64,000 bases of DNA from Acidobacteriota bacterium (GTDB lineage: Bacteria > Acidobacteriota > UBA6911 > RPQK01 > JAJDTT01): NCBI GenBank assembly GCA_965217775.1, contig CBDCJH010000002.1, positions 448,001 through 512,000 on the forward strand. Direction: 5' to 3'. The notes below the pieces were generated by a model that saw only the letters and a program-made list of their open reading frames with translations, was not told the DNA's origin and made no database searches. The first letter of the stretch is position 1, and every line of letters starts with the position of its first letter. Below are positions 1 to 64,000 of the stretch, piece by piece. Both the position numbers and the translations under genes were made by a program.

Positions 1-93
1 GAAAAGCTGTTTTCTGGTCTCAGAGTCATCAGAATATATCATCCGTGCTGCCCCCCTGCCGATGGTAGTTGTCCAGCAGTCAGGAGACTTTCC

Positions 94-1416
94 ATGCATC
101 GATTTTCAACGCTTATTCTGGGACTGATCTTCTTTGGCGCCGGCAGCATCGAGCCATCTCTGGCCGGGAAGCTGCGTGCCTCTTGCGTCAAGGTCGACAT
201 CACTCCCGGCAAGCCTGTGCTGATGCAGGCCTATCCGAGGCCGGGTCCCTCGGAGGGGGTGTTGGATCGGATCTACCATCGGGTCGTTGCCCTGGACGAC
301 GGCGAGACCCAGGTCTTTCTGATCTCCAGCGATCTGGCACTGATCCGTTACGACGTCTACCGCGAGTTCTCCCAAGAGCTGGCAAGGGAGACGGGGATCC
401 GGCCGGAACAGGTCTGGTGGAATACGACCCAAACTCATTCCGGCCCACAGGTCGGCCTTGGACCTGAGGATTCGGGCACTTTCAAGGCCAACCCGGACTA
501 CTCTGCCTGGCTCAAGAGAGCACTGATCGACGCTATTGTGGAGGCCCGAGAGAAACTGGAGCCGGCTCGCCTCGGCGTGGCGACCGGGATGTCCATGGCC
601 AACATCAACCGGCGGCCCCGGGAGATCGACGGCAGCGTGCCCTATGTCGGATTGAATCCCGAGGGTCCGGTGGATCGGCAAATCGGACTGATCCGTCTGG
701 AGCGAGCGGACGGATCCCCACTGGCTCTGATTGCGAGTTATGCCATGCACGGCACCGTCCTGCCCGTGAACGGTCCGGAGTTCCTCTTGATCAGCGGAGA
801 TGCCCAGGGGGTCGTTGCCGAGTACGTGGAAGAGAAGACCGGAGCCCCCCTCCTGTTGATGAGCGGCGCCGAGGGGGATGTCGCTCCCATCTACAGCACC
901 ATCACCATGCCCCATGCGAAGAACCAGGGGCTGAATCACCTCAGCCAGTTCAAGGTTTTGTTGGGCAATCGAATTCTGGCGGCCAATCGATCGGTTGCGG
1001 CAACGGCGACAGAGGTCAGGCTGTGGACAGGACGAATCATGATCGAGACTCCGCTTAAGGAGAAGCAGACCGTTTGGTACCAGGAGGCGATGCGCGGCTT
1101 GAAGCGGGAAACCGATGGCGGGGTGACGCTGGTCAGGATCCCGGTCGACTTCCTCAAGATCAATCGGGAGATCCTGCTCTGGGCGGCGCCGCTGGAACTC
1201 TTCGGCGAGATCGCCATGAAGGTCCGGGACCGGTCTCCGTTCCCCTACACCTTCTTCTATGGTTTGAACAACGGGTATCTCGGTTATCTGACCACCAGGA
1301 AGGCGTTCGCCGAGGGAGGCTTCGAGCCCCGCATTTCCCCGTATACCGAGCAGGCCGAAGAAGACTTTACCAGCGGGGTCTTGAACGCCGTCTGGGCGTT
1401 ACCCGGACGGGAGTGA
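94..1416 (+). CDS. Secreted neutral/alkaline ceramidase-like family hydrolase
   Basis: 440 aa with signal peptide; motifs vDITP, TxTHSGP, NRR, YAMHGT, ISGD, P.E.F.E typical of this fold; AGGAG upstream. Confidence 0.6.
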   Translation: MHRFSTLILGLIFFGAGSIEPSLAGKLRASCVKVDITPGKPVLMQAYPRPGPSEGVLDRIYHRVVALDDGETQVFLISSDLALIRYDVYREFSQELARETGIRPEQVWWNTTQTHSGPQVGLGPEDSGTFKANPDYSAWLKRALIDAIVEAREKLEPARLGVATGMSMANINRRPREIDGSVPYVGLNPEGPVDRQIGLIRLERADGSPLALIASYAMHGTVLPVNGPEFLLISGDAQGVVAEYVEEKTGAPLLLMSGAEGDVAPIYSTITMPHAKNQGLNHLSQFKVLLGNRILAANRSVAATATEVRLWTGRIMIETPLKEKQTVWYQEAMRGLKRETDGGVTLVRIPVDFLKINREILLWAAPLELFGEIAMKVRDRSPFPYTFFYGLNNGYLGYLTTRKAFAEGGFEPRISPYTEQAEEDFTSGVLNAVWALPGRE

Positions 1417-1480
1417 TCCGGTAGACAGGAGTTCCCCCAAAAAAATCAGGTCAAATCTTCCAGGAATGGGAAAAGACCTC

Positions 1481-1602
1481 GTAGGGGCGACCCTTGTGGT
1501 CGCCCTCTGCGGGCCGATCGGTGAGGGGCGACAGCGGGCACCCACAAGGGGTGCCCCTACTTCCCCTGTGCTCCCGAACTCCCGGAAAAATGGGGAAAGT
1601 CC
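1481..1602. repeat. REP/REPIN family D copy 1 (GTAG-type paired hairpins plus conserved ~40-bp flank)
   Basis: GTAGGGGCGACCCTTGTGGTCGCCC...GGGCACCCACAAGGGGTGCCCCTAC (1481-1560); flank 1561-1602 shared with the other copies. Confidence 0.85.
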
Positions 1603-1674
1603 TGATCCGGTAGCGAGTTGAACCGGGTTTGCATAACCAATAGGATTGAACCAATCGACTTCAGAGTTCCAGTC

Positions 1675-3324
1675 ATGAAAAGTGGTGTCCAGCTTGGAGT
1701 CCTGTTGGCACTCGCCTGTCTGGTGCCGCCGGCGTCTACAACCGCTGCCTTCTCCGCGCAGAAACAGCCGGACACGGAAAAGGTGAGGCGCGAAGAACAG
1801 GAGGATCACTACAAACGTTGGCTGGAAAGAGACGTGTCTTACATCATCACCGACAGCGAAAAGGACGTTTTCAAAAGGTTGACGACCGGAGCTGAAAAGG
1901 AGCAGTTTATCGAGCAGTTCTGGCGCCGCCGCGATCCCGATTTGACGACGGTTTCCAATGAGTTCAAGGATGAACATTATCGACGCATTGCCTATGCCAA
2001 CGAGAACTTTCCCAGCGGCATCCTGGGCTGGCTGACCGACCGCGGCCGCGTTTATATCATCCACGGTCCACCGGCCGAGATTGAAACCCATGCCTCCGGG
2101 GGTATCTACGATCGCCCCATTTACGAAGGAGGCGGATCCTCAACAGCCTTCCCTTTTGAGATCTGGCGCTACCGTTATATCGAAGGAATCGGATCCGACG
2201 TCGAACTCGAATTCGTGGATCGATCCATGACGGGCGAATACCGTCTGGCATTGATGGCCGAGGAGAAAGATGCCTTGCTCCACGTGGCCGGGGCCGGTCC
2301 GACGATCGCCGAGCAGATGGGGTTGGCTACCAGAGCCGATCGACCCTACTTCTCTCCCGGAAATTCGCAAAGATATCCTTTCATCAATCCGCGAGCCAAA
2401 GACAGTCCCTTCCAGCGGTATGAAACCTACGACAGAATCCAACGCCCCCCGCAGCTCAGATACCCCGATTTGAAGGAGTTGGTGAAGGTCCAACTTGCTT
2501 ACCATTCACTCCCCATTCAGGTTCAAAAAGACTACTTTCGTCTCAGCGACCGACGGCTTCTGGTGCCGGTAACGGTTCAGGTCGCCAACAAGAATCTCAC
2601 TTTTCGGAAGCAGAGAGATATTTTCGAGGCTGACGTTGCGGTCTACGGCCGGGTCACGACAATGACGAATCGAGTGGTTCACGAATTCGAGCAGGATCTC
2701 AGCCTGTCCTATCGGCCGGCACTGCTCAAAGAGGCGCTGACCAGGCGCTCGCAGTATCAGAAGATTCTACTTCTGGAGCCCAAGATGCGCTACAAGATCG
2801 ACGTGGTCGTCAAAGATCTTAACAGCGGCAATGTCGGCACGGTTCGCCAGGGCATCATTCCTCCGTCCTATCCGGAAGAGAAACTGGCAAGTAGTTCTCT
2901 GATTCTTTCCGATCACATCCGGCCGCTGAAGGAAACGCCGAAAGACAATGTAATGTTCGTGTTGGGCGACGTAAGCGTCCGTCCCAGCATCGACAAGGTA
3001 TTTCCGCTTCCACCGTCATTTGGAGTTTATATTCAGGTCTACAATGCGGCTCTGGATCAGACCGACTCGGCGCCCTCGTTGAGCATCAGCTACGAGATTG
3101 TCCGGAACGGTGAGACGCTCGAGGAAGTCATCGATGAAAGGGGTGAAACGATCCAGTTTTATTCGAAACGGCGCGTCGTCATAATCAGCCAACTGCCGGT
3201 GTCGGGTCTAGGGCTTGGCAAGTACAAGGTGCGAGTCAAGATTCATGACCGCATCCGGGGGCAGACCGTAAAAGCCGAGGAGTCGTTTGAAATCAGACAG
3301 AACGCGAGACTGGATTCAGGTTAA
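1675..3324 (+). CDS. GWxTD domain-containing protein (paralog 1)
   Basis: Signal peptide; WLERDVSYII, FWRRRDPD, GWLTDRGRVYIIHGPP; start placed at ATG 1675. Confidence 0.9.
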   Translation: MKSGVQLGVLLALACLVPPASTTAAFSAQKQPDTEKVRREEQEDHYKRWLERDVSYIITDSEKDVFKRLTTGAEKEQFIEQFWRRRDPDLTTVSNEFKDEHYRRIAYANENFPSGILGWLTDRGRVYIIHGPPAEIETHASGGIYDRPIYEGGGSSTAFPFEIWRYRYIEGIGSDVELEFVDRSMTGEYRLALMAEEKDALLHVAGAGPTIAEQMGLATRADRPYFSPGNSQRYPFINPRAKDSPFQRYETYDRIQRPPQLRYPDLKELVKVQLAYHSLPIQVQKDYFRLSDRRLLVPVTVQVANKNLTFRKQRDIFEADVAVYGRVTTMTNRVVHEFEQDLSLSYRPALLKEALTRRSQYQKILLLEPKMRYKIDVVVKDLNSGNVGTVRQGIIPPSYPEEKLASSSLILSDHIRPLKETPKDNVMFVLGDVSVRPSIDKVFPLPPSFGVYIQVYNAALDQTDSAPSLSISYEIVRNGETLEEVIDERGETIQFYSKRRVVIISQLPVSGLGLGKYKVRVKIHDRIRGQTVKAEESFEIRQNARLDSG

Positions 3325-3342
3325 GCGGCAACGAAATTTCGT

Positions 3343-3377
3343 CGGTCGAATGCCGTGACGACTTTTTGCCACCGGCT
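3343..3377 (-). repeat. Fragment (one end) of MITE family A
   Basis: cggtcgaatgccgtgacgactttttgccaccggct matches the family A terminus in reverse orientation. Confidence 0.7.
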
Positions 3378-3379
3378 AG

Positions 3380-3417
3380 GAGTTTGCGCAGTAGATCAAT
3401 TTCTGCGGCGCAGGCTC
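3380..3417. mobile_element. MITE family B, 38-bp minimal derivative
   Basis: CTAG-gagtttgcgc...gcgcaggctc-CTAG; both TIRs and the duplicated CTAG are retained. Confidence 0.8.
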
Positions 3418-5820
3418 CTAGTACTCGCAGACGACCTTCAAATGCCCCCTCGGGTCCGGCACCATCACATTCTCTCCTGAAACGCGAACGCCGGTCTGAT
3501 TGACCGAGCACCGGGACGGCGCGAGGCGTTCCGGGTGACGCATAACCACAATCATTTCCTTCGGACTCTTTCGTTCGGGCGCATCGATTTCAACGCTGAT
3601 CTTCCGGTTGTCGGCCTGAGTACGGAGTGCCATTTTCCCAAAGATCGTGGGTGCGTCGGTCACAACGATCGATTTACCCGGTTCGAACCAGCGGCGGGGA
3701 CAGCCACGCAATAGCCAGAGCTTGCCCGCTTCCTGCTCGTCGATCACCATCCTGCGCAGCATTTCGAGCATCCGCCCATTGCCCGATGCGTTGGGCTGCC
3801 ACGGTGAAAAGTTGCCGTCGAGAGGCCTGATGCGCTCCACCGTCTGGTAGCAATCACTAGACAGGCCATATGTAAAATTTGAATAAAACGTCAGCAGGGC
3901 CTTCTCGAATTCGCCGCGAGCCAGATAGCATTTGTAATAGGTTTTCTCCACCTGATTGATGTACCAGTGATCCGGACCCATCCTTTGGGCCAAGCCCATC
4001 AGCAAGCCAAACTCGGGCGTGATTCGCAGATATTCCAGCATAGGCTCGAAACGTTTGTCAGCCGGATCGAGAAGACCTGTGGCAAACAATTGTATCGGCC
4101 CGGCGCCATGCCACTGGGAACTGCGATACCTGCCCGCTCTCGGGTAAACGATGTCCGGGACGAACAACAGTCCCGTGTCAGGATCGATGTGCTCGACGCG
4201 GTGCATGACATCCAGGATGCACTGGCGATATTCTTCCGCTTCCCGTGTCAGACGCTCCGCTTCGGGTCGGCCGGCTTCGGTGAAAGCCTTGGCCATTTCG
4301 GACATGCCCAGCCAAGTGAAACTGTCCGAGAAGGTATAGTTATAAACCTCGCCGACCGCATCACTGCCTTTCCCTACCGGCAGGAGCCCATAGTGGCGCA
4401 CCTTGGCGCCATTCTCCTTGGTGACCCGTGTCCGCTCGCGCTCCCGCTGAATCCAATCCCAGGCCGCCAGAATACCGGGGGAGTTCTGGTGCAACCATTC
4501 CGTATTGCGTGAGTAGAGATAGTGGGAGGCCATCGCCCACAGGACCGCTCCGGTTTCACTCATCCACTCGAAGCCTGAAGATCCCACATAAGAACCATGA
4601 ATCGATTTCAGATCGCCGCGGGGGCCAAAATTTGCCGAGTGTGCGCCGACGCCGTTTTGCCTCTCGGTGAAAAAAAGCAAACATGGCCTGATGGCCTCGT
4701 GAAAACCGACGGAGCTCATCCCAACCGCCAGGTGTGCGAATTCCCAGGCCCAGACGCCCGTGCAAAAGGGGCTGTGATGAGGTGCATGCCAGGGGCTCTC
4801 GGGATTCCTGCTGATATTCTGCAAGCTCGAAAGGATGAGCGCCTTGTAGATCTCGTTGAGTCGTTTTTCAGGCACCGTGAGCTTCATTCCGGGTTCAAGA
4901 AGGCGCTCCCAATAGTCCTCCGTTCGCTTGAGAGCCGTTTCGAAACTTTGAGCTTCCATCCGTTTGCGCTCTGACGTCGGGAACAGTTTCGAGGTGCCAG
5001 CCACCACCAGGTCGATCGTTCTCGCCTCCCGGGGTTCAAGGGCGACATCGAACTCGAGGCAGTTCGTGATCAGTTGTCCTTGGTGGACCTTTTCGAACCG
5101 AAGAGTCGCGGGAGTGGGTACCATGGTGCGGTAGCTGAGCAGCACTTTTCCCTGCATGAGAAGAGATCTTCCCGTATGGCGAATACCGAAGGGACCCTGC
5201 TTCCAGCGCAGATCGGGGGCCTCATAGATGCGTCCGGCAAGATCGTCGACCTGGCTGCCCCGTGCCCGTCCGACGGACAGCATTAAAACAGTGTCTTGGG
5301 GAAGATCGGTGGTATTGATCAAGGTCATACGAACCATGACGAATAACTTTTCTCGACCGGTAATCATGGTCTGGTCCGAGGGCAGGTAGCTGAAAGCCGT
5401 CTGCTGAACGCTGATCGAGCCGGGTGTCCATTTGGATTCGACGATGGGTTGATAACCACGACGCAGTCTACGGGTGACCTTGTTCCAATCCGGAAACCGT
5501 GCTGGTTCGCCCATGCCAAAGCCGAGCGCCAACGCCTGTCGTCGCTGTCCTAATGGAACGGGCAGGGCCGGAAGGGCGATGGAGAGATCGGGATGGACAA
5601 ACGCTACTTCAGGGTAGAGTCGGGACTGAATCGGTACTCGCACCGATAGTGGGGTCTCAAGGCCCGCCAAATCCTCCCCCTGGACCTCATGACGTGAACG
5701 CGCCACTTGTTCCAGGCTGAACTCACTCGACTTTCCGCTGTCGTCAACCGGAGTAACGGTGCAGGTGGAAAAGAATGGCAGGGCGAAACATATCAGCAGA
5801 CACTGGATCCTGGGGATCAT
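3418..5820 (-). CDS. Large secreted hypothetical protein, probable six-hairpin (alpha/alpha)6 glycosidase-like
   Basis: ~800 aa from ATG 5820 with hydrophobic N-terminus; W..ETGAVLWAMASHY, AAWDWI..ER, GLLP and C-terminal LLRGCPRRWF..G....V..APT.FG resemble GH15/65/95-like barrels. Confidence 0.55.
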   Translation of the reverse strand: MIPRIQCLLICFALPFFSTCTVTPVDDSGKSSEFSLEQVARSRHEVQGEDLAGLETPLSVRVPIQSRLYPEVAFVHPDLSIALPALPVPLGQRRQALALGFGMGEPARFPDWNKVTRRLRRGYQPIVESKWTPGSISVQQTAFSYLPSDQTMITGREKLFVMVRMTLINTTDLPQDTVLMLSVGRARGSQVDDLAGRIYEAPDLRWKQGPFGIRHTGRSLLMQGKVLLSYRTMVPTPATLRFEKVHQGQLITNCLEFDVALEPREARTIDLVVAGTSKLFPTSERKRMEAQSFETALKRTEDYWERLLEPGMKLTVPEKRLNEIYKALILSSLQNISRNPESPWHAPHHSPFCTGVWAWEFAHLAVGMSSVGFHEAIRPCLLFFTERQNGVGAHSANFGPRGDLKSIHGSYVGSSGFEWMSETGAVLWAMASHYLYSRNTEWLHQNSPGILAAWDWIQRERERTRVTKENGAKVRHYGLLPVGKGSDAVGEVYNYTFSDSFTWLGMSEMAKAFTEAGRPEAERLTREAEEYRQCILDVMHRVEHIDPDTGLLFVPDIVYPRAGRYRSSQWHGAGPIQLFATGLLDPADKRFEPMLEYLRITPEFGLLMGLAQRMGPDHWYINQVEKTYYKCYLARGEFEKALLTFYSNFTYGLSSDCYQTVERIRPLDGNFSPWQPNASGNGRMLEMLRRMVIDEQEAGKLWLLRGCPRRWFEPGKSIVVTDAPTIFGKMALRTQADNRKISVEIDAPERKSPKEMIVVMRHPERLAPSRCSVNQTGVRVSGENVMVPDPRGHLKVVCEY

Positions 5821-6418
5821 GAGCCTGAACCTAACACGATCTCCAATCCCGGGGTGTACCTGCTGCGAGCCCTGAAACACCGGAAGAACTATTGCATACC
5901 CGAGATTCACAGAAGCAGAACCGAGCCTTGACGCAATAGCATCCACTGTGATTCTCTGCGTGGCAAGAGAGCCACACGCCAGCCTGTTCGTGAGCTTGCC
6001 GATGTCCGATTGCGGGTGAGAGAGCACGTCTCAGACCCGGATGAGGCAATTGTACTGAGCCCGCGATTCCACTTGTGGCTCGCCCGCGCCACCACGTCAT
6101 GATGGCCCAGCTTTGGGAATCGATCCGAGAGACTGTCAGGGACCCGGCTCGCGATGGCCTGCAGGCCGGAGTTCGAAAGGGGAACCTGAGGCAATCCGTC
6201 TATCTCCATAAGCGCATCAGTGAGCGATTGATCCGAGGAGATTCGCCAGCGGCCGCGTCGGCCAGGGACCGGCATTTTGACGCGTCCCGGTGGGCGTGGG
6301 TTGAGATCGAGCGCCATTGGAAGCAAACGGCGAGGGGTTCTCTCTCGCCACGGAATAAAGGACTCTGTCTTCGAGCGTAGGACCGGCCAAGCGACCTTAA
6401 AATTATTGGGGGGACAGG

Positions 6419-9400
6419 ATGAAAGTCAATCATTGGCAGAGTGCAATGCTGGCGATTCTAATGACGGGATTGCTGGCGGTCGGCGTGGTGCAGGCCCAGC
6501 TCGTCAGAAGCGCCATCTTGGGCACCATCTCGGACGAGAGCCGACTGGTGGTTCCGGGCGTAACCGTCACCGTGACGAACTTGGCGACCAATGTGAGTCA
6601 AACCATCATCACGGACGATACGGGAAATTACATGGTGCCGTTTCTGGATCCCGGAGAATATCGTGTGAGCGCGGTGCTTACAGGCTTCAAGCAGGCCGTA
6701 GAGCCCCGAGCCCAACTGGACGTGGCCACCCGGCTGCGCGTTGATCTGACGTTGCCGGTGGGCGACACCAGTGAAGTGGTAGAAGTGCGGTCTGCCGTAC
6801 CCTTGGTTCAGACGGATGACACCGCCGTCGGTCTGCATTTCAAGGAGGACCAACTCAAGAGCCTGCCGCTTCAGGGCCGCAACTATCAGGCATTGGCCCT
6901 GTTGTCGCCGACCGCCGTCAACCCGATCACGAACATCCTGAGAAACTTCAATGGGGCAAACCTTACCGGAGGCAACTGGTTTCAGGTTGCCGGACAGCGT
7001 GGGTCCGATGCGGCGTACGACATTGATGGAATCGATGCCAATCACATCATGTTCCAGACCCAATCACTGATTCCATCTCTGGATTCGATTCAGGAATTCA
7101 AGCTGCAGACGCACAATTATTCCTCGGAATACGGGCGGGGTTCAGTGCAGTTCACCACCATCACCAAGTCGGGCTCGAACCAGTTTCATGGTGCGATTTA
7201 CAACTACAACCGAAATGCCATCTTCAACGCCAACAACTTCTTTTCCAATCGGACCGGACGGCCCAGACAACCCTTCAACCACAACCAGTTCGGAGCCAAC
7301 CTGGGAGGGCCGATCTGGCGAGACAAGACCTTTTTCTTCTTTGCCTACGAGGGCCAGCGTCTTCGTCAAACCCGTAACGCGGCGGCCAGGACACCACCCT
7401 CAGAATACCTCCAGGGGGATTTTTCCAACTTCCGCCATCAACTTTACGATCCTCTGACCGTCCGTCGCGATGAAAACGGACGCTTCATCCGGGACCCCTT
7501 TCCAGGCAATCAAATTCCGAGGAGCCGGTTCAGCGTATTCGGTGCGGCGGCGGCAGCGTTGTTGCCGGCGCCCAACGCCGAAGTCGGCACCCTGGTCGGC
7601 AACCAGAACTTGACGGGGACGATCCGACGCGACTCGGATGTGAACTACTGGACAGTGCGCATCGATCACAGCTTCTCCGAGCGAGACAGCCTTTATGGGC
7701 GTTACATGCAGTCAAGAGAGTCCCTGACCTCGACCGGTGCTCCGGTCCAACTACTTGCGCCCCTCTCGGGAGATTTCAAGAACAACGAGGGGTACAACTT
7801 GATGATCGCGGAAACGCACACCTTCACCCCCCGGATCATCAACGAGTTGCGTTACGGGTACAACCAAGGTTATTGGGGAATCCATCAGGAAGGAGGGGAT
7901 GCGGGATGTCACGGCCCCTGTGACGAAAGCATAGATTATATTACGGACGTCTTTGGGATAAAGAATCTCGCCGGACCCCCGAGTACTTACGGACTGCCGG
8001 TGGTGGTCGTGGCCCGGGAGGGAAGATTTGGCGGAAACATCAACGCTCCCCATATTGGGGAAGTCAAGACCCACCAGATCTCAAACACCCTGAGCGTGAA
8101 TTCCGGCACCCACTCCGTGAAAACCGGCGTTGACCTTCGTTTCCAGAACTATAATCACACCGCCGCGGGAGGCTTCAACCGAGGCCTGTTCATTTTTAAC
8201 GGCCGATTCACCACCTTTCCTGGAACCCCGTTCTCCAGGGGAAATTCGGCTGCCGATCTGCTCCTGGGAAACACCCATCTGGTGCTCGGAACGGTGGGGC
8301 AACTCGAAGCCCTGGCGGAGGGCAATCAGTACAGTTTCTTCATTCAGGACGACATGCGGCTGTTTCCCAATCTGACTTTGAACCTGGGATTGCGCTACGA
8401 ATACTACCCGCCCTGGGTTGAGAACTCGGTTGGGGCATCAAGATTCGATTTTGTTGCCGCGCCTGGAACCTGCTTCGAGAATACAAATCCCTGCCCGCCA
8501 ACGCCGCTTATACAAACCGGCCCAGGCGAGACCTTCTACGACCCTGACTATAACAACTTTGGTCCCCGGATTGGACTGGCCTATTCGCCGTTCGGTGACA
8601 GAAGGATGGTCATCCGGGCTGCCTACGGAATCTTCTACTCACCGGCACCCGGCAACGACATCATCAACAGCCTGGGCGGCGTGCTTGGCAGTCAGACCTA
8701 CACCAAACTTCCGAATCATCCCTTTACCGATGTCACCACGACCGACACCGCCAACCCTGACTTGTTCCCCCAAGCACCCTTTACGCGGGCCGACTTCCCG
8801 ATTGTTACGGGACCGGATTACATTTTGCCTCCGGGCGTGGGATTCAGGAATGTGAGCAGGCATTTACCGACCGCGCTCATTCAGCACTGGCAATTGACCT
8901 TGCAACGGGAAATCCTGCCCAATTTGATGCTTGAGATCGGCTACATCGGCTCCCACGGATACAATGGAAACAGGCGAACGTCATACAATCAGGCCCAACC
9001 GGACCGGCCCGGTGAACTGACCGGGGTCAGGTCTCGAAGACCCTACCCCCAGATCGGCGGAATAACCCAAATCGAGCACACTTCCCACAACACCTATAAC
9101 GCAGGGGTCGTGCGACTGGAGAGGAGGTTCGAAAAGGGCCTCTCCTTTACCAGCTCCTACACCTTTTCCAGGACCATCGACGATTTTGGCGACATCAATG
9201 GACCCACCCTTACGGTACCGATGAACTCATATAACTTGAGGTTGGACAAAGGCTTGGCTGCGCACCATGCCAAGCATCGCTTCACCGCGGGATACAACTG
9301 GGAACTTCCTTTCGGCCGCGGCAGGAGATTCGGCTCCAACCTGCACCCGGTGCTGGATGGGGTCCTCGGAGGCTGGCAGTTCGGCGGGATCACCATCTTC

Positions 9401-9817
9401 CAATCGGGTAACCCGTTGCACGTGCGGGCCTCAGCGGATTTCAGCAACACCGGGCAGTCCGCCAGAGACATAAGACCGAACAAGGTGGGGGAGGTCCGAT
9501 ACTTCAACCCTCGCAAGAGTAACTTCCAATGGGCCAATATTGACGATGCCTTCGAACATGGTCCGCGGGGAACCTTCGGGAACACGGGCCGCGGTGAGGC
9601 CATCGGCCCCGGAATCAACAATTGGAACCTGATGTTGGCCAAGAACTTTGCCATCGGGGAATATGCCAAGCTGCAGGTTCGTGTCGAGATGTTCAATGCC
9701 TGGAATCACACGCAATGGGGTACTCCCAATTCAGTTCTCAATGGCCCACTCACCGGTTTTGTCACCTCGACCCGGGCCCCGCGGGTCGGGCAGGTGGCGC
9801 TGCGGTTGGATTTTTAG
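6419..9817 (+). CDS. TonB-dependent receptor (carboxypeptidase-regulatory N-domain, Oar-like)
   Basis: 1132 aa; GTISDES..VPGVTVTVTN, LPLQGRNY, IQEFKLQT, NLGLRYEY, C-terminal QVALRLDF. Confidence 0.95.
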   Translation: MKVNHWQSAMLAILMTGLLAVGVVQAQLVRSAILGTISDESRLVVPGVTVTVTNLATNVSQTIITDDTGNYMVPFLDPGEYRVSAVLTGFKQAVEPRAQLDVATRLRVDLTLPVGDTSEVVEVRSAVPLVQTDDTAVGLHFKEDQLKSLPLQGRNYQALALLSPTAVNPITNILRNFNGANLTGGNWFQVAGQRGSDAAYDIDGIDANHIMFQTQSLIPSLDSIQEFKLQTHNYSSEYGRGSVQFTTITKSGSNQFHGAIYNYNRNAIFNANNFFSNRTGRPRQPFNHNQFGANLGGPIWRDKTFFFFAYEGQRLRQTRNAAARTPPSEYLQGDFSNFRHQLYDPLTVRRDENGRFIRDPFPGNQIPRSRFSVFGAAAAALLPAPNAEVGTLVGNQNLTGTIRRDSDVNYWTVRIDHSFSERDSLYGRYMQSRESLTSTGAPVQLLAPLSGDFKNNEGYNLMIAETHTFTPRIINELRYGYNQGYWGIHQEGGDAGCHGPCDESIDYITDVFGIKNLAGPPSTYGLPVVVVAREGRFGGNINAPHIGEVKTHQISNTLSVNSGTHSVKTGVDLRFQNYNHTAAGGFNRGLFIFNGRFTTFPGTPFSRGNSAADLLLGNTHLVLGTVGQLEALAEGNQYSFFIQDDMRLFPNLTLNLGLRYEYYPPWVENSVGASRFDFVAAPGTCFENTNPCPPTPLIQTGPGETFYDPDYNNFGPRIGLAYSPFGDRRMVIRAAYGIFYSPAPGNDIINSLGGVLGSQTYTKLPNHPFTDVTTTDTANPDLFPQAPFTRADFPIVTGPDYILPPGVGFRNVSRHLPTALIQHWQLTLQREILPNLMLEIGYIGSHGYNGNRRTSYNQAQPDRPGELTGVRSRRPYPQIGGITQIEHTSHNTYNAGVVRLERRFEKGLSFTSSYTFSRTIDDFGDINGPTLTVPMNSYNLRLDKGLAAHHAKHRFTAGYNWELPFGRGRRFGSNLHPVLDGVLGGWQFGGITIFQSGNPLHVRASADFSNTGQSARDIRPNKVGEVRYFNPRKSNFQWANIDDAFEHGPRGTFGNTGRGEAIGPGINNWNLMLAKNFAIGEYAKLQVRVEMFNAWNHTQWGTPNSVLNGPLTGFVTSTRAPRVGQVALRLDF

Positions 9818-9863
9818 TCGAATCGTATAGAAGAATCCCGTCCCGTTTACTGGGACCGCGACG

Positions 9864-11377
9864 GTGCGTAATTTTCCGCGGCTAAGTTCATCCACGAGAA
9901 GAGAGTGGCTGCTGCAACTCACGGCGGCGGCAGGCCCGATCCGATACTTGCCGGCGGCCCAGGATCGCATCGACCGGGAAAAGTACGGGCCGTTCTGGAA
10001 CCACTACACCCACATCGTCAATGCTTCAACCAACCAGCGCATCGGGCAACCTTTCCGTCTCAGCACGGCGGTATTGCGTCCTGGACTGAGGGATCGCTAT
10101 CGAGGACGGGTTTCCTTCCGCTCTTCCGACCCCCGAGCGTGCTTCCGAAACCATATGAGTTTTCTCACCGGGACGATCGGTACGAGAGTCACTTGTTTGA
10201 AGTCGTCCTGAACAGACTCGGCAAGCACACGGTCACGGTGCGAGACGAGGATAAAGGGAGGGAATTCCCAAGCAATGTGATCCTCGTCTCGGGTAGCGAA
10301 CCGGAGCATAAACTCTATTTCGGCGACATTCACATCCACTCGGGTTGGAGCCCCGATGCGCGGGGCGCGCCGGACGATAGTTATATCTATGCGCGGGACG
10401 CCATGAATCTCGATTTTGCCTGTCTCACCGAACACGATCCGACGGATGCAATGTGGGAAAGGATCAAGGACAAGGCCCAAGAACTGTACGAGCCGGGCCG
10501 GTTTGCGACGATGTCGGCCTACGAGTGGACCGGACACAACCTCAATGCCGGCCATAAAAACGTCTACTACAGGGACGGGGAGGGACCGGTTTGGCGAGCC
10601 CTTGCCTGGGAGGGACGCGACTCCCAGACCACCAGTGCCTTCGACCTGTGGACGAAGTTGAAAGCATATGGGAAGCCCGCCATGACCCTTCCTCACCATC
10701 CTGCCTCGAAGGCGTTCCCGGTACCCTGGGATGAGTACGACAAAGAGTTTCAACGGTGCGTTGAAGTCTACTCCACCTGGGGCAATTCCGAGTATCCGGA
10801 AGGTCCCAGACAGATCGCCGTGGCCGGCGGCAGTGCTCCGGGCCACTTCGTGCAGGATGCCTTGGCGGCCGGACAGCGTCTTGGGATCGTGGGTGGAAGT
10901 GATTCGCACTCGGGCCGGCCCGGCTTTCCCGCGCACGGACGCATCTACTTCGATTATGACTACTCATACTGGAATCCGAATGCCAGAACCGGAGGGTTCA
11001 CCGGTCTCTACGCCCGTGAGCTCACGCGTGAGGCGGTCTTCGATGCGATTTATCGGCGTCGCTGCTACGCCACCACCGGTGTGCGCATCATTCTGGACTT
11101 CAGGGCTGATGACCACTGGATGGGCGAGGAGTATCAGAGCGACGAGGCACCCCACCTCTCGGTGAAAGTGATCGGGACCGCCCCCCTCGAGTCGATCACG
11201 CTGGTAAAGAACAATCAGGATTATGTGCGTATGGGCGGAGACGGGATCGAACTTGAATTCGAATATGGGAAAACCGAGAGGCCAAAAAAAGGTGGGTCCG
11301 ATTACTATTACGTCCGTGTGATCCAGCAGGATGGAGAGATGGCCTGGTCAAGTCCGATCTGGATCTCGCGCCCCTGA
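9864..11377 (+). pseudogene. PHP-like/DUF3604 (CehA/McbA-type) metallohydrolase split by a 1-nt frameshift near 10139
   Basis: Tat-like TRREWL N-terminus in the 9864 frame; catalytic part (FGDIHIHS, TEHD, GSDSH, YYYVRVIQQDGEMAWSSPIW) in the 9905 frame. Confidence 0.7.
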
Positions 11378-11488
11378 GGCGTGTTCCGGACATCGAAAGT
11401 CGCACACATTGATGGGTCCCGCCTCCCAGGATTCGGTGACTGAAAGCCGCCGCTCCCACGGCTGCGCTCAACATTCGATATTTGGTCT

Positions 11489-14107
11489 TCAGCGAGGAGT
11501 CGGTGGGTAGTTGACGAAAAACGGCGACGACCAGGCAATCATGCCGTCTTCCTGCAGAAGCCGAACGTAATAGAAATGGGGCTTCAAATCGAAGTCGGTG
11601 TCCGGGAACTCCCATTCTCCGGTGGCTTTCCCGGGCTGCACCGAATGGATGACCTGACCGTCCTTGAGCAGATCGACCCGTTCGATCGGGGCGGTTCCCT
11701 GGGCCTTGACGACTACCGGCAGCGCCGCGTCGGTACTGAACTCGTCTCCCATGAAATGTGCGCCCATTCGAACTTCCAGAATGATGTTGTCGGTGGCCCC
11801 ATAGGTGTGGCGTTTGCGGATCGCTTCGAGCAGGCCTTTCCTGCTGGCATCCGGGCTGTAGACCATGGCGTAGGAAATATGGGTGGAGACATGATCCGAG
11901 CTGGCGATCACGCCGAGTTTGTGGCCTCTCTTCCAAGCTTCTGAAACCATGCCGTCGGGCCGGATCCGGAATAGGTTCTGGATCCAGTCGGAGATCCGGC
12001 CCGTGTCTGGTCGGACCCGGGATGCATCCGCCTCGATCTGAGCCTGGGTCGAACTGTACGGTGCGCCCACATGCTCGAAGCTACGCCGGGCGCCTTGGAA
12101 AATCTCGACCACCGGTTCCACCTCCGGCTCCGGCCGATGGTGCCAGTTGGTCCCCATTCCGGAGCCGGAGGTGTGGGCGATGGTGATCCCGCCCCGGGCG
12201 CGGACTTCCTGAAATAGAAGCTCAGTGTCGTTGGCGGCCAAGTACCCGGCTTCGTCGGCCGGCTCATCTCCCTCGGGCGTGAGTGGAAACGCATAGAGAG
12301 AGACACCGTCCTTCAGGAAGAAAGGGATCACTTTCGCTTTCGCCCGGTCGGTATAGAAGATATTGCGATGACCAAAGGGATAGCTGGCGCTCCGTTCGTG
12401 GGCAAATAGACTGATGTAGACGCCCGGAAGGTGATACATGTCGCTCATCTTCTGCGAGTACCACCACCAATAGGGCCAGGCGCCTCCCTGGTGTTCGGTG
12501 TTGGCGCCGAAGTCCAGTGAAGCCGCGTCCAACATGTAGCGGTAGTAGTCGTCCAGAGAACCGTCGTTGGCGCCGCCTTCATCCCAGCTCAATTCCGTGT
12601 GCCGATGAAGATCCCCCCGCAGCAGCCGATGGTCCTTGCCGTCGATGCGAGTCCGATAACCCGCGATGCGCTCCAGATGTCCGAGCTCGGCTTCCCGGCG
12701 CGGATCGGGTTCGGTTCCCTCGATCCTTCGCTCCTGCAGAGCCGGTGGTGTCCCTGCCGTGGACGGTGCCACACCGACATAGACCTGCTGGCGAAGGGGA
12801 CGGTGATAGTAGCTTTCCCTTCGATTGTCGGTGGGCCAGATCATCCAGAGGTCATTTCCCCTCGACAGCGCGGCGCCCATTCGCGTCGAGGACCTCCCCT
12901 TGCTATTGGGCAGGAGCCTGGGCGCCGTCCACTGTTCTCCCTGCAGATGAGTCACCCAATAACTCCAGTAGCCGTCCTGACGCCCTCTCCAATACTCCGG
13001 ATAGGACCGCTTGCGAAAGAGGACGGAGTCCTTGGTCGGCCCACCCGTTCGACGCTCCATTGCGACCACCCGGATCGACCCCGAGCCATCGGAGAACACG
13101 TGGGGTTGGTATGTGTTGTAGGGACGAAAGACCGCTCCCAGGGGAGACACGGGCTCCAGCCATCTACCCTGATCCAGGCAGGCGATCCGCGGCTCCCGAA
13201 ACCCACCCAGGGGCGCGCCCGTTCCACGATTGCCGATGGCCCTGCCGTTGTCCTTTCCCCAATGGCGAGGCCCGAACTCCCAGGCCACCCAGACCCGGTC
13301 GTCGGAATCTACGGAAGTGGTGGCCCTGGCCTCGAAGGCAGGGGTCACGGCCACCGGTATGCGGGACTTGACGACCTTCCGTCCAGCGATTTGTGCCAGA
13401 AAGACGTCGAAACTGCCGTTCCGGTAAGTGTCATAGGCGACCCAAACCACACCTTGACTGTCGATCGCCGGGCTGGGCGCCCAGTCATTTTGAGTGCCCT
13501 CCGTGACCTGGATCGTCTCCGTCCATCGATCACCATCGAGCTGACGCAAAAAGATATGGCTCTTGGCTGCGGGGTGTGCGTCCGGCTTCCGGCGAAAACC
13601 CTGCCAGGCGACGGCCAGCCGGCCCCGGCCGTCCGACGACATTCTCGGGTTGACGTCGGGACGAGGATCCGAGCTCAGTCTGATTAAGGGTCCCCAGATC
13701 GACTCGGAGGGATCGAAGCGGCGGGCCAAGATATCCCAGTTGGAGTCGAGTTGCTGTGACCAGACGACCCAGACTCGATTGGCGCCGTCCACACCGATCT
13801 GGGGGAGCCAGTTGTCGCCGCTGGTGCCCGGAACCCAATGCAGGTTCTGCCAGATTCCGTCCTTGAAGTGGCGGATGGCGACGTCGTCTCTCTGTCCGTC
13901 GAAACTGAGCCAAGCCACCCAGAGGGAGCCGTCCGGCGCTGCCGCGATCGAAGGCATGTCGTCTTGGCGGGACTCATGGCCTACCGGGATCGTCGTGCCG
14001 GCACCGGGTCCGGCGGAGGGTCCAAGGAGGGAGCCGCTTCCCGGAGTTACCAGAAGGAGGAGGGGCAGTCCCAGAAGAAGTATGGTTCGGCGGAGATGTT
14101 TGAACAC
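11489..14107 (-). CDS. Secreted protein: N-terminal beta-propeller-like repeats plus C-terminal PHP/DUF3604-like domain
   Basis: 872 aa with signal peptide; repeated P.I..D..G.VWVAW; RGDLHRHTE, ASSDH, YYVRLLQEDGMIAWSSP. Confidence 0.7.
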   Translation of the reverse strand: MFKHLRRTILLLGLPLLLLVTPGSGSLLGPSAGPGAGTTIPVGHESRQDDMPSIAAAPDGSLWVAWLSFDGQRDDVAIRHFKDGIWQNLHWVPGTSGDNWLPQIGVDGANRVWVVWSQQLDSNWDILARRFDPSESIWGPLIRLSSDPRPDVNPRMSSDGRGRLAVAWQGFRRKPDAHPAAKSHIFLRQLDGDRWTETIQVTEGTQNDWAPSPAIDSQGVVWVAYDTYRNGSFDVFLAQIAGRKVVKSRIPVAVTPAFEARATTSVDSDDRVWVAWEFGPRHWGKDNGRAIGNRGTGAPLGGFREPRIACLDQGRWLEPVSPLGAVFRPYNTYQPHVFSDGSGSIRVVAMERRTGGPTKDSVLFRKRSYPEYWRGRQDGYWSYWVTHLQGEQWTAPRLLPNSKGRSSTRMGAALSRGNDLWMIWPTDNRRESYYHRPLRQQVYVGVAPSTAGTPPALQERRIEGTEPDPRREAELGHLERIAGYRTRIDGKDHRLLRGDLHRHTELSWDEGGANDGSLDDYYRYMLDAASLDFGANTEHQGGAWPYWWWYSQKMSDMYHLPGVYISLFAHERSASYPFGHRNIFYTDRAKAKVIPFFLKDGVSLYAFPLTPEGDEPADEAGYLAANDTELLFQEVRARGGITIAHTSGSGMGTNWHHRPEPEVEPVVEIFQGARRSFEHVGAPYSSTQAQIEADASRVRPDTGRISDWIQNLFRIRPDGMVSEAWKRGHKLGVIASSDHVSTHISYAMVYSPDASRKGLLEAIRKRHTYGATDNIILEVRMGAHFMGDEFSTDAALPVVVKAQGTAPIERVDLLKDGQVIHSVQPGKATGEWEFPDTDFDLKPHFYYVRLLQEDGMIAWSSPFFVNYPPTPR

Positions 14108-14397
14108 GATTCCGTTCCAGCCCTTGGACGTGGGGGAAGGGTAACAAACCAGGTTTTAGGCTCCAAGCAGGCACGCCCAACAAGCGCGGAGGCAAAACGA
14201 GTGGTATCAAATCCTCGCATGAGATTCGCGAGGCAGTGTCATTCAGGGGTGTTTCACCGGTTTGGAATTCGTCGCGCGCCCACCCCGGGATCGCTGTACT
14301 GCGATCTCGATCTGCCGGCTTGCACGACGAGGAAATCGGCGGGTAGACTGCGGCACCGGCTCGACTGGAATTCCCTTTGCCAGATGGGCGCCTGTCA

Positions 14398-15888
14398 ATG
14401 AATCAAGAAGACTCCGCAAGCCCGGAGCGACCCAGTAATCTCCTGTTCATTCTCTCGGACCAACACAATCGGAATACCCTGGGTTGTTACGGTCACTCGC
14501 TGGTCGAGACGCCCCATCTCGACGCTCTCGCCGCAAGGGGGGTTCGGTTCAACTCCGCCTATTGCAATAGTCCGCTCTGTGTCCCCTCGCGCGCCAGCTT
14601 GGCGACCGGCCGTTACGTGCACCAGACTGGCTATTGGGACAACGCAAGTCCCTACGATGGACGAATTCCCGCCTGGGGGCATCGCTTGATGGAGGCTGGC
14701 CATCGAGTGGACGCCATCGGAAAGCTGCACTATCGCAGCGTGGAGGACCCGGTCGGTTTCAGTCGAACCCTGTTGCCGATGAACGTGGTGGATGGAATCG
14801 GCGACGTGATGGGATCGGTTCGCGACGCCACCCCCGTCTACAAAATGGAACGAGCGGATGTCGAGAACGCCGGCCCAGGCGTTTCCGCTTCCTTGGACTA
14901 CGATGCCGACGTCGCCGGTCTCGCTTGTGATTGGCTCAAGCGGCGGGCGCGAAGTTCCGGCCGGCATCCCTGGGTGCTGTTCGTCTCCTTCGTTTCCCCC
15001 CATCCCCCGTTTGTAGCCCCGTCCGAGTTGTACGAGAGGTACCCCCTGGATGCGATTTCGCTACCGGTTCGATATCGTCCCGGCGAGCCACCGCCGCATC
15101 CGTCGCTGGCGGTCTTGCGGCGAACTCTGCACTTGGAGGAACCCTTCACGGACGAACAGATCCGCAGGGCTATGGCAACCTATTATGCGATGTGCACCTA
15201 TGTGGATCGCCAAGCGGGGCGAGTTCTCAGCACGTTGGAGAGGTTGGGCCTGGCGGACAATACGCGGGTCATCTACACGAGTGACCACGGCGAGAGCATG
15301 GGCCGTCGAGGTCTCTGGGGCAAGTTCACTCTCTACGAGGAGTCGGTGGCGGTGCCCATGATCCTGGCGGGACCGGGGGTGCCCAGAGGCGAAGTCTCGC
15401 CGGAAATCGTTTCTTTGGTGGACTGTTACCCCACCATAGTAGAAGCCCTCGGTCACGAGCTGACCGATGCGGAGCGGGAATTGCCCGGCCGGTCCTTGTG
15501 GCCGATGGTCCGGGGCGGTTCGGGTCCGGGTCTGGCGTTCAGCGAGTATCACGCGGTGGGATCGGCGAGTGCGAGCTACATGCTGCGGGAAAGGCGTTAC
15601 AAGTACATTCACCATGTTGGCGAGCCACCCCAGCTCTTCGATCTGAAGTCCGACCCCCGGGAACTGAATGATTTGTCCGCGGATCCCGGCTCTCGGGAAG
15701 TGGTCACGGAGTGTGAGCGGAGGCTACGCGCGCTGGTCGACCCGGAAGGCGTCGACGCCGCAGCCAAGGTCGATCAACGAGTCCTGATCGAACGCCATGG
15801 AGGCCGGGAAAAAGTATTACAAAGAGGAACGTTTGGTAATACCCCCGTACCCGGACAGGATCCTGATTTCCATCGCAGTGCGGGATGA
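14398..15888 (+). CDS. Sulfatase, choline-sulfatase-like
   Basis: SDQH, CVPSRASLATG formylglycine motif, GKLH, YTSDHG. Confidence 0.9.
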   Translation: MNQEDSASPERPSNLLFILSDQHNRNTLGCYGHSLVETPHLDALAARGVRFNSAYCNSPLCVPSRASLATGRYVHQTGYWDNASPYDGRIPAWGHRLMEAGHRVDAIGKLHYRSVEDPVGFSRTLLPMNVVDGIGDVMGSVRDATPVYKMERADVENAGPGVSASLDYDADVAGLACDWLKRRARSSGRHPWVLFVSFVSPHPPFVAPSELYERYPLDAISLPVRYRPGEPPPHPSLAVLRRTLHLEEPFTDEQIRRAMATYYAMCTYVDRQAGRVLSTLERLGLADNTRVIYTSDHGESMGRRGLWGKFTLYEESVAVPMILAGPGVPRGEVSPEIVSLVDCYPTIVEALGHELTDAERELPGRSLWPMVRGGSGPGLAFSEYHAVGSASASYMLRERRYKYIHHVGEPPQLFDLKSDPRELNDLSADPGSREVVTECERRLRALVDPEGVDAAAKVDQRVLIERHGGREKVLQRGTFGNTPVPGQDPDFHRSAG

Positions 15889-15946
15889 GTCGGTTGCGGG
15901 ATTCTTGGAAGAACGAAAAGGTAAAACACTGGAATTCACATAATTC

Positions 15947-16282
15947 ATGAAAGACCTCGAAAAGGAATCCTTTGCCGCGGTACAAGCGAAACACTACCGC
16001 CGGTGTCTGAAGGAGGCGAAGTTGGCGGCGGCCATCTTCCTGCTCGCTTTTCTCTGCTGTACCTCCGTCATTGCGTTCTTGGGATATCCCGCCCCCGGCG
16101 AGCGCCCTCCGGAACCCGCCTTGATCTGGGGAATTCCGCAGTGGGTTTTCTGGGGTCTGTTTCTTCCCTGGTTGGTGCTGATGGGAGTCACCTGGTGGTT
16201 TGCACTCTTTTTTCTCAGGGACGATGAACCTCTGCTGCCGTTTCCCGGCCAGCCGGCGGACGCTTCCGAAATCGACCGATGA
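15947..16282 (+). CDS. YhdT/DUF997-like small membrane protein
   Basis: Two TM helices, WGIPQWVFWG; overlaps the start of the symporter as in yhdT-panF. Confidence 0.7.
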   Translation: MKDLEKESFAAVQAKHYRRCLKEAKLAAAIFLLAFLCCTSVIAFLGYPAPGERPPEPALIWGIPQWVFWGLFLPWLVLMGVTWWFALFFLRDDEPLLPFPGQPADASEIDR

Positions 16283-17919
16283 ACTCCGCTTCCGAATCGG
16301 TGCTTGAACAGGTCGGCCAAGCCGCCCACGGGTACGACTTCAAGCAGACGGACCCCCATATTCTGGTGCCGTTCATCGGATACCTGGTGGGGGTATTCGT
16401 GATTGCCGTTCTCGCCCACCGCCACCGCAGGTCGACGAGCTTCGAATCCGAGTATTACGTCGCCGGCCGGGGCTTGGGTGCCTGGGTCCTGGCCCTGTCC
16501 TGGGTGGCCACCATGTTCAGTGGGGGAGCATTTCTGGGCTATCCCTCCCTGATCTATTCCTATGGCTGGACGGTGGCGTTCTGGGTGAGCGGATCGATCG
16601 TCACTGCCCTGGTGGGACTTGGAATCGCCGGCAAGAGGATCAATCGTCTGGCCCGTCAGACGGGCGCGCTGACGTTGGTCGACCTGCTGCGCGACCGCTT
16701 CCGGAGCAATGCCATCGGCATCCTTTGCATTCTGGCGATCATACCGCCCACCCTGGTCTACCTCATTGCCCAGTTCGCTGCCGGAACCCGGGTCATCCAG
16801 GCCATGCTGGGCACGACTTACCCAACCGGTCTGGTCCTCTTCACGCTCTCCGTTGTGGCCTATACCACCTATGGCGGTTTCCGGGCCGTTGCCTGGACCG
16901 ATACCTTGCAGGGAATCGTCATGATCGCAGGGATTCTGGTATTGGTTCCGCTGGCGGTCTCGGCCGCGGGGGGGCTCGAAGCGGCTACCCGCCAACTGGC
17001 CGCGCGTGACGATCCCATCGCCCTGGGCCGAGGGGTGGAAACAGCCCCTCACGCCTATCTCTACGGCCCCGGGCCTGAAAAAGTCGTCGCCAATGAATCC
17101 GGCGCCCCGCCGGGAGAGTCTCCGCAATCCGATCCCTGGCTGCCCTTCAGCATGGGGATCTCCCTCTTTCTGTTACGGCCCCTCAGCTCGGTCCTGGCAC
17201 CGACCACCGTACCCCGGATGCTCGCCTTCAGGGATACGGCAGCCCTGCGAAAAGCCCTGATTCTGATCGCGCCCTATTTCCTGCTCATGTACGGGAGCAG
17301 TCTGATCACGATGAACTGTGCCTACAGTCTGGACCTCGGGCTGTCCCCCCTGGAATCCGACCAGGTGGTTCCGGAGTTGGCGAAACGGGTGGCGCCGCCT
17401 CTGCTGGCCGGCCTGCTGATCGCCGCCCCCTTTGCCGCCGTCATGTCCACGGTCGACTCGGCTCTGTTGGTCATCAGCGCATCGGTCGTGAGAGACATCG
17501 TCCAGAAAACCTGGTATCCACGGCTGAACGAAAAAAGTGTCAAGGCCTTGATTTATGCCGTCACCGGAGGCACCGGGGTCCTGGTTTTCGGTCTCACCCT
17601 ACTGATAGAACCGGTCTTTCTCCAGCCTCTGGTCATCCACTACGGCGGCGCCGTGACTTCCGCCCTGTTCTGGCCCGGCATCGCCACTCTCTTCTGGAAG
17701 CGCGCCACTCGGGAAGGGGTGATCGGCGGGCTCGCCGGTGGCCCGCTGGTGTATCTGGCCTGTGTGGTCAGCCCGCCGTTGGGGGAGGTGCTCCCCCTGC
17801 ATCCATTCGTCTATGGGTTCTTCGGCTCGGCTCTAATGGTCTATCTGGGCAGTGTCCTGACGATGCCCCAGGACAGGGATCAGTTGGCGCGCTATTTTGG
17901 CATCGATCCAACGAGATGA
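16279..17919 (+). CDS. Sodium:solute symporter (PanF-like)
   Basis: YYVAGRGLG, GGFRAVAWTD, AAVMSTVDS; ~13 TM segments. Confidence 0.9.
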   Translation: MNSASESVLEQVGQAAHGYDFKQTDPHILVPFIGYLVGVFVIAVLAHRHRRSTSFESEYYVAGRGLGAWVLALSWVATMFSGGAFLGYPSLIYSYGWTVAFWVSGSIVTALVGLGIAGKRINRLARQTGALTLVDLLRDRFRSNAIGILCILAIIPPTLVYLIAQFAAGTRVIQAMLGTTYPTGLVLFTLSVVAYTTYGGFRAVAWTDTLQGIVMIAGILVLVPLAVSAAGGLEAATRQLAARDDPIALGRGVETAPHAYLYGPGPEKVVANESGAPPGESPQSDPWLPFSMGISLFLLRPLSSVLAPTTVPRMLAFRDTAALRKALILIAPYFLLMYGSSLITMNCAYSLDLGLSPLESDQVVPELAKRVAPPLLAGLLIAAPFAAVMSTVDSALLVISASVVRDIVQKTWYPRLNEKSVKALIYAVTGGTGVLVFGLTLLIEPVFLQPLVIHYGGAVTSALFWPGIATLFWKRATREGVIGGLAGGPLVYLACVVSPPLGEVLPLHPFVYGFFGSALMVYLGSVLTMPQDRDQLARYFGIDPTR

Positions 17920-17972
17920 GTCAGTTACAGGCCCCAACGAGTCGTTGGTGAACTTCCAATACAACTTGGCAC

Positions 17973-19589
17973 TCAGCGTTTGGCGGCGGCCACGGTCAAC
18001 GCGGTTTCCTGTTTTAACGTCTTGTTCCCAATTCGATCGTTGACACTCAGCCGGAAGGTGTAGTGCCCCGTCGGCAGGTCCGGCTGTGGCCAGAAACGTG
18101 CCACTGAGACGCGGTCACCGTAAAAAACCGTGCCGATGGCAGTGAGGTTCTCCTCTTGAACCACCTCGCCTTTGGGGCCAATCACCTGAGCCAGGACGTC
18201 GATCGACGGGCGCCGCGTCGATTGGTCGATGCCGAGGTTGTAGATCTCCGCGTAGAGGCCCAATGGGGATTTCGGGGGGAAGACATTTCCCATATTGGGA
18301 TAGATCTTCAATCCACCCGCAGTCACAAAGGGAGCCGGAAACTCCTCAGTCATCGCCGGCCCGATATGGTCGGCCAGAAGAATGGAGCTAACGTTGACTT
18401 CTTCTTCCTTGGCTCTGGGAACCAGTACCATGGCTTCCGAGCTACCGATCTTCCCGCTTTTCTCCTCCTTGAGAATGAGCGTGAGCTTGTACCTGCCGAT
18501 CTTGAGCGGAATGGTGTACTGGTACAGAAAATCCTTGAGCTCGTTCACCTCGTCCGGGGTGACGTCAACCGAGAGGACGTCTTCGAACTCATAGACCACG
18601 CGGTTCAAGGTCCGGGCTCTCATGAAGAGGTTGACCTCCGCCCGCTTGGCCTCCGTTCCGGAAATCGGGAAGAAGGTGAGTTCCCTGGGGTCGAGGTGAA
18701 GGGTCACGTTGACGATGGCTCTTTCGGCAGTGGCCCGAAACCAGTCGCCTCGGAAGGTGAAAGGGAGGCTGTCGTAACGTATCCGGGTATCAACCAGGGT
18801 GCGAAGGTCTTCGAACTTGTTGGCGATGGGACGCTCGAGCCGGTAGAGCCGGTCCAGCTTGGTGAAGGGGCTGGCGCCGGGATCCGTGAGGTCATCTCCC
18901 AGGCCCATCGGCCGCATCGCGTCGGAGCGACGAAGCCGAAGGGCCCGGGTCTCCAGGCCCAAGCTTTCGAACAGCGTGTTACCGGCGTTCGTAGTGTAGA
19001 AAAGAGCGTCTTTTTCATCCGGTCTCATGGCCATTTCATAACGGCCCGTATTGGTTGAATCGACGAATTCTATTTCGATGCCATTGCCCACTCCCTCAAG
19101 GTACTGGTAGTACCAGACCTCGAACGGATAGGTCATGGTGGTCCCGCCGCCTTCGCTGATGAGACGATCATAAACGGTCCCCGTCGGATTCCTTTCTATG
19201 CTGGTCGGGGGTCCGAACTTGATATAGATCTTGCCGCGATCCGTGTACCAGCCTTCGACACCGGAATGGAAATGGTCGTTGGCATAGGCGACTCGCCGAT
19301 AGTGTTCTTCCTTGTATTCGTTGTGGGCGGTTCGAGAGTCGGGGTCCCGGCGGCGCCAGAACTGTTCTATGAATTGTTCCTTTTCCTCGGGTGTCGTAAG
19401 ACTCGAGAAGACGCTCTTTTCCTCAGGCGTAATGATGTAGATGACGTCTCTCTCCAGCCAACGTTCGTAGTAGTCCTCCCGTTCCTCCTGACGGAGGCTG
19501 TCCTGTTGAGCGTGGAGTACGAGAGCGCTGACTGGAGCCAGACCGATAAGTAACGGCACCGCTGTGAAGAACACTCGCCAGTCGGTCAT
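17973..19589 (-). CDS. GWxTD domain-containing protein (paralog 2)
   Basis: Signal peptide; WLERDVIYII, FWRRRDPD, GWYTDRGKIYIKFGPP. Confidence 0.9.
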   Translation of the reverse strand: MTDWRVFFTAVPLLIGLAPVSALVLHAQQDSLRQEEREDYYERWLERDVIYIITPEEKSVFSSLTTPEEKEQFIEQFWRRRDPDSRTAHNEYKEEHYRRVAYANDHFHSGVEGWYTDRGKIYIKFGPPTSIERNPTGTVYDRLISEGGGTTMTYPFEVWYYQYLEGVGNGIEIEFVDSTNTGRYEMAMRPDEKDALFYTTNAGNTLFESLGLETRALRLRRSDAMRPMGLGDDLTDPGASPFTKLDRLYRLERPIANKFEDLRTLVDTRIRYDSLPFTFRGDWFRATAERAIVNVTLHLDPRELTFFPISGTEAKRAEVNLFMRARTLNRVVYEFEDVLSVDVTPDEVNELKDFLYQYTIPLKIGRYKLTLILKEEKSGKIGSSEAMVLVPRAKEEEVNVSSILLADHIGPAMTEEFPAPFVTAGGLKIYPNMGNVFPPKSPLGLYAEIYNLGIDQSTRRPSIDVLAQVIGPKGEVVQEENLTAIGTVFYGDRVSVARFWPQPDLPTGHYTFRLSVNDRIGNKTLKQETALTVAAAKR

Positions 19590-19682
19590 CGTTCACTCTT
19601 TTGGGGAGCGTCTTGCTTCATGCGGACCTGCGGCACAATTGTCCATGGACGCCCTTTCGCCTGTCAAGAATGTGTCCGGCAT

Positions 19683-19811
19683 GACTTTCCCCATTGTTCC
19701 GGGGGTTCGGGAGATCCGGGGAGGTAGGGGCACTCCCCCTTGTGGGTGCCCGCTGTCGCACCTGACTGCTCGGCCCCGGGGAGGGCGACCACACACAAGG
19801 GTCGTCCCTAC
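19683..19811. repeat. REP/REPIN family D copy 2 (inverted, degenerate)
   Basis: GTAG at 19724 ... CCCTAC at 19811; flank 19683-19722 is the reverse complement of the 1561-1602 flank. Confidence 0.8.
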
Positions 19812-19971
19812 CAGCCCGTGGCAAAAGTCGTCGCGGCATTCGACCGTCCCTGCATCCCGGCGGACTGCGTTGCGATTCGGCTCACATACTCCCGGTATGC
19901 TCCCTCCGAAGCGCCTTGTCCGGCGGGCGCAGGAACGGTCTCGGTGCTCGCGAGACTTTCACCACGGACTG
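19812..19971 (+). mobile_element. MITE family A copy
   Basis: TIRs CAGCCCGTGG / CCACGGACTG; CTAC duplicated on both sides. Confidence 0.9.
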
Positions 19972-20007
19972 CTACGAGGGCTCCTCCCAGAGACTATAAT
20001 CCCCGTT

Positions 20008-21144
20008 ATGCCGTCCCTCGCTCCCTTCGCCATGAGAGTCGAAGACAGCGAGGGTCGGCGCTACCCGGAGCCGCCGCACCCCTATCGCAACCCTTTCCAG
20101 CGGGATCGGGACCGCATCATTCACGCCAAGGCGTTTCGCCGTCTGGAGAAGAAGACGCAGGTCTTCAACCCCAACTATTCGGATCACTTCCGAAACCGAC
20201 TGACCCATACCCTCGAGGTCAGTCAGATCGCGCGCACCATCGGCTCCGCTCTCTGCCTGAACACCGATCTGTGCGAAGTTCTGGCCCTGAGTCACGACAT
20301 CGGTCATCCTCCGTTCAGCCACGCCGGTGAGGCAGTCCTGGACCGCATCATGAGGTCGTACCGATCGGGATTCGAACACAACCTCCATGCCTTGCGGATC
20401 ATCGAGGATTTCGAAGAGCGCTACGCCCGCTTCCGGGGGCTGAACCTGATGTTCGAGGTTCGCGAGGGGATCGTGAAACACAGCCGTGACTATGCTCCCG
20501 AGGACCGTCCGTACGTGGACATCGATGGTTATCGAAAAGGGGAGCGCCCGCCGCTGGAAGCCCAATTGATCGATCTGGCCGACGAAGTGGCCTACAATAC
20601 GGCGGACCTGGACGACGGCTACGGTTCCGGGCTGATTACTCTGGACCAGATCCTGGAGGGCTCGGATCTTTTTCGGCGTCTCTACCTCCGCATCCAAGGC
20701 GATTATCCCGCAGCTCCCGAGGGAATCCTGGTCAGCGAGACCATTCGTCACCTGATCGACGTGCTGGTGACGGATCTGGTTCGAGCCACCCGTGATCGGA
20801 TCCGGAGCGAATCCCTGGTTTCGGTGCAGGCCGTCCGGAGATTTCCGACCCGTGTCGTGGGGTTCGGCCGCGAGACCGCCGCTCTCAGCCGTCAATTGAA
20901 GGGTTTCCTGCGTAGCAATCTCTACCACCATCCGGACTTGGAGCGTCCCCGGCGGAAAGCCAAGGTGCTGATTGCGAATCTCTTTCAATACTATGAGGAA
21001 GATCCGGCAAGATTGCCTCCGGCGCATTACGGCCGGATCGGGGACCATGGAGTTCACCGGGTCGTCTGCGACTACATCGCGGGCATGACGGATTCCTTCG
21101 CCCGCAAGATCCAGGTCCGGATATCGAATAGCGGAACATACTGA
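20008..21144 (+). CDS. dgt: Deoxyguanosinetriphosphate triphosphohydrolase
   Basis: FQRDRDRIIH.KAFRRL..KTQV, RLTHTLEV, HDIGHPPFSHAGE; TATAAT at 19995-20000 just upstream. Confidence 0.93.
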   Translation: MPSLAPFAMRVEDSEGRRYPEPPHPYRNPFQRDRDRIIHAKAFRRLEKKTQVFNPNYSDHFRNRLTHTLEVSQIARTIGSALCLNTDLCEVLALSHDIGHPPFSHAGEAVLDRIMRSYRSGFEHNLHALRIIEDFEERYARFRGLNLMFEVREGIVKHSRDYAPEDRPYVDIDGYRKGERPPLEAQLIDLADEVAYNTADLDDGYGSGLITLDQILEGSDLFRRLYLRIQGDYPAAPEGILVSETIRHLIDVLVTDLVRATRDRIRSESLVSVQAVRRFPTRVVGFGRETAALSRQLKGFLRSNLYHHPDLERPRRKAKVLIANLFQYYEEDPARLPPAHYGRIGDHGVHRVVCDYIAGMTDSFARKIQVRISNSGTY

Positions 21145-21184
21145 AAAGAAAAGGGTTGAACCCTATATTCGAGGTCGGTTCCCC

Positions 21185-21214
21185 TTGACAAGGAGCCGGT
21201 TTTTGGAGTAGATT
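21185..21214 (+). promoter_or_regulatory. sigma70-type promoter of the yceD-rpmF-fab operon
   Basis: TTGACA-18 nt-TAGATT. Confidence 0.65.
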
Positions 21215-21252
21215 TCGAAACTTCATTCCGTTCTTCGTTCCGGGGACAATGG

Positions 21253-21795
21253 ATGGTCGTGGACATTGGGCAGCTGAGAAGGACGAGAGAGCCCCTCTCT
21301 CTGGAATTGGCGATCACCGATCGGGACTTGGCTCTGGGTTCATCGGTTTGTAACTTGAACCGGCCGGCCCGGGCTCAAGTCAGATTGGCGGTCGTCGGCG
21401 ATGCCGTTCGGGTCGCGGGCGCGGTGAAGGCCGATTTGGAGGTCTCCTGCAGCCGTTGCCTAAGACCCGTTGACTGGTCCTTGAACAAGGAGTTCGACCT
21501 GGAGTATCACCCCGACCCGGAGGTCAACCGGGAAGGGGAGGAAATCGAGCTCGAGTTTGGAGATCTGACGGTTGGTTTCTACCGGAACGAGCAATTGGAC
21601 GTGGGCGCTTCGGTGGGCGAGCAGATCGTCCTGGAAATACCCATGAAGCCCGTATGCAAGGAGAGCTGTGAAGGTCTGTGTGATCAGTGCGGGCAGGATC
21701 TGAACGAAGGGTCCTGTTCCTGTTCCAGGCGCCCGCTGGATCCCAGGCTGGCCATGCTGGCCGACCTGAAGCTCAAGATGAACCGTAAACAGTGA
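21253..21795 (+). CDS. yceD: DUF177/YceD family protein
   Basis: CSRCL, C...C.GLC..CG..LN...C.C, DPRLA; upstream of rpmF. Confidence 0.9.
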   Translation: MVVDIGQLRRTREPLSLELAITDRDLALGSSVCNLNRPARAQVRLAVVGDAVRVAGAVKADLEVSCSRCLRPVDWSLNKEFDLEYHPDPEVNREGEEIELEFGDLTVGFYRNEQLDVGASVGEQIVLEIPMKPVCKESCEGLCDQCGQDLNEGSCSCSRRPLDPRLAMLADLKLKMNRKQ

Positions 21796-21864
21796 ACGGC
21801 CGGTTCGCGGCCTCCGCCGTGTCACTCGCGGATGGAGCGTCCGGGCCCGCCGGAGGACGAGACT

Positions 21865-22047
21865 TTGGCCAATCCCAAAAGACGACATTCCAGGGCCCGC
21901 AGGGGACGAAGGCGATCTCACGATTTCCTGACGGCTCCGAGTCTGGCCACCTGCAGCCATTGCGGCAGCACCGTGCTCCCCCACCGCGTCTGTTCCGAGT
22001 GTGGATATTACAAGGGACGGCAGGTCATCAAGGCGGGGGAGGCATAG
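21865..22047 (+). CDS. rpmF: 50S ribosomal protein L32
   Basis: ANPKRRHSRARRGRRRSH, CxxC..PHRVCxxCG; GGAGG then TTG start. Confidence 0.97.
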   Translation: MANPKRRHSRARRGRRRSHDFLTAPSLATCSHCGSTVLPHRVCSECGYYKGRQVIKAGEA

Positions 22048-22225
22048 TGGTCCGTGGCAGAAGTGCGGTGCAGCGCCCGCAGCGGTGAAGGCACGCGTCC
22101 GATCGCCGGGAGCCCGTTGCCACCGCTTGTTGGCTCGGCGCGGGCGAACAGGACAGGTTTCCGTGCATATTCTTGGAGGACGTTGGAAAGGTGCCCACGG
22201 CGTCGCCAATAGGGTACGTGTCCAG

Positions 22226-22384
22226 CAGCCCAGGGCAAAAGTCCTCACGGCATTCGACCGTCCCTGCATCCCGGCGGACTGCGTTGCTATCGGCTCACAT
22301 ACTCCCGGTATGCGCCCTCCGAAGCGCCTTGTCCGGCGGGCGCAGGAACGGTCTCGGTGCTCGCGGGACTTTCACCACGGACTG
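22226..22384 (+). mobile_element. MITE family A copy
   Basis: Same ~159-bp body; CCAG duplicated on both sides. Confidence 0.9.
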
Positions 22385-22426
22385 CCAGGAACCACCTTGC
22401 CATCCACACTCCTGCCGTGAGGTTTC

Positions 22427-23341
22427 ATGATCGCATTTGTCTTTCCGGGTCAGGGGTCCCAGACCCCTGGGATGGGTGTGGACGTGGCCGAGGCCCATCC
22501 GGCGGCGCAAGAGGTCTTCGACCAGGCCGACGCAGCGTTGGGTTTCGGCTTGAGCGAGATCTGCCGCCGCGGAAGTCGTGAAGACCTGGCGCTGACCGTC
22601 AACACCCAACCGGCAATTCTGACGGCGTCAATCGCTCTCTTGCGGGCGATGGGCGAACGGGGACGCGGGCCCGATTTTGTTGCGGGCCACAGCCTGGGAG
22701 AGTATTCCGCACTGGTGGCGGCTGGGGCCTTGGAGTTCACCGCTGCAGTTCGCCTGGTGCGCCAGCGCGGCCGCTTCATGCAAGACGCCGTCCCGGTGGG
22801 GGAGGGGAGCATGGCTGCGGTGCTGGGTCTCGACCTCGGACCGCTGGAGGAAGTCTGCGAAGAAGCTGCGGAGGGCGAGGTCGTAGCTGCGGCGAATATC
22901 AACTCTCCTCAGCAGATCGTCATTGCGGGGCATCGAGGGGCCGTGGCGCGAGCCTGCCGGCTGGCCCGGTCGCGGGGAGCTCGCCGGGCGCTCCGGTTGC
23001 CCGTGAGCGCCCCCTTTCATTGTTCCCTCATGGAGCCGGCCAGGCAGCGTCTGAAACCGTTGCTCCGGGACACTCGTTTTGGCGAATTGACTTGTCCTCT
23101 GATCAATAACGTGGATGCCAGGAGCGTCACCAGCGGATCCGCGGCTCGGGAAGGCCTGATTCGTCAGGTGACCGCCCCTGTCCGATGGCGCCGTTCGGTG
23201 GAGATTCTTTGGGAACTGGGAGCGCGAACGTTCGTCGAGGTGGGGCCGGGTCGGGTGCTGAGTCGCCTGATACGGCAGATCGTGCCCGAAGCTCAGGTAA
23301 AATGGATCGGGAATCGTGCCGAGGTGGAGGCCCATGTTTGA
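22427..23341 (+). CDS. fabD: Malonyl-CoA:ACP transacylase
   Basis: FPGQGSQ, GHSLGEY, SAPFH. Confidence 0.97.
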   Translation: MIAFVFPGQGSQTPGMGVDVAEAHPAAQEVFDQADAALGFGLSEICRRGSREDLALTVNTQPAILTASIALLRAMGERGRGPDFVAGHSLGEYSALVAAGALEFTAAVRLVRQRGRFMQDAVPVGEGSMAAVLGLDLGPLEEVCEEAAEGEVVAAANINSPQQIVIAGHRGAVARACRLARSRGARRALRLPVSAPFHCSLMEPARQRLKPLLRDTRFGELTCPLINNVDARSVTSGSAAREGLIRQVTAPVRWRRSVEILWELGARTFVEVGPGRVLSRLIRQIVPEAQVKWIGNRAEVEAHV

Positions 23342-24077
23342 TTTTTCGGGGCAGGTCGCATTGGTTACCGGAGCGTCACGGGGTATCGGCCGCCGTGTCG
23401 CGGAGGATCTTTCGAGCCATGGGGCAAGTGTTGCCCTCGTTTCGCGGGGCCAGTCGGAAATCGAGAGTGTAGCGGCTGTCGTGGCGGAGTCGGGTCATCC
23501 CACGCTGGGCGTCGCCATGGATATTTCATCGTCCCGCTCCGTTCAGGAGGGGGTGAGACGCGTATTTCAGGAATTCGGCAGGATCGACATTCTGGTGAAC
23601 AACGCCGGGATTGTCCGGGACAAGCTTCTGCTCCGGATGAAAGATGAGGATTGGCGCCAGGTTCTCAACACCAACCTGGACGGCGTCTTCCGCGTCACCC
23701 GGGCGGTCGTGCGGAGCATGGTCAGGCATCGTTACGGCAGGATCGTGAACCTGACCTCCGTGGTCGGACAGACCGGGAACCCGGGTCAGGTCAACTACGT
23801 TTCCAGCAAGGCGGGAATCATCGGGTTCACCAAGGCGTTGGCCAGGGAGGTTGCCGGTCGCAACATCACGGTGAATGCCATTGCCCCCGGGTTCATCGAG
23901 ACCGATATGACTCGGAGCCTTCCCGACCGGGCCCGTTCCGAGCTGGTAGCCACCATCCCCCTGAAGCGTGTTGGAACCGTCGACGAAGTGGCCTACGGAG
24001 TGCGATTTCTGGCTTCCAGGGAGGCTGGATATGTCACGGGCCATGTGCTAAACGTTAACGGCGGCATGTATATGTAG
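23334..24077 (+). CDS. fabG: 3-oxoacyl-ACP reductase
   Basis: TGASRGIG, NNAG, YxxxK, NVNGGMYM. Confidence 0.97.
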   Translation: MFDFSGQVALVTGASRGIGRRVAEDLSSHGASVALVSRGQSEIESVAAVVAESGHPTLGVAMDISSSRSVQEGVRRVFQEFGRIDILVNNAGIVRDKLLLRMKDEDWRQVLNTNLDGVFRVTRAVVRSMVRHRYGRIVNLTSVVGQTGNPGQVNYVSSKAGIIGFTKALAREVAGRNITVNAIAPGFIETDMTRSLPDRARSELVATIPLKRVGTVDEVAYGVRFLASREAGYVTGHVLNVNGGMYM

Positions 24078-24144
24078 TTCACTCGGCGCTCGCGCGTCGC
24101 TTGAGGCGCGAGCCCGGTGCCACGGGTCCCCATTGGCTTCATGG

Positions 24145-24249
24145 ATGGAGGAGCCACGTCATCGGTCGAGGATAACGCGTAATCGATCATCATCAAAAAC
24201 TGAATGGAGGAGCTATGTCATCGGTCGAGGAGCAAGTGAAATCGATCAT
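24145..24249 (+). repeat. Degenerate tandem duplication (59-nt period) of the acpP RBS and first codons
   Basis: atggaggagccacgtcatcggtcgagga...aatcgatcat versus atggaggagctatgtcatcggtcgagga...aatcgatcat. Confidence 0.8.
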
Positions 24250-24451
24250 TGTGGACCAGCTTGGCGTCAGCGATTCGGATGTGGGTGCCGACGCTCGCTT
24301 CGTTGAGGACCTGGGCGCCGACTCGCTGGACACGGTCGAGTTGGTGATGAAGTTCGAAGAAGACTTCGAACTGGAAATACCCGACGAAGACGCGGAAAAG
24401 ATCCGAACCGTCCGCGACGCCGTAGACTACATCGACGCTCAGCAGAAGTGA
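24215..24451 (+). CDS. acpP: Acyl carrier protein
   Basis: [14 protein letters not shown]. Confidence 0.98.
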
Positions 24452-24500
24452 TTCCCCTATAATTCGAAACTCCAACGGGCACTTTGGGAGCGACGGCAGC

Positions 24501-25742
24501 TTGAAGAGAAGGGTCGCGGTAACAGGCGTCGGGATTGTATCGCCTGTCGGTCTGGACACGGTCGAGACCTGGGAGGCACTGCTTCAGGGACGGAGTGGTG
24601 TCGGATACGTGACCCGATTCGACACTTCCAAGTTCCCCACCAAGATTGCCGCCGAGGTCAAGGGTTTCGATCCCCTCCTCTATCTGAGCGTCAAAGAGGT
24701 CCGGAAAATGGACCTCTTCATCCAATACGCCATTTCGGCCAGCGACTATGCCGTGGATGCCTCGGGTCTCGAGATCACACCCGAGAACGGCGAACGGGTC
24801 GGGGTTTTCATCGGTTCGGGTATCGGCGGCTTCGGCATCATCGAGCGGGAGCACAATAAGTTCCTGGCCAAGGGGCCGCGGTGGATCTCCCCCTTCTTCA
24901 TTCCCTCGACCATCGTGAATCTGGCGGCGGGCCAAGTTTCGATTCGTCTCGGAGCCATGGGACCCAATTCAGCCACCTGCACCGCCTGTTCGGCCGGGTC
25001 CCATGCACTTGGTGACTCCTTCCGCATGATTCAACGGGGCGAGACCGACGTCATGATTGCCGGAGGAACGGAGGCTGCGATCACCCCCATGGGCATGGGC
25101 GGCTTCTCCGCCATGAGGGCCCTCTCGAAGCGCAATGACGCTCCTGAGAAGGCCAGCCGCCCATTTGATCTCCAGCGGGACGGATTCGTCATGGGCGAAG
25201 GGGCCGGAATCCTGGTTCTGGAGGAGATGGAACAGGCTCGCAGACGCGGCGCCGAAATCCTGGCCGAGGTCGTGGGTTACGGCATGAGCGGCGACGCTCA
25301 TCACATCACGTCTCCCCCGGAAGATGGGTCGGGTGCCGCCCGAGCCATGAGGAAGACCCTGGAAGACGCCCAGGTCTCTCCCCAAGAGGTGGACTACATC
25401 AATGCCCACGGAACCAGCACGCCTCCAAACGATCGGATCGAGACTCTGGCGATCAAGACGGTCTTCGGAGATCATGCCCGTAAGCTGGCGGTCAGCGCCA
25501 CCAAGTCCATGACCGGCCATCTGCTGGGAGCGGCCGGCGGATTGGAAGGCGGAGTCGTGGTGCAGACCCTGAAGGATCAGGTCATTCCTCCCACCATAAA
25601 CCTGGAAACCTCCGATCCGGACTGTGATCTGGATTATGTTCCTCACCAGGCACGGAAGGCGGATATTCGGTATGCTATGTCCAATTCTTTCGGCTTCGGG
25701 GGAACCAATGCCTGCCTGCTGTTCAAACGACACGATCCATGA
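24501..25742 (+). CDS. fabF: Beta-ketoacyl-ACP synthase II
   Basis: TACSAG, NAHGTST, GHLLGAAG, SNSFGFGG. Confidence 0.97.
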   Translation: MKRRVAVTGVGIVSPVGLDTVETWEALLQGRSGVGYVTRFDTSKFPTKIAAEVKGFDPLLYLSVKEVRKMDLFIQYAISASDYAVDASGLEITPENGERVGVFIGSGIGGFGIIEREHNKFLAKGPRWISPFFIPSTIVNLAAGQVSIRLGAMGPNSATCTACSAGSHALGDSFRMIQRGETDVMIAGGTEAAITPMGMGGFSAMRALSKRNDAPEKASRPFDLQRDGFVMGEGAGILVLEEMEQARRRGAEILAEVVGYGMSGDAHHITSPPEDGSGAARAMRKTLEDAQVSPQEVDYINAHGTSTPPNDRIETLAIKTVFGDHARKLAVSATKSMTGHLLGAAGGLEGGVVVQTLKDQVIPPTINLETSDPDCDLDYVPHQARKADIRYAMSNSFGFGGTNACLLFKRHDP

Positions 25743-25900
25743 CAGCCCGTGGCAAAAGTCGTCACGGCATTCGACCGTCCCTGCATCCCGGCGGACTGCG
25801 TTGCTATCGGCTCACATACTCCCGGTATGCTCCCTCCGAAGCGCCTGGTCCGGCGGCGCAGGAACGGTCTCGGTGCTCGCGAGACTTTCACCACGGACTG
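25743..25900 (+). mobile_element. MITE family A copy abutting the fabF stop codon
   Basis: Same body; flanks ATGA / TTGA. Confidence 0.9.
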
Positions 25901-26018
25901 TTGAATCAGCCTGCTCTTGAGGAGAATCGGCGGATGAAAAGGCCGGGGTGTGGACATGTGACCGTGAGTCGAGTCCATTTCATTCCGCTTGGAGACCGTT
26001 CCGGTTCCGGACTCTTCC

Positions 26019-28388
26019 ATGGGATTTAGAAAGAGAGCGAAGAGGGTCAGCGGCTCCAGCCGGAGAAACCTGCTGATGAGGCGGTTTCTCGGCCTCAAGC
26101 ACTGGCGCCAGAGCATATTGGGCCAACTGACGATTCTGCAGCTTTCGGTCGGCCTGATTCTCTCGGTAGTGGTCGCCGCGGTCCTGGTCGGTTATCAGTT
26201 CCAATCCATTCCCGACTACAAAGCGGGCGAGATTGCCGATCGGACCATCGAAGCGCCCCGCGACTTCCGGGTGGTGGACCTGGAGGCGACCGATGAGAAG
26301 AAACGGGAGATCATCCAGGGTGTCCCCGGTGTCTTCGATTTGGATCTCTCGGTCAACCATCGCCTGGAATCGGAGTTGAAGAGCGCTTTTGCCGATGCCC
26401 GGCGAATTATCTCGGCAGTCCGGACGCGGTACCAACTGGGGGACAGACGGTCTTTCCCCAAGCGGGCGAAAGCCGAGCTGCTTTCCGAGTTGAGCCGCGC
26501 CCTCCCCCGGTTTGCCCAGGGGAAGGTGCTGGAGATCTGCCTCGCACGGGGTTTCTCCTCCGAACTGGAAAGTCAGATGCTGGCCGTGCTCCGGGAATCG
26601 ATGAAATCTCCGGGGGTCATTCTCAATCGCCAGATCCTCCTTCTCTATCGCGACCGGGGAATCATTCTCCAGAATGCCATCACCGGCCGCCAGGAACCCT
26701 TGGACGATTGGATCGCGATTCGGGATCTGGGGCAGGCTCGGGATGTCCTGCGGCAGAACGAATACGAGCTGACGGCGGTGGGTCGGGTGTCCAAGAAGCG
26801 GGTCATCAGCTTCCTGGATACATGGGTGGTTCCCAATGTCAGCTTCAACGAGAGGGCCACCCAAGACTTGGAGGACCTGGCGTCCGAAGAAGTGGATCAG
26901 GTTCTGGTCCAGGTCCGCAAAGGCCGTACCCTCGTGCGGAGCGGCGACGAGGTCGGGGCCCGGGAAATCCTGTTGCTCAACGGTCTCAAGAGCATGAAGC
27001 AGCCGCGCCGGGTTGCGGGGAAGTTCTTCGGGATCCTGATCATGGTCGGGTTCTTCCTGTTCGCTCTGGGCCACTATGCCGTCGTGGCGAGAGAGGGGAA
27101 GGCGGAGGCGCCCAGATACCATGTCCTGTTGTCGCTGGTGCTCCTTTCCACCTTGGTGGTCTGCAAGGTCTTCGTGGTTTTCGCGGACTTTTTGGTGGAG
27201 GGGATCGGGTTCGAGAGATTCCGGAACCCCGTGGATTTCTATCTGGTGGTGCCCACGGCGACCGGCGCCATCATCGCCGTGCTCTTGACCAACGTTCCAC
27301 TGACCGTTTTCTACGCTCTGACCTTCGCGGTCTTCGCCGGACTCATGACGGGCGAAGGTCTCATTGTCATCTACACACTGGCCGGTTCGCTGGCGGCCAT
27401 CTATGCCCTGGACCAGTATCGGGAGCGTTCGGTCGTCACCCGGGCCGGTCTGATCATCGGTCTGGTCAACGTAGCGATCGCCTTGGGTTATCAGCTTTTT
27501 TCCATGGCGGCGGGATTCGATTGGTTGCTCTTTGCCCTGCGTTCAACCAGCGGACTCCTGAGTGGGGTCTTGGCCGCCATGTTGGCTTCCCTGCTGCTCC
27601 CGATACTGGAGTCCTTGTTCCGGATCACCACCGACGTTCGCCTGCTTGAGCTCTCGAATCTGAACAACCCCGTCCTGCGGCGTCTGGCCCTGGAAGCTCC
27701 GGGAACGTATCACCACAGCATCACCGTCGGAACCCTGGCCGAGGCGGGAGCCGAAGCCATCGGAGCCAATAATCTCCTGGTCCGGGTGGGTGCGTACTAC
27801 CACGACATCGGCAAGCTCAAGGCACCCGAGTACTACGTCGAGAACCAGATCTACACTGCCAACAAGCACGATAACCTGACCCCGAGCATGTCCAGTCTCA
27901 TCCTGGGCAGTCACGTGAAGGACGGACTCGCCATCGCCGACGAGATCAAGCTGCTTCCCAAGGTCCGGGACCTCATTCCCCAGCACCATGGGACCCGGAT
28001 GATGAAGTACTTCTACGAGAAGGCCAAGGAGGCTGCCCGGGCTAAGGGCATGGAGGTCAGCGAGAGTGAGTTTCGCTATCCTGGCCCCAAACCACAGAGT
28101 CGAGAGGCGGCGATCCTGATGTTGGCCGACCAGGTGGAGGCGGCATCGCGCACCCTGGAAGATCCGGGGCCGGGGCAGATCCGGAGCCTGATCCAGCGTT
28201 TGACCCAGGCCACCATCGAGGACGGACAGTTCGACGAGTGCGACGTCACCATCAAGGAGCTGGGCCGGATCGGCAGCGCCTTCGAACGGGTCCTCAGCGG
28301 CATGTATCACCATCGGGTGGAGTACCCCGGATTCGAGTTCAACCAGCGTATTGAGGAACAGCAACTCCCACATCCACGTATTCAATAG
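26019..28388 (+). CDS. 7TM-HDIG membrane phosphohydrolase (YqfF/PgpH-like)
   Basis: Extracellular domain plus 7TM; APGTYHHS, YHDIGK, QHHGT, RYPGPKPQ; start codon uncertain. Confidence 0.9.
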   Translation: MGFRKRAKRVSGSSRRNLLMRRFLGLKHWRQSILGQLTILQLSVGLILSVVVAAVLVGYQFQSIPDYKAGEIADRTIEAPRDFRVVDLEATDEKKREIIQGVPGVFDLDLSVNHRLESELKSAFADARRIISAVRTRYQLGDRRSFPKRAKAELLSELSRALPRFAQGKVLEICLARGFSSELESQMLAVLRESMKSPGVILNRQILLLYRDRGIILQNAITGRQEPLDDWIAIRDLGQARDVLRQNEYELTAVGRVSKKRVISFLDTWVVPNVSFNERATQDLEDLASEEVDQVLVQVRKGRTLVRSGDEVGAREILLLNGLKSMKQPRRVAGKFFGILIMVGFFLFALGHYAVVAREGKAEAPRYHVLLSLVLLSTLVVCKVFVVFADFLVEGIGFERFRNPVDFYLVVPTATGAIIAVLLTNVPLTVFYALTFAVFAGLMTGEGLIVIYTLAGSLAAIYALDQYRERSVVTRAGLIIGLVNVAIALGYQLFSMAAGFDWLLFALRSTSGLLSGVLAAMLASLLLPILESLFRITTDVRLLELSNLNNPVLRRLALEAPGTYHHSITVGTLAEAGAEAIGANNLLVRVGAYYHDIGKLKAPEYYVENQIYTANKHDNLTPSMSSLILGSHVKDGLAIADEIKLLPKVRDLIPQHHGTRMMKYFYEKAKEAARAKGMEVSESEFRYPGPKPQSREAAILMLADQVEAASRTLEDPGPGQIRSLIQRLTQATIEDGQFDECDVTIKELGRIGSAFERVLSGMYHHRVEYPGFEFNQRIEEQQLPHPRIQ

Positions 28389-28764
28389 GCAGAAAAAGGT
28401 CCTGATCGAGACCCGGCGCCTTGAGGAATTTTTGGGCCGTCTGGCTCACAGACTGGGAATCGAAGCGGAGTTTTCGACCGTCCTCGTCAGTGATCGCGGA
28501 ATCCGTCATTACAACCTTCGCTACCGGGGAGTGCCCGAACCGACGGACGTGCTCGCATTCCCCATGGGCGAGGAGTCCTACCTGGGTGATATCCTGATTT
28601 CAGTGGAAACAGCCGACCGGCAGTGTTGCACAAGTCTGCAGACGGAACTGAAGGTGTTGGCTCTGCATGGTCTTCTCCATCTCATGGGGTATGACCATGA
28701 GGTCGACTCAGGTGAAATGGAATCAATGGAAGTGCAGCTGAGAAGGGAGTTTCAACTTCTTTGA
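28351..28764 (+). CDS. ybeY: rRNA maturation RNase YbeY
   Basis: PTDVLAF, HGLLHLMGYDH. Confidence 0.93.
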   Translation: MRNSNSHIHVFNRQKKVLIETRRLEEFLGRLAHRLGIEAEFSTVLVSDRGIRHYNLRYRGVPEPTDVLAFPMGEESYLGDILISVETADRQCCTSLQTELKVLALHGLLHLMGYDHEVDSGEMESMEVQLRREFQLL

Positions 28765-30035
28765 GTTGGGCGGTCGCCCTTTTGTTGGCGCTCTCTCTCC
28801 TGATTCTCCTCTTTCTCTCGGTGGTCGAGACTGCCGTCATTCGACTCTCCCGCCTGACTCTCAGGATACTTTCGAAGCGGGAGTCGACTCGGGAACCGGG
28901 TCTCGTGGGGACCATTACCTCGGACCGGAGCCGTTTCCTGCTTCCGGTTCGCTTGGTGCTTCTCTCTTTACAGATCACGCTGGTCGTCTTCACCACGGGA
29001 TTCTTCCTTAAGCTCCGGCCCGAGCAGGGAGCATCGTGGGCGCTGCTGGTGCTGCTGTCGGCCTTTGGGTTGGTGCTGTTGGTGATTCCCATCATCGCGA
29101 CCCGGTATCCGGAACAGGCCCTGTTGCGGCTGGTGCCGGTGCTTTCCCGGTGTTACCCCTTCATGGCATGGATCAGTCGTCCCCTGGCCTCGTTGCTCAA
29201 GCCCTTCGAGCGCGCATCCGCCAACGGTGACGAAACGGGAGGCCAGGAGGAAGAATCGACGGAAGACGAGTTTGAAGCCTACGTGGATGTCGGTGAGGAG
29301 GAGGGGATCATCGAGGGCCGGGAAGGTGACCTGATCCTTTCGGCGCTGGAGTTCGGGAACACTCGGGTCAGGGAGATCATGACTCCCCGAACCCAGGTCG
29401 TGGCGACTTCCCAGACCACGACCGTCTCCGAGATGCGGGATCTCATCGTCTCCCGGAAGCATTCCCGAATTCCGGTCTATCGAAAGGGTCTGGATGACGT
29501 CGTTGGCGTCGTCTACGTGCGAAATCTGCTCTCCTATCTCAACGCGGAGAGTGGTGACGAACCGGTGACGCTGCTGATGACGCCGCCGTTGTTCGTTCCT
29601 GAGACCAAGAAGGTGGCGGACCTGTTTCGGGAAATGCAGAGAAGCGCCGAGCACATTGCCATCGTCATCAACGAGTACGGGGCGGTCAGTGGACTGGTGA
29701 GCATCGAGGATCTGATCGAGGAGATCGTGGGCGAGATCCGGGATGAAGACGAGTTGCAGTTGGTGGATCTGGTTGCCGAGGGGGAAGGGAGCTACATCGT
29801 CCGTGGCGCAGCCGAAATCGAGAATCTGGAGAAGGCTTTGGGGCTGAGCCTGGGGGACACCCACTTTACGACGGTTTCGGGCGTCGTCGTCTCCCAGATG
29901 GGCCGGGTTCCGCATCCGGGCGAGACCACCGATATCAACGGCATCCGAGTCGAGGTTCTCACCGCCGATCAGAGAAGGATCAACACCCTGCGGATCCGCT
30001 TGGCGCTGGCGGGGCATGCCCCCCCTGGGGCCTGA
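28761..30035 (+). CDS. HlyC/CorC (DUF21-CBS) family membrane protein
   Basis: VREIMTPR, HSRIPVY, EYG...GLV..EDLIEEIVGEI.DE. Confidence 0.92.
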   Translation: MSWAVALLLALSLLILLFLSVVETAVIRLSRLTLRILSKRESTREPGLVGTITSDRSRFLLPVRLVLLSLQITLVVFTTGFFLKLRPEQGASWALLVLLSAFGLVLLVIPIIATRYPEQALLRLVPVLSRCYPFMAWISRPLASLLKPFERASANGDETGGQEEESTEDEFEAYVDVGEEEGIIEGREGDLILSALEFGNTRVREIMTPRTQVVATSQTTTVSEMRDLIVSRKHSRIPVYRKGLDDVVGVVYVRNLLSYLNAESGDEPVTLLMTPPLFVPETKKVADLFREMQRSAEHIAIVINEYGAVSGLVSIEDLIEEIVGEIRDEDELQLVDLVAEGEGSYIVRGAAEIENLEKALGLSLGDTHFTTVSGVVVSQMGRVPHPGETTDINGIRVEVLTADQRRINTLRIRLALAGHAPPGA

Positions 30036-30196
30036 CCGGGAGATACTGATTTCTGACGTGGTCGTGCCTGCGGACTGGATCCAATTCGTCATACACTCAA
30101 CGACCCGTTGAAAAGTTCGGGCCATTATTCCTTGAATGCCGAGGCAGCTCTTGCCGGCGGCCGGCGTGAACAATGAAGGACCGGTGACAACATCCC

Positions 30197-31279
30197 ATGT
30201 CCGCCTCCGCCTCTGACGTCCGTTTCATGCGCCGCGCTCTCCAGCTTGCCCGGCGAGGCGCCGGCCGGGTGAGTCCCAACCCCATGGTGGGAGCCGTGGT
30301 CGTGGGGGACGGCCAGATCGTGGGCGAGGGCTATCATCTCTACCGGAAACTCCATCACGCCGAGGTGGTCGCTCTGGACCGGGCCGGAAGCCGCGCCCGA
30401 GGAGCCACCCTGTATGTCACCCTGGAGCCCTGTGCCCATTGGGGCCGGACGCCTCCCTGCATGCAGAGAGTCGCCGAAGCCGGGATCCGGGAAGTCTTCG
30501 TAGCCGTGACCGACCCCTCGCCCCAAGTGGCGGGCAAGGGAATGCGGTACCTTCGTTCGCGCGGAATTCGAGTCCATGAGGGACTGTGTGATGAAGAGGC
30601 GCGCCGGCTCAACGAAGCCTTCTTCTTCTTCGTCAGACACGGGAGACCCTACTGCCTGCTCAAGCTGGCTCTCACGTTGGACGGCCGGATCGCCGCCCCG
30701 GGCGGCGATTCCAAGTGGATCACAGGCGAGAAGGCGAGGCGTCATGTGCACCGCCACCGTTTTCTCTACGACGCCATTCTGGTGGGAATAGAGACCGTCC
30801 TGACGGACGATCCCTCCCTGGATGTCCGCTGGAGGTCGAGGAAGCGGATCCGGAAGGTGATTCTGGATTCTCGACTACGGACCCCGGTGAACTCCAGGCT
30901 CTTCCAGTCGGGTGATCCCGTATGGATCTTTCACAGTTGTCCATGTCCGCCCGACAGTCCCCTCGCGGCCAGGGCACGTCTGGTACGCGTCCCGCGAGAG
31001 GGACCGTTTCTTTCCTGGCCGGCGGTGCTGGAGTCTCTGGGCCGGGATTCCATCACCAGTCTCATCGTCGAGGGAGGCGGCCAGGTCGCCGGATCGTCCC
31101 TGCAGGCCGGTGTCATCCAGCGGCTCCACTTCTACTATGGGCCCAAGATCCTCGGCAGCAGGGGTGTCCCGGGAGTAGGAAAGCTCGCGGTCGGCCGCCT
31201 CGCCGATGCGCTCACCGTCTCCGGTCTCAAGGTCAAGAGACTGGGTCAGGATTTCCTGCTGGACGGAAATTTGGAGTAG
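30197..31279 (+). CDS. ribD: Riboflavin biosynthesis deaminase/reductase
   Basis: PNPMVGAV, HAE, TLEPCAHWGRTPPC, SKWITG, VEGGG. Confidence 0.96.
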   Translation: MSASASDVRFMRRALQLARRGAGRVSPNPMVGAVVVGDGQIVGEGYHLYRKLHHAEVVALDRAGSRARGATLYVTLEPCAHWGRTPPCMQRVAEAGIREVFVAVTDPSPQVAGKGMRYLRSRGIRVHEGLCDEEARRLNEAFFFFVRHGRPYCLLKLALTLDGRIAAPGGDSKWITGEKARRHVHRHRFLYDAILVGIETVLTDDPSLDVRWRSRKRIRKVILDSRLRTPVNSRLFQSGDPVWIFHSCPCPPDSPLAARARLVRVPREGPFLSWPAVLESLGRDSITSLIVEGGGQVAGSSLQAGVIQRLHFYYGPKILGSRGVPGVGKLAVGRLADALTVSGLKVKRLGQDFLLDGNLE

Positions 31280-31314
31280 GTGACTGCGGCGCGTGCCGGA
31301 CCCGCCGCCCGAAG

Positions 31315-31911
31315 TCAGCGCCGGGCGCCTCTGGAAAAGAGGCGCCGTTCCAGGTCGGTCAGGTTGTACTGTTGCTCCAACTCCACCAATAGCGGGCGGA
31401 GGGTCTCGATTTGGTCCAGGTTCAAATGAACCTGGTCGATCAAGGGTTCCGGCGCAAATGACGTCCGAACCCGCCTTCCTGCGTTCCGGGCTCCCCGGAG
31501 AGCCGTGTAGTGGCCGAATGCTCGAATGGCCGGATAGAAGAAGAAGACGTTGGGTCCTGGAATGGGGGTGAGGAGGCTGCCCAGACCGGCGAGGACCACG
31601 TCCACCTTGAGCCAGGCGGAATGTTTCCGGCGTTGCCGGACCAAGAAGCGGTGCAGCAGTTTTCTTGCTGCCTCGCTGTCCATGCGGGTCGAGTGGCGCA
31701 CCTTCAGTTCGGGAACCTGGCGGAGAGCCGAACAGAGCCTCTCATCGTAGTCGAAGCGCTCTTCCAATCGCCGGTAAGTCGTGCGGATCCGATCTTGCAG
31801 CCGCGTCCACCGCGTGGTTGGATTCCGGCGCTGCGCTATGGCCGTTTTCGGCAATGGCTGCAACACGGGCAGCGCATCGCCCCGCCGCGACTCGAACAGC
31901 AGGAGATTCAT
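31315..31911 (-). CDS. Hypothetical membrane protein resembling the Mit_KHE1 (mitochondrial K+/H+ exchange-related) family
   Basis: Motif LTPIPGPNVFFFYPAIRAFGHYTALRG; ATG overlaps the thiE stop; family assignment from memory only. Confidence 0.5.
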   Translation of the reverse strand: MNLLLFESRRGDALPVLQPLPKTAIAQRRNPTTRWTRLQDRIRTTYRRLEERFDYDERLCSALRQVPELKVRHSTRMDSEAARKLLHRFLVRQRRKHSAWLKVDVVLAGLGSLLTPIPGPNVFFFYPAIRAFGHYTALRGARNAGRRVRTSFAPEPLIDQVHLNLDQIETLRPLLVELEQQYNLTDLERRLFSRGARR

Positions 31912-32552
31912 GTGGCCTTCACCCGCATCCCGGACCGTTCCAGGTAGGTTCGAATCCGGCGCTCCGGGCTCTCGGCTCCCGCAACGTCGGAGATCACCGC
32001 CACCGAGCGGGCTCCTGACTGCCACACACCGGGGGCCTTGTCCACCGAGATTCCACCGATGGCGACCAAGGGGAGATCGGTTTCGCCGGAGGCTTTACAC
32101 AGCAGTTCCAGACCCAGCACAGGGGCCGCGTCCTCCTTGGTCCCGGTTGGGAAAATGGGGCCCAGCGCGAGGTAATCGACAGGTTCCTCCAGTCCCCTCC
32201 TGAACTGGTCCCAATTGTGGGTGGAGAGTCCGATGACCGCTTCCTCTCCCAGGAGTCGCCGGGCAGCCGACGACGGAAGATCGTCCTGGCCCAGATGGAC
32301 TCCGTCGGCCTCGACCGCCAGTGCCAGATCCACGCGATCGTTGACCACGAAGCAGGCTCCCGCCTCTCGACACAGGAGCCGGATCTTCAGGAGTTGCCGG
32401 TAGAGACGGCCGTCCGGAAGCGTCTTGTCCCGGACCTGAAAGAAACCGATCCCGCAACGGATCAGGCAGTGGGAGAAGTTCACATGATCCCAGCCCTGCG
32501 AGTTGGGGCAATGAGTGATGGGGTAGAGGGGACCGGGCAAGGGCTTGGGCAT
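31908..32552 (-). CDS. thiE: Thiamine-phosphate synthase
   Basis: QVRDK, NDRVDLAL, GVHLGQDD, GPIFPT.TK, AIGGI. Confidence 0.93.
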   Translation of the reverse strand: MPKPLPGPLYPITHCPNSQGWDHVNFSHCLIRCGIGFFQVRDKTLPDGRLYRQLLKIRLLCREAGACFVVNDRVDLALAVEADGVHLGQDDLPSSAARRLLGEEAVIGLSTHNWDQFRRGLEEPVDYLALGPIFPTGTKEDAAPVLGLELLCKASGETDLPLVAIGGISVDKAPGVWQSGARSVAVISDVAGAESPERRIRTYLERSGMRVKAT

Positions 32553-32558
32553 CGAACC

Positions 32559-33905
32559 TCATCCCCTGAGGAGCTGAAACAGGATCGTGAGGATGGCCAG
32601 GGGGCAGACGAACCGGATCAGGAAACCCCAGACCGTTCCCAGGCGGAAAGTCCCGCGGCCCCGCTCCAGCTCCTCCACGGCGTTCCCGATACCCCACTTC
32701 CAGCCCACGAACAGGCTCACCAGCAGAGCGCCCACGACCAACGCCATCCCTCCAAAATATTGGTTCGCGAAATCGAGGGTTCCGGAAAAGAACGGAACGG
32801 CGCCGTTTCCCAACGCACTGGGGATTCCCAGGAGGAAGATCACACCGCCGGCTCCGATAGCCGCGCGGCGGCGGCTCCACCGGAACTCGTCGATGGTGAA
32901 TGCCACGACCACCTCCAACATGGAGATGGCGGACGTGAGCGCGGCGATGCCCAGCAGGATGAAAAAAGCGGCTCCGAAAATATTCCCCAGGGGGATGGCA
33001 TTGAAGATGTTGGGCAGCACCACGAAGATCAGCCCCGGTCCCACGTCGGGTGACAGCCCCGGCACGGAAAAGAGTGCCGGGAAAATGGCCAAGCCGGCCA
33101 GGAACGCGATGAAAAAGTCAAAGAAGCTCACATACAGAGCGCTCGACACCAGGTCCTGTTTCGGGGAGAGGTAGCTTCCATAGGTGATGATCGCCCCCAT
33201 TCCCAGGCTCAGCGAGAAGAAGGCCTGGCTCACGGCCTTCAGGATCACCACGCCGTCCAGTTTTCCGAAATCGGGCTTGAGGTAGAAGCTGAGGCCTTCG
33301 GACGCCCCCGGAAGCGTCAATGAACGGGCCACCAGCAGGAGCAGCAGGCCGAACAGCACGGGCATGAGGATCTTGGCGGCCCTTTCGATTCCACCCTGGA
33401 TGCCCCCCATGACAATCCGAATGGTGATGAGCATGAACAGAAGGTGGCAGATGAGGACCGCCCCCGGATCCTGGATGAAACTGGTGAACGTCGCGCCGAT
33501 GGCCTCCGGTGTGGCGCCGTGGAGGGAGCCGCTGACTGCGACCCAGATGTATTTGAGCGTCCAGCCCGCGACCACGCTGTAATAACTCAGGATGATCAAG
33601 CCGGTCAGGACGCCGAGACCTCCGGCCAGGCTCCAGCCGCTTCCGGGAGCCAGGCGACGGTAGGCCCCGACCGGATTTCGCTGGGTCTTCCGGCCCAGCG
33701 CCAGTTCGGCCAGCATGACCGGGACACCGATCAGAAAGGTGGCGATCACGTAGACCAGAACGAAGGCGCCTCCTCCGTTCTGTCCCGCCTCGGTGGGGAA
33801 CCGCCAGATGTTGCCGAGCCCGATGGCGGACCCGACGACAGCCAGGACGAATCCGAGTCCGGACCCCCAGTAGCCTCTCTGGTTGGTCCCGGCGGTTGCG
33901 CTCAT
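32559..33905 (-). CDS. Sodium-dependent transporter (NSS/SNF family)
   Basis: [28 protein letters not shown]; start at ATG 33905. Confidence 0.95.
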
Positions 33906-35248
33906 GCCGTCTTTCCCGTGAATTCGTCGAGGAACGAGGTCCCATAGGTCCCACTCAGGAAGTCGGGATGGCGGATCACTCTCCGGTGAAAGGGCAGGGT
34001 GGTCTCGATCCCCTCGACGACGAAGGTGTCCAAGGCCCGTTTCAGTCGAGATATGGCCTCCGCCCGGTCGTTGCCGTGAGCGATGAGTTTGGCGATGAGG
34101 GAGTCGTAGTGGGGGGAAATGACGCAATCCGTATAGGCCGCGGAATCAACCCGGATCCCCGGCCCTCCCGGAGCATGGTAAGCATGGATTCGGCCGGGAG
34201 AGGGAATGAAGGTCTCGGAAGATTCGGCGTTGAGCCGGCATTCGATGCTGCTTCCTCGAAAGACCACGTCGTCCTGGGAAAAGTCCAGAGGAAGGCCTGC
34301 CGCAATCTGTATCTGCTCCTTCACGATGTCAATCCCGGTGATCATCTCGGTCACCGGATGCTCGACCTGGATCCTGGTGTTCATCTCGATGAAATAGTGG
34401 TTCCCCTGCTGGTCGAACAGAAACTCCACCGTCCCCGCGTTCTGATAGCCGATCTCCTTCATGGCGTGCACCACTTGGCTTCCCAGCTCCATTCGCCGGC
34501 CGGGGCTGAGAAACGGGCTGGGAGACTCTTCCACCAGTTTCTGATGCCGCCGCTGAATGGAGCAGTCACGCTCCCCCAGGTGGACGATGTTCCCCCGGTC
34601 GTCGGCCAGGATCTGAAACTCGATATGGCGCGGGTTCTCAAGATACCGCTCCAAATAGACTTGAGAGTTGCCGAATGCGCTTTCCGCCTCGGACTGGACC
34701 AGTGCCAAGGAGTCAAGGAAATCTTGCTCCCGGCGAATGATGCGCATCCCCTTCCCGCCGCCTCCGGCTGCCGCCTTGATGATGAGGGGGAAGCCGACCT
34801 GCCGTGCCAACGCCGAGGGATCCGGGCTCTCCCGGTCGATGGCGCCGGTTCCGGGAATGGTGGGAATTCCCAGGGCCTTGATCGTCTCCCGTGCCCGGGA
34901 CTTGTCTCCCATGAGACTGATGGCGGACGCGGAGGGGCCGATGAACCGGATGCCACAGTTGTCGCAGACCTCCGCGAAGTGGGAACTCTCGGCCAGGTAG
35001 CCGTAACCGGGGTGGATGGCGTCCACGTTGGTGATCTCGGCCGCGCTGATGATGCTGGGGATGTTCAGATAGCTGTCGTAGCTTCGGGGCGGGCCGATGC
35101 AGACGGCCTCGTCGGAGAAGCGGACGTGGAGCAGGTCCCGATCGGCCTCGGAGTAGACTGCGACCGTGCGAATGCCCAATTCCTTGCAGGCGGCGACGAC
35201 ACGCAGCGCTATCTCACCCCGGTTGGCGATGAGGACCTTTCTGAACAT
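33902..35248 (-). CDS. accC: Acetyl-CoA carboxylase biotin carboxylase
   Basis: [41 protein letters not shown]. Confidence 0.97.
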
Positions 35249-35257
35249 ATTTGCTAG

Positions 35258-35383
35258 CCCGCATTTCTCATCAGGGCGCGCCCAGCGCAGTCTGTCCCCG
35301 AGAGACATTGGTATCAATTGCGTAAACGCCGAACAATAAGATCATTTCAATCATACGCATAGCGGCTTGGTGAGAAATTCGGG
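35258..35383. mobile_element. MITE family C copy between accB and accC
   Basis: CTAG-CCCGCATTTCTCATCAG...TGGTGAGAAATTCGGG-CTAG. Confidence 0.88.
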
Positions 35384-35821
35384 CTAGGTGCGGATCTCGA
35401 ACAGGGGCTCACCGTATTCGACGGGCTGGCCGTTTTCAACCAGGATGCGAACGATCTGGCCATCCACGTCGCTCTCGATCTGGTTGAAGATCTTCATGGC
35501 CTCGATGATGCAGAGAGTGTCCCCTTCGCGGATGGTGGATCCGACTTGGACGAAGGTGTCTGCATCGGGTTTGGGTGAAGAGTAGTAGGTCCCCACCATG
35601 GGTGCGGTGAAGGCGTGAAGGTTCTCCGGCGCGGCTATGGGCTCGACCGGGGCCGTTTCTACGCCAGGGGCCTCCTGCACCGCCGGAGTTGCGGGTTCGG
35701 GCGGCGGGGCGACACCGCCGCGATGGATCCGGAGTCGGACTCCGTCCCGTTCCAACTCGAACTCCGCCACATCGAACTCGTCGATGAGTTTGAGTAAGGA
35801 CCGGATCTCCCTGGTGTTCAT
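35384..35821 (-). CDS. accB: Biotin carboxyl carrier protein
   Basis: APMVGT, EAMK, VEYGEPLF. Confidence 0.97.
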   Translation of the reverse strand: MNTREIRSLLKLIDEFDVAEFELERDGVRLRIHRGGVAPPPEPATPAVQEAPGVETAPVEPIAAPENLHAFTAPMVGTYYSSPKPDADTFVQVGSTIREGDTLCIIEAMKIFNQIESDVDGQIVRILVENGQPVEYGEPLFEIRT

Positions 35822-35864
35822 CGTTCTTCCTGCACCGGCTTCTCCCCGCGCGGTGTAAGTTTAG

Positions 35865-36186
35865 CAGTCCGTGGTGAAAGTCTCACGCAGCACCGAGACC
35901 GGGGCTGCGCCCGCCGGACAAGGCGCTCTGAGGGAGCATACCGGGAGGATGTGACCGAGGAGCAACGCAGTCCGCGCACGATGCGGACCCGGTAGAATGC
36001 CGTGACGACTGTTGCCACGGGCTGTTAGCAGTCCGTGGTGAAAGTCCCGCGAGCACCGAGACCGTTCCTGCGCCCGCCGGACAAGGCGCGATTCGGGAGC
36101 ATACCGGGAGTATGTGATCGAATCGTAACGCAGTCCGCCGGGATGCAGGGACGGTCGGATGCCGTGGCGACTTTTGCCACGGGCTG
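35865..36186 (-). mobile_element. Two head-to-tail MITE family A copies (35865-36024, 36029-36186)
   Basis: TTAG-[A]-TTAG-[A]-TTAG. Confidence 0.92.
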
Positions 36187-36304
36187 TTAGTCTCCACGGC
36201 CCCACGGGAACAAGTCGGAACCGTCCGTTGGGTCAGCCGATCGACTGCCCGTGGAAGTCGTTATCGCGCCTCTGTCGGCCGGAGAACGTCTTCTCCCTCA
36301 CTCT

Positions 36305-37375
36305 TCACCGGCCCGGATCGGAAAGCAGCCGGTACCCGGTGCCGGTCACGACAACCACATCCTCGATCCGGACGCCCATCCGTTCCGGAAGATAGATTCC
36401 CGGTTCCACGGTGAAAACCATTCCGGGCTTGAGGGGCCGCGGTCGACTCGGGGAGATCCGGGGCAGTTCGTGGACTTCCAAACCCAGTCCGTGGCCGACG
36501 CTGTGTTGAAAGTGGTCACCATGTCCGTAGCGCTCGATCACGCGGCGAGCCGCCCGGTCCACGTCGGAGGTCAGGATACCGGGACGGATGGAATCCAGAG
36601 CCGCGTGCTGGGCTTCCGAGACCATGTCGAAGATCTCGGGCTTCTTGGCCTCGCGGGGAAGATGGACCCGGGTGAGATCGCTCAGATACCCTCCGAAGCG
36701 GATTCCGAAATCGATCAAGAGGATTTCCTGCTCTCCCCAGACTCGGCCGGTAGCCACGCCGTGGGGCAGGGAGGATCGGGGTCCGCTGGCCACGATGGTG
36801 TCGAAGGCGACGCCTTCACCCCCGGCCTTGCGCATCTCCATTTCCAGGATGCCCGCCATCCGGACCTCGGCCATGCCGGGGGAGATCTGGTCGAGAAAGC
36901 CGGAAAATGCGCTCTGCGCCAGCTCGAAGGCCCGGGTCAGCGCCTCGATTTCGCTGGGTTCCTTGATGATTCGCAGGGTTTCGATCAGGTCGTGTTCGGG
37001 TACCCACTCGATGGCTGCGGACCAGGTCTGGATTCGCAGCCAGAGATCGCAACTGACACGAGTCGCCTCCAGCCCCAGTCGTTTCCGAGCGCTCTTGCCG
37101 GGAAAGCGGTCGTTCAACAGCTCTTCCAAGGCCTCCTCGAATGAACCCCCAATCAGCTGCGGAGTGCAGTTCACGGCCGTGGCCCGGGCTTGTTCCAGAT
37201 AGCGGGAGTCCACCAGGAGAATGGTCTCGTCTCCCAGGCAGCAGGCCAATCCCGCCGAACCGGTGAAGTTGAAGAGGTAGGTCAGATGGGGTCCGTGCTG
37301 GACCAGAAATCCGTCCAGGCCACGGTCCTCCAGCTCGGTCAGAAAGCGGCCATAGCGGCCCCGAAAGTCGTGCAT
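36305..37375 (-). CDS. Xaa-Pro aminopeptidase (M24B)
   Basis: FDTIVASG, IDFG, YLSDLTR, HSVGHGLGLEVHE, EPGIY, RIED. Confidence 0.95.
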   Translation of the reverse strand: MHDFRGRYGRFLTELEDRGLDGFLVQHGPHLTYLFNFTGSAGLACCLGDETILLVDSRYLEQARATAVNCTPQLIGGSFEEALEELLNDRFPGKSARKRLGLEATRVSCDLWLRIQTWSAAIEWVPEHDLIETLRIIKEPSEIEALTRAFELAQSAFSGFLDQISPGMAEVRMAGILEMEMRKAGGEGVAFDTIVASGPRSSLPHGVATGRVWGEQEILLIDFGIRFGGYLSDLTRVHLPREAKKPEIFDMVSEAQHAALDSIRPGILTSDVDRAARRVIERYGHGDHFQHSVGHGLGLEVHELPRISPSRPRPLKPGMVFTVEPGIYLPERMGVRIEDVVVVTGTGYRLLSDPGR

Positions 37376-37388
37376 CCCCGGACTCTAC

Positions 37389-37710
37389 CAGCCTGTGGCA
37401 AATGTGGTCACGGCATTCGACCGGGTCTGCATCCCGGCGGACTGCGTCGCGCCTCGGTCACATCCTCCCGGTATGCCCCCTCAGAGCGCCTTGTCCGGCG
37501 GGCGCAGCTCCGGTCTCAGTGCCAGGAGCCTGCGCCGCAGAAATTGGTCTACTGCGAAAGCGGTAGAATCGGTCCGGATTTCCCCGATTTCTCGGCGAAT
37601 AAAACAACTATGCACCTCAAAATCGAGAAAATCCGGCCTTGATTCCCCACTTTCTCGCTACGATCATTTCTACCGCGGAGACTCCTACGCGGGACTTTCA
37701 CCACGGGCTG
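37389..37710 (+). mobile_element. MITE family A copy interrupted by a family B copy
   Basis: A ends at 37389 and 37710; 322 bp = 159 (A) + 159 (B) + 4. Confidence 0.9.
37526..37684. mobile_element. MITE family B full-length copy (nested in A)
   Basis: Reverse complement of 43450-43608; flanks CCAG / CTAC. Confidence 0.9.
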
Positions 37711-38991
37711 TTACCTGATTCGGGGCGTGATGAAGAAGATAATTTCCCGGGTTTCCCGGCTTTGGGAGTCCCTCCGAAAGAGCCGGCCCAGGACCGGGAT
37801 TCGGTTCAGACCCGGAACCTTTTGCTCCAGCGTCCGGTCGATTTCCAGGAGGATCCCTCCGATCACGGCCGTACCTTCATGCGGGATCAGAACTACGGTC
37901 TGGGATTCGCTCGTGAGGATGGTGGGAATGCCTTGAACTGTCCGGCTGAAATCGGGGACGTTGTTTTCCACCTTGATCTTCAGCAGAATCGTCTTCTCGC
38001 TCGTGATCTGTGGCGTCACCAGAAGCCGCAGGGCGGCGGTCTCGAAACGGACCGTGGTCGTGAAGTCGTGCTCGACTGGAATCGGAATTCGGGCTCCCTG
38101 GGTGATGATGGCCTCGACCTTGTTCAGGGCGGTGACCCGGGGTTTGGAAAGGATGCGAACTTCTCCGTCCGATTCGGCTGCGGTGAGAAGCGCATCCAGC
38201 CGAATCGTGTCCAGTACCGGGGTGGCCGCGATGCCGGGGGAAGGCAATCCCTGCCGGGACGGGGAGCTCATGCGCACGGAACCTCCGCCTCGTTGGCTGG
38301 TTCCGCCGAGCAGCAGGTCAAGCTGGAGACCCAGGTTCCGGGCGAAGGTGGTGGTGGCCTCGATGATTCTGGCCTCGATCTCGACTTGACGCCCTGCAAC
38401 GTCCAGCCGGTCCAGAAGGCGCTCGATCTCCAAGGCTCGAGCCGGGATGTCGGTTATCAGCACGGTGTTGGTCCTGGTGTCCACGTCCAAGCGGCCCTTC
38501 TCCCCCAGTTGGTTCTTCAGGGTCTTGGCCACCTCCTCGGCGGAGGCGTAGTTCAGGGACCGGGCCACGGTAGTCGGTGCCTGACTCTCACGTTCCTCTT
38601 CCAGCAGCTTCCGATCCCGTTCCTGCTCTGCCCGGAGAGTCTCTTGACGAGAAATCCGAATCAGGCTGTCCTGTGCCGTCTGTTCCAGGGAATGGCTCTT
38701 GAGGACCATCTCCACCACCTGGTCCAAGGCCACTCGCTCCACGCGTAGTGTCACGCTTCCCGACACGTCGGAATCGATCACCAGATTGAGGTCGCTCAAC
38801 TCCGCGACCGTGCGAAAGAAATCCACCAGGGAGGCGTCGACCAGGCTCATGGAAACCGTTTGCCGGAGCGGCTCGGGGACCTCTGGGACTTCGGGTCCCG
38901 AACCTTTCGAGGGAGTGGCTGCGACCAGCACCCATAAGAGAGGAATCCATCTGCACCGGAGTCGCGGAACGATTGACATGTTCTCACTCAC
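37711..38991 (-). CDS. pilQ: Type IV pilus secretin (short PilQ/HofQ-like)
   Basis: STN domain, D.RTN, QVEIEARIIE, ILSKPRV, VPGLNRIPVLGRLF, FITPRI. Confidence 0.9.
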   Translation of the reverse strand: MSENMSIVPRLRCRWIPLLWVLVAATPSKGSGPEVPEVPEPLRQTVSMSLVDASLVDFFRTVAELSDLNLVIDSDVSGSVTLRVERVALDQVVEMVLKSHSLEQTAQDSLIRISRQETLRAEQERDRKLLEEERESQAPTTVARSLNYASAEEVAKTLKNQLGEKGRLDVDTRTNTVLITDIPARALEIERLLDRLDVAGRQVEIEARIIEATTTFARNLGLQLDLLLGGTSQRGGGSVRMSSPSRQGLPSPGIAATPVLDTIRLDALLTAAESDGEVRILSKPRVTALNKVEAIITQGARIPIPVEHDFTTTVRFETAALRLLVTPQITSEKTILLKIKVENNVPDFSRTVQGIPTILTSESQTVVLIPHEGTAVIGGILLEIDRTLEQKVPGLNRIPVLGRLFRRDSQSRETREIIFFITPRIR

Positions 38992-39380
38992 TTCCCGATG
39001 GATCCCGTTCGCTTCGTGACCCAGGTCCGATCCTCGTCAATCCCTTCGACCCGGAAAATCACCCAGTCTCCGGTGATCCCTTCCAAGAATCCGTCGGCGA
39101 ATCGAGCATTCACGGGAGCCAGATGGGTCAGGCGGTCAGTTCCTTGGACCAGAGCGAAACCGCCGAGTTTCCCCACGGCCGTCCCCACGATGACCAGTTC
39201 CGATATTGCCAGTTGCCGCAACGGCGTCGTCAATGGCGTCTCCACCGTAGGCCGTTGCTCCTGTCCCCAGGGAGCGAACGGATCTCTCTTCCCTCGAGGC
39301 GTGTAAACGGTTGTGCCTTCCGGGTCGGAAGCCGCCATGGCGCAGAAAAACCCGAGTTGCAGCAACGGGACCAGGATCAT
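38988..39380 (-). CDS. pilP: Pilus assembly protein PilP-like
   Basis: YTPRGKRDPF motif; position upstream of pilQ. Confidence 0.75.
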   Translation of the reverse strand: MILVPLLQLGFFCAMAASDPEGTTVYTPRGKRDPFAPWGQEQRPTVETPLTTPLRQLAISELVIVGTAVGKLGGFALVQGTDRLTHLAPVNARFADGFLEGITGDWVIFRVEGIDEDRTWVTKRTGSIGK

Positions 39381-39979
39381 GGGGCCTCCTCCAGCTCCGG
39401 CTCCCGGCTGGGATCGAAGTCTTGAAGACTGATCCGGAAGAGGCTCAGGGAGATGGAAGCATCCAGGGTCATCGCCGGACGGGACGGGTCCCGGCTGCTG
39501 CTGATGGACAGTTTTCGGATGTTGACGATTTCATCCAGTCCAGCAAGATCCTGAAAGAATCGGCCCAGGTTGTGAAACCCTCCTTCCACCACCACGTCCA
39601 TCGACCAATGGGTCAGGAACTCCTCCACGACGGGGGTCGAAGGAGAGACTCGTGTGGGACGCAGGTCACGGTGGAGAGCCAGTCGCAAAATTTGACTGAT
39701 CGCCTCGGAACGAGAAGTCCCCTTTTCCGGCATTCCTCCCTCGTCCAGCAGACGCTTGCGGTGTTCGGCGAATTCTTCCTTGATCCGTGAGAGGCGGGCC
39801 TCGGCCGAGTCGATCTGTTTCTGATGGGACTGGGCTCTCAGGAACTCCTTCTCCAGTCCCTCGAGTTGGAACTGGAGCGGACGGATGGTCGAGGCGTAGA
39901 TGGAACCTGCCAGGAAAATTCCCATGATGGCCAGGGAGAGGGCAGGTTTTTCGCGAACTCTTCGACGGAGTCTCTCCAT
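39377..39979 (-). CDS. pilO: Pilus assembly protein PilO-like
   Basis: TM plus coiled coil; GGFHNLGRFF..LA.L..IVNI. Confidence 0.8.
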   Translation of the reverse strand: MERLRRRVREKPALSLAIMGIFLAGSIYASTIRPLQFQLEGLEKEFLRAQSHQKQIDSAEARLSRIKEEFAEHRKRLLDEGGMPEKGTSRSEAISQILRLALHRDLRPTRVSPSTPVVEEFLTHWSMDVVVEGGFHNLGRFFQDLAGLDEIVNIRKLSISSSRDPSRPAMTLDASISLSLFRISLQDFDPSREPELEEAP

Positions 39980-39994
39980 ACTCGCGTTTCCGGG

Positions 39995-40513
39995 TCAATG
40001 CCGCGTACGGGCAGTGACGGTAAAGCGGACGGTGTTCCCGACTTGTTCGAGGCCGCGAAGTTCCACCTGGGAAAACCCCGAGTCCGAAATCAGACGTTGC
40101 AGCAGAGTCCCCGCGACGGAGGGGGTAGCCGCAGTTCCCTCGAGGGTCAGAGTTTCCTCCTCCCAAACCAGACGATGCAGGGATACTTCCTCCCGGGACG
40201 GGAACCGGTCCATGAGCCGGTTCCACAACGAAAGAGGGGAAGCCTGATGGATCTTGAGTTCCCGGACACGGTTGCGGCACTGGATCAGGATTTCGACCGC
40301 CTCTTCCCAGCGCCGGACGCTCTCCAGAACCGCTTCCAGCCTCCCTCTGCGGTCAGAGAACGTCGCGAGTCTGGCTCGGCCCGAGTCTGTCCGGGAGTCT
40401 AGCGTCTGGTGCCAGACGGCGGTTGCCACGAGGACGGAGCATGCGGCCGCGAGGACCAGCAGGTCGCGTCTCGGCGCCGCCGCAATCGACGATCTGATGT
40501 GGATCCCCTTCAT
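39995..40513 (-). CDS. pilN: PilN-like protein (divergent)
   Basis: TM, coiled coil, LTLEGTA....L..SGF..VEL; synteny. Confidence 0.6.
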   Translation of the reverse strand: MKGIHIRSSIAAAPRRDLLVLAAACSVLVATAVWHQTLDSRTDSGRARLATFSDRRGRLEAVLESVRRWEEAVEILIQCRNRVRELKIHQASPLSLWNRLMDRFPSREEVSLHRLVWEEETLTLEGTAATPSVAGTLLQRLISDSGFSQVELRGLEQVGNTVRFTVTARTRH

Positions 40514-40703
40514 CTTCAATGTCCTCAACGCGCGAACCGCTTGGAACGCGAACCCAAGATGAGGAGTGAGGAGCACATCCACCGGGCGGCGCCCGGAATA
40601 ATCCCGGAAGGAGAAGGATAGGAGAGGCGGTTTCCAACCGCCGAACTCCGGAGGAACCATAGAAATAAGACTGGAACGGCCGAAAGAGGGAGTGGGCGAC
40701 TAA

Positions 40704-41460
40704 CCCGCATTTCTCGTGCGCCGTGGAGTGGATAGGAGGGAGAGAGTGGCAACACGGGAAGCCCCGCCGGTGACGTGGCACGCGTCAACCGGGAATCCGC
40801 GAGGACCAGCCTGGGCCGTCGGGGTGGCGGAGAGGCCCGTAGTACCGGAGAAGCCGGGTAACGCCGGTGGAGGGAAGGGGCCTCAGGTGAGGACGGGTGA
40901 GGGAAAGTGCGAAGGACTACGGGAGTGGCCTGGCCTGGAACCCCGGTTTGAGTTCGGAAGCGCTGGAACCACCGCATGCGAAAGCGAAGGGGAACGACCG
41001 TGGGACCGCGCGGGAGCGGGGGACTGCGGGCGGCAGCGGCAAGGCGAGGACCGGCTTGCCGCCGGGATCGGCAGCGGTCGGGGAGCAGAGGGAGAGGTGC
41101 CACTCTCGAGGTGCGGGCGGCGGAAGCCGTTGCGCCATTCCCGCCGCTGACGAATCGACCCGTGTGCGAGCGGCATGGTCCCACTGGAGAGCCCGCTGCG
41201 GGGAAACCGCACGGCGGGTTCGGAGAGCGGGGAGAGGAAACGTGGCCACGGTGGAGATTGAGGCACCGGCACGATGGCGAAAGCCGCCGGCAACAGCGAC
41301 TCCCTCCGACCTACCGCCGTCGCGCCTCTCCTCGACTCTACACCAGCGAGCGCGCGCGAGCGCGCAGTCTGTCCCGGAGAAACCTTGGAAAATTCCGCGT
41401 AAATGCTCAAAAACAGATTATTTTTCATCATACGCGTAGCGACCTGGTGAGAACTTCGGG
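40704..41460. mobile_element. MITE family C copy interrupted in its left TIR by a group II intron
   Basis: CTAA duplicated at 40700-40703 and 41461-41464; removing 40716-41341 restores CCCGCATTTCTC|ACCAG and a 131-bp element matching 63111-63240. Confidence 0.9.
40716..41341 (+). ncRNA. ORF-less, internally deleted group II intron (IIB-like, resembling bacterial class E/F)
   Basis: 5' GTGCG; DII/DIII-type CGGAGAGGCCCGTAGTACC...GCCGGGTAACGCCGGTGGAGGGAAGGGGCC; DV hairpin 41189-41221 with AGC triad and AC bulge; DVI ending CTCGACTCTAC with A at -7. Confidence 0.9.
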
Positions 41461-41586
41461 CTAAGGGTCGCCCCTCGTCCGAAGATGAAAGAGGGCGCCC
41501 GCACGGGGCGCCCCAACAGGTTCCCACCAAGCGTAGGCGCGTCCCGCAATCATTCGACATCCGGCGCATGAGAACAGACGGCAACC

Positions 41587-41616
41587 TTGACAAGGGACGG
41601 GTCCGTTCGGTAGATT
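41587..41616 (+). promoter_or_regulatory. sigma70-type promoter of the rplM operon
   Basis: TTGACA-18 nt-TAGATT. Confidence 0.65.
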
Positions 41617-41653
41617 TCCAGACTCTTGGACTCTGAGGGCGTAGTGTAACGAA

Positions 41654-42094
41654 ATGAAGAATTCGAGTAAGACGATTCTTCCAAGGCTTGACGAAATCGA
41701 CAGGAAGTGGTTCGTCGTGGACGCCAGCGATCAGGTTCTGGGTCGCTTGGCAACTCGATTGGCCACCGTCCTCATGGGCAAGGACCGACCCCATTACACT
41801 GATTTTCTCGATACTGGCGCATTCGTGATCGTCGTCAATGCCGACAAGGTGCGTCTGACTGGGAAGAAGTGGTCCCAGAAGGTCTATTATTCCCACAGCC
41901 GCTACCCGGGAGGGCTGAAAGAGATAACGGCCGAGAATCTGCTCCGCCGGTATCCGGATCGTCTGGTACGCTTGGCGGTTCGAGGTATGCTGCCGAAGAA
42001 CAAGTTGGGCAAGAGGATGATCCGGAAACTCAAGATCTATGCCGGCGCCGACCATCCGCATCAAGCTCAGAAGCCGGAGCCACTGGCCCTGTAA
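41654..42094 (+). CDS. rplM: 50S ribosomal protein L13
   Basis: WFVVDA...LGRLAT, GMLPKNKLG, HPHQAQKP. Confidence 0.98.
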   Translation: MKNSSKTILPRLDEIDRKWFVVDASDQVLGRLATRLATVLMGKDRPHYTDFLDTGAFVIVVNADKVRLTGKKWSQKVYYSHSRYPGGLKEITAENLLRRYPDRLVRLAVRGMLPKNKLGKRMIRKLKIYAGADHPHQAQKPEPLAL

Positions 42095-42124
42095 TCCATC
42101 CCCGCCGGCGACAGGAGATCTTCC

Positions 42125-42517
42125 TTGAACGAGGTTCAATACTACGGCACGGGCAAGAGGAAGTCCGCCACCGCACGCGTGTTCCTGATGCCCGGGGAAG
42201 GGCAGATCGTCGTCAACCACGTCGATTACCAGGATTACTTCCGAAACCGGACACAGCAGGTTGTGGTTTTGCAACCTCTGATGCAGACGGAGAACAAGGA
42301 CAAGTTCGACGTCTACGTCAACGTCAAGGGCGGGGGATATACGGGACAGGCCGGTGCCGTCCGGCTGGGAATAGCCCGTGCCCTGCTCCAGTTCGATTCC
42401 GATCTCCGTGGCACCCTCAAGAAGGCAGGACTGCTCAGACGCGATCAGCGGGTCAAGGAACGGAAAAAATACGGACAGCCCGGGGCGCGCAAGCGGTTCC
42501 AGTTTTCCAAGAGGTAG
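42125..42517 (+). CDS. rpsI: 30S ribosomal protein S9
   Basis: [24 protein letters not shown]. Confidence 0.98.
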
Positions 42518-42531
42518 ACAGGGAGAAATAG

Positions 42532-43449
42532 GTGAGCTCCATTCCCATCAAGCAACTGTTGGACGCCGGTGTCCATTTCGGGCATCAGACAAGGCGCTGG
42601 AATCCCAAGATGAAACCGTTCATCTTCGGCCAGCGAAACGGCATTCACATCGTCGATCTGCGAACCACACTCCGGTATTTCAAGCGCGCCATCGATTTCA
42701 TCGTCGAGCGGAGCATCCGAGGAAGTTCGGTGCTGTTCGTCGGCACCAAGAGACAGGCTCAGGACACCATCGAGCAGGAAGCCGGCAGATGTGAGGCCCA
42801 CTACGTCACCAACCGCTGGCTCGGCGGTCTTCTCACCAATTTCGCGACCGTCCGGAACAGCATCAAGCGCTACAAGGATCTGGAAGAAAAACGGGTCAAC
42901 GGCTTCTACGACCAGCTCTCCAAGAAGGAAGTGGCCCGGCTGGAGCGGGAACGCAAGAAGCTGGACAAGAATCTGCGCGGCATCCGAGACATGGAGCGTC
43001 TCCCCGATATCCTCTTCGTGGTGGACACGAACCGGGAGGTCATCGCCGTCAAGGAAGCCGCCAAGCTGGGTATTCCGGTGATCGCCGTGGTGGACACCAA
43101 CAGTGATCCTGACGACGTCGAATTCGTGATCCCGGGAAACGACGATGCGTTGCGATCGGTGAGGTTGTTCACCTCCACCATCGCGGATGCGATCCTGGCC
43201 GGAAAGGCGATTCGGGAAGCTCGTTTGGCCGAAGCCCGAGAGAAGGCGGCCCGGGAAAAGGCGGCTCGCGAGAAAGCGGCCCGGGAAAAGGCGGCTCGGG
43301 AGAGGGCTCTACGAGAGAAGGCGCTGCAGGAGAAAGCAGCGCAAGAGCAGGCGGCGCAGGAGACTTCGATACCGCCAGATGCCACCGTGGCGACCACCAC
43401 CGCTTCCGCGGTGAAGGCCACGAGTGCCCCCACCTCCGACAACAGCTAG
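42532..43449 (+). CDS. rpsB: 30S ribosomal protein S2 with repetitive C-terminal tail
   Basis: AGVHFGHQT..WNPKM, RWLGGLLTN, PGNDDA. Confidence 0.98.
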   Translation: MSSIPIKQLLDAGVHFGHQTRRWNPKMKPFIFGQRNGIHIVDLRTTLRYFKRAIDFIVERSIRGSSVLFVGTKRQAQDTIEQEAGRCEAHYVTNRWLGGLLTNFATVRNSIKRYKDLEEKRVNGFYDQLSKKEVARLERERKKLDKNLRGIRDMERLPDILFVVDTNREVIAVKEAAKLGIPVIAVVDTNSDPDDVEFVIPGNDDALRSVRLFTSTIADAILAGKAIREARLAEAREKAAREKAAREKAAREKAARERALREKALQEKAAQEQAAQETSIPPDATVATTTASAVKATSAPTSDNS

Positions 43450-43608
43450 GAGTCTGCGCGGTAGGAATGATCGTAGCGAGAAAGCGGGGAATCGAGGCCA
43501 GATTTTCTCGATTTTGAGGTGCATAGTCGTTCTATTCGCCGAGAAATCGGGGAAATATGGACCGATTCTACCGCTTTCGCAGTAGATCAATTTCTGCCGC
43601 GCAGGCTC
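43450..43608. mobile_element. MITE family B full-length copy at the rpsB stop codon
   Basis: CTAG-GAGTCTGCGCG...CGCGCAGGCTC-CTAG. Confidence 0.92.
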
Positions 43609-43667
43609 CTAGGGCGTCAGACAGGACTCGGCGCGTCAAGCTTCTTCAGCGGGAAGGTCGATCGAAA

Positions 43668-44267
43668 ATGAGTGTAACCGCAGCACAGGTCAAGGCGCTC
43701 CGGGACCGGACCGGCGCCGGAATGATGGAGTGCAAGAGAGCGCTGGTCGAGGCCGGAGGAGACTTGGATCGGGGTGTCGTCATCCTGCGCGAACGGGGTC
43801 TGGCCGCTGCCGCCAAGAGGTCTGGCCGCACCACGAGCGAGGGGACGGTGGGTCAGTACATCCATGCGGGTGGCAAACTGGGTGTTTTGGTGGAAGTGAA
43901 CTGCGAGACCGATTTTGTCGCACGCACCGACGAGTTTCAGGAACTCGTCCGGGATCTGGCCATGCAGGTGGCCGCTTCCAACCCCCTTTGCGTTCGGCGA
44001 GACGAGGTGGGTTCCGAAGAGATCGATCGCGAAAAAGGGATCTACCGCAACCAGGCGCTGGCAACGGGCAAACCTGAACGGATAGTCGAGAGAATCGTCG
44101 AAGGCCGGTTGGAGAAGTATTTCTCCGCCGTGTGCCTCTACGAGCAGCCCTTCGTCAAGGATCCCTCGATCACGGTCGAGCAACTCATCAAATCCAAGAT
44201 TGCCACCTTGAAGGAAAACATTACGGCCCGTCGCTTTTGCCGTTTCAAGGTGGGAGAAGATCTCTAG
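43668..44267 (+). CDS. tsf: Elongation factor Ts
   Basis: LRDRTGAGMMECK, EVNCETDFVA. Confidence 0.98.
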   Translation: MSVTAAQVKALRDRTGAGMMECKRALVEAGGDLDRGVVILRERGLAAAAKRSGRTTSEGTVGQYIHAGGKLGVLVEVNCETDFVARTDEFQELVRDLAMQVAASNPLCVRRDEVGSEEIDREKGIYRNQALATGKPERIVERIVEGRLEKYFSAVCLYEQPFVKDPSITVEQLIKSKIATLKENITARRFCRFKVGEDL

Positions 44268-44294
44268 AGTTCCTCACAATCGAAGGAGGCGGTT

Positions 44295-45053
44295 TTGCCC
44301 CAGGAGAGCCAGGCACCGTTGGGAGACCCGGTCAAGCTGGAACGACCCGTCTACCGGCGGCTTCTCGTCAAGCTCAGCGGCGAGATGCTCATGGGCGCCG
44401 GCAACTTCGGCGTCGATCCCGCCATGATGGAGGGCGTCGCCCTCCAGATCAAAGACGTTCACGCATTGGGTATTGAGACTTCCGTCGTTGTCGGCGGTGG
44501 CAACATCATCCGTGGGGTGAACGTCAGCGAGGCCGGATTCGACCGGGCCACGGGCGACTACATGGGCATGTTGGCCACTATCATCAACTCTCTGGCCTTG
44601 CAGAACGCTCTGGAGAAGAATGACGTCGACACTCGAGTTCTGAGCGCCATCCATGTCTCGGAACTTGCAGAGCCGTTTATTCGGCGGCGAGCCATCCGGC
44701 ACTTGGAAAAGAAGCGCGTGGTCATATTCGCCGCCGGTACCGGCAGTCCTTACTTTTCCACCGATACGGCGGCGGCCCTGAGGGCGATGGAAATTCGGGC
44801 CGATGTGATCTTGAAGGGGACCAAGGTCGACGGCGTGTACGATTCGGACCCGGAAGTCAACCCGGATGCCAAACGATTCGATCATTTGACTTACCTCCAA
44901 GTCCTGGAAAAGGGTCTCAAGGTCATGGACGCAACGGCCGTATCGCTGTGCATGGATCACAATCTTCCCATCATCGTGTTCAGTCTTCGGCAGAAGGGGA
45001 ACATCACGAGCGCGGTCCTGGGAAAGAAGGTGGGTTCCATCATCAGCCATTGA
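44295..45053 (+). CDS. pyrH: UMP kinase
   Basis: [28 protein letters not shown]. Confidence 0.98.
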
Positions 45054-45105
45054 ACGATGCCGCCGAACCTGTCGGGGACGCCGCGCGACTCAAGGGGGAG
45101 ACAGC

Positions 45106-45675
45106 ATGAACGGGAACTCTGTCCAGCAGGTGTTGACTGAAACCCGAACCCGAATGCGTAAGACCGTTGAGGATCTGAGCCGGGAATTGGCGTCGGTCCG
45201 CACCGGCAGAGCCTCCCTGCACTTGTTCGATCCGATCAGGGTGGACTACTACGGCACTCCAACGCCCATCAACCAGGTCGCCACTTTGCACGTGGCGGAA
45301 GCGTCGCTGGTGACCATCCAACCTTGGGACCCGACCCAGATCGAGAGTATCATCCGCGCTATTCTGGTCTCCGATCTCGGTCTGAATCCTTCCAGCGACG
45401 GAAGGCTCATCCGGGTGCCCATCCCTCCGCTGACCGAGGAGCGGCGCCGGCAACTGGCCAAACATGTCCGGAAAGTGACCGAAGGGCACCGGACCGCGGT
45501 CAGGAACATCCGCCGGAGCGCCAATGACCGGGTGAAGAAACTCTCCAGAAGCAAGGCCATTTCCGAGGATGACGAGCACCGCGGGTACGATCAGGTCCAG
45601 AAGATCACCGACGACTTCATCGCCCAAGCGGACGATCTGGGGCGGCTGAAGGAGAGCGAGGTCCTCGAAGTCTGA
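45106..45675 (+). CDS. frr: Ribosome recycling factor
   Basis: RTGRAS, VDYYG, PPLTEERR, RNIRR. Confidence 0.98.
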   Translation: MNGNSVQQVLTETRTRMRKTVEDLSRELASVRTGRASLHLFDPIRVDYYGTPTPINQVATLHVAEASLVTIQPWDPTQIESIIRAILVSDLGLNPSSDGRLIRVPIPPLTEERRRQLAKHVRKVTEGHRTAVRNIRRSANDRVKKLSRSKAISEDDEHRGYDQVQKITDDFIAQADDLGRLKESEVLEV

Positions 45676-45681
45676 ACCTAG

Positions 45682-45761
45682 GAGCCTGCGCGCCAGAAAT
45701 TGATCTACTGCGAAAGCGGTAGACCACTTTCTCGCTACGATCATTTCTACCGCGCAGACTC
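45682..45761. mobile_element. MITE family B, 80-bp internally deleted copy
   Basis: CTAG on both sides; both TIRs intact. Confidence 0.9.
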
Positions 45762-45840
45762 CTAGTGCCGGCGTCGTCCTGAACCGGTGTGACCCCATGC
45801 CCGGTGCGGCATCGGAGCCGTCGTCGTTATCCCAGTAGAA

Positions 45841-46386
45841 TCACGGCAGCAGGACGGCGGCCGCCACGACGGTCGTCCAGCGTCCGTTCCGGTCACCGAA
45901 CGCGGACTGGGCTATGCTGGTGGTTTCGGCGAACTCGCCGCATCGTTCCCACGACCCCTTCGGGCCTTCCCCGGCAGCATCCTCCTCCGAGGGCAGTCCC
46001 AGGCTGGCGGACAGCATCTGGGCCGCCACGGATTCGGCGTGGCTTCCCGCCGCGGCCGCGGTTTCCCCGAAACCGTGGTGCTCGCTCAAGTATCCATGCC
46101 GGTTCGAGTCCCTCGGCGTCGCCAACCCGATGGATGCGGCAACCAGACGGCCCGGCTCGGGAGTCGCATTCGTGCTGATCACGGCAAAGACCACCTGACC
46201 CGGGACCAGGCCTTCCAAACCCTGCTCCCTGTTGACCAACTTGCACTTGGGAGGAAAGATGCTGGAGACGCGAACCAGATTGAAGGAGGAGATCCCGGCG
46301 TCGTGGAGCGCCATCTCCCAACTGATCAGTTTCTCGCGGTGACGTCCGGTACCACGCGTCAAGAACAGTCTGCCGGGCACCAGCAT
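45841..46386 (-). CDS. pdaD: Pyruvoyl-dependent arginine decarboxylase
   Basis: ALHDAGI..FNLVRVSSIFPP (Ser-Ser cleavage site), GYLSEHH, WTTVVAAAV. Confidence 0.88.
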   Translation of the reverse strand: MLVPGRLFLTRGTGRHREKLISWEMALHDAGISSFNLVRVSSIFPPKCKLVNREQGLEGLVPGQVVFAVISTNATPEPGRLVAASIGLATPRDSNRHGYLSEHHGFGETAAAAGSHAESVAAQMLSASLGLPSEEDAAGEGPKGSWERCGEFAETTSIAQSAFGDRNGRWTTVVAAAVLLP

Positions 46387-46545
46387 GCAGAAAACTCCTG
46401 TTTCCGGGCCGCAGCCGGCGCGTTTCCGGAGGGTGTCCGCCGCGGACTGCGGGAGGTTGTCATCGAGGTGCTATACTTGATTTTCCCCGCCTCGTCCACC
46501 GGGCAAACAGCGGGTGCGGCGCTCGCAGGCCCGGTCGCCCTCCCT

Positions 46546-46683
46546 GACCCTTGTGGTCGCCCTCGCCGGGCCGATCAGCGATGGGCGACAGCGGGCACCC
46601 ACAAGGGGTGCCCCTACGTCGCGGTCCTCGTTCAAATCTGCTTTCCCTGTTCTCCTGAAGCTCCGGAAAAATCGGGAAAGTCC
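46546..46683. repeat. REP/REPIN family D copy 3
   Basis: GACCCTTGTGGTCGCCC...GGGCACCCACAAGGGGTGCCCCTAC plus flank ...ccggaaaaatcgggaaagtcc. Confidence 0.82.
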
Positions 46684-46760
46684 AGTCGCTGCCCCGGTTG
46701 AGTTCGCTTTCGGAACTATGGTATCAATGAGTCTCGTTGGAGGGAGCGGTCCAGGAGGAG

Positions 46761-47357
46761 ATGCCTGAAGAGCAACCGCCAGAAGCCGCGGTCCGACAAG
46801 AACCGACAGAGGCCGAGGAAAGCGAAAACCAATGGTCTCTGGCCGGCGTCTTCGATGAGTTTCGCGGTTGGGCTCGAGACATCCTCGTCGCCGCCGTCGT
46901 CGCGGTCCTCATCGTCATATTCGTGGTGCAGCCGGTCAAGGTGGAGGGGACCAGCATGGCCCCTCGCTTGGCTGATCAGGAGCGAATCTTTGTCAGCAAG
47001 CTCTCCTATCGTTTCTCGAATATCGAACGCGGCGATATCGTGGTCTTCTGGTACCCTAGGAACCCGGCCAAGTCTTTCATCAAGCGGGTCATCGGGATTC
47101 CCGGTGATACCGTGGAGATCAAGCGAGGCGTCGTGTTCATCGACGGACGGCGCTTGGAGGAACCCTACTTGCGCTCAGAGTACCTGGACCACGACTATCA
47201 CACGACCAAGGTTCCGGAAGGCCAGTACTTTGTTCTGGGAGACCGGAGAAACTCCAGCAACGACAGTCGAAACTGGGGATGCGTGCCGCGCCGGAACATA
47301 TTCGGGAAGGCCGTGTTCCGATACTGGCCCATCTCCAAGGCGGGCATGATCGAATAG
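46761..47357 (+). CDS. lepB: Signal peptidase I
   Basis: GTSM, FIKRVIG.PGD, GD.RNSSNDSR; AGGAGG RBS. Confidence 0.95.
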   Translation: MPEEQPPEAAVRQEPTEAEESENQWSLAGVFDEFRGWARDILVAAVVAVLIVIFVVQPVKVEGTSMAPRLADQERIFVSKLSYRFSNIERGDIVVFWYPRNPAKSFIKRVIGIPGDTVEIKRGVVFIDGRRLEEPYLRSEYLDHDYHTTKVPEGQYFVLGDRRNSSNDSRNWGCVPRRNIFGKAVFRYWPISKAGMIE

Positions 47358-47411
47358 CCGGGAGACGGATCCGGCTCAACCAGACCTGCCTGATTCGAGG
47401 ATCCAGCAGAC

Positions 47412-48500
47412 GTGGGCAAACGGGCGATTCTATACCTGGAAGATGGGACCGTGTACGAGGGCGTTGCCTTCGGTGCAGACACGGAATCTTTGGGCGAGGT
47501 GGTTTTCAACACTTCCATGACGGGGTACCAGGAGATTCTGACGGACCCCTCCTACTCCGGGCAGATCGTGGTCATGACCCAGCCCCAGATCGGCAACTAC
47601 GGAACCAACTCTGAAGATGGAGAGTCCTTCAAGCCGCACGTGGAAGGCTTCGTCCTCCGTGAATGCAGTCCCATCTTCAGCAACTGGCGGGGAGAGCAGA
47701 CGCTGGACGCCTATCTGAAGCAGCATGGCATCGGAGGCATCTCCGAGATCGACACCCGGGCCCTGGTTCGCCGCATCCGGGAGAAGGGGGCCATGCGGGG
47801 CGGAATCTCCACCTCCTCTGTCGATTCCATACGACGGAAAGTCCTGGCTCATCCAACGATGGCCGGACTGGATTGCGTGAGGTTCGTCACGACCTCGGAG
47901 TCCTATGCCTGGCCGGTGGAGGATTCCAGGTTCAGAGTCGTGGCCTACGACTTCGGGATCAAGCACAATATCCTTCGATGCCTCGCCTCCCGTGGGTGCG
48001 ACGTCACCGTCGTCCCGGCCACTACGGCTGCCGAGGATGTTCTGGCGATGGACCCGGACGGTGTCTTCCTGTCGAATGGTCCCGGTGACCCGGAGCCCCT
48101 CGACTACATTGTCGCCAACGTCAAGAAGCTGCTGGGAAAGAGACCCGTCTTCGGCATCTGTCTGGGTCACCAGCTTTTGGGATTGGCCTTCGGTGGGCGG
48201 ACCTACAAGTTGAAGTTCGGGCATCGAGGCGGCAACCAGCCGGTCCAGAATCTGTTGACTCGAAAAATCGAGATCACGTCTCATAATCACGGGTTCGCCG
48301 TGGATCCCGATTCCTTGGACGACGGCAGCGTCCAGTTGACCCATCTCAACCTCAACGACCAGACTCTGGAAGGCATGCGGCACCGGTCCCTGCCGGCTTT
48401 TTCCGTGCAATATCATCCCGAGGCTTCTCCGGGACCCCATGATTCCTTGTACCTGTTCGACGATTACCTCGACCTGATGCGAGCCCATCGGCCGGGTTGA
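47412..48500 (+). CDS. carA: Carbamoyl-phosphate synthase small subunit
   Basis: GEVVFNT.MTGYQE, SNGPGDP, GICLGHQ, QYHPE. Confidence 0.98.
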
Positions 48501-48535
48501 GTTCCGCGGACCGAGCCTTCGAGCACAGAGTAGGC

Positions 48536-51500
48536 ATGCCCAGGCGAGACGACATTGAGAAGATCCTGATTATCGGCTCGGGACCCATTGTCATCGGCCA
48601 GGCCTGCGAGTTCGACTATTCCGGGACCCAGGCCTGCAAGGCCCTGATGCAGGATGGGTTCCAGGTCATACTGGTCAATTCCAATCCCGCCACCATCATG
48701 ACGGACCCCGAAGTCGCGGTCCGAACCTATGTGGAGCCGCTGACGGAGGAATACGTCGGCGAAATCATCCGGCGGGAACGACCCGATGCCATATTGCCTA
48801 CCGTGGGCGGGCAGACCGGTCTCAATGTCTCGGTCCAGCTCAGTGAGAGCGGCCTGCTCCGGGAGCTGGGCGTCGACATGATCGGAGCCAAGCTGGACGC
48901 GATTCAGATGGCGGAGGACCGGCGCCTCTTCCGTGCCGCCATGGAGGAAATCGGGCTCCAGGTGCCCAGTTCCGGCTTCGCCACCAGTCTGAAGGAGAGT
49001 CACGAGATTTTGGAGAGGGTCGGTCTTCCCGCCGTGATACGTCCATCCTTCACGCTGGGCGGCACCGGCGGCGGCATCGCCTTCAACACCGAGGAGTTTC
49101 AAGAGATTTCGGACCGGGGAATCCAGCTTTCGCCCATCGGCGAGATCCTGGTCGAGGAATCGGTTCTGGGGTGGAAGGAATTCGAGCTGGAGGTGATGCG
49201 CGATCTGAACGACAACGTCGTCATCATCTGCTCCATCGAGAACTTCGATCCCATGGGCGTGCACACCGGGGATTCCATCACCGTCGCTCCCGCGCAGACC
49301 CTTACGGACCGGGAATACCAGACGATGCGCGATGCGGCCATCGACATCATCCGCAAGATCGGAGTGGAGACGGGTGGCTCGAACATCCAGTTCGCCGTCA
49401 ATCCGGATGACGGGCGAATGGTGGTCATCGAGATGAACCCTCGGGTGAGCCGGAGTTCGGCCCTGGCCTCCAAGGCCACCGGCTTTCCCATTGCCAAGGT
49501 CGCGGCCAAGCTGGCAGTGGGCTACACGCTGGATGAGATTCCCAACGACATCACACTCAAGACGCCGGCCTCATTCGAGCCCACCTTGGACTACGTCGTG
49601 GTCAAGATACCCCGCTGGAATTTCGAGAAGTTTCCCGAATCCGATCCGTTGCTGGGAACCCAGATGAAGTCGGTCGGAGAGGTGATGGCCATTGGGAGGA
49701 CGTTTCGGGAAGCCTTGCTGAAAGGCGTCCGATCTCTGGAGACGGGCAAGACGCTGTTTGCCGAGCAGACCGATCCCCAACGCATCAACGAGCATCTGGT
49801 TCGTCCCAATCCGAGCCGTCTCGCTCATGTCTTTCTGGCCTTCGAGCATGGATACACTCGGGACCGGATCTTCGAACTCACCGGTATAGACCACTGGTTT
49901 CTACAACAGATCGAGCGGTTGCTGGCCGAGATCAAGGAACTCGAGGGGAACCGGCCCGAGGCCCTCGGACCCGCCAAGCTGGCTCGCGCCAAGAGGGACG
50001 GCTTCTCCGACCTCTGGCTTTCTCAGATCCTGAGCCGCAACCGGGCAGCCGGGAGTCCCGCCGTCACCGAGCGGGAGGTTTGGAATTTCAGAAAAGACAA
50101 CGGTATCGTTCCTGTCTTCAAACGCGTGGACACCTGCGCGGCCGAGTTCGAGTCCTACACTCCTTACTTGTATTCCAGTTACGAAATGGAGGACGAAGCG
50201 GATCCGGGCGACGGCAAGAAGATCGTGATCCTGGGGAGTGGACCCAACCGGATCGGCCAGGGGATCGAGTTCGACTATTGCTGCTGCCACGCCTCCTTCG
50301 CTCTCAAGGAGGAGGGGTACGAGACCATCATGGTCAACTGCAACCCAGAGACGGTTTCCACCGACTACGACACCTCGGACCGCCTCTACTTCGAGCCCTT
50401 GACCTTCGAGGACGTGATGGCGGTGGTGCAGCGGGAGCAGCCGGACGGCGTCGTGGTTCAACTGGGCGGTCAGACTCCTCTGAAATTGGCGCTGCCCCTC
50501 TTCGAGGCCGGGGTCCCCATCGTCGGAACCTCTCCCCAGTCCATAGACCTGGCCGAGGATCGGGAGCGTTTCGAGCGGCTCCTGCGGGAAATGAACATTA
50601 CCCGGCCCGAGAACGGAACCGCCATGTCCATCGTGCAGGCGCGCAAGATCGCCCGGCGCATCGGTTATCCGCTCCTGGTTCGACCCTCTTACGTGTTGGG
50701 CGGGAGAGCCATGGCCATCGTCTATGACGAGGCCTCTCTGGACGGGTACGTCAGCTCTGCCGTGGACGTCTCGCCCGAACGCCCTATCCTGATCGACAAG
50801 TTCCTGGAAGATGCCCGGGAGTATGACGTAGACGCGCTGGCCGACGGCGAGAACGTGATCATCGGCGGGATCATGGAACACATCGAGGAGGCGGGCATCC
50901 ACTCGGGGGACAGCACCTCGGTCCTGCCGCCCATCATCATCGAGGAAGAGCACCTGGAGACCATGCGGGACTACACCCGGCGGCTGGGGGAAGCGCTCCA
51001 GGTCGTGGGTCTCATGAATATTCAGTTTGCGGTGGTGGAGGAGCGTGTCTACGTCCTGGAGGTGAATCCCCGGGCCAGCCGCACCATACCTTTCGTGAGC
51101 AAGGCCACGGGAATCCCGCTGGCCAAGGTGGGAGCCCGGCTCATGATCGGAAGAAAGCTCTCCGAGCTGGGGCTGACGCGGGATCTGGACGTCACCAGTT
51201 GCTTTGTGAAGACCCCCGTCTTTCCCTTTGCCAAGTTTCCGGGCGTCGACACGATTCTGGGACCGGAAATGCGGTCGACGGGCGAAGTCATGGGGGGAGA
51301 CGAGTCCTTCGGCTACGCGTACGCCAAGGCTCAGACCGGCGCCGGCAACCACCTGCCCAAGTCAGGAGTCGTTTTCCTGAGCGTCAATGAGCGTGACAAG
51401 CGCTACATCATCACCATCGCCCAGGACTTCCAGCGGCTGGGTTTCCAGGTGGTGGCCACGAGCGGCACCGCCAAGGTCCTGGCGCTGTCGGGAATGGAAG

Positions 51501-51793
51501 TGGAGACGGTCTACAAGGTGAACGAAGGGCGGCCCAACGTGGTGGATCTGATCAAGAGCAAGAAGATCCATCTGGTGGTGAACACGCCCTTGGGCCGGGA
51601 GTCCTTCTTCGACGAGAAGGCCATTCGGCGGGCCTGCATTCAGTACGGAACTCCCTGCATCACCACGCTCTCGGCCGCGGCTGCCGCGGTCAGCGCCGTC
51701 CGGGCTCTGCAGCGGGAAGAGATCCGGATCAAGAGTCTCCAGGAGTATCACGAGCTCCGCAACGATCCGGCGGAGCCCCTGTTCCAATCCTGA
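48536..51793 (+). CDS. carB: Carbamoyl-phosphate synthase large subunit
   Basis: [30 protein letters not shown]-like C-terminus. Confidence 0.98.
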
Positions 51794-51989
51794 GAGCCTG
51801 CTTTTCACCCTCGTCCCGTCTCGCGGATTCCCCTTTTCGTCCCTAACCCGGCATAGCCGGAACCGGAATTTCTTCGCCGGAGCGGCGGCGTTCCAGTTCC
51901 CGGACCTTCAATTGGCCGCGTCTGGCTCCGGTTTGGTACGAAGAGGGCGCCCCTACACGTCTCCTCCCTTTCTGTTACATTAGCGTTTC

Positions 51990-53351
51990 GTGAGCCCACG
52001 CTTGGACTTGGTCGAGTCTCTGGCCGAGAAGTATCAGGATCTGCCCCGCGAGGTGGTCTTCAAAGAGGACCTTCTGCGTACGGGAGTTGCATTCTCCCGA
52101 GACGCGCTGGCCATTGCCTCCGGGTACAAGCCCAAGGCGTACTTCATCTTCTCCTTCGATCTGGTGCCCATAACCGAGATGGAGCAGCAGGAGCACCTGC
52201 ATGCGCCCGAGGAGATCTGCCTGACCGGCGGGTCCGGCAACTTCCGGCGAACCATCGTATCGGTCCGGCTGAACCCCGGGTCTCCCTACTGCGTCGACTG
52301 CTCTCCGGATGGGAGGATGGTCCTGTTGCTGGAAGGGGTGGAGGTGTGCGGCGTGGAGTTTCCGTCGGTTCCCGAGTACTACAAGTCCACTCTGGCCAGC
52401 GGCAAGCCCATCACCGACATCGCTCCCAGCATTGAATGGGGTTATCTCCTCTATCTCACCGTCTTCCGGATCTGCCAATACTTCGGCCGCAAGGTCGAAT
52501 GCCAGTTCTGCGACATCAACGAGAACTATCGGCAACAGCGGAAATCGGGCCGCTCCTATACCGGAGTGAAGACGGTTGAGGAGATTCTGGAGGCGCTCGA
52601 GATCATTCAGGACACCGATTCGATCAGCAAGGCGTATACGGTAACCGGGGGCAGCATCACCTCCCGGCTGGACGGTCAGGAAGAGATCGACTTTTACCTC
52701 CGGTACCCGGAAGCCATCGAAGAGCGCTTTCCGGGACGGTGGTTGGGCAAGGTGGTGGTCCAGGCGCTGCCCCGGGAGTCGGTGCGCCGCTTCAAGGACG
52801 CCGGCGTCCGGATCTACCATCCCAACTACGAAGTCTGGGACGCCAGGCTCTTCGAGATCATCTGTCCGGGAAAGGCCCGGTACATCGGCCGGGACGAGTG
52901 GATTCGGCGGATCCTGGACGCGGCCCAGGTGTTCGGGCCGTCCTACGTGATCCCCAACTTCGTTGCCGGAATCGAGATGGCGCAGCCGGCCGGATTCACC
53001 AGCGTCGAGGAGGCGCTGGTTTCCACCGGTGAGGGTCTCGACTTCTTCATGAGCCGAGGCGTGGTCCCACGCTTTACGACCTGGTGTCCCGAACCTCTGA
53101 GCCTTCTGGGGAAGTCCAATCCCGGCGGGGCGCCCCTCGAATATCACCTGGGGCTGCTGAGAGTCTGGCGGGATACCCACGAACGCTACCGGCTCCCGGT
53201 CCCCCCAGGTTACGGGAAACCGGGCATCGGCAACGCCGTCTTCTCCGTCTCTTCCTTCATGGACGTCATTCGCGACGCCCCTGCGGTCCGATCCCTCGAT
53301 TCTCCGAATGGGAAGGGGAAACCAGTGCGAGCAGACTCCTCAGGAGCTTGA
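51990..53351 (+). CDS. Uncharacterised radical SAM protein
   Basis: CQYFGRKVECQFC (CX8CX2C), VTGG, biotin-synthase-like barrel features. Confidence 0.8.
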   Translation: MSPRLDLVESLAEKYQDLPREVVFKEDLLRTGVAFSRDALAIASGYKPKAYFIFSFDLVPITEMEQQEHLHAPEEICLTGGSGNFRRTIVSVRLNPGSPYCVDCSPDGRMVLLLEGVEVCGVEFPSVPEYYKSTLASGKPITDIAPSIEWGYLLYLTVFRICQYFGRKVECQFCDINENYRQQRKSGRSYTGVKTVEEILEALEIIQDTDSISKAYTVTGGSITSRLDGQEEIDFYLRYPEAIEERFPGRWLGKVVVQALPRESVRRFKDAGVRIYHPNYEVWDARLFEIICPGKARYIGRDEWIRRILDAAQVFGPSYVIPNFVAGIEMAQPAGFTSVEEALVSTGEGLDFFMSRGVVPRFTTWCPEPLSLLGKSNPGGAPLEYHLGLLRVWRDTHERYRLPVPPGYGKPGIGNAVFSVSSFMDVIRDAPAVRSLDSPNGKGKPVRADSSGA

Positions 53352-54012
53352 CGTCCTCCTTTTCCAACTGAGCACGTCCCAAGATTCGGTTCAAACGGGC
53401 CAGGATCCGCTGCCGGGACAGATGTGGGGGGAGGCCGGACGATGCGAGGACCGCCTCCAGGTGAGCGATCAGGGACTGGAGTTCGGCGGGTTCGGCAAGG
53501 TGGAGAAATTGCATGTCCGCCGGCTCCCGAGACGCCAAGTGGAGGTCGTAGGCCACGACACCCACCGCCTGAGCCAGATTCAGGACCGGATACTCCCCTG
53601 CCGTGGGGATTTCCACCAGCCATTCACAGAGCCGAAGCTCCTCCTTCGACAGACCGTTGTCTTCGGGTCCGAAAACGATGCCCAGCGGTCCGGACCGGAA
53701 TCGGGGGATCAGTTCACTCGCCAGGGTGCGGCTGCTGATGCGGCGTTTTCCCGATTTCGGCGATCTCGCCGTGGTCCCCACCAGAAGCCGAATCTGTCGT
53801 CTGGCCTCGCGCAGGGAGGGGTAGTAGACGGCGTCGTCCACCAAAGGGGCGCCCTTCATGGCCAGCATGCGGGCCTCGGCCCCGACTTCGCACCGGGGCC
53901 GGATCAAGACCAGGCGGCCGAAACCCATGTTTTTCAGGACTCGGGCCGCTGCTCCCAGATTGGAGGCGAACTGGGTCCGGACCAGGATGAAATGGAGATG
54001 GTCCTTGGGCAT
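53266..54012 (-). CDS. trmJ: TrmJ/LasT SPOUT RNA methyltransferase
   Basis: NLGAAAR..KNMG, VFGPEDNGLS, LNLAQAV. Confidence 0.9.
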   Translation of the reverse strand: MPKDHLHFILVRTQFASNLGAAARVLKNMGFGRLVLIRPRCEVGAEARMLAMKGAPLVDDAVYYPSLREARRQIRLLVGTTARSPKSGKRRISSRTLASELIPRFRSGPLGIVFGPEDNGLSKEELRLCEWLVEIPTAGEYPVLNLAQAVGVVAYDLHLASREPADMQFLHLAEPAELQSLIAHLEAVLASSGLPPHLSRQRILARLNRILGRAQLEKEDVKLLRSLLALVSPSHSENRGIGPQGRRE

Positions 54013-54205
54013 CTTGGCCCGAAAGTCTACAACAAAGAAGAATGCGCATTCCGAGGGTTGAATCGCATTGACATGGGTGGGGTATTGGATGATGATATGC
54101 GCCCTGAAACTGTCGAGTGTTTCAGACCATTCGTGACCATGCTTTGTCTTGGTAGTTTGTTAGAATGATTGCGCGTTTGGCGGGGAGAGGCTGCCCCCGG
54201 TTTCG

Positions 54206-56059
54206 GTGGAGATAACATTGGCCATCGCACAGACCCAAACCTTCGTCCCCCAGCAGGACGGCGTCCGGACCAGCGTGGTGAACGACCTCAGCATTCAGGT
54301 CGCCACGGTAAACGGTTCCGGAAGCCAGAGCTCCAACAACGTGCTGATGCGGTCCATCTTCCAGATGGGCATTCCCACCAGCGGCAAGAACCTTTTCCCC
54401 TCCAACATCGCGGGGCTGCCCACGTGGTTCACTATCCGCGCATCCCAACGGGGCTACGTCGGTTGCAAGCGGGAAGTGGACATCCTGATCGCGATGAACC
54501 CGCAGACATCCCGTGAGGACGTGGAAACCCTGGACCCGGGTCGAGTGGTGCTCTACGAAGAGCGGCTCAAGCTGTCGGGCCTCCGGGATGACTTGATCTA
54601 CTATCCCATTCCGTTCAGCAAGTTGGCGGCGGAGGTGGTTCGGATTCCCAGGCTGCGCAAGTTGGTCGCGAACATGGCCTACGTGGGCGCCGTGGCCGAG
54701 TTCCTGGGCATCGAGATGGAACAGGTGGAGGTGGCGATTGCCAAGTGGTTCAAGAAGAAGCGGAAAGCCATCGATCTGAACATTCGGATCGCCCACATGG
54801 GGGCTCAGTACGTCAAGGATCACCATCCGAAGCGCGATCCGTACCGGCTGGAAAGGATGGACAAGACCCAAGGCAAGATCATCATCGACGGGAACTCGGC
54901 CTGCGCCCTTGGCGCCATGTTCGGTGGAGTGACCGTAGTGACGTGGTATCCCATCACACCGGCCAGCAGTCTTGGGGAAGCTCTCACCCATTATCTGCAG
55001 CAGTATCGAACCGACCCCGAGACGGGGAAAGCGACATATGCAGTGGTCCAGGCCGAGGATGAGTTGGCGGCCCTGGGTATGGCGATCGGGGCAGGATGGT
55101 CCGGCGCCAGATCCATGACCTCGACCTCGGGTCCGGGTATTTCATTGATGGGCGAATTTACGGGACTGGCCTATTTTGCCGAGATCCCGTGTGTCATTTT
55201 CGACGTTCAGAGGGTCGGGCCCAGCACCGGCCTGCCGACACGCACCGCGCAGGGCGACATACTGGCGCTGCACAGCCTTTCGCACGGGGATACGGCTCAT
55301 CCGGTCCTGCTGCCCGGGGACATGGAGGAGTGTTTCGAGATGTCCCGGCAGGCTTTCGATTTGGCCGAGCGGCTGCAGCAGCCGGTGTTCGTCGGATCGG
55401 ATCTGGATTTGGGCATGAACAACTGGATGTGCGATCCTTTCGAATATCCCACCGAGCCACCGGACCGGGGCAAGGTCCTCACGGCAGCCGACTTGGAGCG
55501 GGTTGGGGAATTCGCCCGTTACCGCGACTTGGACGGGGACGGGATTCCCTATCGCACGTTACCGGGTACGGAGCATCCCCTGGCCTCCTATTTCACCCGA
55601 GGCAGCGGACACAACGACGCCGCCGGTTACAGTGAGCGGCCCGAGGACTACGTCCAGCTCATGGACCGCCTGAAGCGAAAATACGAAACGGCGAGGGACC
55701 TGGTGCCGCAGCCTGTGATCGAGTTGCGAGACGAGGCTGTGATCGGGATCATCGCCTACGGGTCGTCGGACTCGGCCATGGGGGAATGCCGGGACCAACT
55801 CCGGGAAGAGTACGGGATCGAGATCAACTATCTCCGGCTTCGAGCCTTGCCGTTGAGCGCGGCTCTGAAGGACTTCGTCGCCGCTTGCCGCCGGGTCTAC
55901 GTCGTCGAGCAGAATCGGGACGGCCAGATGGCCGATCTGATCCGGCTGGAGCTCGGCGCGGAGGGGACCAAGATTCGAAAAATCTGTCACTATACCGGAC
56001 TTCCGCTGGATGCACGCTTCGTCACCGACCAGGTGATAGCCTTGGAGCGTCCATACTGA
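54206..56059 (+). CDS. korA: 2-oxoacid:ferredoxin oxidoreductase alpha subunit
   Basis: YPITP, QAEDE, TSGPG, QRVGPSTGLPT. Confidence 0.9.
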   Translation: MEITLAIAQTQTFVPQQDGVRTSVVNDLSIQVATVNGSGSQSSNNVLMRSIFQMGIPTSGKNLFPSNIAGLPTWFTIRASQRGYVGCKREVDILIAMNPQTSREDVETLDPGRVVLYEERLKLSGLRDDLIYYPIPFSKLAAEVVRIPRLRKLVANMAYVGAVAEFLGIEMEQVEVAIAKWFKKKRKAIDLNIRIAHMGAQYVKDHHPKRDPYRLERMDKTQGKIIIDGNSACALGAMFGGVTVVTWYPITPASSLGEALTHYLQQYRTDPETGKATYAVVQAEDELAALGMAIGAGWSGARSMTSTSGPGISLMGEFTGLAYFAEIPCVIFDVQRVGPSTGLPTRTAQGDILALHSLSHGDTAHPVLLPGDMEECFEMSRQAFDLAERLQQPVFVGSDLDLGMNNWMCDPFEYPTEPPDRGKVLTAADLERVGEFARYRDLDGDGIPYRTLPGTEHPLASYFTRGSGHNDAAGYSERPEDYVQLMDRLKRKYETARDLVPQPVIELRDEAVIGIIAYGSSDSAMGECRDQLREEYGIEINYLRLRALPLSAALKDFVAACRRVYVVEQNRDGQMADLIRLELGAEGTKIRKICHYTGLPLDARFVTDQVIALERPY

Positions 56060-56075
56060 ATTCACGATTCACGCC

Positions 56076-57140
56076 ATGGCTGTACGTACAAGAAGGGTGC
56101 CAAAGAAAAGAAGGGCGCCAAAGAAAACAAATCGAATCGGGTTAGCTCGTTCCGCCTATCGAGGTCACCCATCGACGCTGTGTTCCGGGTGTGGCCACGA
56201 CGCCATCACCAATCAGATCATCCGGGCGTTTTACGAGCTCGGCGTCAACCCCTACGCCGTGGCCAAGATGAGCGGTATCGGCTGCTCCAGCAAGACGCCG
56301 GCCTATTTCATGAACGCGTCGCATGGCTTCAACAGCGTCCACGGACGCATGCCTTCGGTGGCCACGGGAACCATGTTGGCGAATCGTGGTCTGGTCTGCA
56401 TCGGGGTGAGCGGAGACGGGGACACGGCCTCGATCGGGCTGGGCCAGTTCTGTCATCTGCTGCGGCGCAATGTGCCCATGATCTACGTCATCGAGAACAA
56501 CGGCGTCTACGGTCTCACCAAGGGCCAGTTTTCGGCGACCGCCGACGACGGCTCGACGCTCAAGACCGGTGTGGTCAACGAGTTGCCGGCCATGGACTGC
56601 TGTTCGCTGGCGATCGAGATGGGATGCTCCTACGTGGCCCGTTCCTTTGCCGGAGACCCCAAGCAGCTGGTGGCGCTGTTGAAGGGGGCGCTCAGCCACA
56701 GCGGAACCGCCATGCTCGACGTGATCAGCCCCTGTGTGACCTTCAACAACCATCCCGGGTCGACCAAGAGTTACTCGTGGGCCAAAGAACACGAGGAGTT
56801 GCTGCACCAGATCGACTTCATCCCCGGCTTCGAGCCCATCGCCGCGGTGGATTATCCGGAAGGCGAAGCCTTGGACGTGGAGATGCATGACGGGTCCGTC
56901 ATCCGGCTGCGCAAGGTGGACATGGACTACGACCCCATGAATCGCCGGGAGGCCGTAAGGGTGCTCCACAGCTCCGCCGCTGCGTCGGAGCTGCTGACCG
57001 GTCTGATCTATGTCAATCCGGTGGCCAAGTCGTTCCTGGATACCCTGAACCTGTGTGACGAACCTCTGGTGTCGCTGCCCCACGAGAAGGTCAAGCCGGG
57101 TCCGGAGGTCCTGGAACAGGTCATGCAGGACCTGATGTAG
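56076..57140 (+). CDS. korB: 2-oxoacid:ferredoxin oxidoreductase beta subunit
   Basis: LCSGCGH, SGIGCSS, GDGD, NNGVYGLTKGQ. Confidence 0.92.
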   Translation: MAVRTRRVPKKRRAPKKTNRIGLARSAYRGHPSTLCSGCGHDAITNQIIRAFYELGVNPYAVAKMSGIGCSSKTPAYFMNASHGFNSVHGRMPSVATGTMLANRGLVCIGVSGDGDTASIGLGQFCHLLRRNVPMIYVIENNGVYGLTKGQFSATADDGSTLKTGVVNELPAMDCCSLAIEMGCSYVARSFAGDPKQLVALLKGALSHSGTAMLDVISPCVTFNNHPGSTKSYSWAKEHEELLHQIDFIPGFEPIAAVDYPEGEALDVEMHDGSVIRLRKVDMDYDPMNRREAVRVLHSSAAASELLTGLIYVNPVAKSFLDTLNLCDEPLVSLPHEKVKPGPEVLEQVMQDLM

Positions 57141-57425
57141 TCTTTCGTTCTGGTGATCGGGCCGCCGCGCGGTTCCTGACTCTCGGGTTCCGCCCCGATC
57201 TATCCCCCCAATCGTCGGTCCAGACCCGGCGAGTTCCCTCCGACAAAAGGTCAGAGTCGAGCGAGGTCCCGTCGATATTCCACAGCTCGGGAGGCACCTC
57301 TGTGGAAAACTTGTGGAAAACTATTTTGGATACCCAAGAGGAGCTGTCGGGTATCGGTTCGGGACGGCGAGCGCCGCATCATGAAGCCACTCGCATTTCG
57401 GGGGGGGGGGGGCTCTTTGTAATAT

Positions 57426-57445
57426 TGTGTTAACATGTTAATACA
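57426..57445. promoter_or_regulatory. Palindromic operator of the TrpR-like regulator/his operon
   Basis: TGTGTTAACA|TGTTAATACA directly after TAATAT (57420-57425), overlapping the ATG. Confidence 0.7.
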
Positions 57446-57759
57446 TGGAACGGGTATTGGAAGAGAACGAGGCTCTCTGGGAGCTTTTCGATGCCATGTC
57501 CCGGTTGCAGGGCAGGGAAGAGTACGCCCTCTTCTTTCGGGATCTCTGTACCATGGGGGAGCTCAAGGCCATGGCCGAACGCTGGCAAGTGGCCCAGTTG
57601 GTGGCGCGGGAGATCCCCTATCGAGAGATCCATCGGATCACGGGAGTCAGCACGGCGACCATCACCCGGGTCGCCCACTGGCTTCGATACGGCGAAGGCG
57701 GATATCGGCTCATGATCCGGCGGTTGGCTGCCGTCGAGTCGCCGCCGGCGGCGTCCTGA
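57445..57759 (+). CDS. YerC/YecD family TrpR-related regulator
   Basis: FFRDLCT..E...MAERWQVA, GVSTATITRVA. Confidence 0.92.
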   Translation: MERVLEENEALWELFDAMSRLQGREEYALFFRDLCTMGELKAMAERWQVAQLVAREIPYREIHRITGVSTATITRVAHWLRYGEGGYRLMIRRLAAVESPPAAS

Positions 57760-57789
57760 CTCCGCGGAGCCCTGGCGCGATCTGGAACG

Positions 57790-59127
57790 ATGGCTGAGCG
57801 TAGGTGCGCAGAGATGGAGGTTTACGACTACTCACGACTGTCCGAGGCCCAGCTCTCGGACCTGTGTCGCCGCAATCCGGTGGGTGATCCGGAGCTATTG
57901 AAGGTCTGTAGCCGGATATTCTCGACGGTCGAGGAGAAAGGCGACGACGCAGTCCGGGAGTACACCCGCCGGTTCGACGGAGCGGAGATCGGGGAGTCCC
58001 GCATCTCGAGGACCGAATTCGAATCGGCCCTGGGGGAAGTGTCTCCGGCTCGACTGGAGGCCCTGGAACGGGCGGCGTCCAACATTCGGAAATTTCACGC
58101 CGTCCAGGGTCTGAGGGAAGGCTTTCTGGAAGTGGAGCCCGGAATCGTCTGCTGGCGGGAGCAACGGCCCATCGAATCGGTGGGCCTCTATGTGCCGGGT
58201 GGAACGGCCGTCCTCCCTTCCACCGTCCTGATGCTGGGAGTCCCTGCGGTGTTGGCCGGTTGTCCGCGAGTGGCCCTCTGCACGCCGCCACGGCGCGACG
58301 GGTCGGTGACTCCCGAGGTTCTGGCGGCCGCGTCCATCGCCGGGATCCGTGAGGTGTTCCGGATCGGGGGCGCCCAGGCCATCGCGGCCCTCTGCGTCGG
58401 CACCTCTTCGGTGCCCCGGGTGGACAAGATCCTGGGACCCGGCAGCCCCGTGGTTCAGACGGCCAAGCTGTTGGCCCAGCAGCGGGGAACGGCCATCGAC
58501 ATGGTGGCCGGTCCCAGTGAAGTCCTGGTGGTGGCGGACGATACGGCTCGACCCGACTTCGTGGCTGCAGACCTCATCTCCCAGGCCGAGCATGGAGCGG
58601 ACAGCGTGGCCATTCTGGTCTCGCCTTCGCGTGAGCTGATCGATCGAGTCGACCGGGAGTTGGAACTCCGGCTGCAGGACCTCCCGCGGCGTCCTCTGGC
58701 GGTGGAAGCCCTGGGATCCGGTTTCTCTCTCCGGACCTCGTCCCTGGATGAGGCGTTGGAGTTCACCAATCGGTACGCGCCGGAGCACCTCATCCTTCAG
58801 CTTCGGGAACCGAAGCGATGGGCAGCCCGGGTACAATCCGCCGGTTCCGTCTTCCTGGGCCCCTGGTCACCCGAGGTCGCGGGGGATTACGCCTCGGGGA
58901 CCAACCACACGCTGCCCACGTCGGGTCTGGCCCGGAGTTTTTCGGGAGTTTCCCTGGACAGTTTCGTGAAGAAGATCACGTTCCAGGAGTTGAGCCGGGA
59001 AGGACTTCGGTCCCTGGCTCCCACCTTGGAGGTGATGGCCGAGTTGGAACAGTTGGAGGGACATCGGCGAGCGGTCGAGGTACGGATTCGTCGTGAGGAC
59101 GCCGGACCGGTTCCGGCGGGAGACTGA
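57790..59127 (+). CDS. hisD: Histidinol dehydrogenase
   Basis: GLYVPGG, AGPSE, DLISQAEH, APEHL, GDYASGTNHTLPT. Confidence 0.97.
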   Translation: MAERRCAEMEVYDYSRLSEAQLSDLCRRNPVGDPELLKVCSRIFSTVEEKGDDAVREYTRRFDGAEIGESRISRTEFESALGEVSPARLEALERAASNIRKFHAVQGLREGFLEVEPGIVCWREQRPIESVGLYVPGGTAVLPSTVLMLGVPAVLAGCPRVALCTPPRRDGSVTPEVLAAASIAGIREVFRIGGAQAIAALCVGTSSVPRVDKILGPGSPVVQTAKLLAQQRGTAIDMVAGPSEVLVVADDTARPDFVAADLISQAEHGADSVAILVSPSRELIDRVDRELELRLQDLPRRPLAVEALGSGFSLRTSSLDEALEFTNRYAPEHLILQLREPKRWAARVQSAGSVFLGPWSPEVAGDYASGTNHTLPTSGLARSFSGVSLDSFVKKITFQELSREGLRSLAPTLEVMAELEQLEGHRRAVEVRIRREDAGPVPAGD

Positions 59128-59128
59128 A

Positions 59129-60172
59129 ATGAAGGTACGCGAACTGGTGAGACGGAATATCCTGGAGCTCAAGGCCTACCGGTCGGCCCGCGACGAGGTG
59201 CAGGAGGGTGTTCTGCTGGACGCCAACGAGAGTCCTTTCCCAGTCGACTGGCGGGGGATCCAGTTGAACCGCTATCCGGATCCCAATCAGGCCGGGCTGA
59301 GGGAAGCGCTGGCGGCATACGTCGGCCGCCGGCCCGAGCAAGTGGTTGCAGGTAACGGATCAGACGAGGTGCTGGACTGGATCTTCAAGATTTTCTGCCA
59401 ACCCGGCCGGGATCAGGTGGCCGTCGTCGAGCCCACCTACGGGATGTACCGGGTCATGGCGCAGACTTTCGGAGTCACCCTTTTCGAGTCCCGCCTGGAC
59501 CGGAACCAAGGTCTCGACGCAGACGCTTTCCTGGAGGCTGTGCCCGCTTCGGTTAAGGTCGCGTTTCTCTGTTCTCCCAACAATCCGACGGGTGACGTGC
59601 TGGCAACGGAGCAGATCTTGAAGCTGTGCCGGGAATGGAAGGGCATCGTGGTGCTGGACGAAGCTTACGTGGAGTTTTCCGAGACCCCGTCTCTGGTCTC
59701 CCAGGTGGAGGCGTTTCCCAACCTGGTGGTGATGAGGACCCTGTCGAAGGCTTTTGGCCGGGCGGGCCTGAGGCTGGGATACGCAGTGGCGAGTCCCCTG
59801 GTGACGTCTTTTTTCCTGAAGGTCAAGGCGCCCTACAATCTCAGCTCGCTGGTGATGCAGAAGGGCCTGGAGGCCCTGGAGGGTTGGGAACGCCACCGCC
59901 CAACGTGGCTCCGGATCCGAGGGGAGCGGGAGCGGTTGTCTCGAGAACTCGCTTCGTTGCCGGGCCTGGGACGAGTCTTTCCGTCTCAGAGCAATTTTGT
60001 CCTTTTCGACTGCCCCCGGGCCGGCACCGTCTGCAGGAAACTGCGGGAGAGGGGTATCGTGGTCCGGGACCGTAGCGATCTGCCCGGGTTGTCCGAGTGC
60101 ATCCGAGTCAGCGTCGGCACTCCGGAGGAGAACGATCTGTTTCTGAGAGAGTTGCGTCGAGTTCTCACCTGA
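59129..60172 (+). CDS. hisC: Histidinol-phosphate aminotransferase
   Basis: LDANESP, GNGSDE, PNNPTG, DEAY, RTLSKAFG. Confidence 0.97.
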   Translation: MKVRELVRRNILELKAYRSARDEVQEGVLLDANESPFPVDWRGIQLNRYPDPNQAGLREALAAYVGRRPEQVVAGNGSDEVLDWIFKIFCQPGRDQVAVVEPTYGMYRVMAQTFGVTLFESRLDRNQGLDADAFLEAVPASVKVAFLCSPNNPTGDVLATEQILKLCREWKGIVVLDEAYVEFSETPSLVSQVEAFPNLVVMRTLSKAFGRAGLRLGYAVASPLVTSFFLKVKAPYNLSSLVMQKGLEALEGWERHRPTWLRIRGERERLSRELASLPGLGRVFPSQSNFVLFDCPRAGTVCRKLRERGIVVRDRSDLPGLSECIRVSVGTPEENDLFLRELRRVLT

Positions 60173-60213
60173 GTGTCCAGTCGTTCTCAGGGATCAACAG
60201 CGGGGAAGAAACG

Positions 60214-60807
60214 GTGAAGAGAACAGCATTGGTCGATCGAAAAACCAAAGAAACCCAGGTTCGGATCGAGCTGAATCTGGACGGCCGGGGCCGCTACTCG
60301 GCCCAGTTGCAGACCGGCTTCTTCAGCCACATGCTGGAACTATTGGCCTTGCACTCTGCAATGGATCTTCGGGTCCAGGGCGACGGGGACCTGCAGGTCG
60401 ACGACCATCACCTGATCGAGGACGTGGGGATCGTCCTGGGACAGGCGTTGAAGCAGGCCCTGGGGGAGAAGCGGGGGATCCGCCGCTATGGATGGACGCT
60501 ACTGCCCATGGACGAGGTTCTGGTGGCGGTGGCGCTGGATCTGGGAGGGCGTTTCGCCTTCCATTCCGACTACCGTCCCGTAAGAGAGAAGGTGGGAGAC
60601 CTGGCCACCGAAATGGCGCCGCATTTCTTCCGGTCTCTCGCCGTCGAGGTGGGCGCCAATCTCCACTTTCAATTCCTCAATCCGGGAGAGAACGAGCACC
60701 ATCGAATCGAGGCCATGTTCAAGGGTTTCGGCCGCGCGCTACGCACTGCCGTCAGTCTCGATCCGGAAGCCGCAGGGAAGATTCCCTCGACCAAGGGAAG
60801 CCTGTGA
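60214..60807 (+). CDS. hisB: Imidazoleglycerol-phosphate dehydratase
   Basis: RKTKET, DDHHLIED, PMDE, NEHHRIEAMFK, PSTKG. Confidence 0.97.
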   Translation: MKRTALVDRKTKETQVRIELNLDGRGRYSAQLQTGFFSHMLELLALHSAMDLRVQGDGDLQVDDHHLIEDVGIVLGQALKQALGEKRGIRRYGWTLLPMDEVLVAVALDLGGRFAFHSDYRPVREKVGDLATEMAPHFFRSLAVEVGANLHFQFLNPGENEHHRIEAMFKGFGRALRTAVSLDPEAAGKIPSTKGSL

Positions 60808-60816
60808 GGGTCATAT

Positions 60817-60974
60817 CAGCTCGTGGCAAAAGTCGTCACGGCATTCGACCGGGTCTGCATCCCGGCGGACTGCGTTGCTCCTCGGTCACATACTCCCGGT
60901 ATGCTCCCTCTGAGCGCCTTGTCCGGCGGGCGCAGCCCCGGTCTCGGTGCTCGCGAGACTTTCACCAAGGACTG
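60817..60974 (+). mobile_element. MITE family A copy between hisB and hisH
   Basis: Same body; ends 2 nt before the hisH ATG. Confidence 0.9.
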
Positions 60975-60976
60975 AA

Positions 60977-61600
60977 ATGATCGTCGTCGTGGATTACAAA
61001 GCGGGAAATCTTTACAACGTGGGCAATGCCTTGGCCCATCTGGGCGTGGACTTCGTCTTCTCCGGGGATCCTGAGCGCGTCGCAAGGGCCTCCAAGGTGA
61101 TCCTTCCCGGAGTGGGATCGGCGCGGGCCGCCATGGATTCCTTGCGGGAGCAGGGACTGATCCCGGTCATTCAAGGACTCCAGGTTCCGTTCCTGGGGAT
61201 CTGCCTGGGTCTGCAGATCCTATTCGACGGTTCCGACGAAGAGGACACTCCCTGCCTGGGTGTCATGGACGGTCGAGTCAGAAGCTTCGACGATTCCAGG
61301 GTCAAGGTGCCTCATATCGGATGGAACCAGATCCGGCGCAGCCGTTCACTTCCGGCACAAGCGAGAGCGGGGAAGTTGCTCGACGGCATCCCCGACGGTT
61401 CCTACTTCTATTTCGTGCACAGCTACTACGCTGCTTCCGGCTCGGCCGAGACGGTGACGGTCACCGACTATGCCAGTTCCTTCGCCTCCATGGTGTCCCG
61501 GAAGAATTTCTGGGGCGTCCAGTTCCATCCGGAGCGTTCCGGCGAGCCGGGGCTCCGCGTGCTCAAGAACTTCGTCGGGGTGGATGATCCATGCTCGTGA
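60977..61600 (+). CDS. hisH: Imidazole glycerol phosphate synthase glutaminase subunit
   Basis: LPGVG, GICLG, VPHIGWN, YFVHSY, QFHPE. Confidence 0.97.
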   Translation: MIVVVDYKAGNLYNVGNALAHLGVDFVFSGDPERVARASKVILPGVGSARAAMDSLREQGLIPVIQGLQVPFLGICLGLQILFDGSDEEDTPCLGVMDGRVRSFDDSRVKVPHIGWNQIRRSRSLPAQARAGKLLDGIPDGSYFYFVHSYYAASGSAETVTVTDYASSFASMVSRKNFWGVQFHPERSGEPGLRVLKNFVGVDDPCS

Positions 61601-62310
61601 TCCCGGCCATCGATCTGGTGGATGGAAAATGCGTGCGGCTGGTTCGGGGCGAGTTCCATCGCAAGACGGTCTACTCGGGGGACCCGGTGGAGCAGGCCTT
61701 GGAATTCCAGGAAGCGGGTCTGCCCCGGATCCATGTGGTGGATCTGGAAGGCGCCCGCTTTGGGGAAGGCCGCAACCGGCCTTCGATCCGCAGGATTCTC
61801 TCTCGGGTGCGGGTGCCCGTCCAGATCGGCGGCGGCATTCGTGAGGCAGCGGATGTCTCCCAGCTCCTGGACTGGGGCGCCGGTCACCTGATCCTGGGCA
61901 CGTCGGTCCTGGAGACTCCGGAAAAGGTAGAGAGGTGGATCTCCAAATGGGGACCCTCTCCCTTCATCGTGAGCGTCGACCTGCGCCGCGGACGTCTCCA
62001 GGCTCAGGGTTGGGAGCGGGAAAGCCGGCTGGCATTGGAGGCGGTGCTCAAGAGAATCTTGGACTGGAGCATCGAACAGATCATCTGCACCGACGTGGAA
62101 CAGGACGGAATGCTCAAGCGGCCCGGGTACGCGGCCTGCCGGAAAATCTTGGGATTGCTGCCCGCTCACGTGCTGCTCGTGGCGGCCGGCGGTGTCACGA
62201 CACCCGGGCATCTTTCCCGGCTCGCTGGCATGGGTGTGGGTGGAGCGATCATCGGCCGCGCCTTCTACGAGGGAAGGATCTCATTGGAGGAGATGGCTGG
62301 TGTTGGCTAA
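61591..62310 (+). CDS. hisA: ProFAR isomerase
   Basis: [27 protein letters not shown]. Confidence 0.95.
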
Positions 62311-63079
62311 ACGCATCATTCCCTGCCTCGACGTCGCCGGCGGGCGCGTGGTCAAGGGGATCCATTTCGTGGACCTGAGGGATGCCGGGGACCCGGTCGA
62401 GTTGGGTCGCCGCTATTACCGGGAGGGGGCCGACGAGTTGGTGTTCCTGGACATCACCGCTACGGTCGAGGAACGGAAGACGACCCTGCACTGGGTCCGA
62501 AGAGTCGCCGACTCCATCTTCATTCCCTTCACCGTCGGGGGAGGAATCACCTCTCTGGCGCGGATCCGGGAGCTGCTCCGAGCGGGAGCCGACAAGGTGT
62601 CCATGAACAGCGCCGCGGTCAAGCGGCCGGAGTTGATCCGGGAATCCTCCCGGGCCTTCGGCGCCCAATGCATCGTTCTGGCGGTGGACGTGAAACGGCA
62701 CGGACGGTCCTGGAAGGTCTACATCGGGGGCGGACGCTACGAGACGGAATGGGACGGTCTGGAGTGGATCCAGCGTGGCGCCGAGCTGGGCGCCGGAGAA
62801 ATTCTCCTCACCTCCATGGATCGGGACGGGACCCAGTCCGGATACGACCTGGAGCTGCTGCACAAGGTCGATTCTCTGGTCCGGATTCCGATCATTGCCT
62901 CGGGCGGAGCCGGTTCCCCGCAACATCTCCTGGAGGGGGTCCGGATCGGCCGTGCCGACGCCATACTGGCGGCCAGCATCTTTCACTACGACCAGTATTC
63001 CATCGCCAGCGTGAAGGAGTTCCTGGCGGAACGCGGGATTCCGGTTCGTCCGGTTCCCCGGGCAACCGGGAATTCGTGA
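62300..63079 (+). CDS. hisF: Imidazole glycerol phosphate synthase cyclase subunit
   Basis: [31 protein letters not shown]. Confidence 0.97.
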
Positions 63080-63110
63080 GACCGTGCCTTCCCGATGCGG
63101 AGCGGTCTAC

Positions 63111-63240
63111 CCCGCATTTCTCACCAGGTCGCTACGCGTATGATGAAAAATAATCTTTTTTTGAGTATTTACGCAGAATTTGCCAAGGTTTCTCCGGGAC
63201 AGACTGCGCTGGGCGCGTGCCCCCTGGTGAGAAATGCGGG
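63111..63240. mobile_element. MITE family C intact copy
   Basis: Perfect TIR CCCGCATTTCTCACCAGG / CCTGGTGAGAAATGCGGG; CTAC duplicated. Confidence 0.92.
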
Positions 63241-64000
63241 CTACGGCGCACTCCGCGCGTCCAGGTGCCGGCCCGTAATGAACGCTTGGACGAAGGGATC
63301 GGATGAGGAGTAGAGCGCTTCCAGATCTCCCTCGAAGTGAATTCGGCCGTCTCTGAGCAGGATGATCCGGTCGGACACGGTGGCCAGACACTGAAGGTCG
63401 TGGGTGACCACCACCGAGGTGAGGTTGTTCTGGCGGTTCAGCTTGCGGATCAGACGCGACAGCGACTTGCCGATCATGGGATCCACGCCTGCGGTGGGCT
63501 CGTCGTAAAGGATCGCTTCCGGATTCGTGGCGATGGCGCGAGCGATGGCCACCTGCTTCTTGGAGCCCAGGCTCAACTCGTCGTACTCGAGCTCTCCCAT
63601 CCCTTCCAGTTCCACGGCGTCCAACAGCTCTTCGACCCGCTTGTTGATCTTTTCCTCGTTGGCCATGCCCTGTTCCCGCAAGGGATAGGCGATGTTCTCA
63701 CCCACACTGAGGAAATCGAAGACGGCGCCGCTCTGGAACACGTAAGAGACCCGTTTGCGGACGTCCAGCAGGTCACTCTCGCTCATCTCTGCCAAGCTCC
63801 CGCCCTTGAAACGTATCTCGCCCCTGTCCGGCCAGAGCAATCCTACGATGAGCTGGAGCAGGACACTTTTGCCGCCTCCGCTCATGCCCAGGATCCCCAA
63901 GGTTTCGGCGCGGTTGATCTTCAGGCTCAGCCGGCTCAGGACGTTCTGGGGGCCAAAGGATTTGTAGACCTCGTTCAACTCGATGAGGGGAAGGGAAGAG
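63241..64000 (-). CDS. ABC transporter ATP-binding protein (MlaF/Mkl-like); 5' end at or beyond the window edge
   Basis: GMSGGGKS, FQSGAVFD, LYDEPTAGVDP, VVTHD. Confidence 0.88.
   Translation of the reverse strand, partial: SSLPLIELNEVYKSFGPQNVLSRLSLKINRAETLGILGMSGGGKSVLLQLIVGLLWPDRGEIRFKGGSLAEMSESDLLDVRKRVSYVFQSGAVFDFLSVGENIAYPLREQGMANEEKINKRVEELLDAVELEGMGELEYDELSLGSKKQVAIARAIATNPEAILYDEPTAGVDPMIGKSLSRLIRKLNRQNNLTSVVVTHDLQCLATVSDRIILLRDGRIHFEGDLEALYSSSDPFVQAFITGRHLDARSAP

What the first reader, a model, noticed from the sequence alone, without database searches (positions are those of the whole stretch)
40694..41473. Three-level nesting: group II intron inside a MITE terminal repeat, inside a REP hairpin
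Seen: deleting 40716-41341 (GTGCG...CTCTAC) rejoins CCCGCATTTCTC|ACCAG, which is exactly the TIR of the intact family C copy at 63111, with no target duplication, as expected for reverse splicing. Deleting the MITE and one CTAA leaves GGGCGAC-TAAGG-GTCGCCC-CTC, a variant of the family D REP arm GGGCGACCACAAGGGTCGCCCCTAC. Established: group II introns often home into mobile DNA. Inference: this lineage may use a multicopy MITE/IS end as its homing site, gaining many neutral targets while disabling the host element. That would make it a retroelement parasitising a non-autonomous DNA element.
Basis: partly seen in the sequence, partly recalled or inferred. Interest (0 to 1): 0.85.

Follow-up and report, generated by a model that had tools for sequence, protein, structure and literature searches.

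The report
Dead group II intron in MITE end
A decayed, protein-less group II intron sits inside the terminal repeat of a miniature transposon that itself landed in a small hairpin repeat; its relatives show that this intron family deliberately targets such transposon tips, a behaviour already known from rhizobial introns.

Summary
Window 40716-41341 starts GTGCG and ends in a canonical domain V/VI. Removing it restores the 18-bp terminal inverted repeat (TIR) of a 131-bp MITE with a CTAA duplication, lying in a GGGCGAC/GTCGCCC hairpin.

The homing inference also holds. Four other relics in this genome sit at TIR position 12|13 or 13|14. Among same-genus genomes, 17 of 22 intron 5' junctions lie at this TIR tip. 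Full-length parents of 1994-1998 nt encode a 463-aa RT/maturase. Their 7-nt EBS1 loop (UGAGAAA) pairs with TIR nt 7-13. Across 19 EBS1 variants the loop covaries with the 5' exon (0 of 10000 permutations).

Three corrections:
- This copy is not an intact ORF-less intron. It lacks 291 nt of domain I, including both EBS, so it is a fossil.
- The genome holds no cognate RT.
- The ORF-less lineage inserts 1 nt earlier, with a matching 1-nt EBS1 shift.

Homing into IS inverted repeats is already described (RmInt2/ISRm17). This is a new member of a known kind, in an Acidobacteriota MAG, with MITEs as targets.

The parts
40694..40700 (.). Left arm of the REP-like hairpin (GGGCGAC); its last C is shared with the CTAA duplication
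   Evidence: The hairpin family GGGCGAC-N3-9-GTCGCCC has 53 copies against about 1.3 expected.
40700..40703 (.). Left copy of the 4-bp target-site duplication CTAA of the MITE
   Evidence: The same CTAA stands at 41461-41464. 16 of 32 paired MITEs have identical 4-nt flanks.
40704..40715 (+). Outer 12 nt of the MITE TIR (CCCGCATTTCTC). This is the 5' exon of the intron and holds IBS2 (CCCG) and IBS1 (TTTCTC).
   Evidence: Pairing partners were identified in full-length relatives.
40716..41341 (+). Group II intron relic, 626 nt: ORF-less and with most of domain I deleted
40716..40727 (+). First 12 nt of the intron (GTGCGCCGTGGA). The joint 40727|40728 marks the 291-nt domain I deletion, corresponding to parent positions 13-303, which hold EBS2 and EBS1.
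   Evidence: Alignment with copies c2, c3 and L020-L028; BLAST mapping. A 561-nt contig of run X1 covers 40500-40759 with 0 differences.
40728..40883 (+). End of domain I plus domains II-III, homologous to parent intron positions 304-459 (94% identity). The domain assignment is inferred.
   Evidence: window-intron 13-168 matches L020 intron 304-459.
40884..41186 (+). 303-nt non-coding stretch standing where the parent has the 1383-nt RT/maturase region (domain IV)
   Evidence: No similarity to the RT: best blastx E 0.91. Also present in copy c2 and in G002.
41188..41222 (+). Domain V hairpin
   Evidence: Rfam alignment; fold.
41224..41341 (+). Extended domain VI. The bulged A at 41335 is the inferred branch point. 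The 3' end is ...CTCTAC.
   Evidence: Fold; Rfam alignment.
41342..41460 (.). Rest of the MITE: inner TIR ACCAG..., the body, and the right TIR 41443-41460 (2 mismatches to consensus). The MITE is 131 bp without the intron.
   Evidence: BLAST against the copy at 63111.
41461..41464 (.). Right copy of the CTAA duplication
41467..41473 (.). Right arm of the REP-like hairpin (GTCGCCC)
63111..63240 (.). Intact, unoccupied MITE of the same family, in the opposite orientation, with CTAC on both flanks

Best explanation
Window 40716-41341 is a molecular fossil of a bacterial group II intron.

The lineage is endonuclease-less; its parent encodes only RT plus maturase. It retrohomes into the extreme tip of the inverted repeats of IS1380-type insertion sequences and of their MITE derivatives. 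Target choice is by RNA-DNA pairing. A 7-nt EBS1 loop (UGAGAAA) pairs with TIR nt 7-13 (TTTCTCA), and a 4-nt EBS2 (CGGG) pairs with TIR nt 1-4 (CCCG).

An ORF-less derivative has the RT region replaced by 303 non-coding nt and its EBS1 shifted by one base (GAGAAUA/GAGAAAA). This derivative inserts one base earlier, at 12|13 instead of 13|14. It must have been mobilised in trans by a cognate RT.

One such copy entered the left TIR of a 131-bp MITE that had itself inserted, duplicating CTAA, into the loop of a REP-like hairpin upstream of rplM. The copy later lost 291 nt of domain I, including both EBS. The genome has also lost every RT of this family. The copy can therefore neither splice nor move, and it leaves the MITE with a split end.

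Shown: the anatomy, the recurrent site, the parent, and the EBS1 covariation. Inferred: the order of events, trans-mobilisation, and loss of MITE mobility.
For: Intron identity:
- GTGCG 5' end.
- RF00029 38.3 bits, E 1.5e-5.
- Domain V, and domain VI with a bulged A.

Recurrence in this genome:
- The junction CCCGCATTTCTC|GTGCGCCGTGGA occurs 3 times among 143 12-mer hits.
- Copy c3 sits at ...TTTCTCA|GTACG, and copy c6 at a related tip.
- The window copy and c2 lie in MITEs with different flanks (CTAA, GTAG) and different bodies.

Relatives:
- 8 of 8 same-genus genomes match the intron.
- Full-length copies are 1994-1998 nt with a 463-aa ORF that hits RVT_1, GIIM and TIGR04416 (316 bits, cut-off 300).
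- 17 of 22 real 5' junctions in the genus are within 3 mismatches of the TIR tip.

EBS1:
- UGAGAAA goes with exon ...TTTCTCA|, and GAGAAUA/GAGAAAA with exon ...TTTCTC|.
- The sister genus has CCUAGA with exon ...TYTAGG| in 12 of 12 loci.
- In the wider clade, 34 unique combinations and 19 distinct EBS1 give a mean of 5.8 of 7 pairs, against 3.2 across lineages; 0 of 10000 permutations reach this.

Decay:
- 291 nt of domain I are absent.
- The best RT match in the genome is 32% identical and belongs to another intron family.

Target family:
- An element in G006 has inverted tips, CTAG flanks and an IS1380 transposase (294 bits, cut-off 180).
- A disrupted one lies in G000 at C2:2805839-2811070.

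Precedent: RmInt2 in the IRs of ISRm17 (PMC4615759, passages read).
Against: - The Rfam score is under the gathering threshold, and nothing in the whole window reached it.
- 5 of 22 genus junctions are not TIR-like (L025, L033, L034, L035, L036), so the lineage also inserts elsewhere.
- EBS2 pairing is only about 4 bp, and I tested it by eye, not by permutation. My first EBS2 guess (AUGCGG) turned out to be invariant across lineages with unrelated targets.
- No intact IS with this exact tip was found in this genome. Its roughly 9 intact IS1380-family copies have a different TIR, CCCAGATTATTCAT. The MITE-to-IS1380 link therefore rests on shared tips and CTAG flanks.
- One locus I first read as 'intron in an IS end' (L021/L057) proved to be an IS inserted into the intron's 3' end.
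- No splicing or mobility data exist. RNA contigs over the intron carry full-length domain I upstream of 40730, so they come from another copy or strain.
Confidence: 0.85

Rival explanations
1. The 626-nt element is a living ORF-less group II intron that still splices, and perhaps moves, with help in trans. This is what the first reader implied.
For: - Domains V and VI and both splice-site motifs are intact.
- The copy is 98-99% identical to copy c2.
- Intron-family RNA is abundant in metatranscriptome contigs, with depth in the hundreds to thousands over 40730-41341 and about 0 on the flanks.
- The genome has 11 copies of another RT-encoding intron.
Against: - The copy lacks parent positions 13-303 of domain I, including the EBS1 and EBS2 loops. 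Exon binding and domain I folding are needed for group II catalysis (established knowledge).
- The only RTs in the genome are at most 32% identical to the cognate one.
- The RNA contigs run on into full-length domain I at 40730, which this copy does not have.
Confidence: 0.04
2. This is a one-off ectopic insertion, and the match to a MITE end is a coincidence.
For: 5 of 22 junctions in the genus lie in sites that are not TIR-like. Several lineages of the wider clade sit in unrelated single sites.
Against: - The same site, or the one next to it, is occupied in at least 5 places in this genome and in 17 of 22 junctions in the genus.
- The parent's EBS1 is perfectly complementary to TIR nt 7-13.
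Confidence: 0.02
3. The copies at MITE ends spread as DNA rather than by independent retrohoming: by transposition of an intron-carrying MITE, segmental duplication, or gene conversion between MITEs.
For: - The window copy and c2 are 98-99% identical.
- MITEs are repeated about 50 times, which favours conversion.
- Copy c3 and L031 of G007 share their flank, so that copy was inherited and not re-inserted.
Against: - The host MITEs differ in flanks (CTAA, GTAG, TTAA/CTAG) and in the body next to the intron (ACCAGCGAGCGCG... against ATCAGGGGGCGTGACG...).
- Both ends of the MITE are used. Relative to MITE orientation, the mini copy is at the opposite end from the window copy and c2.
- A split TIR should not be a transposase substrate (inference).
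- EBS1 covariation shows that RNA pairing sets the site.
Confidence: 0.08

Closest known systems
[quoted passage not shown]
   Same: It is an endonuclease-less intron whose copies all lie within the inverted repeats of a multicopy IS. This gives two sites per element on opposite strands. Recognition is by IBS/EBS pairing from about -14 to +1 plus a protein-read distal 5' exon.
   Different: - Here the hosts include non-autonomous MITEs of 130-240 bp as well as IS1380-type elements.
- The site is 12-13 nt from the very tip.
- The RT belongs to another clade. Sinorhizobium records were among the plasmid matches at E<=1e-5, but only S. fredii remained at E<=1e-70. I did not compare with RmInt2 directly.
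- The window copy is a relic, not a mobile intron.
RmInt1 in ISRm2011-2 (IS630 family), with long-lived fragments such as FRE652 (PMC5894124, passages read)
   Same: An IS is the natural homing site. According to the paper, the insertion blocks the spread of the IS. Truncated intron remnants persist in genomes.
   Different: The RmInt1 site is inside the IS, not in its terminal repeat. RmInt1 is class D, whereas the class here was not determined.
ORF-less bacterial and archaeal group II introns (Simon et al. 2008; Dai and Zimmerly 2003). Seen only as entries in the reference list of PMC5894124; both PMC ids I tried were not held.
   Same: The intron lacks an encoded protein yet occurs in several copies, which implies mobilisation in trans (recalled).
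   Different: This copy also lacks most of domain I, and no cognate RT is left in the genome.
IStrons (group I intron plus IS605-type IS; PMC4227781, abstract seen in a search listing)
   Same: An intron and a DNA transposon are physically combined.
   Different: There the ribozyme is part of the transposon and makes its insertions harmless. Here the intron is a parasite of the transposon end, and it is a group II retroelement.

Membership tests
Group II intron (ribozyme/retroelement) | 5' GUGYG and 3' AY boundaries | tested here: met
   GTGCG at 40716 and ...CTCTAC ending at 41341. The same ends occur in 51 of 80 related loci where both ends were found by motif.
Group II intron (ribozyme/retroelement) | Domain V hairpin, and domain VI with a bulged A | tested here: met
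   RF00029 38.3 bits, E 1.5e-5, under the gathering score of 40. The fold shows domain V and a bulged A 7 nt from the 3' end, z -3.98.
Group II intron (ribozyme/retroelement) | Complete domain I with EBS1 and EBS2 | tested here: not met
   This copy lacks parent positions 13-303. The feature is present in copies c2 and c3 and in L020-L028. The copy is therefore a remnant of a member, not a functional member.
Group II intron (ribozyme/retroelement) | Intron-encoded RT/maturase in domain IV | tested here: not met
   This copy shows no RT similarity. The parents encode 463 aa with RVT_1, GIIM and TIGR04416 at 316 bits over a cut-off of 300. No HNH/En family was reported at E<=0.01.
Group II intron (ribozyme/retroelement) | EBS-IBS complementarity with the flanking exon | tested here: met
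   Met for the lineage, not for this copy. UGAGAAA pairs with TTTCTCA. There is covariation over 19 EBS1 variants, with 0 of 10000 permutations reaching the observed mean.
Group II intron (ribozyme/retroelement) | Self-splicing and retromobility | not testable with these tools
   No assay was possible. The RNA contigs cannot be assigned to this copy.
MITE of an IS1380-type element | Terminal inverted repeats, short size and no ORF | tested here: met
   The element is 131 bp once the intron is removed. The left TIR is 18/18 restored and the right TIR is 16/18.
MITE of an IS1380-type element | Target-site duplication and many copies | tested here: met
   CTAA stands on both sides. There are 32 paired elements, 16 with identical 4-nt flanks and CTAG most common.
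MITE of an IS1380-type element | An autonomous partner with the same ends and a transposase | tested here: inconclusive
   G006 has an element with inverted 13-nt tips, CTAG flanks and an IS1380 transposase. In this genome only a disrupted copy was found, and the intact IS1380-family copies have another TIR.
RmInt2-like homing into IS inverted repeats | Copies lie within the inverted repeats, and both ends are used | tested here: met
   The window copy and c2 are at one end of the MITE and the mini copy is at the other. The genus-wide count is 17 of 22 junctions.
RmInt2-like homing into IS inverted repeats | Membership of bacterial class D (RmInt1/RmInt2 clade) | not tested
   No reference set of classed IEPs was on hand. 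Only indirect evidence: no S. meliloti plasmid record at E<=1e-70.
REP-like hairpin as the MITE's landing site | The site belongs to a repeated palindromic family | tested here: inconclusive
   The arms match a family of 53 copies, but the loop TAAGG is unique. One related metagenome contig shows an intact hairpin at the empty site, with a shorter side of 26 nt.

The most novel reading that the evidence does not exclude
A whole clade of endonuclease-less group II introns may be specialised on the outermost 12-13 nt of transposon ends. The clade's RTs are 68-100% identical and occur in MAGs labelled Acidobacteriota, Vicinamibacterales, Terriglobia, Proteobacteria and others.

In this reading the RNA reads TIR nt 1-4 and 7-13, and the protein reads the TA of the transposon's own CTAG/TNA target duplication. 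That would explain the fixed distance from the tip.

Two further observations would then fit:
- The ORF-less lineage re-registered by one base through a 1-nt EBS1 shift.
- The same 18-bp MITE end is also the landing site of an IS110-family (RNA-guided) element 2-3 nt further in. These tips would thus be shared landing pads for RNA-guided mobile elements.
Probability: 0.3. Interest if true: 0.55.

Novelty: new member of a known kind. Interest (0 to 1): 0.35.

Why it matters
It extends a behaviour known from two rhizobial introns, the use of insertion-sequence DNA as a safe multicopy home, to another phylum. It also extends it to non-autonomous MITEs and to a broad, horizontally spread RT clade.

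The natural EBS1 series could serve as a ready-made retargeting table for this intron type. It comprises 19 variants with their targets, plus a 1-nt register shift.

For annotation, the case shows that a 626-nt 'ORF-less intron' can be a domain I-deleted fossil. It also shows that nested repeats (REP, MITE, intron, further MITE, and tyrosine-recombinase or IS insertions) can be untangled with relatives' genomes.

It does not open a long-standing question.

Tried and rejected
- EBS2 = AUGCGG (complementary to CCGCAU of the TIR) was my first reading (note). I rejected it because AUGCGG is invariant in lineages with unrelated targets. The variable 4 nt just upstream fit better. My regex for a formal EBS2 test failed and I did not repeat it.

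- 'Full-length intron in the left end of an IS1380 element' for L021/L057 was rejected. That IS (TIR CCCAGATTATTCAT, 5-bp duplication CTCTA) is inserted into the intron's 3' end.

- The '1.9-kb IS with MITE-C ends' as the MITE's parent was rejected. It is an IS110-family element inserted in a MITE.

- I looked for transposases next to introns of other lineages in 10 ORFs. None hit a transposase family: two hit ordinary genes and eight hit nothing.

- I searched for an inverted 12-mer downstream of the intron in 51 loci. There were 9 hits, of which 2 look like chance; a reversed-sequence control hit in 3 loci.

- The GIIM Pfam search of the genome found nothing.

- blastx of the relic against the parent RT found nothing, best E 0.91.

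- Alifold of domain I gave only a rough structure.

- Read laying: no listed contig bridges the 3' junction 41341|41342. RNA contigs ending at 41341 may simply be graph breaks at a repeat border.

- I did not determine the intron's class. I did not test strand bias relative to replication.

- Literature searches for a MITE or IS1380 target of a group II intron gave no case beyond RmInt1/RmInt2. This covers only the held library. Supplements, for example Fig. S1 of PMC4615759 with the ISRm17 sites, were not asked for.

Full report
WHAT IS THERE.

Without 40716-41341 the left end is CCCGCATTTCTCACCAG. That is identical to the end of the unoccupied element at 63111-63240 and to 44 exact uninterrupted 17-mers in the genome (96 with up to 2 mismatches).

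The small element is a genuine MITE family. The genome has 32 paired copies of 126-241 bp, 16 of them with identical 4-nt flanks, and CTAG precedes 29 of 68 ends.

The window is G000:C2:448001-512000 of a 6.43-Mb, 2-contig genome. Same-genus genomes carry titles of Acidobacteriota MAGs.

THE INSERT IS A GROUP II INTRON, BUT A BROKEN ONE.

No Rfam family reaches its gathering score in the window. With the E-value threshold, RF00029 matches 41187-41341 at 38.3 bits (gathering score 40), E 1.5e-5. The fold of 41185-41341 gives a domain V hairpin and a long domain VI with a bulged A at 41335, 7 nt from the end (z -3.98; 0 of 200 shuffles as stable).

Whole-genome BLAST finds further pieces of the same intron. 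Reading them shows that copies c2 (C2:3542387 down to 3538081) and c3 (from C2:3331929 downwards) carry about 290 nt more between GTGCGCCGTGGA and GTGGATAGG. Mapped on a full-length relative, the window copy consists of four parts:
- positions 1-12;
- positions 304-459, at 94% identity;
- 303 nt with no counterpart;
- positions 1843-1997, at 88% identity.

So 291 nt of domain I are deleted, with the joint at 40727|40728 between two retained GTGGA pentamers. The 1383-nt protein-coding part is replaced by 303 non-coding nt (best blastx E 0.91). A 561-nt contig of run X1 covers 40500-40759 without a difference, so the 5' junction and the deletion joint are not peculiar to this assembly, although that run may be the source sample.

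THE PARENT.

All 8 same-genus genomes, and 30 of 61 relatives searched (G000 included), match the intron. G001, G003, G006 and G007 hold copies of 1994-1998 nt, with longer ones where something has inserted. These carry a 463-aa ORF that hits RVT_1 (115 bits), GIIM (58.5 bits) and TIGR04416 (316 bits, cut-off 300). No endonuclease family was reported.

The window's genome has no such gene. The best tblastn match is 32% identical and belongs to a different 11-copy intron family.

WHERE THE FAMILY INSERTS.

In this genome the exact junction CCCGCATTTCTC|GTGCGCCGTGGA occurs three times among 143 hits of the 12-mer with up to 1 mismatch:
- the window copy;
- c2;
- a 100-nt 'mini' remnant at C2:628163-628262.

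Copy c3 reads ...CCCGCATTTCTCA|GTACG. Copy c6 (C2:4646076 downwards) reads ...CCGGGATATCTCA|GAGCG. A 3' fragment at C2:2811535-2811659 abuts ACAGATAGAG.

The host MITEs differ in flanks and in body, and both MITE ends are used.

Across the genus, my motif scan gave 27 hits. I dropped 5 as chance matches not followed by intron sequence (L022- 408, L029- 221, L037+ 316, L051+ 1746, L051+ 2565). Of the remaining 22 junctions, 17 lie within 3 mismatches of the 12/13-nt tip. The 5 that do not are L025, L033, L034, L035 and L036. Copy c3 and L031 share their flank and count as one event.

One target in G006 is an autonomous-type element: inverted 13-nt tips 1.75 kb apart, CTAG on both sides, and an IS1380-family transposase (294 bits, cut-off 180). 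In G000 the corresponding element (C2:2805839-2811070) is disrupted. The roughly 9 intact IS1380-family copies have another end, CCCAGATTATTCAT.

HOW THE SITE IS CHOSEN.

In the full-length copies a 7-nt loop, in the context GACCCGCC-N7-CGGGGAAGGC, reads UGAGAAA. This is the exact complement of TIR nt 7-13. The copies that sit one base earlier (c2 and G002 L028) read GAGAAUA/GAGAAAA, which is the same loop shifted by one base. In the sister genus the loop reads CCUAGA, and all 12 fetched copies follow ...TYTAGG or TGTAGG.

I then took 80 loci found with the RT in named MAGs and could set both intron ends in 51 of them. In 49 the loop was found by pattern. These gave 34 unique loop/exon combinations with 19 different loops and a mean of 5.8 of 7 positions paired, against 3.2 when loops are matched with other lineages' exons. 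None of 10000 permutations reached the observed mean, whichever representative was used. EBS1 is thus established by covariation.

EBS2 is most likely the variable 4 nt before a conserved AUGCGG (CGGG pairing with CCCG, TIR nt 1-4). I judged this by eye only.

All of this lies in the piece that the window copy has lost.

A CLADE-WIDE SIGNATURE.

Among 50 unique target sites, TA[AG] ends at -14 (10 sites) or -13 (13 sites), and 0-2 times at each of the 12 other positions from -22 to -9. A stands at -14 in 32 of 50 sites, and T or A at -15 in 43 of 50.

In some lineages this is the duplication at a transposon tip. For the CAGCCCGTGGTG lineage, 7 of 9 loci have the inverted 12-mer 40-193 nt downstream, and 6 of those 7 have identical 4-nt flanks, so they are tiny MITEs. 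The GGACAGTGATCGA lineage has 7 copies whose similarity stops at -13.

In other lineages the sites are unrelated apart from the TA. That suggests the protein reads it, as the distal 5' exon is read in RmInt1-type introns (PMC4615759, passages). I could not separate the two readings.

THE REP LEVEL.

GGGCGAC-N3-9-GTCGCCC occurs 53 times against about 1.3 expected. The deduced empty site GGGCGAC-TAAGG-GTCGCCC has a loop seen nowhere else. One X1 contig joins 40651 to 41482 through GGGGCGAC-TGGCA-GTCGCCCC, which would be an empty site in a relative, but only 26 nt lie on its shorter side. The third level of nesting is therefore plausible but not firm.

WHAT IS KNOWN.

- RmInt1 homes into ISRm2011-2. 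The paper states that its insertion blocks the spread of the IS.

My searches of the held library for a MITE or an IS1380 end as an intron target found nothing further.

The RT here is 44-54% identical to annotated plasmid-borne ltrA genes. No S. meliloti record remains at E<=1e-70. I did not determine the class.

VERDICT.

There are three corrections: the copy is a domain I-deleted fossil; its RT family is extinct in this genome; and the ORF-less lineage inserts one base earlier. The phenomenon is a new member of a known kind, of modest interest.

Noticed in passing
G000:C2:1093482-1095384, 2209539-2211343 and 2286450-2288239 (outside the window; L050): An IS110-family element is inserted in three different MITE-C copies. 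Its 520-aa ORF scores 263 bits against NF033542 'IS110 family RNA-guided transposase'. The insertion lies between TIR nt 15 and 16 (CCCGCATTTCTCACC|AGG), 2-3 nt inward of the intron site. Four MITEs carry a TIR variant ...TCTGAGAAATGCGGG that resembles the element's left end.
   Followed up: partly
G000:C2, e.g. 5165800-5167790 and 10 other places: A second group II intron family has 11 near-identical copies of about 1.95 kb, each with a 526-aa RT ORF. It is inserted in the loop of REP-like hairpins: 5' exon ...GGCGACT|, 3' exon |TTCTTG(T/C)CGCC. This is the same hairpin family that hosts the MITE of this finding.
   Followed up: partly
G000:C2:3538731-3542190 (L051), inside intron copy c2: A roughly 3.4-kb element bounded by inverted repeats of about 100 bp sits in domain I of intron copy c2. 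It carries tandem tyrosine-recombinase ORFs (845 aa with two Phage_integrase stretches, and 339 aa). It resembles 'recombinase in trio' elements, a name I recall and did not test. Copies about 65% identical lie at C2:1689760, 2397248 and inside the disrupted IS1380 element at 2805839-2811070.
   Followed up: partly
G000:C2:3331350-3331515, inside intron copy c3, with 60 or more other places; also window about 60806-60975 (C2:508806-508975): Another abundant MITE of about 165 bp has ends CAGCCCGTGGC...CCACGGACTG and ATAG/CTAG-type flanks. It is inserted in intron copy c3 and makes up half of the 100-nt 'mini' remnant at C2:628163-628262. Its tip resembles the CAGCCCGTGGTG tip that a sister intron lineage targets in a Vicinamibacterales MAG.
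   Followed up: partly
L021/L057 (G006:C1:5538887-5540895): A 2.0-kb IS1380-family element (TIR CCCAGATTATTCAT) is inserted 1 nt before the 3' end of a full-length intron, duplicating CTCTA. This recreates a false 3' splice-site motif. About 9 intact copies of this IS are in G000, with 5-bp duplications.
   Followed up: yes
window 41587-41620 and 41655 onwards: A TTGACA-17-TAGATT promoter-like motif and the start of rplM (L13) lie just downstream of the nested repeats, so the whole nest sits in the intergenic leader region of a ribosomal-protein operon. I read the promoter motif by eye only.
   Followed up: no
runs X7 and X8 laid on window 40500-41700: In two metatranscriptome runs labelled sponge metagenome, contigs covering the ORF-less intron, including its 303-nt domain IV stretch, have depths of hundreds to thousands. 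The flanks have about 0. Upstream of 40730 these contigs carry full-length domain I, so an intact ORF-less copy seems to be expressed in some strain.
   Followed up: partly
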